In this document: positions 1-64,000 of the stretch, piece by piece
How the letters are laid out: every line of letters starts with the position of its first letter
How positions within the stretch are numbered: the stretch's first letter is position 1
DNA from: Candidatus Bathyarchaeota archaeon
Lineage (GTDB): Archaea > Thermoproteota > Bathyarchaeia > 40CM-2-53-6 > RBG-13-38-9
Length of the DNA: 64,000 nt
Reading direction: 5' to 3'
Assembly (NCBI GenBank): GCA_963807605.1
Contig: CAWECG010000003.1
Coordinates: 928,001-992,000, forward strand
Program-made: the position numbers and the translations under genes
Notes under the pieces: generated by a model
Seen by the model: the letters and a program-made list of their open reading frames with translations, nothing else
Databases searched by the model: none
What the model was told of the DNA's origin: nothing

Positions 1-468
1 TGATGTTACCGTGTCTCCGACAGTGCCGGCGAATGTTGTTATCGCTTCCTCTTTTTCCTGAGTCAAGCTGGGTGCCGACAGTTCAATTTCACAGGTGTAT
101 GGAATCTCGCCCAAAATAGCTTGGTTATATTTTATCTCCCCTCTTCGGGCTTTCACTATCTTCTTCGTGTCAGCCAAAGAGAGTCTGAGCTTGTCACTCA
201 GGTGTAGTTCATATTCTTGCCCATGTCCTGTCTTTGTGTAGACATGTCGCGGGATCTTTCTCTTTTCTGTCTCAACAATAAAGTCAACGTAACCTTGAGA
301 CTGAAGTCGCTTCAATGTCTTTGAGAGAGTTGAGTAACTGACGCTGTGTCCACCCGCTTTAAGTCTCCGCCACAGTTCGTTGAAGCCTAATCCACTCTCT
401 TGTGGTAAGAAGTTTAGAGCCTGCAGGTCCTGTTCTTCAATATTGGCTATTGGTCCTGGCCTAGTCAT
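1..468 (-). CDS. Winged helix-turn-helix transcriptional regulator (partial, runs off window)
   Basis: Not in ORF track. ATG at 468 after GGGGAG SD, open to base 1: MTRPGPIANIEEQDLQALNFLPQESGLGFNELWRRLKAGGHSVSYSTLSKTLKRLQSQGYV...RHVYTKT, an HxlR/PadR-like wHTH pattern. Confidence 0.75.
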   Translation of the reverse strand, partial: MTRPGPIANIEEQDLQALNFLPQESGLGFNELWRRLKAGGHSVSYSTLSKTLKRLQSQGYVDFIVETEKRKIPRHVYTKTGHGQEYELHLSDKLRLSLADTKKIVKARRGEIKYNQAILGEIPYTCEIELSAPSLTQEKEEAITTFAGTVGDTVTS

Positions 469-817
469 AGGTACTCCCCATAACAGTAGTGCTATCTTAA
501 TAAGTAGTATATATAGTGTGGTAGTTGAAGGTACTCCAAATTGTGAGTGGCAGCGGAAAACACAAGAGTCACAATTTCGCCTTGCTACTCACTTCCCCTA
601 GGATGTTACTGTCAAACTGGTCCAGTAATCGCTTCGTATTAGATGCCAATGCGAGTAGACAGTATCATCAAAGGACCCCACTAACAGCTCCTTCAGGCAG
701 AGTCATAACAGAGTCCATAAACATCATTTTAAGACCTGCGAACATCAGTCAAAACCGTTGCTAGTGCCCAAAGATTACGTAGATATTAAATACGAAGTGG
801 GGACAACACCCAACTCT

Positions 818-1465
818 GTGAACAGGTTAGGACCCAGCAATCCGACCTCAGCATTGCTGGCATATTTACTAATCCTGATTTTGGTCATCTGATATGCCAG
901 TGGTCAACCAATTCTGCCCCACCACAGCAGAGCTGGAACCCACCGAACGAGGGAGTAACCGGAGGCCAAAGCCACTATGATATGGGAGGGCGGGCATCGC
1001 CGATAGATTGAATGTCTGGACTGCTGATAAGAATGGAAACCCGAAGAAGATATTCAGCCTGAGCGAACAAGTCTACCTCTACGTTGACACACCCACGAAT
1101 TGGATGGATAATTACATGTGGCTATATGAATATCACCAGTAAAATACATCATCCGGCAGATGGCGCTTCTGGAGAAGGGAGATAGGATTCAGAAGGTTGT
1201 GTTCGGGCCATTCTATCCTGACAAGTCGCAGCCCGCTGGAAACTATACGTGGAAGGCCTGGCTGCTAGAGCCTAAGAGTATGGCGTACCAAGATAAAGTA
1301 GTGACCTTCACTTATGGGTGAAGTCATACCCGATTTTACAGGTTCTGCCGTATTGATCGTCTTCATCATTCTCTTAGCCTTCCCCTTAGTCCTCAATAAG
1401 CTCAATTCTAATTATTTCAGAAGAGAATCGAATAGGAAGAGCTTAGAGAATTTAGCTTATGGTTA
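818..1465 (+). pseudogene. Decayed secreted/surface protein with PEF-CTERM-like tail
   Basis: Signal-peptide-like start (ALLAYLLILILVI*), Ig-like segments (VWTADKNGNPKKIFSLSEQVYLYV; GPFYPDKSQPAGNYTWKAWL), then IPDF + hydrophobic helix + basic residues; several stops and frameshifts. Confidence 0.6.
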
Positions 1466-1491
1466 ATTGGAAATCAGAGCAAATCCCGATT

Positions 1492-2742
1492 CTATATCTT
1501 CTTGAGAGCTTGATTGAAATCTGCGATGATATCCTCAACTGCCTCTATTCCAACTGAGACACGGATCATATCTGCAGTTATTCCCAGCTTCTCACGAGTA
1601 GCCAAATCGAAGTTCACATACTGTGAAGAGTATGGATGAATAACAAGAGTTTTACAGTCACCAAGGTTCGCGAGATGATAAACAAGTTTCAAGCTGCGTA
1701 TGAAATCGAAGCACTCCTTCTGGTCGGCAAGCCCGAAGGTAAAGAGGGCACAGCAACCTCTATAGAACTGTTTCTGAGCGGTCTCATAGCTCGGGCTTTC
1801 CTTCAGACTTGGATAGTTAACCCATTTGACCTTCTTATGATTAGACATGAATTCAACAACCTTCTCAGCATTTTGGATATGCCGTTGCATTCTAATAGCT
1901 AGAGTGTCTATTCCTAACATAGTCAGATACGAATGGAATGGAGACTGTGAAGTTCCCACATTTATGTGGATCTCTCGCCAGACCTTATCGATGTAGGCTC
2001 TCTTTCCTGCTCTCGCTTTGAACAGCTCAAAGTCTGGATATTTTTCGACCGGCCAATCGAAGTTTCCAGAATCTATTGCGACTCCACCAACGGCATCACC
2101 ATGACCACTGAGATACTTGGTTGTTGAGTGGATCACGATATCAGCGCCAATGTTGAAGGGGTTTAGCAGATACGGAGTTGGCATTGTATTATCGACTATC
2201 AAGGGTATAGCGTTTCTGTGAGCGATCGCAGCCAACTTCTCAATGTCTGGGACATCCATCTTGGGGTTGCCAACAGATTCAACAAAGATCGCTTTGGTCT
2301 TGGGAGTGATCGCTCTCTCATACTCCTCAAGAATCGTGGACTCAACAAAGTTTACTTTTATTCCGAACTTCTTGAAGACGTTAGCCAGCAGAAGGTATGT
2401 TGACATAAACAGAGAGTTTCCAGAGATCACTTCATCTCCACTCTGGACAATCGCAGCTAAAGAATTGTGAACGGCTGCCATTCCTGAGGAAGTTACTACT
2501 GCCCCGACGCCGCCTTCGAGTTGAGTAATCCTATTCTCAAGAGCCTCGTTTGTCGGATTGCGCAACCTTTGATAAATAAATCCTTTCTCCTTTCCGGCAA
2601 ATGCGTCGCTTAACTGCTCCGCTGTTGAGAACTTATGCGCGGCGGTCTGAAATATGGGCGCAAGAGTGCTCCCACACCAATTCTCAGGAGTGACTCCAGC
2701 GTGTACAACTAACGTCTCAAATCTGTACTTTTCACTAACCAT
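1492..2742 (-). CDS. metY: O-acetylhomoserine sulfhydrylase (Cys/Met metabolism PLP enzyme)
   Basis: YQRLRNPT, SSGMAA, HSTTKYLSGHG PLP-lysine motif, HLANLGDCKTLVIHP, RVSVGIE. Confidence 0.88.
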   Translation of the reverse strand: MVSEKYRFETLVVHAGVTPENWCGSTLAPIFQTAAHKFSTAEQLSDAFAGKEKGFIYQRLRNPTNEALENRITQLEGGVGAVVTSSGMAAVHNSLAAIVQSGDEVISGNSLFMSTYLLLANVFKKFGIKVNFVESTILEEYERAITPKTKAIFVESVGNPKMDVPDIEKLAAIAHRNAIPLIVDNTMPTPYLLNPFNIGADIVIHSTTKYLSGHGDAVGGVAIDSGNFDWPVEKYPDFELFKARAGKRAYIDKVWREIHINVGTSQSPFHSYLTMLGIDTLAIRMQRHIQNAEKVVEFMSNHKKVKWVNYPSLKESPSYETAQKQFYRGCCALFTFGLADQKECFDFIRSLKLVYHLANLGDCKTLVIHPYSSQYVNFDLATREKLGITADMIRVSVGIEAVEDIIADFNQALKKI

Positions 2743-2855
2743 GCTAAAGACTCCTACGTAATCATTTCAGTGTAAACAACCGTAGTCTTTAATACCTTTA
2801 GCCCTATACCGAAAGAATCGATTCTTAGACGATTGTATCCGATCTTAATTATAAT

Positions 2856-3137
2856 TTAGGATGAGAGTTTCATTTTCAGGGCTGACTTGTAACCTCGTTC
2901 GGATTTCTGAATGATAACGATGAATTCTTTCTCTTTCTGTTGAAAGCTAAGAATGGTGTCTCCGAGCTGCTCTACTGCAAGACGGATATTATCGGCTGTA
3001 GCTCGATCATCAATCAATACTCGTAGCGTCTCACCAGGCTTCATTTGATCGAGTGTGACTTTGGTCTTGAGCTGAGGGTACGGGCAACATGTACCCTTGA
3101 CATCTAAGACGCGCTCATTAACAGAAGGTTCAGCCAG
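2856..3137 (-). CDS. tusA: TusA/YeeD-family sulfur carrier protein
   Basis: Track ORF extends in frame to CTG at 3137 behind AGGAGA SD, giving MAEPSVNERVLDVKGTCCPYPQLKTK...MKPGETLRVLIDD with the CPxP motif. Confidence 0.9.
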   Translation of the reverse strand: MAEPSVNERVLDVKGTCCPYPQLKTKVTLDQMKPGETLRVLIDDRATADNIRLAVEQLGDTILSFQQKEKEFIVIIQKSERGYKSALKMKLSS

Positions 3138-3151
3138 ATTCCCGTCTCCTC

Positions 3152-3745
3152 TTATTCTTTTATTGATGCGTGTGCGTTGCGGCGTAGAGTGAACATAAGA
3201 ACTATAAGGACCACTGCAATCAGGGGCACAAGTAGAAATGTCGGAATCCGTAGTATCTGCGGCAGAAGAACCCCCGGCGGATAAAGACCGAACTCAGGAC
3301 CAATCACGCCGACAGCTTCAAGTGTAATCGCGGAGGCAAACCCCGTCATCAACCCTAGAAAGGCCACAACAGAGCTCAGTTGACCCTCACCTATCCTGAA
3401 GAGTATTCCTGCAACGCAACCTCCAGCAAGGATCATTCCAAACCCAAAGAGTAGACCACCGACCAAGTCTCGCTCGATGACTAGGGGGGGTTCAAAGAAG
3501 TTCGGGCTTACTCCTACGGATCTCAACAGATTAAACTTGTCAATTAACCCAAAAGATAATGCTAGATTGAAAAGAATCATTGACGCTAAGATCGCACCGA
3601 TGAGTCCCACTATTCTTCTGTGATTCTTGAAAAAGACCGACTCTGTCAGCATCAGGGTCATGCAAAACTGTCCTTTCTCAAAGAGGAAACCCAGAAGTAC
3701 ACCTGTGACAAATGCGATTAAGAGTATAACCACGAAGTCCGTCAA
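3152..3745 (-). CDS. YeeE/YedE (TsuA-like) sulfur-compound transporter, N-half-like subunit
   Basis: GQFCM motif, GGLLFGFGMILAGGCVAGILFRIGEG, multiple TM helices. Confidence 0.85.
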   Translation of the reverse strand: MTDFVVILLIAFVTGVLLGFLFEKGQFCMTLMLTESVFFKNHRRIVGLIGAILASMILFNLALSFGLIDKFNLLRSVGVSPNFFEPPLVIERDLVGGLLFGFGMILAGGCVAGILFRIGEGQLSSVVAFLGLMTGFASAITLEAVGVIGPEFGLYPPGVLLPQILRIPTFLLVPLIAVVLIVLMFTLRRNAHASIKE

Positions 3746-3760
3746 GGATCACCTAGGAGA

Positions 3761-4249
3761 TCAGACCCCATACTTCAACATCAACCTCAAACAAATGTAG
3801 GCTCCAACAATGATTGCTGCAGAGGCAAGTATACTTGCAGGCACTAGCAACGGGGTGCCGCCGAGAATATGGAGCAGATTGCATCCGTGGGTTAGGGCAA
3901 CTCCTAAGCCCATAAGGAGCCCACCGGCGAAAGATCTTGCCGCAATTTTTGCGCGAGGTCTTCTGAGCTTGAAGTTTCTGCCAGCAAGGGCTGAGACTAA
4001 GGATCCCACAATTGTTCCCGCCCCCCACATCCCTGATATGAGGAAAATTATCCAAGTAGGGCCGGAGAGATAGCCGTAAAGAACTGGACTCAGCTTAGAG
4101 ATGTCTCCGCTCAAGAATAGAACTGGTAGAAGAAAAGCGACTCCGGCTGCACCTGAAGGAGCATATGGAGCAATCAAAATGAATCCACCTAGATTGACTA
4201 CGACTATGAGAAGAGCTGAGACAAGTGGATGTTTGGTCCAGTCCCTCAA
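3761..4249 (-). CDS. YeeE/YedE sulfur-compound transporter, C-half-like subunit
   Basis: GTIVGSLVSALAGRNFKLR and GGLLMGLGVALTHGCNLLHILGG. Confidence 0.82.
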   Translation of the reverse strand: MRDWTKHPLVSALLIVVVNLGGFILIAPYAPSGAAGVAFLLPVLFLSGDISKLSPVLYGYLSGPTWIIFLISGMWGAGTIVGSLVSALAGRNFKLRRPRAKIAARSFAGGLLMGLGVALTHGCNLLHILGGTPLLVPASILASAAIIVGAYICLRLMLKYGV

Positions 4250-4329
4250 ATGCTTACCACTAGCTGTTGGCCTCTGAGTCTAAAAACACATGTTGAATTA
4301 TAAAAGATTACAGTGTCCTTGTCAAACAA

Positions 4330-5535
4330 TCAGACTCGAAATATACTAGTCAATAACTCCATGATAGAAACTGCAAACCAAACATACCATGAAGCCGCGA
4401 CTACCATCATGAGAGAAATGAAGAGACTTCGGACACGCTTCTTTGTCCCTCTTACATAGACATCGATTGCACCTCGGGAACAGACCTCTATGCATCTGCA
4501 ACACTTGACGCAATCTGAGTTGGGTCTATCTTTTTCGGTTAGTATCTTGGGTGAGATTGCGTGCATAGGACAAACATTTGCGCAGGCGTAGCACCTATCA
4601 CACTTGGAGGGATCTATGCCGATCTTAAAGGGAGTTATTGTGTCCACAAGAGCGATTCCGGCTCCGGCCGGGCAGATCAGACACCACCACCGTTTTCTCG
4701 TGTTGAGTGGCAGGATTAGACCCATTAAAATAAGCATCATGATGATGAGAATCGCACCTAGGGGGTAGAGAAATTTGAACATAAAACCCAATGTGCACAG
4801 AGTATTCATTCCAAGAAGAAAGCTTGGAAGAAGAAGCGCTATCATAAAGAGGTACTTGATGTATCTGACCTCTCCTTTAAGGCAGTCCAGAAGCTCTTTG
4901 CCATCGCTTGGTCTGAATCTTTCTCTAAGACCAGCTAGCTTCCATCTCTCCCTGCCTCTTGAGGCAATAGATTCAGTTTGGTTGCCAAAGTAGCAGACCC
5001 AACCACACCAACCCCTCCCAAAAACTAGAACCAAGGCCAAGTAGGGTACCAACACGAAGGTGAACATACCCAAGGTTATGGGAGGATAATGAAAGGGAAA
5101 AATGAGAAAGAGAAGTCTTTCAACTGGATACGGAATAGAAAGCTCGATCCATGGAAAAGAAAGTTGCATCAATATAGTGGAGCCTAAAGTAGATGGGAGC
5201 TGCCTGACAAAGGGTACATGTGTAAATCCAAAACCGATGACCTTCGATTCGTAGAAAAACCAATGAGTATTCACGTACTGAAGGAAAGAGGCCCAATTCA
5301 TTTCAACAAGCAGACTTAGAGCGCCAATCCAAGTTACAAATGTTAAGGCCGTTATGTAAAGCAATCTGATTCTGTGGATCTTCCAAGTTCTCAGGAGCGC
5401 ATTAATTACTGCTCCAAAACCAATCCCAAAGATCAGCCCCAATATCAGGTATGGGCGAAAGTAAATGTAGAAAACAAATGAGCCGATTACCAGACTAGTT
5501 ATTATTGGAACTGAGTTGAATGACCTATGGTTCAA
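4330..5535 (-). CDS. Membrane 4Fe-4S binding protein (NapH/MauN-like polyferredoxin)
   Basis: GRGWCGWVCYFG and RWWCLICPAG motifs, two CxxCxxCxxxC clusters, many TMs. Confidence 0.85.
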   Translation of the reverse strand: MNHRSFNSVPIITSLVIGSFVFYIYFRPYLILGLIFGIGFGAVINALLRTWKIHRIRLLYITALTFVTWIGALSLLVEMNWASFLQYVNTHWFFYESKVIGFGFTHVPFVRQLPSTLGSTILMQLSFPWIELSIPYPVERLLFLIFPFHYPPITLGMFTFVLVPYLALVLVFGRGWCGWVCYFGNQTESIASRGRERWKLAGLRERFRPSDGKELLDCLKGEVRYIKYLFMIALLLPSFLLGMNTLCTLGFMFKFLYPLGAILIIMMLILMGLILPLNTRKRWWCLICPAGAGIALVDTITPFKIGIDPSKCDRCYACANVCPMHAISPKILTEKDRPNSDCVKCCRCIEVCSRGAIDVYVRGTKKRVRSLFISLMMVVAASWYVWFAVSIMELLTSIFRV

Positions 5536-5538
5536 TTT

Positions 5539-5976
5539 CTATGTCGACCTCCCAAGCACTTGAATGAGGATTGAGTCACCTCTCAAAGTGGTTGGGCCAC
5601 TTATCCAGCCGACCGTTACTATGACAGGTTCCTCATAGTCATCAACAAGAGTTAACTCTGCCCTTCCATTAACGAGGTTAACTCTTGATTGACTTAATTT
5701 CGCATGGCTTTCTGAATTCGCGTAGATCTGAACGAGATCATTTCTTGTCGGGTCGAATCTGCCGTCGTCACTGACCGCTGATATTACTATATGATAACTC
5801 TCTCCTACAGTAGCTTGAGGATTAATCACAATCACACGTAAGTTTGTAGCTGTTACTCGAGTTCCTGAAGGGAGAAGCCAGGGTATCGCACTATAGGCTG
5901 CAAAAACTACCAGACATGACAAGTAGAGGATCGCTACGCCAATCTGGATTGAATTCCGGAGGTTTATTCGCAGCAT
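5539..5976 (-). CDS. Membrane-anchored Ig-like hypothetical protein
   Basis: N-terminal TM, then beta-rich domain (VNLVNGRAELTL); 3 bp from next gene. Confidence 0.65.
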   Translation of the reverse strand: MLRINLRNSIQIGVAILYLSCLVVFAAYSAIPWLLPSGTRVTATNLRVIVINPQATVGESYHIVISAVSDDGRFDPTRNDLVQIYANSESHAKLSQSRVNLVNGRAELTLVDDYEEPVIVTVGWISGPTTLRGDSILIQVLGRST

Positions 5977-6239
5977 CCCTTTATCACTCAGCCTCTTCGC
6001 ATGGTCTTGAGATAGGTGTCCAGCAACCTACCTGTGAAAACCGTTAGTGTTGTCTGTGAGGACAAGAGTCGATGGATCCAACTTTATATCTCTTGCGAAT
6101 CATGGGAGCACGTCAGAGGAATTAGAACTCGTAAAATCTTAAGAAAATACTAGGATCCGCCAAGAGGAAAGAGTGGATCTAAAGACCTACGTTCAATACT
6201 CCTTTTTATCGGCCCTAACGATATCTCGAGCAACATAAT

Positions 6240-7178
6240 CTATTCGCTCTCAACAAGCCTAACAATTCTAGGCCTCCCGTCAGGCTGCTTCATCTCTTTG
6301 TCCACATAGAAGAAACCGTATTCGTCTTTTATTGGATCTGCGACTAAAGCGATGACATACGAGAACTGTTGAAGAATCAACTGTGTCCTGATATCCACAT
6401 CTGAAAGAAAGGCACCCAAACCTAGATGTGAATGATACCATCCAACGATCCTTTGATTCTTACCATCGTTCATTATTTTCTCAACTATCTCTGCTAGGTG
6501 CTGTGGATCTAAGGCTACCTCAGTAGGGCCTGCATAGGATACTCGACCCGGTAGAGCCTCCTCGACGATAACAGTATTTCCCACAACCCTGCCAGTTAAG
6601 ACTCCAACAACTTCCTCATCCGGCTTATCCCTCTGATTCGTGTGGGATCTGGCGCGTTCCATAATCTCCTCTATGATTCCAGGGACGACTCCCAACTGGA
6701 AAGCTAGAGATTCTTCACCCCTGTAGATCGTCAGTTGGGAAGTGATTGGAGGAGGCATCGCGATCTTTCTGATAGGCAAATGACCTTCCACGAGCCTGTC
6801 GAAGTCTCTGGACAATCTTTCAAAAGAAATTCTAGTTTCTTCCATTTTTGAATCAAAGTCGCCAATATTCTGTGCGATGTCTTGGATTCTTTTCTCAAAG
6901 TAATCCTTGAGATCGCCAAGCTGTGATTCGAGAGAGCGACTGTTGTCAGACAAACGATTCGATTCAGACTGCAAAAAAGATACCGTACTATTGAGCGTTT
7001 GGATTTCTAGTGCTAAAGAATCCAGCTTGGAAGTTTCAGCAGCCATCTTCTCAATTAGGACTTTAGTCTCAAGAGTCCTTTTCCCTCGCGATCGTTGCCC
7101 CTTCCTATCACTCATATCCTTTGACTTACTCTTGAAGACCCTACTAATTGGGAGACCGACCACACCATTCACAACCAT
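6240..7178 (-). CDS. JAMM/MPN+ metalloprotease with N-terminal coiled coil
   Basis: EEVVGVL ... GWYHSHLGLGAFLSDVD = intact E...HxHx7Sx2D; heptad-rich residues ~40-130. Confidence 0.87.
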   Translation of the reverse strand: MVVNGVVGLPISRVFKSKSKDMSDRKGQRSRGKRTLETKVLIEKMAAETSKLDSLALEIQTLNSTVSFLQSESNRLSDNSRSLESQLGDLKDYFEKRIQDIAQNIGDFDSKMEETRISFERLSRDFDRLVEGHLPIRKIAMPPPITSQLTIYRGEESLAFQLGVVPGIIEEIMERARSHTNQRDKPDEEVVGVLTGRVVGNTVIVEEALPGRVSYAGPTEVALDPQHLAEIVEKIMNDGKNQRIVGWYHSHLGLGAFLSDVDIRTQLILQQFSYVIALVADPIKDEYGFFYVDKEMKQPDGRPRIVRLVESE

Positions 7179-7538
7179 AAGTCACGAGGAAGAGTATTAA
7201 TAATACTACCCCACCCGCCTATGAAATCCGTTGCAGATGACCGACACATCAGCATATTCAAAAAGAACCAAGCACGAATCTATTCGAATCCAAACACCAT
7301 TGAAGAGTACATAGGGTCTTGAAATAAAGGGAACTATCCGTCGTAATTGGAATAAGGCACGCGAAAGAGAAGTTCAGTGCACCACTTGAAGAACTGATCA
7401 GCATCAATGAAGCTCAGCGGATCCTAGAGGACAAATACTCCGAGCTAATAAGAAGCTTCAGAGCGTGACCCTTCCACTATGGACTACTATTCTTCAAAAA
7501 CTCCTCCGTGTCCGGGAAAAAGTCGGTCGTCCTTCAAA

Positions 7539-7949
7539 TTACGTAGAAGGTAATAGAGCTCTTATCACATCTCCGAATCTTGGAACCGTCTCAAATTGGT
7601 CGACCATCTTCAGCTCTATCCACATAAACTCAGTATGTTCCCAGTCAAGTTTGATCCTAGGAACGTGCGTCTCGAAGAGAAATGGATACACCAAAGCCTC
7701 ATTTTGGCTATCAATGTCCACCAATATGGGTGACGCCGATCCAAGAAGCTCAATTTCGTCTTCTCGAAGACCCGTCTCTTCTAGGATTTCTTTGTATGCG
7801 GTCTCCTTGGGGCCCATTCCATCTTCTATTCTGCCTGCTACTCCACACCAGAGTCCTTGGTTAATATTGACTTTGTTGCTGCGCTTCAGAAGCAAGAGAA
7901 GACCATTCCAAGTGATTAAGCACGTGACTGTATTGAATCTCTGTTTCAT
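7539..7949 (-). CDS. NUDIX hydrolase
   Basis: GRIEDGMGPKETAYKEILEETGL Nudix box; KLDWEHTEFMW. Confidence 0.9.
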   Translation of the reverse strand: MKQRFNTVTCLITWNGLLLLLKRSNKVNINQGLWCGVAGRIEDGMGPKETAYKEILEETGLREDEIELLGSASPILVDIDSQNEALVYPFLFETHVPRIKLDWEHTEFMWIELKMVDQFETVPRFGDVIRALLPST

Positions 7950-8031
7950 GAGACAACAATCTCCCCATGGACTGAGTTGTCTTGTCCAACTCTGTACGAA
8001 CTAGAAGAAACTACTCTATTAAATACTTGAA

Positions 8032-8277
8032 TTGACATGGCTAGATAATGTATCCCAACGGAAGAGGATAGATATGACAGAACAAGAACAATTGGACACA
8101 TTGAGTAACTTGATCTATCGAAGCCAAGATATGTGTCCTGCATGTAAGGAACTGTTTGACCAGATCACTTGGGAATTAATGAATGAGTTTGAAAAGGTAA
8201 TCGGCAGTAAGAAAAGAAAACGTGAAGGGGCCAATCAACCAAAAGATCTACCAAAGAGCTCGAGTGAGGTCTTATAA
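8032..8277 (+). CDS. Small hypothetical protein with CxxC
   Basis: 81-aa ORF with MCPACKE and basic tail; no family recognised. Confidence 0.45.
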   Translation: MTWLDNVSQRKRIDMTEQEQLDTLSNLIYRSQDMCPACKELFDQITWELMNEFEKVIGSKKRKREGANQPKDLPKSSSEVL

Positions 8278-8337
8278 TTGCAGCCGAAGAGACCAAAGAG
8301 GGGCACCTCATAGGGCATTCAAATGGCCCAGAGTAAT

Positions 8338-8382
8338 CTACTTCTTCTTTTTAGGCTTCTTCACCTGTTTAAATTTACCCAT
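8338..8382 (-). CDS. Putative 14-aa lysine-rich micropeptide
   Basis: GGAGGGGAGG SD directly before ATG; MGKFKQVKKPKKKK*. Confidence 0.35.
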   Translation of the reverse strand: MGKFKQVKKPKKKK

Positions 8383-8693
8383 AACCTCCCCTCCTTAAGC
8401 TTAGCTACAGAACGGGAAGAACCTCCTATCAAAATATACGATGTTTTCTTATCAATCTTGTGAAACGGGCCTATTAATGCTTAGGTGCGCGATTTCTTGG
8501 CTACTAGTCAAGATCAGAGCACCGATAATCTCACGAGAAATACAATCTCAACTCCAGGAGAATAGCTTGCAGCAGGCTTAGATTGGTTTAAGTCTCAGGT
8601 CTATCACCTATTTCACCCTCAGTGCGAGGACAGCAACTAGGTTGGAACCGTGAATGTGTTCAGTCCTGAAAGAATAATTCTAGAGGTGCGACT

Positions 8694-11048
8694 TTGACTA
8701 GGAAACAGCTTCATCTGAAACTAGAAGAAGTAAAGACTGATCTCGCTGAAATCAGAGGCTTGGAAATAGCCATCGGCAGCATTATTGAGGAGAAGTGGGC
8801 TGAGCCGATGGGCCCGACCCAATACCCATCTCTGACCACTCTAAGAGAGTGGGACTTGAAACTACTTAAGAAATACAAGCCGATGTATCTTCCGTATTGC
8901 GATTCCTGCTGCCTCTGCACAATGGGCAAATGCGATTTAACCAGAGGCAAGAGAGGCGCATGCGGCTTAGACATGTCAGCGCAACAATCACGCATCGTTT
9001 TACTGGCCTGCACGATAGGCGCCGCAACACATACTGGACATGCAAGGCACCTAGTGGATCATCTCATTGGCAAGTACGGCCAAGGATATCCAATAGACGT
9101 CGGAAGATCAGTTGGCATAGAAGTTGAGGCCCCCATTACCCGGCTAGTGTGCGGAGTCAAACCAAGAACTCTTGGAGACTTGGAAGATGCTTTGGGCTAC
9201 CTTGAGACTCAGGTAACTCACCTTTTGGCGGCTACCCATACGGGACAGGAAGGAAACGAGCTGGATTTTGAGTCAAAGGCATTCCACGCGGGAATGATCG
9301 ATCAGGTTGGAATGGAGATTGCTGACATCGCGCAGACCTCGACTCTCGGCTTTCCAAAGGCTGACCCTGAAGCACCTTTAGCAGAGATAGGTCTTGGAAC
9401 CGTTGATGCGTCTAAACCAGTAATTCTAGTAATTGGACATAACGTTCCACCAGCAGCCGAGATAATCGATTATCTAGACAGAAACGGCCTCTCCAACAAA
9501 GTTGAAGTCACAGGAATATGCTGCACCGCTCTTGACCTTACAAGATACAATCAGAAGGCTAAGATAATAGGACCTATCTCATGGCAACTACGATACATCA
9601 GAAGTGGGATTCCAGATACCATAGTTGTCGATGAGCAATGCATCAGAGCCGATGTACTGATAGAAGCCCAGAAACTCAATATTCCAGTAATAGCTTCCTC
9701 CGAAAAGAATTGCCTCGGATTAAAGGACAGGACTCTAGATCCAGCTGATGAGATAACAACCGATCTCACAAGCGGGAGGGCCCAAGGCGCATTTATTCTT
9801 GCCCCGGGGAAAGTTGGTGAAGTTGCTGCCAGGACCGCTATTGGGGTAGCTCCTAAACGTTTGAAGTTCAAAACCATCCCAGACATGGCTGACATCATTA
9901 AGGGAGCAAAGAGGTGCGCTCAATGTAATGATTGCAGAAGGGCTTGCCCCAACGACTTGCCAATCCCAGAGGCTCTCAGTGAGGCAGCTTCAGGAAACAT
10001 GAGTAGACTATCAGATCTGTACGATGTTTGCATCGGCTGTGGTAGATGCGAAAGTGCTTGTCCAAATAGTATTCACATACATACTTTCATAGCTAGGTCG
10101 GCTGAGAAGGAGATCAAAGAGGAGAAGTCTAAGATCAGGGTTGGTAGGGGCGCCATACAAGATGTGGAGATAAGAAATGTCGGCGCACCTATCGTCCTAG
10201 GCGAGATACCAGGTGTGATAGCACTAGTTGGATGTGCAAACTATCCCAATGGTGGAAGAGAAGTAGCAGAAATAGCAAGCGAGTTCATCAAGCGCCGGTA
10301 TATCGTTGTATCTTCTGGATGCTCAGCCATGTCTATAGCGATGGAAAAGGATGAGGAAGGTAAGTCATTGTACGAAACGTATCCGGGCACGTTTGAAGCC
10401 GGAGGTCTGCTCAATGTGGGTTCATGTGTTGCCAATGCTCATATCGCTGGAGCAGCCGTCAAGATAGCGAACATATTTGCAAAACGTAGCTTGAGAGCCA
10501 ACTATGAGGAGATCGCGGACTATATTCACAATCGTGTAGGTGCCGTGGGCTTGGCTTGGGGTGCTATAACACAGAAAGCAGCTTCAATAGCAAGCGGTTT
10601 CTTGCGACTGGGAGTTCCAGTTGTTGTAGGACCTCACGGATCCAAGTATAGACGTGTGCTTCTGGGAAGACGAGACCGCGAAGAGGATTGGTACGTTTAT
10701 GATGCCCGTACTGGGGGTCAAGTCTACGCTGGCCCCACGCCTGAACATCTCTTCTACGTAGCCGAGACAAAGGAGGAGGCTATAGTAACGATGGCTAAAC
10801 TATGCCTGAGGCCTAACGATACCAGCAAGGGGCGGATGATAAAACTCACAAACTACATAGATCTGCATAAGAAACTTTACGGCATCATACCTGACGATCT
10901 TCACCAACTTGTACGGAGAGAGACTGACATCCCAATAACAATGAAGGACGAGATCATTAAGATCTTGGAGAAGGGCGGATGGAAAGAACAGACGATTCCA
11001 GACCCAACTCTGCTCCCAAGAATGATTAGTACGAGGAAAGCAAGATGA
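8694..11048 (+). CDS. cdhA: CO dehydrogenase/acetyl-CoA synthase alpha subunit
   Basis: PMGPT, CDSCCLCTMGKC, GHNV, GICCT, DEQC, two ferredoxin CxxCxxCxxxCP motifs, GCAN, GSCVANAH, QKA, PDPTLL. Confidence 0.96.
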   Translation: MTRKQLHLKLEEVKTDLAEIRGLEIAIGSIIEEKWAEPMGPTQYPSLTTLREWDLKLLKKYKPMYLPYCDSCCLCTMGKCDLTRGKRGACGLDMSAQQSRIVLLACTIGAATHTGHARHLVDHLIGKYGQGYPIDVGRSVGIEVEAPITRLVCGVKPRTLGDLEDALGYLETQVTHLLAATHTGQEGNELDFESKAFHAGMIDQVGMEIADIAQTSTLGFPKADPEAPLAEIGLGTVDASKPVILVIGHNVPPAAEIIDYLDRNGLSNKVEVTGICCTALDLTRYNQKAKIIGPISWQLRYIRSGIPDTIVVDEQCIRADVLIEAQKLNIPVIASSEKNCLGLKDRTLDPADEITTDLTSGRAQGAFILAPGKVGEVAARTAIGVAPKRLKFKTIPDMADIIKGAKRCAQCNDCRRACPNDLPIPEALSEAASGNMSRLSDLYDVCIGCGRCESACPNSIHIHTFIARSAEKEIKEEKSKIRVGRGAIQDVEIRNVGAPIVLGEIPGVIALVGCANYPNGGREVAEIASEFIKRRYIVVSSGCSAMSIAMEKDEEGKSLYETYPGTFEAGGLLNVGSCVANAHIAGAAVKIANIFAKRSLRANYEEIADYIHNRVGAVGLAWGAITQKAASIASGFLRLGVPVVVGPHGSKYRRVLLGRRDREEDWYVYDARTGGQVYAGPTPEHLFYVAETKEEAIVTMAKLCLRPNDTSKGRMIKLTNYIDLHKKLYGIIPDDLHQLVRRETDIPITMKDEIIKILEKGGWKEQTIPDPTLLPRMISTRKAR

Positions 11049-11587
11049 TAAGGGCTGAGCCTTGGCAGACAGCCGAGATTGCTGGCTCGATGAGAGCTCT
11101 CCCCATCACCAATCCTGAAGTTGTCGTTACCGCCGTTAAACGGTCCAAGCGCCCCGTACTGGTCGTCGGGCATGAAGCCGTCGAAGAGGACCTGACAGAC
11201 GGAAAGCCTATCGACTATGCGATTCAGATGGCTGAATTGGCGGAAGTCCCAATTGTAGCAACAGCACATATTATCGGTGAATTTTCAAAGCGGGGATTTC
11301 AGAAAGCATCTTGGATGCCTGTTGTGGACATTGCGAACAGACTAAAGGATCCCGAATGGAGAGGTCTTGATGGTCAAGGTCGATATGACCTTGCGTTATT
11401 CATGGGTCTGCAGTATTACTTAGAGTGGGTTGTACTTTCAGGGCTTAAGCACTTCGCACCTCACGTGAAGACTATATCACTGGACAGATATCACCAACCA
11501 CATGCCAATTGGTCGTTTTCAAATATGACGGTTGAAGATTGGGAACGGCAACTCAAGGCCATTGTGGTTCAACTGAAAGAGCAATGA
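11045..11587 (+). CDS. cdhB: CODH/ACS epsilon subunit
   Basis: EPWQTAEIAG, KRPVLVVG, DPEWRGLDGQGRYDL; ATGA overlap with cdhA. Confidence 0.94.
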   Translation: MIRAEPWQTAEIAGSMRALPITNPEVVVTAVKRSKRPVLVVGHEAVEEDLTDGKPIDYAIQMAELAEVPIVATAHIIGEFSKRGFQKASWMPVVDIANRLKDPEWRGLDGQGRYDLALFMGLQYYLEWVVLSGLKHFAPHVKTISLDRYHQPHANWSFSNMTVEDWERQLKAIVVQLKEQ

Positions 11588-11616
11588 AACCTTGAGCTTT
11601 ATTGGGGAGCTTTTCG

Positions 11617-11710
11617 GAAGTCTTATCTAAATCGGCTTAAGCATACGAGGATATGGCGGGTGGGTTTCCGACCCGTTCCGCCCAATAAATCCCGGAGTCG
11701 GACATGTAGT
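11617..11710 (+). promoter_or_regulatory. queT promoter and structured 5' leader (riboswitch candidate)
   Basis: TATA-like TTATCTAA 11623-11630; hairpin GGCGG/CCGCC + TGGGT/ACCCG with loop TTCCG complementary to CGGAG 11693-11697. Confidence 0.55.
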
Positions 11711-12241
11711 TTGAATCCCAGAATTGTAAAAGAGATTACAGCGACTGCTATTTTCGCGGCATTATATGCTACAGCAGTCGTTGCACTGATGCCTATCAGT
11801 TTCAGCATCTTTCAAATCAGAGTTGCTGACGCCCTACTGCCCTTGGCGATTATGTTCGGCTGGCCTACCATTGCAGGAGTGACCTTAGGAACTATTATTG
11901 CCAACTTTTTTGGAGGTTTAGGAATGATTGATGTTTTGGGAGGATCCGCGGCCAATTTTGCTGCAACATTGCTTGCTTGGCGTATAGGGCGCATGAAGGT
12001 TAAGGGTAGCTGGGTCTACGCCATCACTATGGAGGTAGTGACTGTGACCCTGATAGTGGGTACGTATTTGAGCTATTTGCTCAACCTTCCACTTGCAATC
12101 GGGTTCTCAGGGATCTTGCTGGGCAGCGTGGTTACGATAGGTGTCTTAGGATACATACTTTTGAAAACGATCTCAAGACCATCTCTGGCGGGGGTTTTGA
12201 GGTCATATGGACTAAAGCTTTATTTGAAAAGACAAGTTTGA
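11711..12241 (+). CDS. queT: QueT-family 7-deazaguanine precursor transporter (ECF S-component)
   Basis: AIFAALYA...PISFSIFQIRVADAL...GVTLGTIIANFFGGLGMIDVLGG; likely start TTG 11711 (track starts at 11660). Confidence 0.87.
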   Translation: MNPRIVKEITATAIFAALYATAVVALMPISFSIFQIRVADALLPLAIMFGWPTIAGVTLGTIIANFFGGLGMIDVLGGSAANFAATLLAWRIGRMKVKGSWVYAITMEVVTVTLIVGTYLSYLLNLPLAIGFSGILLGSVVTIGVLGYILLKTISRPSLAGVLRSYGLKLYLKRQV

Positions 12242-12274
12242 GAAAAATTCTTTTCTAAAAAGATGAAGTCTGTT

Positions 12275-13285
12275 TTATTCTGCATTAGGAGCACTTGACT
12301 TTCTAAGAGCGTCAACTGCTTTCAGAGCCCAGTCTGGATCCGCGACTAGGGCACGGCCTACTCCAACCAAATCTGCAGTCCCCCTCCTCAAAATTGTATC
12401 TGCAAATTGCGGCGTTCTTATTCCTCCCGTAGTGATAACCGGAACTCCCACAACTTGCTTAATGTGTGCTGCGAGATGTGCGAAATATCCTTCACCAGAA
12501 AGATTCGGAGGTCTAGATCCGCAGAGGCCGCCGGAAACATCGATTACTGATATTCCCAGACTGACGAGTGATTGGGCGATCTTCCGTGCCTCCTCTATCG
12601 TAAGGCCGCCAGGCTTCATGTCGTCTGCGCCCAAACGGTAGAGTATAGGAATATCCTTCCCGGCAGTTTTTAGAACTTCGGATGCAACTTCAAGTGAGAA
12701 TCGCATTCTATTCTTGACAGGACCTCCATACTTGTCAGTGCGTGTGTTTGTGATAGGGGAACAAAACTGGTTCAGAAGAAAGCCGTGGGCACCGTGGATC
12801 TCAACTGCGTCGAAACCTGCCTTGACGGCACGGCTTGAGGCAAGACCGAATTTCTTGACTATAGACTCGATCTCATCGACAGCCAGCTCACGAGGGACTT
12901 CCTTGCTTTCTGGGTCTGGGACTGGCGAGGGCGCCACTGGCTGGGTTCGACATATTCTAGAATTTGCCTTTCTACCAGCATGGTTGATCTGGATCGCAAC
13001 TGCTGTTTCTTCATCATGTACTGCCTTAACCAACTTTGACAAACCAGTGATCAGTCTATCGCTGTATATTCCAAGTTGCCTCTCTGAAAGTCTACCAATC
13101 GGATCTATGTAGCTATGCTCAACAATTACTAGACCTACGGATCTGCACCGGGCCTTGTAGTGAGCAACTAAAGCTTCAGTAACGTCGCCGGATTCTGTGG
13201 CAAGTTCTGTGGCCATCGGTGGCATAACAATTCGATTCTTAATACGGAGTTTCTGTATCGTAATGGAATCAAGAAGCGAAGCCAA
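12275..13285 (-). CDS. NADH:flavin oxidoreductase (old yellow enzyme family)
   Basis: KNRIVMPPM, QINHAGR, GFDAVEIHGAHGFLLNQF, RTDKYGG, GRALVADPDW. Confidence 0.93.
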   Translation of the reverse strand: MASLLDSITIQKLRIKNRIVMPPMATELATESGDVTEALVAHYKARCRSVGLVIVEHSYIDPIGRLSERQLGIYSDRLITGLSKLVKAVHDEETAVAIQINHAGRKANSRICRTQPVAPSPVPDPESKEVPRELAVDEIESIVKKFGLASSRAVKAGFDAVEIHGAHGFLLNQFCSPITNTRTDKYGGPVKNRMRFSLEVASEVLKTAGKDIPILYRLGADDMKPGGLTIEEARKIAQSLVSLGISVIDVSGGLCGSRPPNLSGEGYFAHLAAHIKQVVGVPVITTGGIRTPQFADTILRRGTADLVGVGRALVADPDWALKAVDALRKSSAPNAE

Positions 13286-13498
13286 TATTTTTCACGCAAA
13301 TCAGTTGATCAAACTGCAGATAAAAATCTCTTGGTAAGCAGGCTCATGACTGCTCAGCAGGCGATACTCAACGGAAAAAGACTGTTAGTTGATATCCTCC
13401 CAGCTCTATTTCACTAAGAGTAACTGTTGGAAGGCCAGTAGTCCACTCGATATATTAAGCTAAATTATGGAACGTAGTTTACCCTTTCGGGATACAGT

Positions 13499-14281
13499 AT
13501 GTCAAGCCAGACCACACAACGTTTTGTAACACTCGCAATAATTGTTACTCTTACCCTCTCAGTATGGTCAGGATACCTGTACTCTGAGACATACAGGCTA
13601 TCGCAAGATTCGAACCTGCGACTCGTCCAAGTAGAACAAGATCTTGGGGAGATGCATGTATTAGCCAATGAGGCAACCTCAAAATTGGACACAGCAAATA
13701 GGATAATCGCGGAAGCAAACATGAAATTTGACGAAGCAAACAAGACCTTAAGAGAAGCTGGGACTCTACTAACGGACATCAATAATCATGCGATAGTCAA
13801 CATCACTTCAATTTCAGTTGACCAGGAGCCACAGGTTACCTACCTTAACGGTGAAGCACTGTTAATGACGAGGCTCAGAATTAATGTGTCATCGCCCTCC
13901 AGATTTCCAGTGTATTACGAGTCCAATATCGCAGACCCCAAAGAATCAACGATCAACATAAGTCGCGGAGCATACAACTTCGAAGAGCTTACAGAAGTAA
14001 CAAATGCTCAAACAAGAACAGAATCACCGCTTTGGAACGAGAAACCCCAGACCCTAGGGACAGATACCCCGGAAGTATTCCTCTGGATTGCCTTGAGAGG
14101 CTTCGCATTTCAGAGGCAGGGAATAATCCTGACTGAGCCTAAAGAGAATGCAACAGTCACAATTGGTCTGAAGATTCAGATTCTTCAAGCACACACGGGA
14201 CTCGTCATGGATCAGACTTTAGTTCAGCTAGACTTCGAACTTGGTCCCCAAGGACAGGAAGCTGTCAGAATAGTCAAGTGA
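13499..14281 (+). CDS. Membrane-anchored coiled-coil hypothetical protein
   Basis: N-terminal TM, heptad repeats (ANEATSKLDTANRIIAEANMKFDEANK), beta-rich C-domain. Confidence 0.65.
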   Translation: MSSQTTQRFVTLAIIVTLTLSVWSGYLYSETYRLSQDSNLRLVQVEQDLGEMHVLANEATSKLDTANRIIAEANMKFDEANKTLREAGTLLTDINNHAIVNITSISVDQEPQVTYLNGEALLMTRLRINVSSPSRFPVYYESNIADPKESTINISRGAYNFEELTEVTNAQTRTESPLWNEKPQTLGTDTPEVFLWIALRGFAFQRQGIILTEPKENATVTIGLKIQILQAHTGLVMDQTLVQLDFELGPQGQEAVRIVK

Positions 14282-14299
14282 GAGTTACGCACGCGTCTA

Positions 14300-14621
14300 C
14301 TCTTTCCACATTGCTTACCGTAAGGAGTTCTGGCAACACAAACAGTCTAGACCTCAACATATTAGGCACATCAGAATACAGGGAGATAGGAATAACAACA
14401 AGATGGAACGATTCAACGGTGAGGTCAGAGACCGAGAGAAGGTTATGAGAGGACTAAAGACAGAGAAAACACCAATCATTTCAGGCTACCAGATATTCCA
14501 CAATTATATACGACCTCATGAAGCACTTGAGGGCAAAACCCCTGCTGAAGCTTGTGGAATTAAGGTCGAAGGAAAGAACAAGTGGCTAACAATCATAGAG
14601 AATGCTAGTAGAAGGAATTAG
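14300..14621 (+). mobile_element. DDE transposase C-terminal remnant (IS6-like)
   Basis: Frame reads HIAYRKEFW...HIRHIRIQGDRNNNKMERFNGEVRDREKVMRGLK...HNYIRPHEALEGKTPAEACGI; N-terminal part absent. Confidence 0.75.
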
Positions 14622-14629
14622 AATAACGG

Positions 14630-15100
14630 TTATTGTTTTAGTCTGTCTTCCACGACTTTACCTGTTCTAGCATCAATAATTATTAGACGCCATTGAGGAA
14701 GTTTGAATGCCGTAGAAACTGTCGGAATATGCCATTCGCCATTTACTAATTCTTCCTTCTGCACATCTTGCATCGTGTCAATTTCAGCCTTTTCTACTCC
14801 GCGTTTACTTGCTAGATACTTCAATGCAATCGCTCTAGCGTCTTCACGGCTTATCCTAATTCGATCTTTGTTCCAGAGATGAACCATTCCACCTAAGCAA
14901 ACAACCAAGACGCCTAACTCAATGCTAGTTACGTTTGTGCCACCAATAATGGAATCTAGCCTGCTTTGGGACAAGACACCTTCAACCAACGCCACAACGC
15001 TACTTATGGCGACAATCTTAGTCCATATTCCCGTCAAGAAAAGCGACCAAAAACTACAGTAGAGGACTAGCATAAAAAGCATGATTGAGTTGTCTATCAA
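14630..15100 (-). CDS. Membrane protein with PepSY-like C-terminus
   Basis: TM segments, then ISREDARAIALKYL...IIIDARTGKVV. Confidence 0.6.
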   Translation of the reverse strand: MIDNSIMLFMLVLYCSFWSLFLTGIWTKIVAISSVVALVEGVLSQSRLDSIIGGTNVTSIELGVLVVCLGGMVHLWNKDRIRISREDARAIALKYLASKRGVEKAEIDTMQDVQKEELVNGEWHIPTVSTAFKLPQWRLIIIDARTGKVVEDRLKQ

Positions 15101-15241
15101 CAGAAATTCAGCCCCTTATCCGACGAAATTTTACAACCCCAACGATCAGACGAAGACTTGACAGAACCCAGCGCGCACAATATTTATTAGAATGACTTGG
15201 TCTGCTAATAGCAAGCTCCATATCAGGGTCCTCCACAGCTC

Positions 15242-15538
15242 ATGGTGAGGAGCTTTTTCTCCGCGGAGGAGCGGTTGCTCCGATTGAGTAAGGAAATTAA
15301 AAAGAAAGACTTCATCCTAGAACACGAGCTTGTTCCAAAGCATTCAATATTGCCAAAGAAGGAGATAACAGAACTCCTCGAAAAATACCGGATCAAGCCC
15401 TACCAGCTTCCATCCATACGCGCCTCAGATCCAGCTGTATTAGCCATCGAAGCGAAGCCGGGGGACATACTGAAGATAGTTAGGAAAAGCTCAACCGCCG
15501 GAGAGATAGTCGTTTACCGTTACGTAGTTGAAGATTAA
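15242..15538 (+). CDS. rpoH: RNA polymerase subunit H (Rpo5)
   Basis: [42 protein letters not shown]; true start probably TTG 15275 or 15284. Confidence 0.96.
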
Positions 15539-15554
15539 GAATAGGATGGAATAA

Positions 15555-18500
15555 TTGTTGACATCTGAGTCTGAATATTATCTTTGGAATTTAATGAAGA
15601 GCTTCATCAAGGAGACAGGTCTCGTAAGGCAACATATAGACTCCTACAACGAATACATCGAGTCTGGCCTCCAGTCCATAATAGATGAAGTCAGCGAAAT
15701 CCCCATAGAGGTTGAGGAGAACCCCTTCACTATCAAGCTCGGCAAGATCGAGATCGGAACTCCCAGAGTCATGGAGGTTGACGGCTCAGAAAGAAGAGTC
15801 TATCCAGCAGAGGCAAGAATAAGAAACCTGACGTATGCGGCACCTTTGCATCTCGAGATGACTCCAGTCGTAGGGGAGAAAGAAGGTTCTACAGAGCTCG
15901 TTTACATAGGCGACCTGCCGGTAATGCTCAAGTCCGCAATCTGCCCACTCTCAAGATTGACACCTGAAGAGCTTATTGCGATTAGTGAAGACAAACTCGA
16001 CCCCGGCGGATACTTCACAATCAACGGGTCTGAGCGGGTTGTCGTCGCTCTTGAAGACTTGGCTCCAAACCGTGTTCTGGTAGATGTTGAGAAGGTAGGC
16101 TTGAATCCTAACTATAAGGCCAAGATCTTCTCAACGACGGTTGGGTTTAGGGCACGAATAGAGGTCACTATGAAAACCGACGGCGTCATCTACGTCTCCA
16201 TGCCTGGGATGCCAGCAGATATCCCCTTCGTCGTAATTATGAAGGCTCTCGGAATTGAGGCCGACGTAAAAATAGCTGAGCTGGTCTCCGTCGATGATGA
16301 GATTCAAAACGAACTTGAGGACTCATTCGAGAAGGCTCTTGACGTAACATCTAGTCAAGATGCGTTCCTATTTATAGGAAACAGACTTGCCCCCGGACAG
16401 ATAGCCGAATACAGGCTAAAGAAAGCCGAAGCAGTCATTGATAGGAACTTTCTCCCACACTTAGGAAGATTGCCAGCTGATAGAGACCAGAAAGCCTACT
16501 TCCTAGCCGAGATTGTAAACAGAATAGTAGAGCTGAAACTTGGAAGGCGACAACCTGACGATAAAGATCACTACGCAAACAAGAGACTGAAACTTGCAGG
16601 ACCATTGCTGGCAGAGCTATTCAGAATAACCTTCAGGAACCTGACCCGAGACCTCAAGTACCAACTTGAAAGGATAACAATCAGAAGACCGGCGGAACTC
16701 TCCATAGCCAACGCTGTCAGACCCGGAATAATTACCGAGAGAATACAGCATGCCATGGCAACCGGAAACTGGGTCAGAGGACGAATAGGCGTAACACAGC
16801 TACTTGACAGAACAAACTTCCCATCAACCTTGAGTCACCTGAGAAGACTTCAGTCTCCCCTAAGCAGAAGTCAACCGAACCTTGAGGCAAGAGACCTTCA
16901 CCCCACCCATTGGGGAAGACTCTGCCCCAACGAAACCCCTGAAGGATCCAATTGTGGCTTAGTCAAGAATCTGGCACTCTCAGCAATAATCTCTATCGGA
17001 ACAGACCCAAGAGCGGTAGTATCAGCACTCACAAACTTGGACCTCGTGACCTTTGAGAACGCTGATAAGAAGGTGAGGAAGAGTGGTGCCAAGGTTGTCG
17101 TCGACGGAATAATCGCAGGATACGTTACAAATCCCACAGCTTTTGTTGATAATATTCGGAGTATGAGGAGAAAGGGTGAGCTCAGTTCAGAGATAAACGT
17201 ATCCTACATACCGCCCAAGCATGAGAAGGCCAACGGCGAAGTATACGTAAATTGTGACTCGGGAAGAGTCCGCAGACCTCTCCTAACAGTCCATAACGGA
17301 AAGTCAAAGCTCACGCCCGAGATTGCTCAGAAGACGATTAGAGGAGAGACAGGATGGCCAGATCTCATCAAGGAAGGAATAGTTGAGTATCTTGATGCTG
17401 ACGAGGAAGAGGATGCGCTAATAGCTCTAAACGAATCCAAGATCAATGGCGCCACAACTCATCTTGAGATTGCCCCCTATACAATCATGGGCATCTGCTC
17501 CTCCCTTATACCCTACGCTGAACATAACCAGTCACCTAGGAACGCATACGAGTCAGCAATGGCAAAACAAGCTCTAGGAGTCTTCGCGACAAACTACGCC
17601 AACAGGGTAGATTCAAGATCCCACATACTGCACTACCCACAGGTTCCCTTGGTCAAAACCAAACCTATGGAAAGCGTAAACTTCGACGAGCGCCCCTCAG
17701 GCCAGAACTGTGTTGTGGCAGTCCTATCACTCGAAGGTTACAATATGGAAGACGCCATCATCTTGAACCGATGCTCAGTCGACCTCGGACTGTTGAGATC
17801 AACCTTCTTCAGGATCTACGAGGCCGACAGCCGGCAGTACCTAGGAGGCTTGAGGGACCGATTCGAGATCCCTGAAGCTGGAACCAGAGGATACAGAGGT
17901 GACCGGTACTACAGACTTCTTGAAGAGGATGGGATAATCTCCGTGGAAGCCCCAGTCTCAGGAAACATGGTTTTGATCGGCAGAGTCAGCCCACCTAGAT
18001 TCCTTGAGGAATACCGAGACTTCGAAGTCAGAGGACCGACTAAGAGAGACTCCTCTATCTGTATGCGACCCTCAGAATCAGGAATAGTAGATCAAGTCTT
18101 TATGACAGAATCGATCGAAGGTAACAAACTCGTAAAGGTAAAAGTCAGAAATCAAAGAGTTCCTGAATTAGGCGACAAGTTTGCATCCCGACACGGTCAG
18201 AAGGGAGTCATAGGACTACTCGTCCCGAAGGAAGATATGCCATTCTCTGAGAGTGGGATCGTACCAGATATTGTCATAAATCCACATGCAATACCGTCTA
18301 GAATGACAGTTGGCCAATTCGTTGAATCCATAGCTGGAAAAGTAGCCGCAATGATGGGAGTTCCCATAGATGGTACACCCTTCAGCAACGATGAGCCCTC
18401 AACCCTCCAAGAGAATCTCCTGAAGCTCGGCTTGGACTACAATGGCCGAGAGGTATTCTACAACGGAATGAGCGGGAAGAAACTCGAAGCGGATGTTTTC

Positions 18501-18909
18501 ACTGGTGTCGTCTACTATCAGAAACTCCACCACATGGTAGCCGATAAGATGCACGCAAGAGCGCGTGGCCAAGTACAGATGTTAACTAGGCAACCCACCG
18601 AGGGCAGGGCCAGAGGTGGCGGTCTGAGGTTCGGTGAGATGGAGAGAGACTGTCTCATCGGCCATGGCGCATCTGCGCTTCTAAGGGATAGGTTGCTTGA
18701 GGAGTCTGACCGCTACACAGCAATGGTATGTGAGAAGTGCGGATTGATGGCATACTACGACTCACGACAGAACAAATACATCTGTAGGGTCTGCGGTGAA
18801 AAGACTTCAATCGCACCTGTATCGATTCTCATACGCCTTCAAGCTCCTGATACAGGAGCTGATGTCTTTGGGAGTTGCGCCCAGAATTCTCGTTGAGGAG
18901 CGTGCGTAA
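15555..18909 (+). CDS. rpoB: RNA polymerase subunit B (undivided Rpo2), +1 frameshift near 18826
   Basis: GDKFASRHGQKG, GGLRFGEMERD; conserved end SYAFKLLIQELMSLGVAPRI lies in the +1 frame and stops at TAA 18907-18909, 2 nt before rpoA. Confidence 0.96.
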
Positions 18910-18911
18910 GG

Positions 18912-21900
18912 ATGGCTACAGTATCGGAAGAGACCTACAAGATCGTAGACGGCATAAGATTCTCACTGCTTTCGCCGAACGAGATCAGGAAACTCTCAAC
19001 CGTCGAGGTACAGACGGCAGACACGTACGACGAGGATGGAGTTCCAATAGTTTCAGGTCTTATGGATGGGCGACTGGGAACTCTGGAACCTAGGCAGAAA
19101 TGTAGAACCTGTGGAAATACAGCTATGGCCTGTCCAGGTCACTTCGGCCATATCGAACTTGCGGAACCAGTCATCCACGTATCGTTCGTGAAGCTTATCC
19201 ATCGTCTATTGGCAGTGACTTGTAGAAACTGTGGGAGGATCCTTCTATCGGACGAGAAAATAAAAGAATATGATGATAAGATTAAGGAAGTCAGGGTTCG
19301 CCTGAATACAGTGCCCGAATCCCTGTACAAGAAGATACTCAAACATGCAAAGAAGACCATGGAGTGCCCACACTGTGGCACCCAGCAATATCCAATAGAG
19401 CTCGTCAAACCAACATCATTCCATGAAGCCGTCGAAGGAGGAGCGCCCAAGATTCCTCCAAGCGCAATAAGGGAAAGGCTGGAGAGGATTCCAGACGATG
19501 ATTTAAAGCTTTTGGGAATAGACCCACAATCTGCAAGACCAGAATGGATGATACTTCAAGTTCTACCGGTCCCCCCGGTCAGCGTTAGACCGTCCATAAC
19601 ACTTGAGTCCGGAATAAGATCTGAAGACGACCTGACACACAAACTTGTAGATATAATCAGGATCAATCAGAAACTAGGTGAAGCTCTAGAGTCAGGTGTC
19701 CCCATAAACATAATTCAAGAACTTCACGATCTCTTACAATACCACGTCACCACCTACTTTGATAACGAAGTATCAGGACTACCTCCTGCAAGACACCGTT
19801 CAGGAAGAGCCCTGAAGACCATATGCCAAAGACTCAAAGGTAAAGAGGGAAGATTCAGAGGAAATCTCTCTGGAAAACGTGTGGACTTCTCCGCTCGAAC
19901 AGTCATCTCGCCAGACCTAAACCTAGACATAAATGAGGTCGGGGTGCCGGTCGAGCTGGCTTCAAGACTGACCATACCAGAGAAGGTTACTGACTGGAAC
20001 CTAGAGCAGATGAAACAGCTCATACGTAACGGCCCGGACCAGTATCCCGGAGCACTCTACATCGTCCGAACTGACGGAAGAAGGATCAGGCTAGAGTTCG
20101 TACCCGAGAGGGAGAGCATAGCGGAAGGTCTGCAAGCCGGCTTCATAGTTGAGAGACACATCAAGGACGGCGACATAGTCCTCTTCAACAGGCAACCCTC
20201 ACTGCACAGAATGTCGATTATGGCTCACGCCGTCAAGGTTCTTCCCTTCAAAACCTTCAGACTCAACCCATGCGTCTGTCCACCATACAACGCGGACTTT
20301 GATGGTGACGAGATGAACCTCCATGTCCCACAGGGTGAAGAAGCTAGGACCGAGGCGCGACTCCTCATGCAGGTCCAAGACCAGATACTGTCCCCGCGAT
20401 ATGGAGGACCTATAATAGGCGCGATAAGAGATCTTCTCAGTTCGGCCTTTCTCTTAACAGCTAAAGGAACTCGACTCACAGCAGAGGAGGTAGGGAGGCT
20501 AACTGCCGCCGCAGGTTACGTCGGAGAGCTTCCCGAACCTGATGTTCAAAGGATCAAAACCCACGTGGTCTGGAAAGTCAATATTCAGCCTCTTCATACC
20601 AAAGGGCCTCAACTTCACCTCGAAATCCAACATCTGCAATGTGTACAAATGCCTCGACTGCAAGAAAGAGAAGTGCCCACACGACTCCTACATCGTGATA
20701 AAGGATGGAGTTTTGAAGCAAGGAGTGATAGACAAGAACTCGATAGGTGCAGAGAGATCCGAGAGCCTCTTCCACAGAATCATAAAAGATTATGGATCCA
20801 CAACAGCAAGAGAATTCCTCAATTCCATAGCAAAACTCCTTGACAGATTCATAACCTTGAAAGGATTCACATACGCCTTCGATGAACTTGCGATCTCAGA
20901 AGAGGTCAAAGACAAAATCAGGAAGGCAACTGAGAAAGCTGAAGAAAAGGTCAATGGCCTAATCGAGAGCTACAGGAAAGGAACCCTTGAGAGACTAGCG
21001 GGTCAATCGCTTGAAGAGAGCCTAGAGATATACATAATGAATGAGCTGTCGAGAGTCAGAGACCTTGCAGGTGAATATGCCGACCAGTATTTCCCAGCGG
21101 ATAATGATGGAATAATAATGACGAGGGCGGGAGCAAGGGGCTCAATGCTGAATATAGGACAGATGACGGCTTGCCTAGGTCAACAATCAATCAGAGGCAA
21201 AAGGATCCTTAGGGGATATCGTGACAGAACACTCCCGTTCTTCGAACCTAACGATGCAGGAGCAGAAGCACGGGGTTTCGTCTACTCCTCATACAGGGAT
21301 GGGCTCAGCCCGATAGAATTCTTCTTCCACGCCATCGGCGGCAGAGAGGGCCTCGTCGACACGGCAGTACGAACCCAACAAAGCGGCTACATGCAGAGAC
21401 GTTTAATCAACGCTCTGGAACACCTCAGGGTTGAGTATGACGGCACGGTGAGGGACTCAAGCGGCAACATAATCCAGTTCAAGTACGGTGAGGACGGCAT
21501 CGACACAGCGAAGAGCGACCATGGAAAGGCGGTGAACATTGAGCGGCTGGTTGAAAGAGTCAGACTCTTCTCAGAGAAAGGTGCCGCAGCTAGCAAGAAC
21601 TACATAGAATCCAAGATCGATTTGATTGCAGACAGACTGACTCCAAGCCTAGTTGATGAATTGAGAAGATACCTGCTCGGAGTGAAACTCACACGCAAGG
21701 GCGTTGATCAAGTCCTAAATCTAACTATAGAGAGCTATGTCCGATCGCTAATTGAACCTGGGGAGGCTGCCGGAATAGTCTCAGCACAGTCGATAGGCGA
21801 ACCGGGAACCCAGATGACCCTAAGGACATTCCACTTCGCAGGAGTCAAAGAACAGAACGTAACGCTTGGACTCCCAAGACTCATTGAGATTGTTGACGCT

Positions 21901-22746
21901 AGAAAGATTCCTTCAACACCGACCATGACCATTTATCTTGAGAAGAAATATCGCAACAAGAGAGAAAAAGCAGAGGAGGTAGCCAACGCGATCACATTCG
22001 CAACTCTAGAGGACATCTGTGAGAGTATAGTCTCAGACATAACGAAGATGAAGATTATGGCAACGCTAAGCCCTACAATGATGAAGGAGAGAGCAATAGC
22101 ATTACAAGAGGTTCGTGAAGCACTAAAGCCACCGAACTGCCAAGTCAAGATAGACCGGTTCGATGTGGAAGTAACTCCGAAAGAAATGGAGATACCTCAG
22201 TTCAAACGGTTCGCAACACGCCTAAGGCAGTTCAGATTGAAAGGAGCCCCCTCTGTCAAGCGAGCACTGGTCCTAGAGGATCAAGGCGAATGGATCATAA
22301 GGACCGAAGGCTCAGGTTTGGACTTCGCCCTAGAACTACCCATGGTAGACAAGACAAGAACGATCTCAAACAACGTACATGAAGTCGCAGAGGTTCTAGG
22401 AATAGAGGCAGCGAGGAACGTTACAATCAAAGAAGCTATGGGTGTGCTTGAAGAACAAGGACTCGATGTAGACATCAGACACGTCATGCTGGTGGCTGAT
22501 ATGATGACCAACTCAGGCGTAGTTCTCCAAGTTGGAAGACACGGAATCAGTGGAGAGAAAGCCTCAACGTTGGCGAAGGCTGCCTTTGAGATCACAATCC
22601 CTACAATAGTGGACGCATCAATCAAAGGCACCAGAGATATGCTCAGAGGAGTTGCCGAGAATGTTATCGTCGGCCGACAGATACCTATGGGAACAGGACT
22701 GATAGACGTCTACATGTCAATGCCAGAGAAGGAGACCAACAAATGA
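18912..22746 (+). CDS. rpoA: RNA polymerase largest subunit, fused A'+A'' (Rpo1), +1 frameshift near 20545
   Basis: NADFDGDEMN catalytic motif in ORF 18912; ORF 20542-22746 continues KPTWSGKSIFS...YMQRRLINAL and runs without a stop into A'' motifs (AQSIGEPGTQMTLRTFHFAG). Confidence 0.95.
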
Positions 22747-23060
22747 TAGACTTCAACAGACAGATTACGATAGCTCTAAAGACTGGAAAGATAGAACTGG
22801 GAAGTCGGAGCGCAGTCACTGCCGCTAAACTTGGAAAGGCACAACTGATAATTCTAGCCACGAACTGCCCAGAGAAGGAGAAGATAGTAAACGACGCTCA
22901 AGGTAGCGGCGTACCGACCTACATCTACAAAGGAACGACTATGGAACTCGGCAGCGTATGCGGGAAACCATTTATAGTTGCCGCAGTAACAGTTAGAGAA
23001 CCTGGAGATTCAGAAATACTTAGACTGGCTGAAAGGGAAGATGCAGTCACAAAGGATTAG
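22743..23060 (+). CDS. rpl30e: 50S ribosomal protein eL30
   Basis: KTGKIELG, ELGSVCGKPF, PGDSEIL; canonical position after rpoA. Confidence 0.95.
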   Translation: MIDFNRQITIALKTGKIELGSRSAVTAAKLGKAQLIILATNCPEKEKIVNDAQGSGVPTYIYKGTTMELGSVCGKPFIVAAVTVREPGDSEILRLAEREDAVTKD

Positions 23061-23478
23061 ACTGAAAGGGGACGAGATGCGGCTTATAGCCCTCTTTCAG
23101 AGCATCACAGGAGCTACTTCAAATGACTGCCTTATAGATGAGGAGAACGATCGCGTCATTCTTGTAGCAAAGAAGGGAGAGATGGGCCTAGCTATCGGAA
23201 AGGCTGGCAGGAACATAAACACTCTCAGGAAGATGACTGGTCGACAGATAGAGGTTGTCGAGGCTGCCGATGAACCTGAACAACTCATAAAGAACTCATT
23301 GGCTCCAGCCAAGGTTAAGGCAATAAGAATAACTGAGAAGTCGGACTCCAAGATCGCTGTCGTTGAGGTTGATGCCAAAGACAAGGCGATCGCAATCGGC
23401 AAGAACGGCAAGACGATAGATAAGACAAGACTCTTGGCCAAGAGATACTTCCAGATAAATCACGTCATAATAGCTTGA
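23041..23478 (+). CDS. nusA: Archaeal NusA (KH domains)
   Basis: GEMGLAIGKAGRNI, AIAIGKNGKTI. Confidence 0.95.
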   Translation: MQSQRIRLKGDEMRLIALFQSITGATSNDCLIDEENDRVILVAKKGEMGLAIGKAGRNINTLRKMTGRQIEVVEAADEPEQLIKNSLAPAKVKAIRITEKSDSKIAVVEVDAKDKAIAIGKNGKTIDKTRLLAKRYFQINHVIIA

Positions 23479-23557
23479 ACACTGTCTTTTTATCCCAACC
23501 ATTATATTCCCGCGCCAGCGTATTCAGGAAAACGCTAGCAATCCAAGGTGGAGAGGC

Positions 23558-24469
23558 CTGAAACTTAACGGCGTGGAGATAGAGGATACCTTCGCAGAAG
23601 CATTTCCTATGTATATTGGTAGATACTTAGTTACAGCCTCAACCAGACGTTGGGCCCTAGCATCAGCTCAAGAAATGAAAGGTCTAGGGGTCTCAGCAAC
23701 ACTCGGACCCGGAGAAGCAGGGATCGAGCGCGAAGTAACTATTGAAGAGTCACCTGATCACAGACCAGGATATCTATTGAACGTGGGACATAGAGAGAAG
23801 AAAGAACTCAACTACTGGCTGATCGCCAGAATAAGGAAAGGAGTGCTTCCTACTCCTACAACATCAGCCTTCGATGTCATGCCCAAAGAGATGGTTCAAT
23901 ATTACGTTGATGTTAAGGATACGCCCATACAGCTCTTCGGGGATGGATACGAAGAATTAGTTGAGAGAGAGGGACGAGCCGTCTATAAAATCCCGAGGAT
24001 GGATGGCTTCTGCTATATTGAGACAAGATTTGGGGTTGCGCGAGGCATAGGAGGCGGTAACTTTCTAATCTTGGGCGAATCGCAAGGGTCGGCCCTTATG
24101 GCAGCCGAGGTTGCTGTTGACTCCATGAAAGAGGTGCCATACGTATTCAATCCGTGTGCTGGCGGAATAGCCGCATCCGGAACAAAGGTAGGAGGAAAAA
24201 GATACAAAGACGCTGTTGCAACAACAAACGATCCTTACTGTCCAACAATCAAAGACCGGGTTGAGGAGAGTAAGATTCCTCAAGGAGTTAATTGCGTCTA
24301 TGAGGTCTTCATCAACGGCTTGGATCTGACCTCTGTCGAGAAGGCTATGAAGGTTGGGATAAGGGCAGCCACGACAGTAGGTGGTGTGAAGAAGATTTCA
24401 GCGGGCAACTACGGGGGTAACCTCGGCAAGATCCTAATCCCGCTTACCAAAGTCCTAGAAATGCATTGA
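23558..24469 (+). CDS. ftr: Formylmethanofuran:H4MPT formyltransferase (divergent)
   Basis: CTG 23558 gives MKLNGVEIEDTFAEAF; EAGIE, SPDHRPG, FGDGYE, GGGNF, YEVFING, ISAGNYGGNLG. Confidence 0.9.
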   Translation: MKLNGVEIEDTFAEAFPMYIGRYLVTASTRRWALASAQEMKGLGVSATLGPGEAGIEREVTIEESPDHRPGYLLNVGHREKKELNYWLIARIRKGVLPTPTTSAFDVMPKEMVQYYVDVKDTPIQLFGDGYEELVEREGRAVYKIPRMDGFCYIETRFGVARGIGGGNFLILGESQGSALMAAEVAVDSMKEVPYVFNPCAGGIAASGTKVGGKRYKDAVATTNDPYCPTIKDRVEESKIPQGVNCVYEVFINGLDLTSVEKAMKVGIRAATTVGGVKKISAGNYGGNLGKILIPLTKVLEMH

Positions 24470-24504
24470 GAATACTCGGTTCATCAGATGGTTGCCGCAT
24501 AAAA

Positions 24505-25482
24505 ATGAGACTCTACAACTTGAGCTTGCTTATCCTAATGGTTCTACTGGTTTACACTCAGATAATTGGCTGTGGAGCTGTCGAGTCAACTCTGACAATT
24601 CAACCATCGACAGCAGACACATTCGTCAATAGTATGTATCTACACACAAAGTATCCTGAAAATCCTCACGGATACCTTTGGGCTATCTTTGCAGGAAACA
24701 TGTATGTAGAGTACGATTCCTACAAGCTCTACGGATCCGCACGAATCTACATCAAGTTCAACATAACTTCAATCCCAAAAGACGCTCAGATCCTCTCAGC
24801 GAACATGTGCCTCTATATGTACGACCCGCCTAAGACCAGCCAAGAGTTTGAGGCCTACAGAGTGCTATCAGACTGGGGAGAATTCCAGCTAATCTGGATA
24901 AATCAACCACCATCAGCAGATACCCCGACAGCTGCAACAACAATTAATCCAACCCCTAGTGAAGCCTGGATCTGCTGGGACATCACAAATGATCTAAAGA
25001 TATGGCACTCAGGAGCTGCAGAGAACTATGGCACGATGATAAAGATCAAACATGAAATGAACGCGTCGGATCAGCTTGCCTCATTCTATCCAAGACAGGG
25101 CAACCAACCTCTAGGACTGAAGCCCAAACTACTTGTCAGGATCGATTGGTATAAACCAATAACCTCTCCATCCACTCCATCACCCTCGCCAGCAGAGACC
25201 CCAACTCAAACACCGTCACCAAAGCCTCCCACACAAATACTTCCACCAACAAACTCTAACACCGCAACTACAACCATTTCCAATAGTATTCCAGAGCAGA
25301 CCTGTACGACTCAAAGTCCTACCACGCTGACTTCAATAACTTTGATACTGATGATATTAATCGCGGGGACTGTCCTAATTTTGAAAAAGCGTTCAAGAGC
25401 GGCCAACTCAGCAAAGGATAAACCATCAGAAGGATCTAAACCAAACAATTCAACAGAACGAAGCCACAGACAACGTACTTAG
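24505..25482 (+). CDS. Secreted DNRLRE-like domain protein with Pro/Thr linker and C-terminal TM anchor
   Basis: Signal peptide, ADTFV...RIYIKFNITSIP..AQILSA, WINQP, WDIT, NYG, PKLLV; PSTPSPSP linker; TM + KKR. Confidence 0.75.
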   Translation: MRLYNLSLLILMVLLVYTQIIGCGAVESTLTIQPSTADTFVNSMYLHTKYPENPHGYLWAIFAGNMYVEYDSYKLYGSARIYIKFNITSIPKDAQILSANMCLYMYDPPKTSQEFEAYRVLSDWGEFQLIWINQPPSADTPTAATTINPTPSEAWICWDITNDLKIWHSGAAENYGTMIKIKHEMNASDQLASFYPRQGNQPLGLKPKLLVRIDWYKPITSPSTPSPSPAETPTQTPSPKPPTQILPPTNSNTATTTISNSIPEQTCTTQSPTTLTSITLILMILIAGTVLILKKRSRAANSAKDKPSEGSKPNNSTERSHRQRT

Positions 25483-25695
25483 CAGCAACTCAATATTATA
25501 TGCAGCAGCCCAATTCAAGGCAGTTAAGAGCATTTGTCATGCCAGTCAACCTCAGCCTGCAACTGGCTCTGTAATGTTCTATCACAATCATTGAATACGA
25601 AAGAGCAATGCAGAGGTCATATCTCGGTCTCGCTTCAGTGTGATTCTTAACAATGATGTCTCACATCTACTGAGAAAATTCTCTATCACGTCCTG

Positions 25696-25712
25696 AAGAA
25701 CAGTTTTTATAA
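25696..25712 (+). promoter_or_regulatory. BRE/TATA promoter of rps12
   Basis: purine-rich AAGAACAG followed by TTTTTATAA ~50 nt before the ATG. Confidence 0.55.
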
Positions 25713-25763
25713 CCCGAGCTTGAAAGAGTTGGAAAGCTCGTAAATACACATCCGGGATATGAG

Positions 25764-26201
25764 ATGGGAAAGACTTCCAGGGGATTCTTGGCTGCAAGAA
25801 GGCTCAGGCGCATACGCCAGAACTTAAGGTGGAAGTATCCACCATATAAGAGACGAATGCTTGGACTAGACTACAAAGCCGACCCGCTGCAAGGAGCACC
25901 ACAAGGAAGAGGAATAGTTCTAGAGAAGGTTGGGATTGAGTGTCGCCAACCAAATAGCGCAGTAAGAAAGGCAGTAAGAGTCCAGCTCATAAAAAATGGA
26001 AAAGTAATAACGGCATTCACACCCGGAGACGGGGCTCTGAACTTCATAGATGAACATGATGAGGTTCAGATATGTGGCATAGGCGGTGCTGAGGGCAAGG
26101 CTATGGGCGACATACCGGGCATCAGATACAAGGTCTTCAAAGTCAATAATGTCTCGCTAGAAGCACTCCTTTCAGGAAAGAAGGAGAAACCAAGGCGGTA
26201 G
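25764..26201 (+). CDS. rps12: 30S ribosomal protein uS12
   Basis: [45 protein letters not shown]. Confidence 0.97.
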
Positions 26202-26338
26202 GCAACACCTCTCTATAGGTGCAACACACACCTTTTGTCGTTTAATTCATCTTCCGTCCAACCCGAATTACAGACCACAATTAGGCACCGGAAAGCTCAT
26301 TTGATTAGTGAGTATCACGTTCAAGTATTCTATTACAT

Positions 26339-26459
26339 GCCGGGGTTGCCTAGAGATTCGTAACGAGTCGGGAAACCAGGTAAGGCGTCGGCTTGCTAGA
26401 GTTCTGCAGAAAGCCGATGACCCTTACGGGTCACGTGGGTTCAAATCCCACCCCCGGCG
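26339..26459 (+). tRNA. tRNA-Ser(GCT) with two introns (26354-26375 in D-loop; 26399-26411 at 37/38)
   Basis: Acceptor GCCGGGG/CCCCGGC + G73; anticodon stem TCGGC/GCCGA, GCT at 26395-26397; long variable arm TGACCC-TTAC-GGGTCA; T arm GTGGG-TTCAAAT-CCCAC; CCA not encoded. Confidence 0.92.
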
Positions 26460-26518
26460 CCTAGACACGTTTTCTGCATTGACCGTATTCGATAATGCTA
26501 TTTTTGTTGATTAGGCGC

Positions 26519-26638
26519 GCGCTAGTCATGCCAACCTTACGTGATATCATACTTACTGCAGGTCTATCCGTATTCCCTTTTATCCTCCTTGAAGCTCTGA
26601 AATCAGGATTAGAGAGACACAAGGCCCACGCACAGTAG
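26519..26638 (+). pseudogene. Possible C-terminal scrap of a cation-transporting P-type ATPase
   Basis: ALVMPTLRDIILTAGLSVFPFILLEALK...* resembles the last helix of Ca2+-type ATPases; nothing upstream. Confidence 0.35.
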
Positions 26639-26798
26639 TCAATACAATCCGTTATACTTTTCAATCTGTCAATGGAGTATCCTCGCAGACCTGAGTCTGA
26701 TACAGTGAACTTGGCTCTCAGATAGAAGATCGGTATGAGATAGCAGAAGGTGGTAGTGAATTAGCCCCGGAAATAAAGAACAACGTCAAGAGAAGCGC

Positions 26799-27887
26799 AT
26801 GAAGGCCGCACTGGCGTTAGAGGACGGTACAATCGTTGAAGGATGTGGCTTCGGAGCAGCAGGCTTGGTTCAGGGCGAACTTGTCTTCAACACTTCCATG
26901 ACAGGATACGTTGAAGCACTCACAGACCCAAGCTACGCAGGACAAATACTCATGATGACCTATCCTCTCGTAGGCAACTACGGTGTATGTAGTGAGGATT
27001 ATGAAAGCGATAAAATACAAGTGAGAGGCTTCGTCGTCAAGAATCTATGCAGAAAACCGAGCAACTGGAGAAACGAGAAAAGTCTCGATCAATTTCTAAT
27101 CGAATCCGGAGTTCCCGGTATCGAAGGCATTGACACCAGAATGCTAACTTTGAAGGCAAGGGTTCATGGCACGATGAAGGCCGCTTTGGCCGCCTTCGTA
27201 GAAGAAGAGATGCCAGAAAGGGAAGAGCTTGTTGAGCTGGCGCGGCGGCAACCACATATCTCAGAGGTCGATCTTGTGGACAAGGTTTGCGTGGAAGAAC
27301 CAAAGTCCATAGACGTTGGGGGTAAGTACGACGCCGTAATTATAGACTGTGGTGTCAAGAACAGCATCATAACCCAACTGAAACTACGAGGTGTGAACCT
27401 TCACGTCTTGCCATACGACACTCCTTCAGAGAGGGTGATGGAGTACGATCCTGACGCCGTATTCATATCCAACGGTCCCGGTGACCCGTCTAGAGTGACC
27501 CCAACAATCCGGACAATAAGGGACCTCGTAGGCAACGTTCCGATTGCAGGTATCTGCTTAGGACTCCAGCTCACAAGCCTCGCCCTAGGAGGAAATACCT
27601 TCAAACTCAAGTTCGGTCACAGAGGATCGAACCAGCCTGTAAAAGACTTAGAGACTGGAAGAATCTTCATATCAACTCAAAATCACGGCTTCGCAGTGAA
27701 CTCCGAGTCTCTAGGGGACACCGAACTTGAGCTGACGCAAAAGAACCTTAACGATATGACGGTGGAAGGTATCAGACATAAAGAAATGCCTCTGATGGCT
27801 GTGCAATACCACCCTGAAGCAGGCCCTGGACCGCACGACACTTACTTCTTCTTCGATAGATTTATCAAAATGCTGGAGCGACAGTAG
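26799..27887 (+). CDS. carA: Carbamoyl-phosphate synthase small subunit
   Basis: [40 protein letters not shown]. Confidence 0.97.
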
Positions 27888-27889
27888 AC

Positions 27890-30800
27890 TTGCCTAAAAG
27901 AGAGGATATAAGAAAAATCCTCGTAATAGGCTCCGGCCCGATAATAATAGGTCAAGCTGCAGAGTTTGATTATTCAGGAAGCCAAGCCTGCAAGGCTCTC
28001 CGTGAAGAAGGCTACAAGGTCGTTTTGGTTAATTCCAACCCAGCCACGATAATGACCGATCCTGGAATAGCTGACAGAACCTATATCGAGCCTTTGACCG
28101 CTGAAGTTGTCGAAAGCATTATAGCGGTTGAAAAACCAGACACTCTTCTCCCAACCCTTGGAGGACAAACAGGGCTTAACCTCGCCACCATACTTGCTGA
28201 GAGCGGCGTCTTGGATAAGTATGGAGTGGAACTTATTGGAGCAAAACTTGATGCCATAAAGAAAGCTGAAGATAGGGAACTTTTCAGAGATTCCATGATT
28301 AAGATAGGTCTCGAAGTCCCTTCAAGTAGCATAGTACGGTCAGTTGAGGAAGCCTCAGCGTTCGCACGCAGACTTGGATACCCCATTGTCGTTAGACCCT
28401 CTTTCACACTTGGTGGTACAGGGGGTGGAATCGCCCATAATATCAAGGAACTAAGGCAGATTGTTGAACATGGATTGGGGCTCAGCTTGATACGTCAAGT
28501 ACTGATTGAAGAGGGTCTGATCGGTTGGAAAGAGTACGAACTTGAGGTTATGAGGGATCTAGCTGACAACGTCGTGATAGTCTGTCCCGTGGAGAACATG
28601 GATCCCATGGGGGTACACACCGGGGATAGTATCACTGTGGCACCCGCTCAGACACTTACTGACGTCGAGTACCAAAACCTCAGGGATGCAGCGATCAAGA
28701 CAATCAGGGAGATAGGGGTTGAGACAGGCGGCAGCAATATTCAGTTCGCTATTGACCCGAAGAACGGGAGGATAGTAGCCATAGAGATGAACCCACGAGT
28801 GTCAAGATCCTCTGCACTTGCCTCGAAGGCCACAGGATTCCCAATAGCCAAGATAGCCGCCAAATTGGCAGTCGGCTACACCCTTGACGAGATTCCCAAC
28901 GACATCACTAAGGAGACCCTAGCATGCTTCGAGCCTACAATAGACTACGTGGTAGTTAAAATTCCCCGATTCGCGTTTGACAAGTTCCCAACTGCTGACA
29001 GTACCTTGACAACTCAAATGAAGAGCGTCGGTGAAGTGATGGCGATCGGCAGGACCTTCGAAGAGGCGCTGCAGAAGGCCATCCGCTCTCTGGAGATAGG
29101 AAAGTATGGTTTGGGGGCATACGCAAGGGACAGGAATCCATCAAAGGAAGAGATACTCCGTAAGCTCAGAATACCAAATCATGAGCGCCTCTTCTACATC
29201 AGGTACGCTGTACGAAAGGGCATTAGTACTGATGAAATCGCTGAACTCACAAAGATCGATCCATGGTTCATCGAGAAGATCAAGAACATTACAAGCATGG
29301 AGCAAGACCTCAAGAACTATGATCTTGCCACAATACCCGACGAGCTTCTGAAGCAGGCTAAAGTACTAGGGTTCTCAGACAGGCAGCTGTCCAATCTTCT
29401 CAAGTCAACTGAAAACGAAGTTAGGAAGAAGAGAGAGGCGAAGAGCATATCCACAGTCTACAAGATGGTTGACACGTGCGCTGGCGAATTCGAGGCTAAG
29501 ACACCATACTACTATTCTACCTATGAGGACAGTAATGATGCCGCGCGAACCGGAAGAAAGAAGGTAGTTATACTAGGCTCTGGGCCGAACAGAATTGGTC
29601 AAGGCATAGAGTTCGACTATTGTTGCGTGCATAGCGTACTCTCACTAAGAGAGGAAGGATACGAGACAGTGATGGTGAATAGCAATCCGGAGACTGTATC
29701 TACTGACTATGACACATCGGACAGACTCTACTTCGAACCCATAACCCACGAGGACGTTCTAAACATTGTTGAGAATGAGAAACCCGAAGGAGTATTCGTT
29801 CAGTTCGGTGGACAGACACCCCTGAACATAACTAAGCAGTTATCAAAAAGTGACGTAAGAATCCTAGGGACTTCACCAGACGCAATCGATACCGCTGAGA
29901 ACAGAGAAAGATTTGCAGAACTACTAGACGGACTGGGCATTCCGCAGCCAGAGAACGGCATTGCGTACAACATTGAACAAGCTACTGCCGTTGCGCGACA
30001 ACTTGGATATCCCGTCCTAGTCAGACCCTCCTATGTCCTAGGCGGAAGAGCTATGGACATAGTATACGATGACGACACTTTGAGGGAATACATCTCTGAA
30101 GCAATCGAAGTCTCCCCTGAGAGCCCAATCCTCATAGACAAATTCATTGAGGATGCCTTAGAAGTTGAGGTGGACGCGCTCAGCGATGGTGAAGAGGTAA
30201 TTCTAGGCGGCATAATGGAGCACATAGAAGAGGCTGGAGTCCACTCAGGAGACTCAGCATGCGTACTTCCCCCTATCAGCCTTAGTGAAGAGATAATCAA
30301 AACAATAAGGGACTATACAAAGAAGATAGCGCTGGCCTTGGGAGTTATCGGGCTGACAAACATACAGTACGCGGTGAAAGACCGAACAGTCTATGTCATC
30401 GAAGCAAATCCAAGAGCCTCCAGAACCGTCCCCTTTGTGAGTAAGGCCACAGGCCTGCCCTTAGCGAAGATTGCTGCCAAACTCATGATCGGAAAGAAAC
30501 TCAGAGAGCTGGGTGTTAAGGAGAGGCTGAACCCAAAACATATGGCTGTGAAAGAGGCTGTCTTTCCTTTCAACAAATTGCCGGGCGTTGATCCCATACT
30601 CGCTCCGGAGATGAAATCAACCGGTGAAGTCATGGGCATCAACTACGATTTCGGAATGGCATATTACAAGGCCGAACTCGCAGCAGGAATGAAACTCCCT
30701 ACTAAGGGTATAGCATTTATCAGCGTAAAGGATAGAGACAAACCAAAGATAATCCAAGTTGCGAAAGGATTGAAGGCCCTTGGATTTGAGATACTTGCAA

Positions 30801-31183
30801 CTAAAGGTACTGCTGAATATCTGAGCGGTGCAGGTGTAGAAGCCAAAGCTGTACTGAAGACAAGCGAAGGCAGACCGAACATAGTCGATTTAGTGATTAA
30901 CGGAGGAGTTGACCTAATAATCAACACGCCACGTGGGAAAGGTCCGAAAAAGGAGGGATACGACATCAGGAGGGCTGCAGTAGAGTATAACGTCCCCTAT
31001 ATCACTACAATTCCAGCAGCATTGGCCGCTGTTAAGGCTGGAGAGGCAATAAGAAAGGGTAAGATGACGATAAAACCTCTACAAGAATACCATATAGAAA
31101 ACGAGGCCACAATACTTCAGGTTGAGAAGGAGCAATTTAACAAAGCCTTGCCGAATCCCAACTTGGCCTCGGAGCGTCTGTAA
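27890..31183 (+). CDS. carB: Carbamoyl-phosphate synthase large subunit
   Basis: [17 protein letters not shown], duplicated ATP-grasp domains, MGS-like C-domain. Confidence 0.97.
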
Positions 31184-31277
31184 AGTCAACACATAATAAG
31201 AAATATCTGGTTATTTGGATTTTTTCCAACTGCGACATTCATGTATTGCACGCTCACAGACCTACTTACTGAACCTA

Positions 31278-31505
31278 TCATACGCGATAGGGCCAACGCC
31301 TGTAAAACCATTTCTTGACAATCTCAACCAACGCCAAATAGACGCATATCATCCCTGCAAGAATAAGGAAGAAACTCAAGGGCGGTCTCACGAATTAAAC
31401 GGATCACCTAATGGTGTGAACGGTATTAACAGTGCAGCGCCAACCACTGCTAATGTGCTAAAGGCTAGGAGACCAATCGGCTTGCTTCTGTAAAATGGCG
31501 TTCGC
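31278..31505 (-). pseudogene. C-terminal fragment of an MgtA-like Mg2+ P-type ATPase
   Basis: PFYRSKPIGLL...LIPFTPLGDPF / frameshift / FVRPPLSFFLIL...YLALVEIVKKWFYRR. Confidence 0.7.
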
Positions 31506-31574
31506 CTAGGCTTTATATGAAGAAGGCTCATCAGAATATAGAGTTTATATTGGCAGAGGCACGTTCAAGCCGAA

Positions 31575-32612
31575 ATGACAGAAGTTTGCAAAGCGGATCC
31601 TTTAGAGCCAGATAGGATCATTATCAGGAAAGCGGCAGAGATTATCAAGAAGGGCGGACTAGTAGCTTTTCCCACGGAAACGGTATATGGGCTAGGAGCA
31701 GATGCTCTGAACCCTAGGGCAGTAAGGAGAATCTATGCAGCTAAGGGGAGGCCTGCGGATAATCCCCTGATAGTTCACGTGGCCGACAAAGACCAGATTT
31801 ACAGGCTTGCAAAGAAGCTTCCCGAGAAAGCTGAGGATCTAATCAGAAAATTCTTCCCTGGGCCTCTTACCATTGTCTTAGAAAAAAACGAGGTAGTTCC
31901 GGATGAGACAACCGCTGGACTGCATACAGTGGCAATAAGGATGCCAAGTCACAGGATTGCCTTGGCTCTGATCAAACAGTCTGGAACTCCAATCGCTGCG
32001 CCTTCGGCGAACAAAGCTGGCAGACCAAGTCCGACAAAAGCTCAACATGTACTCGAAGACCTCAACGGGGAGGTAGATCTGATTATTGACGGAGGTGCGA
32101 CTGAAGTCGGGCTGGAATCTACCGTCGTAGACCTCACAGTGAAGCCGCCACAGATACTCAGGCCAGGTGGAATCACTATCGAGATGTTGAGAGAGGTCTG
32201 TGGGCGATTTCAGATTCATCCGGCGGTCTCGCATCAGTTGAGTGAGAAAGAAGCTGCAAAATCTCCAGGGATGAAATACAGGCACTATGCCCCAAAGGCA
32301 AGCCTAACGGTTATTGTAGGAAAAGAGGATGATGTTCAGGGAAAAATTGCCGAATTGATACGCCATTTTAATTCGAAAGGCTTGAAGATCGGTGTGGCAA
32401 CGACAACTGACAACAAGTATCAGACCGATCATCTAGAGAATCTGGGAGAATCAAAGGAAAAGATCGCGAAATGTCTATTTGACGTTTTTCGGAAGTTTGA
32501 CAAAGCCGGAGTGGATGTGATACTCGCTGAGGGAGTTGACGAGGAAGGTCTCGGCCTAGCAATAATGAATCGACTTAAGAAGGCATCCGGGTACAAGATC
32601 ATCGAAGTTTAG
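31575..32612 (+). CDS. sua5: Threonylcarbamoyl-AMP synthase Sua5
   Basis: VAFPTETVYGLGADA, KGRPADNPLIVH, APSAN, PGMKYRHYAP, SUA5 C-domain. Confidence 0.96.
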   Translation: MTEVCKADPLEPDRIIIRKAAEIIKKGGLVAFPTETVYGLGADALNPRAVRRIYAAKGRPADNPLIVHVADKDQIYRLAKKLPEKAEDLIRKFFPGPLTIVLEKNEVVPDETTAGLHTVAIRMPSHRIALALIKQSGTPIAAPSANKAGRPSPTKAQHVLEDLNGEVDLIIDGGATEVGLESTVVDLTVKPPQILRPGGITIEMLREVCGRFQIHPAVSHQLSEKEAAKSPGMKYRHYAPKASLTVIVGKEDDVQGKIAELIRHFNSKGLKIGVATTTDNKYQTDHLENLGESKEKIAKCLFDVFRKFDKAGVDVILAEGVDEEGLGLAIMNRLKKASGYKIIEV

Positions 32613-32616
32613 ATTA

Positions 32617-33585
32617 TCAACGATCTGAACTCAACTTTAGATTCACGCCCTCAACGGTAGACGGGATTTCTTTGCCGGATCCGAGGGGCTGGAAAACCTC
32701 GTCAACACTCATTAAGCGAAAAGTGTTGAGGGTGGCTTGGCCTGACAGGACTTTGTATGCTCCGACGCATCGCTGAGAAACTTGCTCGATTACTATGGGG
32801 GGTAGGTGAGGGGGAGGGCCGTCGCCTTGGTAACCACTTCTCATGAGAAAGTCTCTCAGAAACTCTTTGTCCAAAGAGTAGGCCTCTTGTCTCTCACCTA
32901 CGCGATAGCTCTTGCTAGACCAGAGGCGGGCTGAGTCGTGTGTCGGGGGCTCGTCTATCTGCATTAGATGATCTCCTGCACGACCATATTCGAGCTTGAA
33001 GTCTGGGATAATAAGCCCTCTTCTTGAAGCTTCAGCCTTGTAGAACTCGTAGAGTCTGAAAGTAGCCTCCTCGAGCGTTCCCCATTCTTCTCTTGAGACA
33101 AAACCTTTACCCAGAGCTTCTTCTCGGGACAACGTAACGTCATGTCCCAGATCGCTTTTAGTAGTAGGTGTAAGTAAAGATTCAGGCAACTCTTCAGCCA
33201 TCCGCAGTCCAGCAGGAAGAGTCACTCCCCCGAGGGTACGTTCTCCCTTCTCATAGGCCCGCCAGGCTGAACCATAAAGATACCCTCGAGCAATCCACTC
33301 AACGTCAATTCTCTCAGTCTTTACGACTTTGATGCTTCTATCATCAACCTTCTCAACGAAATGATTCGGAAATACTGATTTGGTCTTGTCAAACCAGTAC
33401 GCAGATAACTGGTTCAAAGCCCACCCTTTAAGAGGGATGCCATTCGGGAGGACTACGTCGAAGGCTGAAACCCTATCGGTCGAGACAATCAGCAGAAAGT
33501 CCGTCAGATCATAGACATCCCGCACCTTTCCTCGCCTAAAGACTGGCAGCGGATAGTTGGATTGCAGTAAAATTTCGTGATTCAT
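32617..33585 (-). CDS. purC: SAICAR synthetase
   Basis: RGKVRDVY, STDRVSAFDVV, RGYLYGS, TPTTK, DFKLEYG, DKEFLRD. Confidence 0.93.
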   Translation of the reverse strand: MNHEILLQSNYPLPVFRRGKVRDVYDLTDFLLIVSTDRVSAFDVVLPNGIPLKGWALNQLSAYWFDKTKSVFPNHFVEKVDDRSIKVVKTERIDVEWIARGYLYGSAWRAYEKGERTLGGVTLPAGLRMAEELPESLLTPTTKSDLGHDVTLSREEALGKGFVSREEWGTLEEATFRLYEFYKAEASRRGLIIPDFKLEYGRAGDHLMQIDEPPTHDSARLWSSKSYRVGERQEAYSLDKEFLRDFLMRSGYQGDGPPPHLPPIVIEQVSQRCVGAYKVLSGQATLNTFRLMSVDEVFQPLGSGKEIPSTVEGVNLKLSSDR

Positions 33586-33879
33586 TCACCCTCACTCCAG
33601 CAACGATTCCTGAGGTAGATCTTTGATTCTAGTCAACAAAGCCACTGTTGCAGATTTGAAATAGAACAGTCCAATACTTGTGCCTTTCTTGGATGAACGC
33701 ATCTTGTTCCCCTACGCCAAGGGACGGAAATATTATCTTGACGTAGATCGCTGTTGTGGACTCATAAGGTAGAAGAAACGCTCAGCATTGATCGTGGGAT
33801 CCTGAAACCACTCGGCCTTGTCAAAGCAATAAAGATAACGGGTTGCCGCCTTCCATTGTTTGGAGACCTTATGACATGA

Positions 33880-34245
33880 GTAGGAGTTGCGTCTAGTCCC
33901 ACACCCAAAGAGCATGTCAGGATTTCTCTATCCCAAACAGTAGATTTGATCTTTTTAGCCAACTCTCCGGCTTTTACAAAACTTCGAACCCTTTGACTTG
34001 CATCTAAGAAAGCTTCATCGATTCCTGTCTGCTCGAACCTGTCAGCGAAGGCTCTAAGTACTGCCATTACCCTCCCTGAGAACGGCTCGTATAGCGCGAA
34101 GTCTACTGGCAGATATACTCCCCGAGGACAAAGCTTCCAAGCACGGGATATTGGCATCGTAAAACAAATACCAAATTTTCTAGCTTCGTAATTGGGGCAC
34201 TGACAACACCGCGCCCGAGGCCCTGTTTGGGATCAGCTCGCGCGC
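33880..34245 (-). pseudogene. dinB: DNA polymerase IV (Y-family) fragment
   Basis: ADPKQGLGRGVVSA / frameshift / NYEARKFG..MPISRAWKLCP...GIDEAFLD...TCSLGVG; both ends missing. Confidence 0.85.
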
Positions 34246-34267
34246 TCCGAAGTGCTCCAAGGCGGAC

Positions 34268-35461
34268 TCATTTGTCGTTGAGTATCTCTATTCCAGGGAG
34301 AATCTTTCCTCCGACGTATTCTAGCGAGGCACCCCCCCCAGTTGAGATATGGCTGACTTCAGATTCTGTTACTCCAGCCTTCCCCAAAGCCGAGACTGAA
34401 TCGCCGCCCCCAACAACTGTTGTCGCGCCACGAAAATGTGCAAGAGCGATTGCCAATGCCACATCGGCAGTTCCGTGGGAGAACTCTTTAAGCTCGAATA
34501 GACCCATTGGGCCGTTCCAGAACACTGTTCCATGCGTAGAAGATATTACGGACGTGTAGGTCCCGGAAGTTAGAGGGCCTATGTCGAACCCCATCATGTC
34601 AGGCGGAATGTCTCCGCGCACATATCGAAATTGGTTGGCAGAATCGATATTCGGCGCGACTAAATGATCTTCTGGGAGAAGAATCTTATCTTCTCTGTTA
34701 AGAATTTCGCTAGCCCATGGTACAAAATCATTCTCGATTGGAGATTCTCCTATCGATATACCCTTTGACGCTAGGAAGGTATATGCTATGCAGCCTCCAA
34801 TTAATACTTTGTTTGCTTTTTCGATCAACCTTCTCAATGCATCTATCTTGTCGTGGATCTTTGCTCCTCCGATTACTAATGTGAACGGTTGGGTGGGTTC
34901 ATCTCTTATCTTGGTAAGGTATTCTAGTTCCTTCTGTAGTTGAAGGCCTGCGAGCCTGTACTGTAGCAGGCTGGGCGCTCCATATGTTGATGCATGCTTT
35001 CTATGGGAGACGCTGAATGCTTCGTTGACATATATTTCTGCTAGGGATGCGAGTGAACGGGAGAATCCATCATCATCTTTCTCTTCTTCGGAATGGAAGC
35101 GTAAGTTCTCTAGAACGAGAATATCTCCATCAGTCAGATTCTTGATTGAATTCTCGACATCTTTGCCGATACATTCACTGATCCATCTAATCTTTCTGTT
35201 TGGGAGGAGCTTCTGGAGGCATTCGGCTACGGGTTTCAGTGACATCGTCGGGTCAGGTTTTCCTTCGGGTCTCCCCAGGTGAGAAGCGACGATGAGCCTT
35301 GCGCCTCTGGTAGAGAGATAGTTCAATGTTGGTGTGGAGCTTCTAATTCTGAAGTCATCATCAACTTGACCTTCTCTTAGAGGGACGTTATAGTCTACCC
35401 TAACTAGAGTTCTCTTCCCTTTGTAGAATTCGTTCGGAAGATCGGCTATGGAAGCCTTCAT
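34268..35461 (-). CDS. pgk: Phosphoglycerate kinase
   Basis: RVDYNVP, SHLGRP, LENLRF, WNGPMGLFE, GGGDS, HISTGGGASLE. Confidence 0.96.
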   Translation of the reverse strand: MKASIADLPNEFYKGKRTLVRVDYNVPLREGQVDDDFRIRSSTPTLNYLSTRGARLIVASHLGRPEGKPDPTMSLKPVAECLQKLLPNRKIRWISECIGKDVENSIKNLTDGDILVLENLRFHSEEEKDDDGFSRSLASLAEIYVNEAFSVSHRKHASTYGAPSLLQYRLAGLQLQKELEYLTKIRDEPTQPFTLVIGGAKIHDKIDALRRLIEKANKVLIGGCIAYTFLASKGISIGESPIENDFVPWASEILNREDKILLPEDHLVAPNIDSANQFRYVRGDIPPDMMGFDIGPLTSGTYTSVISSTHGTVFWNGPMGLFELKEFSHGTADVALAIALAHFRGATTVVGGGDSVSALGKAGVTESEVSHISTGGGASLEYVGGKILPGIEILNDK

Positions 35462-35541
35462 CTCGTTTCAACACGCCCAATTGAACATTTCGCCCAAATT
35501 AGGCCTTTGACAGTCTTCAAAATGCGATTCCAGTTGTCCAG

Positions 35542-36852
35542 TCATCCCGTACTGTTCACTTTCTGCTTAAGTTGAGAAACAAGAATGGGCATCAGCTCAG
35601 ATCCTTTGGGAAGGACTCCCAGACTTCCTTTCGCGCACTCTCTCTCACAGAACTTCCTCAGCCCATCTCCTAAAATGTTTCTTCCAGCAATAAGAAGGGG
35701 GACAGGATCATCTGAGTGAGATTTCATCTCGCATGGAGTTGAATGATCAGCTGACACGCAAGTCAGAATCTCTTCAGGATCCACCGCACCGCGCAATTTG
35801 CCAAAGAAGTCCGCATCGATAATCTCTATTGATCTTTTCTTTAATTCAAAATTGCCATCATGAGCCGGTTCGTCAGGACCCTTGATGTGAATGTAGAATG
35901 CATCATGATACTGAAGATTTTCAAGTAGCTTACTGGCCTTGAGTTGGCTGTCGCGACTCAGGTTGTCTGATGGTGGAGGGATCTCTATGGTTGCCATGCC
36001 AGCTAGGGTGGCTATGCCTTTCTCAACAGGCATCTCGACTATTGATGCAAAGTCAATGTTGTATTTCTTGTTGATATCGAAGAGTGTTGGTAGCCTATTG
36101 CCTGCGTCTCGCGTTAATATTGCGTTGGCCTTCAATTTACCAGATGACTCTCTCTTGATGTTTATGGGATGATACTCTAGGAGCGTGCGGGTCTTCTCTA
36201 CGAACTCGTTGACCAGTTTTGCGGAAATATTAGCCTCATGAGTCGCGTCCATCGGTTTACATTCTTCTAGAGAAGTCTCCGCTCCGAGCTTGGACTTTGC
36301 TACGCCAAACCCCCCGATATGTGTGTAGGCAGCATCTGTATTCGTGATATTCCCTGACAAGGAGCCATTGCTCTTCCTGATGACGAGAACTGCCCGGTAA
36401 CCGACGGTGCTCTTGAACTCGAACCTAGAAGGTACCGTTTCAAGCCTTATCTCTGAATTAATTGATTTGCTTAGCTCGGTTGCTTCAGAGGTTGTCAGAT
36501 TTCTTCCAACGCGGCGGTCTAGGATCTTATTGGTACTATCTACCGTTGCAAAGTTGCATCTGAGGGCGAGATCCCCATCATTCACAATCATGTTTGCGCC
36601 AAAAGCCTCCAAAGGCCCCCTTCCCGTGTAGAATTTTGCGGGATCATATCCCAATATTGAAACGACTGCAACATCACTCTCAGGAGCTATTCCCTTTCCG
36701 ACTGTGTACATCAGCCCGAGTTTTCCCTTTGGGACTAATTTGTCGAGGTTAGGGGTTTCTGCAGCTTCAAGTGGAGTTTTATTTCCTAGTTCTGAAATTG
36801 GGCGATCGCCCAAGCCATCGATGACCACATAGAGAAGTTTTCCTTCCTTCAG
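35542..36852 (-). CDS. apgM: 2,3-BPG-independent phosphoglycerate mutase (archaeal type)
   Basis: CTG 36852 behind GGGTGA SD gives MKEGKLLYVVIDGLGDRP; KTPLEAA, PESD, HIKGPDEPAHDG, ADHSTP. Confidence 0.93.
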   Translation of the reverse strand: MKEGKLLYVVIDGLGDRPISELGNKTPLEAAETPNLDKLVPKGKLGLMYTVGKGIAPESDVAVVSILGYDPAKFYTGRGPLEAFGANMIVNDGDLALRCNFATVDSTNKILDRRVGRNLTTSEATELSKSINSEIRLETVPSRFEFKSTVGYRAVLVIRKSNGSLSGNITNTDAAYTHIGGFGVAKSKLGAETSLEECKPMDATHEANISAKLVNEFVEKTRTLLEYHPINIKRESSGKLKANAILTRDAGNRLPTLFDINKKYNIDFASIVEMPVEKGIATLAGMATIEIPPPSDNLSRDSQLKASKLLENLQYHDAFYIHIKGPDEPAHDGNFELKKRSIEIIDADFFGKLRGAVDPEEILTCVSADHSTPCEMKSHSDDPVPLLIAGRNILGDGLRKFCERECAKGSLGVLPKGSELMPILVSQLKQKVNSTG

Positions 36853-36907
36853 GAGATTTCACCCACTGCAAGTCTTGACTGATGCATTTGTCGGCTTCCT
36901 CCAATAA

Positions 36908-38980
36908 CTATATCGTTGGAGTGAATCGCCTTAGAAAGAGAGCGTTTGTAACAACGGTCACTGAGCTGAAAGCCATGGCTGCAGCGGCGAACATCGGGTT
37001 GAGTAGTATCTTGAAAGTAGGGTATAAAACACCTGCAGCAACTGGAATGAATGCAACATTGTAAAAAAATGCCCAAAAGAGATTCTGCTTAATCTTCCCG
37101 ACTGTTCGCTTGCTCAGTTGAATCGAAGCTACAACGTCACGTAAATCGTCTCTTATCAGAACTATGCCCCCGGTCTCCAAAGCTACGTCCGTCCCACTTC
37201 CAATTGCTATTCCGATATCTAATTGGGCTAGGGCCGGTGCGTCGTTGATTCCATCTCCGACCATCCCAACAATCTTTCCTTCCGATTGAAGTCTCTTGAT
37301 GACGTCAGCCTTCTCGGCAGGTAGAACTTCAGCCACAACATTATCTATACCGGCCTGTTTGGCTATGGCACGTGCCGTACGTTCGTTGTCGCCTGTCAGC
37401 ATTGTTACTTCTATGTCCATGCTGCGGAGTTCTTTGATGGCTACTTTTGAACTCTCCTTCAAAGTGTCGGCGACTGCTATGAGGCCTGCAAGCTTTCCGT
37501 CTATAGATGTAATCATAACCGTCTTGCCTTCATGCTCGAGTGTTATTATGTCGTCCTCGACTTGAGCTATTGAAATTCCGTTATCTGCCATAAGTCTGCG
37601 GTTGCCAAGCAACACTTTCTTTGCATCGCATGCGGCTGCTACTCCCTTTCCTGGGAGTGCTTCAAAGGATTCTAGGCGGGGTATGGTCAATCCTTTGCTT
37701 TTAGCGGCGTTTACGATAGCTTCTCCTAGGGTATGCTCAGAGCCGCTTTCAGCAGAAGCTGAGAACTCCAGAACCTGACTCTTATCGTATGGAGCCAATG
37801 CGAATATATCGGTGACTGATGGTTCTCCTTTGGTGAGAGTTCCAGTCTTGTCGAAGACTATGGCATTGAGTTTGTGAGCTTTCTCTAGGTATTCGCCTCC
37901 TTTGATCAGTATACCATTCTCAGCACCCTTGCCTGTGCCGACCATTATGGCTGCGGGAGTCGCGATCCCTAGGGCGCACGGGCAGGCGATTATTAGCACA
38001 GCTATGAAGACGCCTAGCGCGAAGACTAATCCTAAACCAAGCATATTCCATATGATGAATGATATTGTTGCGATGGCTATTACTGCAGGGACGAAATATG
38101 AGGATACAAGGTCGGCGAGTCTTTGAATTGGCGCTCTGGCCACCTGGGCTTCCTCGACGAGCTTAATGATCTGTGATAGCATGGTGTCGGAGCCAACCTT
38201 GATTGCCTTGAATTTGAGGAGACCTGCCTTGTTGATTGTTGCTCCTATGACCTGGTCTCCGACCTGTTTCTCAACGGGGATGCTCTCACCAGTGATCATC
38301 TTTTCGTCGACAGTGGAGTAGCCCTCAACTACTTCCCCGTCAACTGGTATTCTTTCTCCAGGACGAACAACAATAATATCGCCGACGTTGACTTGCTCTA
38401 CCGGAATCGCTACCTCGGATCCTTCCCTGATTACCGTAGCGTCTTGAGGTTGAAGTCCCATAAGCTTTCTAATTGCCTCAGATGCCTTGCCTTTAGCGAG
38501 GTCCTCAAACAATTTACCAAGAAGTATCAATGCTATTATCACGGCAGCCGTATCGAAGTAGACTGTCCCCTCAGGAAAGGCTGAAGGATTGAAAGTGACG
38601 ATCGTACTATAGCTCCAAGCAGCTGAAGTGCCCAATGCGATCAAAGTATCCATGTTAGCACTTCTGCTCTGAATAGCATTCCAAGTTCCTTTGTAGTATC
38701 GCCAGCCCGCGATGAACTGTACAGGTGTGGCTAGAAGGAAGAGCCAGATGTTGTTCGGAAGATAAGGAAGTATTGGTAAGTACGTAAAGACGAGTGTTGG
38801 GATACCAAGTATGATGCTAAAGGCGACGAGGATCTTCATATTTCTCAGCTCAACTTCAGGTCTGAGAAATGTTTTGAGGCAAGTCTCGCTGCAGAAATAG
38901 TAAGTTATTCCGCGAACTGTAGCTTTGAGCTTACTAGTCTTCTCATCGACATACATTCCACAAATTGGATCCTTAGCCAA
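36908..38980 (-). CDS. copA: Cu(I)-translocating P1B ATPase with N-terminal YHS/TRASH domain
   Basis: DPICGM...[30 protein letters not shown] and MAFSS. Confidence 0.95.
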
Positions 38981-39043
38981 TGGGATTGACCTCTAGTTTT
39001 CGAATTTGGTGAGGGGCGTAGAAAAGGATGGGATTTTCCATTC

Positions 39044-39187
39044 TCAAGTGAGGTACTTGGAGGTGTTCTTATCGAAGTCCTCCTTGCAGCCTAGGGAACA
39101 GAAATAATAGGTCTTGTCTTTGTAGATGCTCTTGAATTTTGCAGATTTCTCATCAACATTCATTCCGCAGATGGGGTCTTTGGCCAA
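39044..39187 (-). CDS. Stand-alone YHS/TRASH metallochaperone (47 aa)
   Basis: Not in ORF track. GAGGTGA SD, TTG start: [47 protein letters not shown]. Confidence 0.9.
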   Translation of the reverse strand: MAKDPICGMNVDEKSAKFKSIYKDKTYYFCSLGCKEDFDKNTSKYLT

Positions 39188-39208
39188 GCATTTCACCTCA
39201 TATGTCTG

Positions 39209-39220
39209 ATGCATATGCAT
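39209..39220. promoter_or_regulatory. Perfect palindrome, putative copper-regulator operator
   Basis: ATGCATATGCAT between a minus-strand TATA-like TCTATAAG (39232-39225) and the YHS gene SD. Confidence 0.45.
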
Positions 39221-39225
39221 TTGTC

Positions 39226-39400
39226 TTATAGATTTAGTTCGGTCCTAGCTTTTACAACTTGAAGTATGTCACTATGAGTCACTATTCCCAGTAATTTTCC
39301 GCTGGCTACAACCAGGGCTTGCCCAACATCATACCTTGACATCTTCATCATGACTTCAACGGCGTCTTGGTCCGGCCTAACTGTGACTATCTTTTCAGCG
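39226..39400 (-). pseudogene. Orphan CBS-domain fragment
   Basis: EKIVTVRPDQDAVEVMMKMSRYDVGQALVVASGKLLGIVTHSDILQVV*; no start codon precedes the domain in frame. Confidence 0.65.
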
Positions 39401-39463
39401 CGCTTTCTTGGTGTTGAAAGTAGATGGTTATGTTGAGCCCACGAGTACTGGCGAAGAGTAGCT

Positions 39464-39697
39464 TCAGGCGGAGGCTGGGGACAAGACTACCTCAAAGTCT
39501 TCTCCTCTGTATATTACCTGCATCAAGACATAGAGGAAATCCTCTCTGCTTGGTAGTAGTAATCCCTTAGCAAGGAGTCCTTCATAGACTTGATGAGGCT
39601 TGACTTCAGCGTTTGAGACAGGGACTATTACTGGCGCGTTCACTTCATCCTCGATGTAGATTTCGCTGTTCCGCCTTACTACCCGAAGTCGTGTCAT
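39464..39697 (-). CDS. Small hypothetical protein
   Basis: 77-aa ORF with GAGGAG upstream; no family recognised. Confidence 0.55.
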   Translation of the reverse strand: MTRLRVVRRNSEIYIEDEVNAPVIVPVSNAEVKPHQVYEGLLAKGLLLPSREDFLYVLMQVIYRGEDFEVVLSPASA

Positions 39698-39899
39698 CTT
39701 GTTTCTTGTTTACTCTCCTCGTCTGGTCGAGTATAGTATGATGGGGTTACCTATCAACTTTTTTTGATCTAGATCTCTGTTGCAAAAAGCAGAATGCTTA
39801 GTTACTGAGATCTTTGAAGGATTGATCTAGTCTGTTCCGAGTCAATGTTATATTTAGAGCTAGAGTGCTCGGGTTATCAGTACCAGACTTCTGTTTAGA

Positions 39900-40337
39900 T
39901 TATTTTCTCCTTGAGTAAAGTCCGATTAATTCTGCTTTAGCGAGAGTGTGTTTTTCGACCGTCTTAAGGAAGTTCTTTTGATCAACACCTTCGAGATGGT
40001 TGATGTCGAGTGCGTAGATGGTGAATATGTAACGGTGCGTTCCTGATGGCGGGCAGGGACCGCCATAATTCTTATTTCCAAAGTCATTTTGAATTTGCTG
40101 GGCGTCCTTGGGCATTTTGCCTTGATCGATGCCTTTCGTGTCCTTAGGAATGTCACAGATAAGCCAATGAACGAAGTCTCCTCCGGGAGCATCAGGATCA
40201 ACCACGGTTAGGGCGTAACTCTTGGTGCCACTAGGTGAATCTTCCCACGATAGTCTAGGAGAGATGTCAGCGCCATCGCAAGTGAATTTGGAGGGGATCG
40301 TACTGTTGTGCTGAAAGTCGCTGCTTGTCAACTTCAC
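39900..40337 (-). CDS. YbhB/YbcL (PEBP/Raf kinase inhibitor-like) protein
   Basis: DPDAPGGDFVHW, YGGPCPPSGTHRY. Confidence 0.93.
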   Translation of the reverse strand: MKLTSSDFQHNSTIPSKFTCDGADISPRLSWEDSPSGTKSYALTVVDPDAPGGDFVHWLICDIPKDTKGIDQGKMPKDAQQIQNDFGNKNYGGPCPPSGTHRYIFTIYALDINHLEGVDQKNFLKTVEKHTLAKAELIGLYSRRK

Positions 40338-40360
40338 GGGCTCGTCACCTTCCAGTTGAA

Positions 40361-43300
40361 TTATTCTCTTTTTCTTCTTTTATTCATTACCATTGTTAAC
40401 GTGTAGGCAACCCCGATTCCTATGATTGTTAAGAAGGGGAATTGTGTGATGTTGAATTCAGGAATTGGAATTCCACTTTGGACTAGGTAGAAGTTGTATG
40501 TGGCAAGTCCTCCGTCGGGAACCATGATAGTGGAGCTTTGTGAGGTTAGACCAGGGTGGTCAACTATGATACTATAGACTCCATGAGGCAGATATGTTTC
40601 ATACAGACCGTCCCAAGTGTAACTGATGTGGGTGTAATTGTCTTGATAGGTTACGGAGGCCCAGCTTACACTTCTCAGATCCCTTCGGATATTGTAGAAT
40701 GCGACCGTTCCATGAACTTGTCCTCTCATATGAAGTGAGAATATGGCTGATGAGCCCCCTCCCAAGCTTGCGGGGGGGAGTCTAATCGTCTCTCTCAGCT
40801 CGAATGGACCAGGGTGATTATACGGGAGGATAGTTGTCATGTTCCATGTTTGCAACTCACCTTGAAGCATAGCAAATGGAGGAGGATAGAATTCTGTAGG
40901 CCTATACCAGTTAGCCATCTCCACCGTCACGTACCATCCTCCAGAATACATTCCTGCTAGCGGAGTAGGGGAACTACCCCAAATTCCGCTGTCAGCTGAG
41001 TAGAGGGTAAGCAGAAATCGTGCTTGCGCTTCCGCAGTTGGATCTATATATCTCAGGAGACCCGCCAGACCCTTATATTCAACCTGCTGGGTTCCCGCCG
41101 GTATGGCTACTGAACCGCTGGCATTAATCACTTTTTTTCCGTCAGTAAAGAATCCAAGATCCGAGGAGGGTTGGACGGCCCCTATATCAAGTGATGTCGT
41201 GGCCGCAGCTACCAAGGCGTCTCTGTCGTCGTAGACGCTTATACGCATGGTCATGTTGTAAGGTAGGGTGGTTGGGAGGTCTTCTTTTTCGAAGTCTATC
41301 GCGAAATTGAATTCTACACCTTTGATTAGTCGGATGGGTGCATCTGCGATCTGACCCATACTTACGTCGACAATGATTTTACCGAGGTCACCCAGAGTGG
41401 TGACGCCCTCTTGGACGTAGCCATAAGTCCATCCAGTGATTGCGTATCGACCAGGATAGATGGCAACGGCAGATCTAAGGTTCGGAGTCCTGTAAAATGT
41501 GGGTTGATACAAGAATCCTATTTTTTCAGCTTGAAAGAAGACATTGGTGGAGAAATACTGTTGAGAGGGGAATGACGGTAATGACGGAAGATCTGGACCA
41601 TAGCTTTCTAGGATAGTCGAGCCGTTCGTGATTAGCATGCTTGCTGATGGACCGAATACGATTCTCCAATTCGGCCAAGGTATAACTGAGAAAGCCGATT
41701 CTGTCGTGGGCAGGGTCCATACATGTCTGATGGAGTCCCAAAAGCTAATAGAATCAACGAAAGAGTCTGAGGCTACGTCGTATACCAGAACTGATGCTGT
41801 TGTTCCGTTATAACTCCATAGGCGTCGAATAGGAGGGTTCTCCCAGTTGATGGAGTAGACTGTGGTGTTTATTCCCCCGCCTCTGAACATGTGCGCACTG
41901 ACCGATGAGTTGCTGCACATCGAGATCGAGAAGCCGACAGCTCTGTCGAGATCAATCAATTCATTACCTGGAGCTAATGCTTGGATGTAACCTCGCATGT
42001 ACATGTAAAGCGAGTATGAGCTTGGATACATTCCATAATCTCGTAATCCACGATAGCGGAAGAGAGAATACTTGATTCCAGCCCTAGGATCTGGGGGTGG
42101 TATGACCCCTGCCATGCCAAGCCCGTTAAGGGTCAAGCTCGCAGAGGCGGAGAGGGCTGATACAAAAGTGAAATTGAAGGCTGACAATACCCCTTGAGAA
42201 TCTAGAGCCTCAACCACGAGGAATCTTCCAGGATCAGGTCCCCCAATTGGTTTCTCCTGCATACCTCCAATCGCATCATGAAAATGGACTGTGAGGTTTA
42301 GGCTTCCTGAAAGCCACAGATCCATCTGGAAGGCGACACCTAGAGTCTGCCCTTGGGTTAACGTGAAGTAGTAATCTTTGAAGTTCGAACCTGAAATGTC
42401 TGTCTGAATATAACCGTTCACATATGCGCGAACGAAGTAAGTGCCGGGTCCTAGACCGTCGATCCATGTGGCAAATACTTGAGGAACCATACCGCTGAAC
42501 CTGTAAGGCGCGCCGAAATAGCGTTGAAAGCCAAACTGGAAGCGAAATGAAGATTTGCCGGATCCTAGGCCGGTTACAGGGTCGAAGCTTCCGGTGGGGC
42601 TGACCCACCAAGTCTGGGCAGGACCGACTCCGTTGTAGAGTCCGAAGGGATCCTTGAAGGGCGGAAGGGCAGTAGAGGGGTAATAGCTGATCGGGCCCTC
42701 CCAGGGGAAGGCGACGAGCTTCGGAGAGTTCGGGGGGAGCAATATGCCGGAGCTGAATATGGTGTTTCCCGTAACATATGATGTGTAAGGAGCATGTGTG
42801 AGATTGAGTGGCGAGTAACTGACGACATTATCCTCGACATAACTGTCGCTATCGTATATGACTACGCTGATGGGGAGATCGCCTTTCCAGGGTGTAATAC
42901 CTAAGCAACTCTTTGAGTCAATCTCGCCCAGTATCTCTGGTCCTGGCACAAGATAGAGATCAAGGCCGAGAGACTGTCCTCTGTAGACTATCACCTTCTC
43001 AGTTGTTATCAGTTCGGGCAGACCTGCTGCGCTTGCATAGATGCTGTAGATACCCGGAGCCACACCCTCTATTTCGAAATGTCCTTTTGCGGAGGCATTG
43101 AAGTATCCCCTGGCCTCCACAACCCTTCCCGTTGGAACACCTGTAACAGGATCAGAGGCGACGCCGATTGCTCTAACCCTTCCTGGAAGATCAATCGGCT
43201 TGCCGTAAAGCTCTAAATTCGATTCTTCCCCATATCTAACAGTTCCATAAATAATAGCGGGGTCCAGTTCCCCCTTGACAAGGAGAACAGGCCAGTTCTC

Positions 43301-44119
43301 AGCCGGCATAGTGCTATTGATCAACGGAGCACTTTGACTCTTGACAGGATAATGGTCTCCCAGAAATATCTTGAAGAAGTATCTACCTGCTACTTCCGGT
43401 GCTCTAAGTTGGTTTATGCGAATGTAGTACCATTCCTGCCATTTCCTCTGTGGTGTAAATACCATTCCATTTCCTGAGGGAGTGATCCTTACGATCCACC
43501 ATCCCGGACCGAATGGATCATTCATGTCTGCTTTGGTCACGAGGATACTGCCGTAATCGGCCGTCAAGGTTGTAAGGATGTTTGAGGCATCGCCTAAGGT
43601 CCAGTTTATTCCGCCAGCCGGTTCAAAACCATCCTGTACAAGTTCGCCGCTCTTATCTTGGAATGGGGCTGGAATATACAGCGAAATATTGTTGTATCGG
43701 AAAGTCGGCGATGGATTGGTAGGCGTTATGAAGGCGTTGGCTTGAGAAAAGTTAATTGCGAAAATCAAATCGCCCACGTTATCATGTGTCGGCGAGGAAG
43801 TCAGTATTGCACCCTCTGGGGAATATGAGGAACCTGCAGCCTGAAGGGGTTCCTCATAATTCTCAAAAGGCGATTGGTATCCTGGAAATCCTGCCACGCC
43901 AGTATAGAAGTTAGAGCCGCCGCCAGGCCAGACATATCCTAGAGGGCCAGGAACGTGAGCTGTACCAAAGGTGTTGGTAGGGTTCAGCTCGTTATCGTTT
44001 GATCGAAAATATGGTGGCTGACCGTTGGGCTCTCCTAGAGTTGTGTGCGCATAGATCGGAGCGGGCAGATGAGTTACCAGTGCCACCAATAATATTACTG
44101 CGGGCCATCGAGGGATCAA
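40361..44119 (-). CDS. Large secreted multi-beta-sandwich surface protein with PEF-CTERM sorting signal
   Basis: Signal peptide ending IYA|HTT, repeated PGxY carboxypeptidase-regulatory-like modules, C-terminal IPIPEF + TM + KRRKRE. Confidence 0.8.
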   Translation of the reverse strand: MIPRWPAVILLVALVTHLPAPIYAHTTLGEPNGQPPYFRSNDNELNPTNTFGTAHVPGPLGYVWPGGGSNFYTGVAGFPGYQSPFENYEEPLQAAGSSYSPEGAILTSSPTHDNVGDLIFAINFSQANAFITPTNPSPTFRYNNISLYIPAPFQDKSGELVQDGFEPAGGINWTLGDASNILTTLTADYGSILVTKADMNDPFGPGWWIVRITPSGNGMVFTPQRKWQEWYYIRINQLRAPEVAGRYFFKIFLGDHYPVKSQSAPLINSTMPAENWPVLLVKGELDPAIIYGTVRYGEESNLELYGKPIDLPGRVRAIGVASDPVTGVPTGRVVEARGYFNASAKGHFEIEGVAPGIYSIYASAAGLPELITTEKVIVYRGQSLGLDLYLVPGPEILGEIDSKSCLGITPWKGDLPISVVIYDSDSYVEDNVVSYSPLNLTHAPYTSYVTGNTIFSSGILLPPNSPKLVAFPWEGPISYYPSTALPPFKDPFGLYNGVGPAQTWWVSPTGSFDPVTGLGSGKSSFRFQFGFQRYFGAPYRFSGMVPQVFATWIDGLGPGTYFVRAYVNGYIQTDISGSNFKDYYFTLTQGQTLGVAFQMDLWLSGSLNLTVHFHDAIGGMQEKPIGGPDPGRFLVVEALDSQGVLSAFNFTFVSALSASASLTLNGLGMAGVIPPPDPRAGIKYSLFRYRGLRDYGMYPSSYSLYMYMRGYIQALAPGNELIDLDRAVGFSISMCSNSSVSAHMFRGGGINTTVYSINWENPPIRRLWSYNGTTASVLVYDVASDSFVDSISFWDSIRHVWTLPTTESAFSVIPWPNWRIVFGPSASMLITNGSTILESYGPDLPSLPSFPSQQYFSTNVFFQAEKIGFLYQPTFYRTPNLRSAVAIYPGRYAITGWTYGYVQEGVTTLGDLGKIIVDVSMGQIADAPIRLIKGVEFNFAIDFEKEDLPTTLPYNMTMRISVYDDRDALVAAATTSLDIGAVQPSSDLGFFTDGKKVINASGSVAIPAGTQQVEYKGLAGLLRYIDPTAEAQARFLLTLYSADSGIWGSSPTPLAGMYSGGWYVTVEMANWYRPTEFYPPPFAMLQGELQTWNMTTILPYNHPGPFELRETIRLPPASLGGGSSAIFSLHMRGQVHGTVAFYNIRRDLRSVSWASVTYQDNYTHISYTWDGLYETYLPHGVYSIIVDHPGLTSQSSTIMVPDGGLATYNFYLVQSGIPIPEFNITQFPFLTIIGIGVAYTLTMVMNKRRKRE

Positions 44120-44136
44120 GCATTACTTGCCCCAAA

Positions 44137-45522
44137 TCATGTGGTACCTGCATACTCAACTACTCTGCTGTTAGATTGCGCCGTTTTCATCCTGCGCCTT
44201 CTAATCAAAGTATATCCACCAGCGCCAACTACAACAACTACCGCAAGAACAGCTATTGCTACCGTTAGGGATGCCGCTTGTACATTAAGTGTAACTGTTA
44301 ATGTATCGTATAGGTCATTGTTATCTTGGGTCCAGTCCAGCCGTAGATCAATGCTGTACTGTCTTGGTTGTGCCTTGGAGTCAACATCAACTGTGAAGAA
44401 TGCTGCCTTCACCTCGCCAGCAAGCATAGTCCCAAGAAAATCAGTTAAAGTGCCAGAGAAGAAATTGCCAACCTGCAGCTCCACTCTAACCGAATCGGCC
44501 TCGACGGAGCCGGTATTCTTCAATTCAACTCGGATGACATCTCCAGAATCGCCTACCGAGAGGCTCATCGGTGTAATGCTTAATATCTCAAATTTGTCTT
44601 TCTCAAAGACGTAGAGTGGGACCTCTCCGATAGATGTTGTTTTTTCATCTTTAACAATGTCCAAAGTTGCGAAGTAGTTACTGTAAGTCGCATTTTTGGC
44701 AACATCAACAACGAAATCTGCCTCCGCAACCTGCCCTGCTGGGAGATTCCCTACAAAGTACGTGTCTGAACCACTGGAAGCTACAGTGAATGGTGGGCTT
44801 AATTCTATTCTGAGTTCAACATCTTTAGCTGCACCTTGTCCTGAATTAGCGATCCACACTTTAACCTGAACTTGTTTGCTATCTGGATATACCTTCGTAG
44901 GAAGAGTCAGGACACTCTGAACATGTAGCTCGCCTCTCCAGATGGGAACGTCTACGGTATTGGTTGTAGTGATGGATTGAAGCTCCCTTGCAGATTTGTA
45001 TGCTATTTGTAAGTTATAACGGTAGATTCCCTCTTTCGCTAATGCATCAACACTCGTAGTGAAGGTTAACGTGAAACTATAGCCAGGCTGCATGTCGCCT
45101 GCGACTTTTGAAACAGACGTTCCAGAATAAGGCGTGCCGTTGAGTTCGTAATTGTACTCAAGAGGTGGTCCTAGGAACAACGTTGCACTCACATTCCTTG
45201 CAACATCATCACCAACGTTCGATAACACGACTGAAAGAGGGACATTTACGTCACCCGGACGCGCATTTGAAGGGTTGAGTGGATTGGTGCCCCAGAATAC
45301 TTGGACGACCACAACATTTGCGACGCCAATGGCACGAACGGATGGAGTAATAGATGGCATGGAGATTATTGACATGAGAAATGCCAAAACAATTAGTAGT
45401 AAGGGGCGCTCTTTCAATTCAACCACACCAAGACAGATTTCCTTCATTTGTATATAACAAACTTTGCAATCTAGCACACGGATGATTCTAATATCTTTTC
45501 TCTTTTCCGGCGGCATATGCAC
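44137..45522 (-). CDS. COG1361/CARDB-type S-layer domain protein
   Basis: Three Ig-like repeats (LSNVG.DVA, IANSG..AA, LKNTG..EA), C-terminal TM + RRRR; real start probably downstream of 45522. Confidence 0.78.
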   Translation of the reverse strand: MHMPPEKRKDIRIIRVLDCKVCYIQMKEICLGVVELKERPLLLIVLAFLMSIISMPSITPSVRAIGVANVVVVQVFWGTNPLNPSNARPGDVNVPLSVVLSNVGDDVARNVSATLFLGPPLEYNYELNGTPYSGTSVSKVAGDMQPGYSFTLTFTTSVDALAKEGIYRYNLQIAYKSARELQSITTTNTVDVPIWRGELHVQSVLTLPTKVYPDSKQVQVKVWIANSGQGAAKDVELRIELSPPFTVASSGSDTYFVGNLPAGQVAEADFVVDVAKNATYSNYFATLDIVKDEKTTSIGEVPLYVFEKDKFEILSITPMSLSVGDSGDVIRVELKNTGSVEADSVRVELQVGNFFSGTLTDFLGTMLAGEVKAAFFTVDVDSKAQPRQYSIDLRLDWTQDNNDLYDTLTVTLNVQAASLTVAIAVLAVVVVVGAGGYTLIRRRRMKTAQSNSRVVEYAGTT

Positions 45523-45578
45523 GGTCTCGTTGGGAAGATAAGTGAAGACGATGCTAACGCAGGGAGTTTTGGCAGGAA

Positions 45579-45995
45579 TTAGAGAGCCCGTTTGAATGCC
45601 AAGGTTGCTATGCCGACCATGATCGAAGTGAAGAGTGGTAAGTATGCAAAGTCTCCCACAACCGCTGGAAGACTCGCTCCTTTGTACATTTGTACATAAG
45701 CGAGCGTAAAGCGTCTACAGCATAGGCTGCGGGGTTTACAACCGCGATACTCTTCATCCAGTTAGGAAATCCATCAATCGGAAAGACCGCGCCGCTTGTA
45801 AAGTAGAATATCAGGTTGATTGGGAATGCAGTGAATTAATAAACTTCAGGTGTGGGCGATCTCACCACATAGGCAGTCATTATAGAAATTAATCCAAGAA
45901 CGGTTAGAAAGATCGTGAACAGGCATAAGCAGAAAACCTACGGCATCTGTCATCGGACGAACGCCTGCAATCACAACCGCCATAAGAAGCAAGTT
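45579..45995 (-). pseudogene. Decayed ABC-2 permease 3' part (paralog of 55334-56491)
   Basis: LGLISIMTAYVVRS...*FTAFPINLIFYFTSGAVFPIDGFPNWMK...VVGDF...AFKRAL*; internal stop and frameshifts. Confidence 0.82.
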
Positions 45996-46083
45996 ACATA
46001 AGAATTTAAGAAGCTACGACGTACTTGTTGGTAGTACAAAGTTCCGTTAAGTTTAAATCGCCTCTAACAACCTTTTTTCCTCG

Positions 46084-47649
46084 GTGAACAACTTGAGGCT
46101 AAATGCCTTAATTCTTATATGCCTATGCATCTTTTCTTTGTCTACGATTTTCGAGTTAAGTCCAATCCAACCGGTCAGAGCCCAGCCCTACACTAGTTTG
46201 TACACACCATATTACTACTATTCCCCATATTCAGGATACGGAAGCTACGGTAAGTACACAGTTACAATATCCGTCTCAGGTCTCCCTTCAGAATACTCTG
46301 CGAATGTGAAGATCGACGGAAACGATCAAGGAACGATAGCTGGAGGATCATCGAAGCAATTTCAAGTGAATAGCACCGACGCCCATACATTTCAAGTTGA
46401 TAATTACGTTTCGGGAGCGAGTGGGGTAAGGTACTCCTGCAGCAATGACTCATGGACACTGCAGAAATCCACAAGTACTTACTCTTCCTACAACTCGTAC
46501 TATTATCCATACTATGATTACTACTCTCCGTATTATTCGTACTATTCCCCGGCTGCCTCCTACAGCTTCGACGACAGCAATGCAAGTAGCGGTCGTACTG
46601 ATCGTATTACGCAGGTAGAAATTGCAGGCAGACCAGAACTTCAGCCTAGAGCTACTACAAGCTCAATCTCAGGCTACGAAGCGCAGCTGCAAGTGGAATA
46701 TGTAGCGTATAACGGTACACATAGCGGAACATACAGCGGAACACATAGCCATACACATAGTGGAACATACAGCGGAACATACAGCGGAACATACAGCGGA
46801 ACACATAGCCATACACATAGTGGAACATACAGCGGAACACATCACCACAACTACAACGGGTATTCATATTACTATCCTGGTCTCTACTACTATCCCTACG
46901 ACTACTACTATCCGTACTATTACCCCTCATCATCTTACATGAACCAAACGCAGGTTTCTCACGCATTCTCCTACCTTCCAGAGTATAAGTTGACTGTTAC
47001 CAATGCTCAAGGCCAATCGGTCAGCCAGGCAGGCTGGAAGTCTAATGATTCAGTTGTAACATTAAGCACCCCAGACACGGTTGACAAGTCAAACGTGGAG
47101 AGGGACGTCTTCAAGTCTTGGAACGTCGACGGTACAGAGATGAGTGCAAGCACGATCACCCTAACAATGGATGATCTGCATACAGCCACAGCAAACTACC
47201 AAACCCAATACTATCTGGACGTGAAATCTGACCTAGGTAGCCCCCAGGGCTCAGGATGGTACAACCAAGGCGACCAGGCCACAGTCTCCGTACTTCCAGA
47301 AGTGCCTATGACAGGATTCTGGGGCTCCCTCGGTGCAAAATATGTCTTTAACAGCTGGAGTGGAGTAACCGGATCCCCTAACAGTCCAACAGCAAAAGTT
47401 ACCATGGACAACCCTATAATAGTAACAGCGATGTGGAAGCCGGACTACACCACAGCCTACCTCATCCTAGCTGGAGTCATGATCATACTCCTGATTTTCG
47501 TAGCCGCTGTGGCAGCTAGAAAGACCGCTTTGCAACCTAAGAAAGAAGAGAAGAGCGTCACAATGGACACTCTAAACCTCAGATACACCAAAGGCGAGAT
47601 AACCAGACAAGACTACCTAAGGACGAAGAAAGACATAGAGAAATCTTAG
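46084..47649 (+). CDS. Secreted Tyr-rich surface protein with His/Ser/Thr repeat, C-terminal TM and SHOCT-like tail
   Basis: Signal peptide (VRA|Q), three poly-Tyr/Pro tracts, beta-repeat modules (GSGWY..G, YVFNSWSG), TM, LRYTKGEITRQDY. Confidence 0.8.
   Translation: MNNLRLNALILICLCIFSLSTIFELSPIQPVRAQPYTSLYTPYYYYSPYSGYGSYGKYTVTISVSGLPSEYSANVKIDGNDQGTIAGGSSKQFQVNSTDAHTFQVDNYVSGASGVRYSCSNDSWTLQKSTSTYSSYNSYYYPYYDYYSPYYSYYSPAASYSFDDSNASSGRTDRITQVEIAGRPELQPRATTSSISGYEAQLQVEYVAYNGTHSGTYSGTHSHTHSGTYSGTYSGTYSGTHSHTHSGTYSGTHHHNYNGYSYYYPGLYYYPYDYYYPYYYPSSSYMNQTQVSHAFSYLPEYKLTVTNAQGQSVSQAGWKSNDSVVTLSTPDTVDKSNVERDVFKSWNVDGTEMSASTITLTMDDLHTATANYQTQYYLDVKSDLGSPQGSGWYNQGDQATVSVLPEVPMTGFWGSLGAKYVFNSWSGVTGSPNSPTAKVTMDNPIIVTAMWKPDYTTAYLILAGVMIILLIFVAAVAARKTALQPKKEEKSVTMDTLNLRYTKGEITRQDYLRTKKDIEKS
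46714..46845 (+). repeat. 12-bp coding tandem repeat, ~11 units
   Basis: GGAACATACAGC / GGAACACATAGC / CATACACATAGT units encoding GTYS / GTHS / HTHS. Confidence 0.92.
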
Positions 47650-47915
47650 ACATCCCCCATTTCCCTTTTTTCAAAAAGGCCTATCCCACACGTTGCATAC
47701 GTTTCTTCCGAAGGCTGAACAGAATCGTCTGTTACGTGTTCCAGACCTGAGCCTATCAACTTTCATAGACGAAAACTGGCTCGTTTTGGTCGTCAGAAAT
47801 ATCCATACTATCTCTCAATAGAGAGTCGTTCCAATTCCTTAGCGCTGGTGATATCGGCGCCCTTCGCTATCTGCAGAAGATGCAAAGGAGGCCGGTCTCG
47901 ACGCGACGTGGAATG

Positions 47916-48066
47916 TTAGCCTATGTTCAAGTCAATAACCATGGTCTGCAACAGTAATCTCACAACGTTGTTCTGAATATTAATGATGGTCTTGCTTAGA
48001 GTGCTTATGGTAGTCTCTTCCTCTTTGATCATTCTGGAGATGGCCTCTTCGATTCTTTTGGCTCAT
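47916..48066 (-). pseudogene. Possible ferritin-like small-protein remnant
   Basis: KRIEEAISRMIKEEETTISTLSKTIINIQNNVVRLLLQTMVID; ATG is one base out of frame and the ORF is truncated. Confidence 0.35.
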
Positions 48067-48240
48067 TATCGATCTACTAAATGCAGATTTGGTCAGCACA
48101 TTTTGAGTCTGAACTCTTCCGCTGGAAGAATTTCGTCAGTAAGCCTCAGTACTCTTTAATATACCTATTCTGATGTTCACTGAAAGCTTATATTTCCTCT
48201 CTGTTTTTCAAGGCACCTCTAAAGAAAGAAGGTATCCAGC

Positions 48241-48741
48241 ATGAAGAGCGACGACAATTTGAAGGAGGCCTTTGCTGGGGAGTCCCAGGCAAACAGGAAG
48301 TATACCGCCTTCTCTAGGAAAGCCGAACAGGAGGGTTATACCCAAATCGCGAAATTCTTCAGAGCTGCAGCCGAAGCAGAGACCGTCCATGCCTTGAATC
48401 ATTTAAGAGTCATGAAGGGCATCGGTTCAACCCTCGATAATGCGAAGGTTGCCAAAGAAGGCGAGGTCTACGAGCACATGAGAATGTACCCTGAATTCAT
48501 TAAGATTGCTGAGGCCGAGGACAGGAAAGATGCTCGTCAAACCTTCCACTATGCTAACGAGACGGAGAAGAAACACGCCCAATTCTATCAGAGGGCTATT
48601 GAAGCCCTAGGAAAGGGAAAAGACCTAGACAAGAATGAGTATTTCGTCTGCCAGACCTGCGGATATACAGTCGAAGGAGAAGCACCTGAAGTATGTCCAG
48701 TCTGCGGTTCCCCAAAGAGCATGTACAAACAAGTGGCCTAA
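48241..48741 (+). CDS. rbr: Rubrerythrin
   Basis: AFAGESQANRKY, AETVHA, ETEKKH, CQTCGY...CPVCG. Confidence 0.95.
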   Translation: MKSDDNLKEAFAGESQANRKYTAFSRKAEQEGYTQIAKFFRAAAEAETVHALNHLRVMKGIGSTLDNAKVAKEGEVYEHMRMYPEFIKIAEAEDRKDARQTFHYANETEKKHAQFYQRAIEALGKGKDLDKNEYFVCQTCGYTVEGEAPEVCPVCGSPKSMYKQVA

Positions 48742-48822
48742 AATCCACTGCATGATAGCAGAATCGACTTCACCAGAACTCATCTTTTATAGCGTGCGCT
48801 CCATCTTTTCCTGTGATTAGTT

Positions 48823-49383
48823 TTGGACTTTAAGATTGCGTGGGGCATCACAGGATCAGGAGACTGCATGCCTCAAATAATAAATGAAATTAGGGGAATA
48901 GTTCAACAAAATCAGAGAATCAAGATATACATTTTCTTATCCAAAGCTGCACAACAGGTCATCGGATGGTATGGTCTAAGCAAAGATCTGGGAGCAATTT
49001 CAGGAAAAATATTCTATGAGGTTGACTCCAACACAACCAAACCCTACTATTATCTCCCCGGAGCATTACAGTTGCGCAAATTCAGCCTCTTTCTGGTATG
49101 TCCTGCAACAGCGAACACTGTGGCAAAGATAGTGAACGGCATCGCCGATACCTTGATCACTAATTCCGTAGCTCAAGCAGCTAAAGCAGCCGTCCCCATC
49201 TACATATTCCCAGTAGACCATGAGGAAGGCGGTCAAACCACAATATTGCCCAACGGATCCAAACTGGAGCTGACAATGAGGGAAATAGATCTTGAGAATA
49301 GTAGACTACTCTCCAAGATGAAGAACGTCAATGTCTTCACAAATACATCGATGCTGAAAGAAATACTGTTGAGTCATTCATAA
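48823..49383 (+). CDS. afpA: Archaeoflavoprotein (AfpA family)
   Basis: IAWGITGSG, PATANTVAKIVNGIADTLITN, PVD. Confidence 0.85.
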   Translation: MDFKIAWGITGSGDCMPQIINEIRGIVQQNQRIKIYIFLSKAAQQVIGWYGLSKDLGAISGKIFYEVDSNTTKPYYYLPGALQLRKFSLFLVCPATANTVAKIVNGIADTLITNSVAQAAKAAVPIYIFPVDHEEGGQTTILPNGSKLELTMREIDLENSRLLSKMKNVNVFTNTSMLKEILLSHS

Positions 49384-49442
49384 TTAGACCAGTTTTAAGA
49401 AGATATTTGATTTCTCCCAAGAGAAGACAACGGAGACTAAGA

Positions 49443-50126
49443 ATGAGTTCCGTTGAGGGTGTCCTGAAGAAACTAAGGACCAAAGCAAAGCCTGATCAGC
49501 TGGAAGGAATGGCCCGATACGGAATAGTAACCAAGCGAAGACTGGGAGTATCGGTCCCCGACATGCGAAAGATAGCGAAAGAATCGGGAAAGGATCACAA
49601 ACTCGCAATCGAATTATGGAAGACGGGTATACCTGAGGCAAAGATCGTAGCAACGATGATCGATGAGCCTGAGAAGTTATCGGAGACTCAGATGGAGGAC
49701 TGGGTCAAAGACATCGACTCTTGGGACGTCTGCGATCAGGTGTGCGCAAGCCTCTTCGAGAAGACTCCCTTGGCTTGGAGGAAAATCTTCGACTGGTCTA
49801 ATCGGGAAGAGGAGTTCGTAAAGAGGGCAGCTTTCGCACTAATAGCCTGCTTGGCATGGCACGATAAGGACGCAGAAGACGAGAAATTCATCAGGTTATT
49901 TCCGGTGATTAAACGTGGAGCCACAGACGACCGGAATTTCGTGAAGAAGGCTGTCAACTGGGCACTCAGGAATATTGGGAAAAGGAATCAGAACCTGAAC
50001 ACGGCAGCAGTAAGGGCTGCCAAGGAAATTCAACGAATTGATTCAAAGGCTGCCCGCTGGATTGCCTCCGACACCATCAGGGAACTCGAAAGCGAGGCTG
50101 TCCAAAGAAGGCTGAGGAACAAGTGA
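49443..50126 (+). CDS. DNA alkylation repair protein (AlkD-like HEAT repeat)
   Basis: GVSVPDMRKIAK, DSWDVCD, EEFVKRA, RNFVKKAVNWALRNIGKR; start ATG 49443 preferred over TTG 49407. Confidence 0.9.
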   Translation: MSSVEGVLKKLRTKAKPDQLEGMARYGIVTKRRLGVSVPDMRKIAKESGKDHKLAIELWKTGIPEAKIVATMIDEPEKLSETQMEDWVKDIDSWDVCDQVCASLFEKTPLAWRKIFDWSNREEEFVKRAAFALIACLAWHDKDAEDEKFIRLFPVIKRGATDDRNFVKKAVNWALRNIGKRNQNLNTAAVRAAKEIQRIDSKAARWIASDTIRELESEAVQRRLRNK

Positions 50127-50384
50127 TAACACTCCAGGACGCGCACTATTCCTCGCGCACGTAGGCTGAACTTCACAGATAATTCAACCCAGTCTAGGAA
50201 AATGCAAACTTCTCCAGCATCCAATGACTTTCCTTTAGCGAGGACTGCTTTATATAGGACGGAGCGTAAGGAGGTAGCAAGTTAGTTTGACGAGAACGAG
50301 AGTCGAGAGCCGTTTTTTTACGAAAACGTCGCGCGTACATTCTTCTTGTTTCAACTGGCGAAAACACAAGAGGTGAAAAACTAC

Positions 50385-50588
50385 ATGTATTCTCAAATGA
50401 AAGACGCCCCAGTAGAGGAGGGCAAGACATACGAGGTCGACATTAAGGAACTAAGTCGACGCGGTGATGGTCTGGCACGTGTCGAAGGATTCGTGGTCTT
50501 TGTACCTAACACGAACCCCGGCGATCACGTCAAGATCCAAGTTACTCAGGTTCGCGACCGATTCGCAATAGCTGAAAAAGCGGAGTAA
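50385..50588 (+). CDS. Single TRAM-domain RNA-binding protein
   Basis: APVEEGKTYEVDIKELSRRGDGLARVEGFVVFVP..PGD.V; GAGGTGA SD before ATG 50385. Confidence 0.93.
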   Translation: MYSQMKDAPVEEGKTYEVDIKELSRRGDGLARVEGFVVFVPNTNPGDHVKIQVTQVRDRFAIAEKAE

Positions 50589-50596
50589 ACTTGAGT

Positions 50597-50633
50597 CTGC
50601 CATCCAAGCGGGATGGCAGCGCAACTTTTTTTT
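50597..50633 (+). terminator. Hairpin + poly-T terminator
   Basis: CTGCCATCC-AAGCG-GGATGGCAG 9-bp stem, then T8 at 50626-50633. Confidence 0.8.
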
Positions 50634-50737
50634 CATAGTTACGCAATGTGAGATAGATGGGTAGACGGTTTATTGTCGTTCAGAGTGAGATTCTCTCGTG
50701 GGGGCGCCCGTCTAAAATTCCACCATTGAGCTACCTT

Positions 50738-51181
50738 CTAGAGAATTCTCAAAGCAATCATTCTATACTCGATGACTGGTAAGGCACCTTCATCTTCAAC
50801 AGCCAGAAGTATCACTTTACAGACTGGTCTATCTATCTTGGTTATGGATTCACGAGCAGCAACATCAACTTGTAAATGAATCCTGATAACTACCCCTCTG
50901 TCATGCTCAGCCTCAATTATATACTTGAAGATCCAAGTTCGGTCCTCCGTCAACCTCTAGTAAACCAACCCTACGTCGTAGGCAACATCAACGCCGGCTC
51001 ACTGTACTGGATACCATACTCTACATGGATCGGAGACAAATGCCCGATAACAGGCACAGGATTCAACTGCTACAATGGGAAGCTCAAGACCCTGCCGATG
51101 GGATACGATAACCAGTCAATGAGTCTGCCAACAAGTACATATGTACTGGACGGGATGAAGCCTATACCCGTGGTGAGCTGA
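50738..51181 (+). pseudogene. Decayed hypothetical protein (3' part)
   Basis: ORF 50876-51181 continues upstream in frame through two TAA stops with protein-like sequence (GTFIFNSQKYHFTDWSIYLGYGF). Confidence 0.45.
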
Positions 51182-51283
51182 AACCCATTCCAATAACTGG
51201 ACAACATATGCGTGTGGATCGATGAAACACTCAATGTTAATGAATTATTTTTTGTCTATAATAGATTCTCGCCCTTATTGATT

Positions 51284-52042
51284 TCAAGGGGGTATGTCAA
51301 AGTTAAGTCTAAATCCTTCGTTAAGGATCTGGGGAGATTTTAGCCTGAATTGGCCGATCTCTCGTAGGTTCTTCACGTGAGTTCCTCCACAGGGGATTCC
51401 TTGAAACCCGCCTATTCTTACAATCCTTAGACGTACGTTCTTGGGCAGGCGAACAAGACTCGAAGCGTTCAAGGAGGAAAGCAGCTCCTTCCTTTCTATC
51501 GTTTGTGATGTAACCTCTGCCCCTTCTGCGATCAGCTTATTCGCCATCTCTTCGAGAGCTCTAAGTTGTTCGATTGCCGGACAGGATCCACGGTATCCTA
51601 CGTAGCTATCGTCTCCAACCCAAGAATCAGTTGTCTCCATGCGTTCTTTCAAGATTACAGAAAAACAGTTGTCCAGAAGATGGGCCGCGGTATGTTTCCT
51701 CATGCATCTGTATCTGAAATCCCAGTCTATCTCAAGTCGGGCAGAACCGGTTTGTGGCTCACTCCAAACAACTTTGCCAAAGTGAACTATAATTCCTTCA
51801 ATTAGCATGACCTTGGTTACTTCAAAGATGAATACTTCACCGAGAATTCTTCCTTTATCCGAAGGCTGCCCGCCAGATTTTGGATGAAATATCGATTGAT
51901 CCACTAATACATATGCAGTCTTTCGATCATCCTGTTCCACCCTTAATACATTACAGGAACTTGATTTCAGATATGGATCGTCCATGTACAGCATATTTGT
52001 AGCAGGCATATTCTGCGCGAGATCCCGAGGGTTCATCATCAA
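51284..52042 (-). CDS. alaX: AlaX-M trans-editing protein
   Basis: LYMDDPYL, FHPKSGGQPSDKG, HTAAH, CGGTH. Confidence 0.92.
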   Translation of the reverse strand: MMMNPRDLAQNMPATNMLYMDDPYLKSSSCNVLRVEQDDRKTAYVLVDQSIFHPKSGGQPSDKGRILGEVFIFEVTKVMLIEGIIVHFGKVVWSEPQTGSARLEIDWDFRYRCMRKHTAAHLLDNCFSVILKERMETTDSWVGDDSYVGYRGSCPAIEQLRALEEMANKLIAEGAEVTSQTIERKELLSSLNASSLVRLPKNVRLRIVRIGGFQGIPCGGTHVKNLREIGQFRLKSPQILNEGFRLNFDIPP

Positions 52043-52195
52043 TCACTGGAGACTCCGAATTGCGTGCAACCTCTAAAGAAGTATGGCTTCTACAAAAACC
52101 ATAGCTCATGCTATAGGTCTCAAGCACTGGGTACAATGGGTGAAAGGAATATAGATGCGTGCTAGATACGTTTCGCCCTCCAGACAACTGTCGAT

Positions 52196-52591
52196 ATGCC
52201 TATTTGTCCTAGTGAACCAATCCTTGCTGAGGTCAAAACTGTGATTGAGGAGATCCGGAGTGTCCCTGTTGTGGTATCGGATACAAAAGAAGCGAGCAAA
52301 TGGTATAGGGACAAACTGGACTTTGAGATTCGAGAGAGCGACGGCCACTGGGTAACCGTCGCTCCAAGAGGATGGCCCTCAGAGATTCATCTATGTGAGG
52401 TTGATACTCTTGAACCTGGAAACACAGGAATATTGTTCTTGGCCGATGATCTCGATGCAACATATCGTGAATTGAAGAAGAAAGGTGTTGAATTCACACA
52501 AGAACCTTCTAAGAAAGAAGGGGGAACTATGGCTAAGTTCAAAGATCCTTACGGAAACATCTATTGGCTAATGTCGAAGAGTGAGTACTAG
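52196..52591 (+). CDS. VOC/glyoxalase-family protein
   Basis: VSD...WY.DKLDF, DDLDATYRELKKKGVEF, FKDPYGN; start probably GTG near 52240. Confidence 0.9.
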   Translation: MPICPSEPILAEVKTVIEEIRSVPVVVSDTKEASKWYRDKLDFEIRESDGHWVTVAPRGWPSEIHLCEVDTLEPGNTGILFLADDLDATYRELKKKGVEFTQEPSKKEGGTMAKFKDPYGNIYWLMSKSEY

Positions 52592-52759
52592 GAATCGATT
52601 TACCCTAATGTAGTGTGCTACTCTTGCAACTAACCAATAATTATTAGCTGGTTAGTCGTTATATTGCAAAGGGGGGCGCTGAGTCAGCGGCTGCCCGAGC
52701 GATCTCTCATTTGTTCTGGTTACTTCCTTGGAGTGGGATCAGCGAGGAGAATTGGAAAG

Positions 52760-52876
52760 ATGTCTGAAAAGGTATCACGACGCGGATTTCTTGCCGGTTT
52801 AGCAGTGGTCACGCGCTCGCGGAATGTTGTAGACATGCGTTCGATGGGCTGTCCACTGTTAAGGGATAACTCATGA
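52760..52876 (+). pseudogene. Orphan twin-arginine signal peptide
   Basis: GAGGAG SD, MSEKVSRRGFLAGLAVV, then unrelated sequence and stop after 38 aa. Confidence 0.55.
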
Positions 52877-52928
52877 AGAACATTGGCCCGCATTCTTCTT
52901 ATAGTGAAGCTGTTCCATAAATTATCTA

Positions 52929-53387
52929 GTGATGAGTGAATTGGCAGAAACTGAATCGAGTTATCCGCACATTGGCAGCATCTTGATATTGGTGGGCGGA
53001 ATCTTGGCAATTGTTGTCTCAGCAATGCGTGCGGTTTTCATGTTTGTAGGAAGAGCGTTACGGCCACGTATTGCGAGGCCGATGGTCTTGCAGAGACCAG
53101 GTCAAAGTGCTCCGGCTGTTGTCGGTATGGCCAGATGGGGTTACGGTTTTATGTTTATTGGTGCGATAGTAACCATTGTACTGGGAATAATCGCGATCTA
53201 CGCTTACACTCGCGTCAAGAATGGGAAAGTGCAAAATGGGGGATTAATCGCCATCGTAGTCGGCACCATAATGGTGGTGAGCACTCACTGGTTAGCGGGC
53301 ATTCTAACCTTGGTTGGAGGGATTCTCTGTTACACGTGGAGGAAAGCAGAACCCCCTGCTTCTTCTTCAAAACCGTCTTCATCTTGA
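52929..53387 (+). CDS. Multi-pass membrane protein
   Basis: ILILVGGIL...3-4 TMs...AGILTLVGGIL. Confidence 0.7.
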   Translation: MMSELAETESSYPHIGSILILVGGILAIVVSAMRAVFMFVGRALRPRIARPMVLQRPGQSAPAVVGMARWGYGFMFIGAIVTIVLGIIAIYAYTRVKNGKVQNGGLIAIVVGTIMVVSTHWLAGILTLVGGILCYTWRKAEPPASSSKPSSS

Positions 53388-53541
53388 AGACAGTCCGGTT
53401 TCAAGCGGATGCACCAACGGATACACACATCAAAAAGAATCAGTTCAAATTTGTCCGCTCGCACCACCTGACCCACACACAAATAACCTCCTCCGGTGGT
53501 TCAAATTATGGTGCTCTGATCAGCTAGGGCACACATACCTT

Positions 53542-53730
53542 GTTCAAATGTTCATTCAGATAGGGACTAAAACAGGCACTGTTTTTGGAGTATTGACTAC
53601 TAAATCTTCAATACTGCCCAATAGTAATAGCATATTTTAACTGGTTCTGTAGCAACTACTGCTTTTGAACATTTGAACAGAACTGTGAACATTTGAACAA
53701 AGCAGTGAACGTTTGAACGTTAGTCTGAAC
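53542..53730. repeat. Iteron-like repeats TGAACRTTTGAAC, 20-bp period, plus one inverted copy
   Basis: Direct copies 53666-53678, 53686-53698, 53706-53718, partial 53726-53730; exact reverse complement at 53542-53554. Confidence 0.85.
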
Positions 53731-53926
53731 GGAGTCAACCATAGCTGGTGAGCACCACCACCAAGATAGAATGGCTCGCTTCGCTCACTGCGAGAAAAAA
53801 CTGGAGCGATCTCGCGCCAAATCGTATAGATAATGAACATGCTAGAGGATCGATGTGATTCAATTGAGCAATCCCTAATAATTGCCTACTCACACCTAAG
53901 CTAAGAAAGACTTTGGAGTATCGAAG

Positions 53927-54424
53927 ATGAGCGGCGTTGAGTCTCGTTCTGTAGAGCTTTTTCAAACAGTCCTAGTGCCGGTTTTGCTGATCAACGGTGT
54001 CGGCCTGTTCCTTCTGGTATTGCAGACCAGATACGGAAGAATCGTTGACAGAATGAGAACACTAACCCATGAACGACGCAATATCGTCAAGAGCAAGATC
54101 TTGAGTCGTTCGGAGATCGAGAAGACCTGGGATCAGAACCGCTTGTCTGACATAGATGAACAGATGAAAATACTTGTCAGGCGCGGTAAACTGTTGAAGG
54201 ACGCTTTGAAGTACATGTTCATAGCCATATTCGCGTCTATAATAGCGCCTTTCCTCTTGCTTATCGAAATGCTAACCACGGTAAAGCTGACATTAGTTTT
54301 TTTGTTTCTGCTATTATTTGTGATGATCATGCTGTTTGTCGCAGGCATAAATGGAATAAGAGAAGTGACCAGTTCCTACACTGCAGTCATGTTTGACATT
54401 GACACGCATGCGCTTGAAGGATAG
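53927..54424 (+). CDS. DUF2721-family membrane protein
   Basis: PVLLINGVGLFLL..QTRYGRIVDRMR, QMKILVRRGKLL..AL, two C-terminal TMs. Confidence 0.8.
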   Translation: MSGVESRSVELFQTVLVPVLLINGVGLFLLVLQTRYGRIVDRMRTLTHERRNIVKSKILSRSEIEKTWDQNRLSDIDEQMKILVRRGKLLKDALKYMFIAIFASIIAPFLLLIEMLTTVKLTLVFLFLLLFVMIMLFVAGINGIREVTSSYTAVMFDIDTHALEG

Positions 54425-55333
54425 AATAGAAGGCGAGCGCACTCCTACCTGCCTTACCTCGCACCACCATCACAGACGATTCTACGTAGGGCGCACTAAG
54501 ATTGGGCAACAACACGCGCTCTCATATGTAGTATGCAGGTCTTGCATACTATAGTTCGCTGTTTTATATACTGTTTAAAGCCTGCAGGTATCGTTTACAA
54601 ACTTCTATTAGACTTACTTCTTTTTTACGAATAATATTATTTCTTCTTCTATTATGCAGAAAATAGGTAATTTTTCTATTAGAAATTTACACCTTTACTT
54701 CTTATCTGGTGTCTGTAGCCTATGCTTGTTTACTCGTTTACTTCTTTACCTCTTTTTTCTACCTTGGTTTTCCTTTCCACTATTAGCACTTACCGTTTAG
54801 ATGCAAATTACACCGTTACCTCTGCAAGCGTAGCGAGCAGTCATCATTATGGTGGTGGTGAGTGTATCCTTTGGTGAGAGGGATATTACATAGTAGCTGT
54901 TTTCTGGGGTCAATATGGGAGTGTCTAGGCTAGTACAAGGGCTAATGGGTTAGGGATATGGGGATAGTCGGGGAGAATGATATTCTCCGTACTACTATCC
55001 TCCCCCTACTTTGTACTACTCTAGTATTCAACATAGGTAATTGGAATAGTACATGTCAAGACTACTCAAGTAGTACTATTCCCTGGGCTATCCCCCATTA
55101 TCCGTCTGCACAAATGACATTATCCTTCGTTATCCCAAGTTCTCTGGTACATTGTCCTTTCTTAGGTGACTGTATGGACCGTGGAATTGAGGAAGTTCTA
55201 CGAGAATTACTTAGCTTGGCAGGAAAGAAGCCCTATGCAATGATGACTTGCGCTCACCCGATAAGGCACGCACAAAAAAATAGTTTACTCTAAGTGCGCT
55301 CGCGCTTCAGAGGGTTGAATTTTTGCAAGTAGA

Positions 55334-56491
55334 TTACAATGTGCGCCGAAACGCGATTACGGCCAATGCCACCATCAACCCAGTGAAGACTGCTAGGAAA
55401 ATGAAATCACCTGCAACCGCTTGAAACTCAGCCCGCTTGTACATTAACAGCCGTAGGGCATGGATAGCGTAGGTTTCCGGGTTGATTACCGAGATTGCCT
55501 TCATCCACGTCGGCATTCCATCCAGCGGATATAACGCGCCGCTCGTGTAATATAGAGTCAAATTGATTGGAAAACATGTAACCCTATACAGATCGGCAGC
55601 CGTAGATCTAACAGCGTATGCAGTCATCATCGCGATGAGGCCCAGTGATGTCAGAAATAGGGTGAACATTGTGAGTACTATTCCTGACAGGTTTGGGTTT
55701 GGGAATATGTTCGTGGGGCGAATGCCGGTCAGTACGACGGCTAATACGAACAATGCTACCGCTGAGAAGAGGGCTTTGATGACGCCTGAAAGTAGAACGC
55801 CGATGACAATTTCATATTTCTTCAAAGGCGTAACTAAGTATCCCTCGATTATTCCCCTCTCTTTATCGACTACGAGTTGTACACCGCCCGCGATGATTGA
55901 GACGAACATGATCGACTGAACAAATGTTCCCGGTGCCATAAAATCAATGTACCTGACATATCTATATGCGAACCCCAAATCGACAGTCATAGTCGGGCTG
56001 TCTGGGACTGATGTCTGGATTAGGGGTGATAGCTGCTGGCCTGCCTGCGCAACTTCGGATCCAATAGCGGCCGTACTTAAGGGATCAGTATTATCCAACG
56101 TTACTGTTACGAAGACTTTTGAGTTTTTAGTTAATGAATCATCAAATCCCAAGGGAATATGGACGATCGCCTTAACTAGGCCTTCGTGTAGCATTTGCTG
56201 CGCCGTATCCAGATCGGGAACGTCTATTAGTTTGAACGAATTCTGACAATTTACTCCACCGAGTTCACAGCTCTGCTCATTCCGTAAGTATTCAACGAAA
56301 TTTGATGAATATGGACCATAACTTTCACGCACCACCGCGATTGGTGCATGCGTTATTGCTCCTCCAAACGCGCTCCCGAGCAAGATCAGCGTCAGTAATG
56401 GTCCAACAATGGTCGATATCATAAGCATTGGTTGCCTCAAGAATTTGAGGACATCACGTAGACATATGGCTAAGCTGCCGCTGCCCTTCAT
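55334..56491 (-). CDS. ABC-2 type exporter permease
   Basis: DKERGIIEGYLVTP, SGALYPLDGMPTWM..ISVINP.TYAIHALR. Confidence 0.92.
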   Translation of the reverse strand: MKGSGSLAICLRDVLKFLRQPMLMISTIVGPLLTLILLGSAFGGAITHAPIAVVRESYGPYSSNFVEYLRNEQSCELGGVNCQNSFKLIDVPDLDTAQQMLHEGLVKAIVHIPLGFDDSLTKNSKVFVTVTLDNTDPLSTAAIGSEVAQAGQQLSPLIQTSVPDSPTMTVDLGFAYRYVRYIDFMAPGTFVQSIMFVSIIAGGVQLVVDKERGIIEGYLVTPLKKYEIVIGVLLSGVIKALFSAVALFVLAVVLTGIRPTNIFPNPNLSGIVLTMFTLFLTSLGLIAMMTAYAVRSTAADLYRVTCFPINLTLYYTSGALYPLDGMPTWMKAISVINPETYAIHALRLLMYKRAEFQAVAGDFIFLAVFTGLMVALAVIAFRRTL

Positions 56492-57426
56492 TCCCGCAAA
56501 CTCCGACCTGTAAAGTTCAGGAATACATCATCCAGTGTAAGGTCACGAAGAGTAATGGTGCGGAGCTTTCCTCCATTTGAGTCAACGAGTTCAACTATCT
56601 TCGGAACTGCTTCCGGACCATTATTCACTAGAATCGTTAAGCCGCCGTCTCGCCTTTTGATTTCCAGAACGAAATTGGCATTCTCCAGAGCCTTGAGAGC
56701 GGTATCTGGAAGGGTTGAGAAGTCGGCTTCAACTATGTCACCGCCCGCAACTTTTCGCTTAAGCTCCGTTGGGGTTCCTAAGGCAACAATCTTACCGTAA
56801 TCTATGATTGCGAGTCTGTCGCAAAGATTTTCCGCTTCGTCTAGGTAATGGGTCGTGATTACGAGCGTGATGTCGTGGTCTTCATGTATCCTCTTAATGT
56901 AGTCCAATACGGCAGCACGAGCTTGCGGATCCAAGCCTGTGGTAGGTTCATCGAGGAATAGGATTTGAGGATCGTGCAGGAGGGCTCTCACTATTTCCAA
57001 GCGTCGTTTCATTCCACCTGAATAACCAGCTACGGGGATCTTGGCTCGGTCAGCTAACCCTACCACTTTGAGGAGTGCGGGTATTCGCTCTTGGCGTTGT
57101 TTGCGAGGCATCCCGTAATACATCCCGTAAAGATTCATGTTTTGCATTGCCGACAATTCAATGTCCAACGTTGATGCCTGTGTGACAACTCCTATTCGCT
57201 CACGCACCTTGTCTGCTTCCCGCAAAATATCAGCTCCCGCGACGGTAGCTGTACCCTCGGTAGGCGACATGACAGTTACCAACATACGTTGAAGAGTTGT
57301 CTTACCGGCACCGTTAGGCCCTATGAGTCCGAACACTTCATGCTTGATTTTAAGATTCAAATGATCGACTGCTATGAAGTCGCCGAATTTTTTCGTAATG
57401 CCAAAAGTCTGCACAGCTAGATCCAG
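56488..57426 (-). CDS. ABC exporter ATP-binding subunit (DrrA-like)
   Basis: GPNGAGKTT, YSGGMKRRLE, LFLDEPTTGLDP; start uncertain (CTG 57426, GTG 57414, or ATG 57439 with one extra base). Confidence 0.93.
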   Translation of the reverse strand: MDLAVQTFGITKKFGDFIAVDHLNLKIKHEVFGLIGPNGAGKTTLQRMLVTVMSPTEGTATVAGADILREADKVRERIGVVTQASTLDIELSAMQNMNLYGMYYGMPRKQRQERIPALLKVVGLADRAKIPVAGYSGGMKRRLEIVRALLHDPQILFLDEPTTGLDPQARAAVLDYIKRIHEDHDITLVITTHYLDEAENLCDRLAIIDYGKIVALGTPTELKRKVAGGDIVEADFSTLPDTALKALENANFVLEIKRRDGGLTILVNNGPEAVPKIVELVDSNGGKLRTITLRDLTLDDVFLNFTGRSLRE

Positions 57427-57799
57427 TGGGAGTCGCCATCCGGATTGTTTTCGAGATATTGTTCTATCTTGAGGATTTTTGGGGCTCGTTCTCTTAACGG
57501 GGCTTGAGTGCGTTAGCCTCGTCTTTTAGATATATCATTAGATCTCTCAACAGGTTGATGAATACCCCATCCCTTTCCGCCTTCTAAGTCTCCCTTGTGT
57601 TTATCCTCTCTAGCCAATGGAATGCAGAATCGATTCTTTTCTTGAAAGCCGGCCTCAAGAAAGTATTGGTGAGCGATCAATGGCAAGTCCATGATTCTGT
57701 CGCCCTCGTATGGTTCAGGCAGGTATGACTGCATCAAAGGCTACATAACCGTTGTCCCTCACGGTTTCATAGCAGTGTTTAGCCAGCTTCTTTAAGAAA

Positions 57800-58382
57800 C
57801 AAATGATCTTGTCGATGAGTATGAACTATTGTTAGAGTCCCGCCTGCGAGGAGAGAGGAGTTGTCTCATCTTGCCAAGGAGAGGCTAATCTATGATAAGC
57901 TCACTGTTGGCAGTACTCTGAGGATCCAGCATGTCAAACCTGACGGTTTGATCTTGGAACTGAGCGAAGGCCAGGTGCAGAGTTTCGAGGGCAGAACTCT
58001 GATGTTGCGCAGAAAGATCTTCGGCGATGGAAGATGCGATGGACTGGACGTTCCAAAGGCCAGTACAGACTATGCAGTGACGCCGGCAGAGGAGGGGTCG
58101 CCGATTCTTGGGCATTCATACTACTCACGTGGTGGAATGTCGAAGGGTGAGCTTTACAATATCTGCACGTCTATCGAGTTCTGCCCTGAGATAATCCGGT
58201 ATGTCAATCTTGAGATTGATGTGGTCAGAAGGGTTGGTGAGCTGCCTAAGGTGATCGATTCTGATAGACTTGACGGCGCTGTGGAGTCGGGATATGTAAG
58301 CAGTCATCTGGCTCAGACAGCCAAAGATACTGCTCGAAATTTTGCTAGGGAATTCTCACAGTCTGGAGCTTTAGGGCCTTAA
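57800..58382 (+). pseudogene. DUF402-domain (FAU-1-like RNA-binding/RNase) C-terminal portion
   Basis: IQHVKPDG....L..G, DGLDVPK, YNICTSIEF.P..IRYVNLEIDVV; upstream frame broken by stops. Confidence 0.6.
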
Positions 58383-58715
58383 GATATCTTCGTCGGAATC
58401 CTTCAAAGATATCTTGAGCGTCTTGAGTGGGACTTGAAACTCCATATCTTTGCCCTCCTCTAATCTTCTGATTATCATAGAGATATAATCACTATGCATC
58501 CTTGCGTAGAAGTAACAATGCGGGGTGTCTCTACTGAATGATACACTGTCTATCTTTCCGTCAACCAGCAAATCAAGGAGCTTGAATACCGGGAGGTCGT
58601 CTCTTGCCTTCATCAGGTATAGCGACTCAAGAACATAGTCGATGGTCGCATACTCAACTTTCTTCTTTGAAGACTTGATGTAGACCCTTGAGATGTCTGT
58701 TGTCCGTGTCATCAT
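58371..58715 (-). CDS. Hypothetical protein
   Basis: 114-aa ORF with GAGGG SD, coupled to the upstream small ORF. Confidence 0.6.
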   Translation of the reverse strand: MMTRTTDISRVYIKSSKKKVEYATIDYVLESLYLMKARDDLPVFKLLDLLVDGKIDSVSFSRDTPHCYFYARMHSDYISMIIRRLEEGKDMEFQVPLKTLKISLKDSDEDILRP

Positions 58716-58832
58716 CCGACCCTCTCTTTCATCTCCCTGACCGCTCGCTCAATATCTACCAAGCTTTGTCTGACCTCTGCCATCTGGGGTGTTTAGTTCA
58801 TCCAGTTGTCTGCTAATGGTCTCTGTCCTCAT
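58712..58832 (-). CDS. 39-aa coiled-coil peptide with a +1 base in a C4 run
   Basis: Removing one base at 58786-58789 yields MRTETISRQLDELNTQMAEVRQSLVDIERAVREMKERVG*, with ATGA overlap onto the next gene. Confidence 0.45.
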
Positions 58833-59028
58833 TGAGTTGAGTGAGATCTTCCTTTACAGGTTTACGCGCGCGCGCCTCTGCCAACCGCCACGAAGGCATC
58901 AGTCACTTGCCCTAACCCTTGGAGGCATCAACCGCCGGGGAGATTTAAAGGTTGATGATAGATTGCTGTAAAAAAGCAGAAGATATGGGGTGGGTCTATT
59001 CTTTGGCTTGACGCAGACCGTGTCAATA

Positions 59029-60225
59029 TTAGGCTGGGAGTTCCTCGATGGTAGCTTTGACTCTTTCCATGCCTTCCTTTATGTTCTCTAGACTCGTGGC
59101 GTATGAAAATCTCAAGTATCCTTCACCGTACTTTCCGAAGGCTGTTCCATGCACAGCCGCGACGTGAGCCTTGTTCAGGAGGTGAAGCATCAGCTCCTTC
59201 GACTTCATCCCAATCTTCTTGATGTTTGGAAAGACGTAGAAGGCTCCTGTCGGAGTTCTACAGGATATTCCTTTGATGGAGTTGAGGGCTTGGACTATCG
59301 CGTCCCTTCTCCTCTGGTACTCTCTGACCATCTGGCCTACTGAGTCTTGCGGGCCTCTCAATGCCTCAATCCCAGCCATTTGGCTGAAGGCCGCAGCGCA
59401 TGATGCTATGTTGACCTGTAGCTTAGTCATATTAGATATGACTTTAGCGTCACCTACCGCGTAGCCTAGGCGCCAACCTGTCATGGCATACGTCTTGGAG
59501 AAACCATGGACCATTATGGTCCTCTCCTTCATCCCTGGAACAGATAGCATGCTGTGGTGCTGGCCATCGTAGATGATCTTGGAGTAGATCTCGTCGGACA
59601 TCATCCAGAGGTTGTGCTTCTTCGCTATCTCAGCAAGCTCCTCAACCTCATTCTTCAAAAGACTTGATCCGCAAGGGTTGTGTGGAGAATTAAGTATGAG
59701 CAGCTTGGTCTTCTTCGTCACCTTCTTCCTGACATCAGCCGGGCTGAGTCGAAAATCATTCTGCTCTCTAAGAGGGATCGGCACAGGCTTGGCCCTCACA
59801 AGATTCACAACAGACTCATATATCGGGAAGGCCGGGTTGGGCATTATCACCTCGTCGCCGGGGTCTACAGTTGCGAGGATACCTGTGAAGAGTCCCGGTT
59901 TCGCCCCTGGCATGACCATGACTTCCTTCTCAGGATTTACGTCAACGTCGAAGTCGCTTGAGACATACTCTGCTATTGCTTGTCTGAGTTCAAGCAGTCC
60001 CGGGGCTGCTGTGTAATGTGTGTAGCCTGATGCCAGGGCCTTTCGTGCAGCCTCTTTGATATGTTCAGGCGTATCGAAGTCCGGTTCTCCCATCTCGAAG
60101 TGGGTGACTCGTGTCCCCGTCTTCTCGATCTCCTTGGCCATGGCGAATACTTCGAACGCGGTCTCTGTTCCAGTTCGATTCATCCTATCCGCGATGGAGG
60201 GTTGCTTAGTCTTCTTCATTGCCAT
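59029..60225 (-). CDS. Class I PLP-dependent (aspartate-type) aminotransferase
   Basis: GEPDFDTP, NSPHNPCG, SDEIY, FSKTYAMTGWRLGY, GYLRFSYA. Confidence 0.94.
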   Translation of the reverse strand: MAMKKTKQPSIADRMNRTGTETAFEVFAMAKEIEKTGTRVTHFEMGEPDFDTPEHIKEAARKALASGYTHYTAAPGLLELRQAIAEYVSSDFDVDVNPEKEVMVMPGAKPGLFTGILATVDPGDEVIMPNPAFPIYESVVNLVRAKPVPIPLREQNDFRLSPADVRKKVTKKTKLLILNSPHNPCGSSLLKNEVEELAEIAKKHNLWMMSDEIYSKIIYDGQHHSMLSVPGMKERTIMVHGFSKTYAMTGWRLGYAVGDAKVISNMTKLQVNIASCAAAFSQMAGIEALRGPQDSVGQMVREYQRRRDAIVQALNSIKGISCRTPTGAFYVFPNIKKIGMKSKELMLHLLNKAHVAAVHGTAFGKYGEGYLRFSYATSLENIKEGMERVKATIEELPA

Positions 60226-60312
60226 CTCAAACCTCTTTTTTCAGAAGGCGTTATCCATTATCTTGTCTATGCGTATGTGGGGTAAACCCAAACTGAAACG
60301 CAATTCGATTAT

Positions 60313-61329
60313 TTAAGTGTGATTAGGACAATCGCCGAAGAGCGTCGATAATTCGATCGTCATTCCAACCCTCTTCTCAGTAGCCTCCTTATAGACCAGC
60401 TTTGCAACGACTGCATCTTGTATGGCAAGACCTGTTGAGTCGAATATGGTTATCTCTTTTGGCGAAGTTCTGCCCTTCTTCTTGCCGGCAACGATCTCGC
60501 CCAGTTCGCAGTAGATGCCCTCTTTATCGATAAGTCCTTTGCTTGCTGGAACATTTACCTCTCCGCTATGCCAAGCTTGGTCCCAATCGTCGATCACGAC
60601 CTTAGACCTCTTTAGTATCGCTGGATCCAGCTCCTCTTTTCCAGGTGCATCGGCACCCATAGCATTAATGTGGGTACCTTCCTCAATCCATTCGCTCATT
60701 ACAATGGGCTTCCTGGATGGTGTGACTGTGCATATTATATCTCGATCCTGTGCAACCTCCTCAACACTCTGTGCACTCTCGATCTTCAAGTTAGGATATT
60801 CCCGTCCAGCTCTCTCCACAAACTTATTTCTGGTCTCTTCGTCTATGTCGTATACCTTGACCTCAGTCAGCTCCCTGATATGGTTAATGAATGCCAACTG
60901 TGTTCTCGCTTGAGCGCCTGCGCCAACTAATCCGAGCCTAGAGGCGCCTTCGTTTGCAAGGTATTTTGTTGCGACGCCGGCGGCGGCGCCCGTTCTTACG
61001 GCTGTCAATTTCGTTCCGTCCATTATCGCCTGAGGAGCCCCAGTCTTGGGGTCAATCAGGATGATGACTGCCATTACTGTGGGCAAATTGAACTTTCGGT
61101 TTTCTGGGTGGACATTGACTACTTTGACTGCTGATATGTCCATAGACTCCATGTAAGAAGGCATGACCCTTAGGTCTCCGTTATACTTCTCATAGTAGAG
61201 GTATGTCTTCGGCGGCATCTGGACCCTGCCAAGTCCCTTCTCCCGGAAAGCTTGCTCGACAACCTCAAGAACTTCGCTCACCTCGAGCAGAGGTTTGATG
61301 TCGCGGTCGGTTAAGAGAAGAATCTTCAA
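60313..61329 (-). CDS. ala: Alanine dehydrogenase (ornithine cyclodeaminase/mu-crystallin family)
   Basis: GDLRVMP, KVVNVHPEN, RTGAA, GAGAQA, GADAPGKEELD, FDSTGLAIQD. Confidence 0.88.
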   Translation of the reverse strand: MKILLLTDRDIKPLLEVSEVLEVVEQAFREKGLGRVQMPPKTYLYYEKYNGDLRVMPSYMESMDISAVKVVNVHPENRKFNLPTVMAVIILIDPKTGAPQAIMDGTKLTAVRTGAAAGVATKYLANEGASRLGLVGAGAQARTQLAFINHIRELTEVKVYDIDEETRNKFVERAGREYPNLKIESAQSVEEVAQDRDIICTVTPSRKPIVMSEWIEEGTHINAMGADAPGKEELDPAILKRSKVVIDDWDQAWHSGEVNVPASKGLIDKEGIYCELGEIVAGKKKGRTSPKEITIFDSTGLAIQDAVVAKLVYKEATEKRVGMTIELSTLFGDCPNHT

Positions 61330-61481
61330 GGTTGACTCTGGAAATCATTCTAGACTAGGTGATATAAGTTGTTGCTGACTGCTCGGAGTAACTTATCTAA
61401 TAAATTTCGCCCAAACTGGGAAAGATCTCCACTAGGATCATATAAAGAGCCCCGGCAGGCGGTTTGACTATTGGCAATACT

Positions 61482-62595
61482 TCAGTTCTTGGAGAATCGA
61501 CGTGTCCGAGAGAGGGGTGTACGTTCTTCTGACCAGCCCAACTCCAATCCTTGATGTGAGAGCCTTACGCTTCCGCACGCTATTTCCGCGACCCCTCTTG
61601 GGGGCACATTCGTGTAGGCTCTTAACATTCTCCTCGTTCGATTAAGATGTTCCAAAATCCCGATTCCGATCAGAAATCCTTCTTCGTCGAGGAAACCCAA
61701 GATCTCTCCGCCCTCACATCTTGCTGTAAGCAGACTCTCTCCCTTGATTTTCTCAAGTGAGAAGTTCCTGTGGATGGCTTTCCTCAAATATCGCATGTAC
61801 CCATATTCGCGGAGGCATTTACGTTCCTCTCGGCTTCTGACTTTTATGAACTTGGGGGCTTGAATCTTCACCACTGGGGCAGATGTCTTCTCGAGTATTT
61901 GTTTCAACTCAGCGCCCTCAGCAAGTCCCAGTACCGAGTCCGGCTTCAGTTTCCTGATCATCATCACTTTGAAGGCCACGGCTTCATCATTTGCTACCCA
62001 ACCGTCAGTGTTGATGACCGTTGGTGTGCCCATGGGGATGCGACTTTCGAGTTTTAGGATTCCATGAATTACTTTGTCAACAACCGAGCTTGGACTCGTC
62101 TCGCCGATGAATATCATCGCATCAACTCTTGAGTCCTCCAACTCGATCAACGGTTTATCGATAATGCTTAGTCCTAGGCTTCCGGGCGGCCCGAGGTCGG
62201 ACTGGCCGATGTCAGCATCTATCACAGCGAATCTTCTTCCCAACCTAAGCTGATGATTGGCAAGGAATGTACAGAAGGTACTCTTGCCAGTATCAGTAGA
62301 ATCCTATCACGACGGCTTTGCCCACCTCCGGCTTCTGGAGCGCCTCAGCAGCCGAATACCATGAGTCAGGGACGGTGGAGCCATCAACCTCCAAGTAACT
62401 AGCCCTCTCGCCGACCTCAGCCTCAAGGATCGAATCGTTTACTATCTCGATAGGCAGTTGGCGTTCACTCTTGATTATCAGTCTTCGTTTCAACCGGAGT
62501 GGAGCGCCGAATATTTCTGCGGAGCCTTTCTCAAGCCTAAGTGAAGCTGGACCTGAGATGAGCAAGGTCTTCCCGCTGAGCAGTACAAACTTCAG
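61482..62595 (-). CDS. Clp1/Grc3-like polynucleotide 5'-kinase, +1 frameshift near 62300
   Basis: Joining ORFs 62293-62565 and 61482-62243 restores Walker A VIG-S-TDTGKST, then DADIGQSDLGPPG and INTDGW; CTG start 62595. Confidence 0.88.
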
Positions 62596-62748
62596 CCGCG
62601 TTCCACTCCAGGCATCATCCGTCTAGAATTGCAGAGGCATTGTAATAACTGCTTGGTCAAGTCCCAATCCAATCAAAACATATAATTGAGTTCCCTCTTC
62701 AACAATTTCTAGTCCGAACGGACAAAGAAGTGCGCAGCTGAAAGACTG

Positions 62749-63447
62749 ATGAAAATGCTCCCAACCCTTACCCCATCTCTCGACCGGCTGCTTGGGGGGG
62801 GCTTCCCAACAGGCTGTCTCAGCTTGGTGTATGGCGAGGCCGAGACAGGTAAGACAACGCTGACCATGCAATGCGCAGTCTCAGCCTCAAGAAGACGTTT
62901 GAAGACGCTCTATGTGGACTCAGATCAGTCTCTTTCACACCATCGGCTCCTGCAAATCATCGGAGCGGACAATGCTGACGCTTGTGAGGACATAATCATA
63001 TTCCTCCCTCAGTCTTTTCTTGAACAGTCACAAATAGTGGAGAGCCTCGAGAACTATATTACAAAAAGAGTTGGGCTGATAGTGATCGATACGGTAACCT
63101 CCCTTTACAGGGCGTCACTTGAAGGCGGGAAGCCCTTTGATCTCAACCGAGAACTGAATAGGCAACTGGCATATCTTGCTGAGCTGGCCGCAAGACATCA
63201 CCTAACCGCGGTGATAACAGGTCAAGTACGATCGACAGTCGATGGGCTGGGATGGAAGATAGAACCCGTTGCACGCCGTACACTCTTCCACTGGCCCAAA
63301 GTCGTCCTGAAGCTCAAGCTAACCGCCAAGAGGAGTATTAAAGAGGCCAGACTTGAGAGGCCACTCTCCGACGATCCCGCTGAGCGACATTGCCTCTTGG
63401 AGATGGTTGAGAAAGGTTTGGTAGACTTTCTATACGAACCAGCCTAG
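62749..63447 (+). CDS. radB: RadB-like RecA-family ATPase
   Basis: SLDRLLGGG, YGEAETGKTT, LIVIDTVTSLYR, no N-terminal HhH domain. Confidence 0.85.
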   Translation: MKMLPTLTPSLDRLLGGGFPTGCLSLVYGEAETGKTTLTMQCAVSASRRRLKTLYVDSDQSLSHHRLLQIIGADNADACEDIIIFLPQSFLEQSQIVESLENYITKRVGLIVIDTVTSLYRASLEGGKPFDLNRELNRQLAYLAELAARHHLTAVITGQVRSTVDGLGWKIEPVARRTLFHWPKVVLKLKLTAKRSIKEARLERPLSDDPAERHCLLEMVEKGLVDFLYEPA

Positions 63448-63464
63448 GACAGGTTGCTTAGCCC

Positions 63465-63962
63465 TTGCTTACAGAGACAGACATTCTCTTCGCGATCTAC
63501 ATAGCAATCCCCATATACATCGCAAACAGCCTCCCCACAATCTTCAAAGGTGGCCCACCAATGGATTTCGGCTGGCGATTCATAGACGGAGAAAGAATCT
63601 TCGGAGTAAACAAAACCTTCAGAGGCTTCGGTTTCGGTCTCCTCTGCGGCTTATTGGCATCATTAACTGAAGGAATCTTCATCGGAAGGGAGATTCTACT
63701 ACTGGGGTTCCTCGCCTCCGTAGGAGCATTGCTAGGCGATCTCTTTGGGGCCTTCATAAAACGTAGGATGAAGCTGAAGCCCGGCGCGCCCTTTCCTGTA
63801 CTTGATCAGCTCGACTTTATCCTCGGGGCTTTACTACTCTCATATCCGCTCCACCGTGCAAGTCTGGGCACGGTGATGATACTTGTGATCTTTACTCCTC
63901 CAATACATTTGCTAGCAAACTTCGTGGCTTATCGTCTCAAGGTCAAGAGGAACTGGTGGTGA
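63465..63962 (+). CDS. carS: CDP-archaeol synthase
   Basis: PIYIANS.P, PMDFG..FIDGERIFG.NKT.RG, GDLFGAFIKRR, DQLDF. Confidence 0.93.
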   Translation: MLTETDILFAIYIAIPIYIANSLPTIFKGGPPMDFGWRFIDGERIFGVNKTFRGFGFGLLCGLLASLTEGIFIGREILLLGFLASVGALLGDLFGAFIKRRMKLKPGAPFPVLDQLDFILGALLLSYPLHRASLGTVMILVIFTPPIHLLANFVAYRLKVKRNWW

Positions 63963-64000
63963 AACTAGCCCGACACTTTACTTTGGAGCAGGATGTTGGA

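Follow-up and report, generated by a model that had tools for sequence, protein, structure and literature searches.

Bacterial preQ1 riboswitches control the queCDEF, queT and yhhQ genes and bury the Shine-Dalgarno (SD) sequence in a pseudoknot (PMC11625349, PMC5372724). In the preQ1-I class, which acts on queT, yhhQ and que operons, the type III form fully occludes the SD, and the affinity for preQ0 is only moderately lower (PMC11625349). A gamma-mode pocket that comprises 10 nucleotides and is floored by U-A-U triples is common to the preQ1-II and preQ1-III classes (PMC11602147). For archaeosine, archaea use preQ0 as the free base, and it is the last such base before insertion into tRNA (PMC5372724). 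The riboswitches previously reported from archaea are those for TPP and fluoride, with rare examples of the FMN, Mg2+-I and guanidine-II types (PMC5473149, a survey of 2017). These are also cis-acting leaders, but they belong to bacterial classes that occur in some archaea as well. No description of an archaeal preQ0/preQ1 riboswitch or of a queT-leader riboswitch was found in the literature searched, the coverage of which was incomplete, and the word "archaea" is absent from a 2024 review of the preQ1 family.

The leader described here lies in a 64,000-nucleotide stretch of DNA from a Candidatus Bathyarchaeota archaeon (hereafter, the window), where a 123-nt spacer separates cdhB from a gene of the queT family. 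The cdhB gene encodes the epsilon subunit of CO dehydrogenase/acetyl-CoA synthase (PF02552) and has its stop codon at 11585-87. The downstream gene matches the QueT family of Pfam (PF06177) over residues 9-155 with E 1.3e-27 and 97.3 bits, against a cut-off of 33.7. It is probable (roughly 0.7) that the leader at 11652-11711 is a translational OFF switch that senses preQ0 and a member of a new archaeal riboswitch class. The features of the locus are collected in Table 1.

Table 1. Features of the queT leader and its surroundings, in window coordinates.
Feature	Position	Strand	Details
Promoter: purine-rich BRE-like stretch, then TATA-like box (11622-11631)	11615-11631	+	Sequence; register of aligned copies
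Whole conserved leader element	11652-11711	+	Full-length match to covariance model R1: 57.4 bits, E 1.3e-13
P1, 5' strand	11655-11659	+	Partner 11678-11682; paired in 100% of 96 distinct copies
Inner hairpin P2, 5' strand	11661-11665	+	MFE fold; 4-5 bp hairpin in 153 of 184 copies from relatives
P2 loop	11666-11670	+	Sequence
Pseudoknot, 5' strand	11667-11672	+	Loop positions 11667-70 and P2 bases 11671-72; six Watson-Crick pairs with 11697-11702
Inner hairpin P2, 3' strand	11671-11675	+	MFE fold; 11671-72 common to P2 and pseudoknot
GUU junction, P2 to P1 3' strand	11675-11677	+	Invariant or nearly so in alignments A1 and A2
P1, 3' strand	11678-11682	+	MFE fold and pair counts
A-rich linker (11683-89) and AAA-N-CCCGG motif (11687-95)	11683-11695	+	Unpaired in all models tested
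Pseudoknot, 3' strand	11697-11702	+	SD position of relatives; end 8 nt upstream of the TTG start
AUG, then directly UAG	11704-11709	+	Between pseudoknot 3' strand and start codon; sequence
queT coding sequence	11711-12241	+	TTG start; PF06177; predicted ECF-type S component, queuosine/archaeosine precursor

The minimum free energy (MFE) fold of the window leader, calculated with ViennaRNA, reproduces both the outer and the inner hairpin. The outer stem, inner stem, loop and A-rich linker all lie where an earlier note on this DNA had placed them. The 71-nt window fold is a little better than those of shuffled sequences, with a z score of -1.93, and 7 of 200 shuffles fold as well. The hairpin by itself is unremarkable and constitutes weak evidence; it is conservation that carries the case.

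The family was traced by searching for the QueT protein in 41 related genomes and then reading the upstream DNA. The same leader of about 60 nt was present ahead of nearly every QueT homologue, even in front of paralogues sharing only 30-38% identity. A covariance model, R1, built from 27 related queT leaders returned exactly two strong matches in the window's 2.65-Mb genome, both before queT paralogues; the one outside the window scores 52.3 bits and lies on another contig ahead of a second QueT paralogue. In an even sample of 151 genomes from the class, 93 have an R1 match, with few exceptions a single one, and in a sample of 151 genomes from the phylum 32 do, families outside the class included. 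A strict pattern of the invariant parts, scanned over 185,579 prokaryotic species represented by one genome each, recovered at least 120 loci. Among the matches listed, 118 are archaeal by record title; most are from Bathyarchaeia, and Methanomethylicota, Nitrososphaerota, Promethearchaeota/Hodarchaeota (Asgard) and one Methanocella are represented too. Two further listed loci are genuine copies (64-73 bits) on contigs binned as bacterial soil MAGs, one of which adjoins a family-B DNA polymerase gene and is therefore likely to be a mis-binned archaeal contig. The orthologous leader of a sister species is degenerate (20 bits), so that the leader is dispensable in at least one lineage.

Across the family, the consensus begins with a GC-rich P1 of 5 bp, followed by a short 5' junction (GU or GUGAGU), P2, an invariant GUU and the 3' strand of P1. 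It then continues through a linker that closes in an invariant AAA-N-CCCGG and through 2-4 variable bases to a strand complementary to the P2 loop. Pairs were counted on an alignment of 99 copies (96 distinct rows); because the 3' strand aligns imperfectly by column, copies were also scored singly. Taken together, P1, P2 and the pseudoknot are 89.7% paired, compared with 53-62% when the partners are slid. Cells changed on both sides number 78, as against 24.5 in shuffles (none of 500 shuffles was as high), although relatedness among the sequences inflates these shuffle statistics. The innermost P1 pair switches between G-C and C-G in 10 copies, and the outermost is GC in 73, AU in 10, GU in 5 and CG in 3 of the 96 distinct copies. 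P2 varies among relatives through pairs such as GGAG/CUCC and GGGU/ACCC. Its register is ambiguous: pairing directly beside the GUU is possible in 120 of 184 copies, and most prefer a longer helix 2 nt further in.

The helix between loop and tail can be formed in all 170 copies scored, with a mean of 6.1 contiguous Watson-Crick pairs versus 4.5 for shuffled tails. In the alignment with 96 distinct rows, five of its six column pairs contain double-sided changes. At least 60 distinct duplex types are found. Some copies have a longer SD (GGAGGUGA-like) and a loop lengthened to match, and in others both pseudoknot strands are replaced by unrelated sequences. For the majority of members, a canonical archaeal SD 5-9 nt upstream of the start codon makes up the 3' strand, and the loop mimics the 16S rRNA 3' end, that is, the anti-SD; in a typical member the SD:anti-SD duplex amounts to -13.8 kcal/mol. 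In 164 of 184 copies, the inner hairpin at its longest has 2-4 nt in common with the pseudoknot strand. This sharing of bases points to two partly exclusive states, one in which the hairpin is formed and the ribosome site is free, and one in which the pseudoknot is formed and the site is buried.

These data redraw the pairing scheme proposed in the earlier note, which had suggested that related queT leaders be compared for covariation. Such covariation is indeed seen, with P1 and the pseudoknot both covarying in the 96 distinct copies. The note had read the sequence correctly in placing CGGAG at 11693-97 and TTG at 11711, with 13 nt from GGAG to TTG. Its proposed pseudoknot between the loop and CGGAG is contradicted by the family, in which the pairs concerned are unpaired in 32, 31 and 82 of the 96 distinct copies with almost no compensation. 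That pairing is possible in the window and in those members, roughly half, that carry GGAG, but it is not maintained: CCCGG is invariant, whereas the two positions after it are free to vary. In the window the pairing is worth -6.2 kcal/mol, compared with -9.8 kcal/mol for the duplex 11667-72/11697-702. The latter, TCCGAC with GTCGGA, had been listed as one of two mutually exclusive alternatives. The word exclusive is partly right, in that the helix shares two bases with the inner stem, but this pairing is the conserved pseudoknot of the family. The other alternative, GGGTTT with AAATCC, fails as a helix, its U-A pairs being missing in 74 and 90 of 96 copies; it amounts at most to a GG:CC contact that never compensates. 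Nor does the GGAG of the window correspond to the SD of the family, as had been supposed. Relatives have their SD, of the GGAGG type, as a distinct element another 2-4 nt downstream, where the window has 11697-11702, and the window GGAG overlaps an invariant single-stranded motif.

Some 20 unpaired bases are invariant or nearly so over phylum-level distances; at the positions that defined the pattern scan this invariance is partly circular, whereas alignments A1 and A2 were gathered by gene homology and are free of that constraint. The persistence of unpaired invariant bases is typical of a ligand pocket and is suggestive of one here. Within the linker and motif region, the invariant columns in A1 and A2 are A36-A38, C40-C41 and G44. 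Pair counts in the 96 distinct copies revealed no covarying partner for the 11683-11695 strand, which is a candidate for a ligand-pocket or tertiary strand. A tertiary CCG:CGG pairing of 11673-75 with 11693-95 was considered and set aside as too anecdotal, a single suggestive double change being seen in one copy (L021). A local hairpin in the MFE fold, in which 11698-11703 pairs with the region of the start codon (11709-11714), was likewise set aside, as it needs G-U pairs and is absent from the closest copy of the same subtype (L005). No tandem G-A motif of a K-turn/L7Ae site was apparent by eye.

Upstream of the element, 168 aligned copies have an A-rich block at -40..-36 and a block with 70-88% A+T at -35..-27 relative to the first base of P1. 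The TATA-like box recognised in the earlier note is confirmed from the sequence at 11622-11631 and is in register with the A+T block. The two blocks correspond to the archaeal BRE/TATA promoter pattern and would make this RNA the extreme 5' end of the transcript. From archaeal TATA-to-TSS spacing, the predicted transcription start is at about 11649-11653, a few bases upstream of P1. Three observations identify TTG 11711 as the start codon of queT: the TTG-AAT at this position recurs at the equivalent site in two other genera, residue 9 is where the Pfam domain begins, and stops in orthologous leaders (for example L002, L003 and L030) close the upstream frame that runs from GTG 11660.

The window copy belongs to a rare subtype. 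It is without the GAGU insert of the 5' junction, and its pseudoknot strands are neither SD nor anti-SD. The loop sequence was found in 3 of 401 sampled phylum genomes (the window's genome and two from another family) and also in L005, a genome from the same family. In the distant pair the helix is lengthened by further compensating pairs, which argues that the pseudoknot pairing is under selection in the subtype too. The AUG that directly follows the pseudoknot strand (11704-06 in the window) is kept in all four subtype copies. How initiation would be blocked is less clear in the window than in the main type, the pseudoknot partner being no SD.

Downstream genes were counted for 159 distinct copies with a callable open reading frame, with QueT identified by an HMM built here. 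The gene is queT in 145 of the 159. Another six are wrong-frame calls (the QueT frame is visible in L022, L023 and L069; the other three are L040, L070 and L105). Five copies precede an ECF-S-like membrane protein of 228-237 aa that has no Pfam or NCBIfam match, and for which the nearest ESM Atlas cluster is annotated "ECF transporter S component" (score 0.94), which is no more than a lead. The remaining three come from Nitrososphaerota contigs, where the motif is followed by a QueE-like radical-SAM gene and then QueC, which in one case is a GATase-QueC fusion. With few exceptions, then, the motif stands upstream of genes for the import or synthesis of preQ0.

The second motif copy in the window's genome heads a queT2-queC operon in which the genes overlap by 4 nt. 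Both uptake operons of this genome carry the motif. The genome is 94% complete and encodes QueC, together with a TGT-family gene in a 616-aa frame that is read from its size as an archaeal tRNA-guanine transglycosylase. No match to PTPS/QueD was found in this 94%-complete assembly, and the search for QueE gave only generic radical-SAM matches at 23 bits. As neither QueD nor QueE was detected, the organism seems unable to make the deazaguanine core and would have to import 7-carboxy-7-deazaguanine (CDG), preQ0 or both. The set of genes under the archaeal motif mirrors the bacterial preQ1 riboswitch regulon of queCDEF, queT and yhhQ.

The element is most likely an undescribed riboswitch class. 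It combines two general features of riboswitches: a conserved, covarying leader at what is predicted to be the 5' end of the mRNA, and association with the genes of one pathway. In the proposed mechanism, a small molecule would bind directly to a pocket formed by invariant unpaired bases of the GU/GUU junction and the CCCGG strand, and the bound ligand would stabilise the pseudoknot. What the pseudoknot would in turn bury is the SD in the main type and bases -14 to -9 in the window. Translation initiation could then be blocked once the precursor suffices, amounting to feedback repression of uptake and synthesis. Both the OFF direction and the nature of the ligand are suggested by analogy with all three bacterial preQ1 classes. 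The best candidate ligand is preQ0, because it is the last free base before tRNA insertion and the product on which all the controlled gene sets converge. The earlier note had already proposed a 7-deazaguanine-type translational switch with a pseudoknot hiding the ribosome-binding region. That idea agrees with a covarying leader linked to queT, queC, queE-queC and an ECF-S-like gene, although its partner strand and SD assignment had to be replaced. The broader reading, which we favour on balance, is that this is the first riboswitch class apparently specific to archaea, an HLout pseudoknot sensing preQ0. It would control queT, ECF-S-like genes and queE-queC in Thermoproteota, Asgard archaea and at least one Methanocella, and the window subtype would sequester a non-SD strand.

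It is conceivable, if unlikely, that the same RNA switch responds to another ligand, namely CDG, preQ1, archaeosine base, queuine, or a purine such as guanine. Among the bacterial aptamers, those of preQ1-I accept preQ1, preQ0 and guanine at graded affinities (PMC11625349). Import of CDG is plausible given that the second copy heads queT-queC, that CDG is the substrate of QueC and that QueD and QueE were not found. However, an OFF switch responding to CDG would shut down the very enzyme that consumes it, and archaeal tRNA receives preQ0 rather than preQ1 as the free base (PMC5372724). An end-product signal, by contrast, fits all four contexts (queT, queT-queC, queE-queC and the ECF-S-like gene), whose common product is preQ0. 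Decidedly improbable is that the leader senses no metabolite and serves as the binding site of a trans-acting factor, whether a translational repressor, a tRNA-modification enzyme or an uncharged or unmodified tRNA. Covariation and gene association would suit a protein-binding leader as well as a riboswitch, and the 5' junction of the main type is, by eye, what we take to be loosely D-loop-like. The window subtype, however, is entirely without the D-loop-like insert. Moreover, no conserved co-located regulator gene was seen, the neighbours varying by locus, and the near-invariant unpaired bases span several archaeal phyla. The element is also small (about 60 nt) and self-contained, with SD sequestration built in as in known pseudoknot riboswitches.

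We consider it very improbable that the leader is a constitutive structure that senses nothing and sets a low translation rate, mRNA stability or a temperature response, with the SD:anti-SD helix damping expression of a membrane protein. Such a helix is stable unaided at the energies given above for a typical member and for the window, a GC-rich helix of 6-7 bp might form without ligand, and the hairpin alone is energetically unexceptional. A constitutive structure would nevertheless leave unexplained the invariant unpaired AAA-N-CCCGG and GUU, the partly exclusive design of hairpin and pseudoknot in 164 of 184 copies, and the restriction to 7-deazaguanine genes, with the only two matches in 2.65 Mb both at queT. 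Translation of queT from GTG 11660, with the conservation reflecting an N-terminal protein extension, has next to no likelihood. The 11660 frame is open in the window, but the stops that close it in orthologous leaders refute this explanation. Further, the substitutions are compensatory in RNA helices and not synonymous, with the TTG as start the QueT domain begins at residue 9, and the element also occurs upstream of unrelated genes.

With the preferred reading of a preQ0-sensing OFF switch, the obvious comparison is to the three preQ1 classes. Searching 11400-11900 against all 4227 Rfam 15 families with cmscan at E<=10 gave no match, RF00522, RF01054 and RF02680 included, in agreement with the earlier note, which by eye had seen no fit to preQ1-I, -II or -III. 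RF01054 likewise gave no match at E<=10 over the whole of the window's genome, in a search whose control exceeded the cut-off in 1 of 14 control genomes. The nearest parallel in working is preQ1-II (RF01054; Lactobacillus rhamnosus, Streptococcus pneumoniae), known as the COG4708/queT motif, which is also found in the queT leader and also has HLout topology (PMC11625349). In preQ1-II the whole SD is in the pseudoknot helix, with translational OFF logic (PMC11625349); in the archaeal family a loop within P1 pairs with the SD region. The resemblance does not extend to membership. The preQ1-II RNA is about 80-100 nt long, compared with about 60 nt, and it is restricted to Bacillota, whereas the motif described here is archaeal and its likely ligand is preQ0 rather than preQ1. 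By sequence, the archaeal consensus is without a U-rich strand, the equivalent of J2-3, for U-A-U triples, and its own invariant bases (the GUU junction and AAA-N-CCCGG) differ from those of preQ1-II.

The preQ1-I RNA (RF00522, types I-III) is similarly small, with a 5-bp P1, an A-rich linker and a strand pairing back into the loop. Its P1 3' strand is preceded by UC (type I) or AC (types II and III), which contain the specificity cytosine (PMC11625349), in contrast to the invariant GUU of the archaeal motif. The tail of preQ1-I pairs with bases beside P1, whereas the partner of the archaeal tail is a loop in an embedded hairpin (HLout), and the invariant CCCGG strand has no preQ1-I counterpart. 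The preQ1-III RNA (RF02680; Faecalibacterium prausnitzii) is likewise HLout, with an anti-SD in the loop that docks on a downstream SD (PMC11625349), but it is about 100 nt long and bacterial, holds the SD helix far from the pocket and follows another consensus. Overall, the archaeal motif would work like preQ1-II or preQ1-I type III, but it is a member of none of the three classes.

Very few riboswitches have been recognised in archaea, all of them from bacterial classes (PMC5473149). If the proposed reading is true, the leader would represent a fourth structural solution to 7-deazaguanine sensing, in the form of a compact 60-nt aptamer suited to structural work. It would also document SD-sequestering RNA control in Thermoproteota and Asgard lineages. 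For the genomes concerned, the motif would provide a marker for precursor salvage, bringing with it a candidate new transporter family and the salvage of CDG via queT-queC.

The genome from which the window derives carries a second copy of the motif, on another contig (C1), which heads an operon composed of a second queT paralogue and queC. The encoded QueT is 34% identical to the window's QueT, and the paralogue and queC overlap by 4 nt. Neither QueD nor QueE was found in this genome, which is 94% complete. The position of this motif copy at queT-queC, together with the failure to find QueD and QueE, suggests that the organism salvages 7-carboxy-7-deazaguanine (CDG) in addition to preQ0. The features discussed here are collected in the table below.

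Coordinates of the second motif copy and of related and neighbouring features
Feature	Location	Strand	Remark
Second motif copy and operon	contig C1:363781-364942	(-)	loci L032 and L211
Degenerate leader of the orthologous queT, sister species in the window's genus	L003:2025-2085	(-)	20 bits only
Membrane protein gene after the motif (example)	L144:4165-4866
cdhA and cdhB (acetyl-CoA decarbonylase/synthase alpha and epsilon subunits)	window 8694-11587		upstream of queT
Old-Yellow-Enzyme-type NADH:flavin oxidoreductase (PF00724)	window 12275-13285		downstream of queT, convergent

Genes other than queT also follow the motif. In three contigs from Nitrososphaerota MAGs (L111, L164 and L168) it precedes a gene for a QueE-like radical-SAM protein and then QueC, which in L164 forms a fusion with a glutamine amidotransferase domain; at these loci it is synthesis, not uptake, that lies under the putative control of the motif. 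Downstream of five further copies (L052, L058, L103, L144 and L145) is a gene for a multi-pass membrane protein of 228-237 aa, for which no match was returned in Pfam or NCBIfam. In the ESM Atlas, the cluster closest to it bears the name ECF transporter S component (score 0.94), and in at least one genome with this protein (G016) a queT search with the window protein gave no match. The protein is a candidate for a new family of 7-deazaguanine transporter. The cdhA/cdhB and oxidoreductase genes that flank the window's queT have no relation to deazaguanine metabolism, and in other genomes the neighbourhood of the motif is not conserved.

In the window, the pseudoknot 3' strand is followed directly by AUG, UAG, a single base and the TTG start (11704-11713). 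All four copies of this subtype (L001, L005, L080 and L081) retain an AUG at this site, and in L080 and L081 the frame that it opens continues into a QueT-like protein. The AUG-UAG of the window may be a mini-ORF made up of a start and a stop codon, or else the remnant of a former start.

The degenerate leader in the sister species is a motif copy in decay or re-purposed, with changes in the 3' strand of P1 and in CCCGG; the same genome has a good copy (57.6 bits) at another site. In a divergent subtype (L220-L223, L085 and L088), which scores just 23-37 bits, the 5' junction contains GUGGUU and the tail is CCCC-AAAA in place of CCCGG-N; these two changes may be linked, possibly through a tertiary contact.

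Genuine copies also occur at L174, L182 and L187, whose contigs were assigned to bacterial soil MAGs (Methylomirabilota and Acidiferrales) and to a Methanocella MAG. The Acidiferrales-binned contig is probably a mis-binned archaeal one, as a family-B DNA polymerase gene adjoins the motif. The Methanocella copy would widen the range of the motif past Thermoproteota and Asgard.
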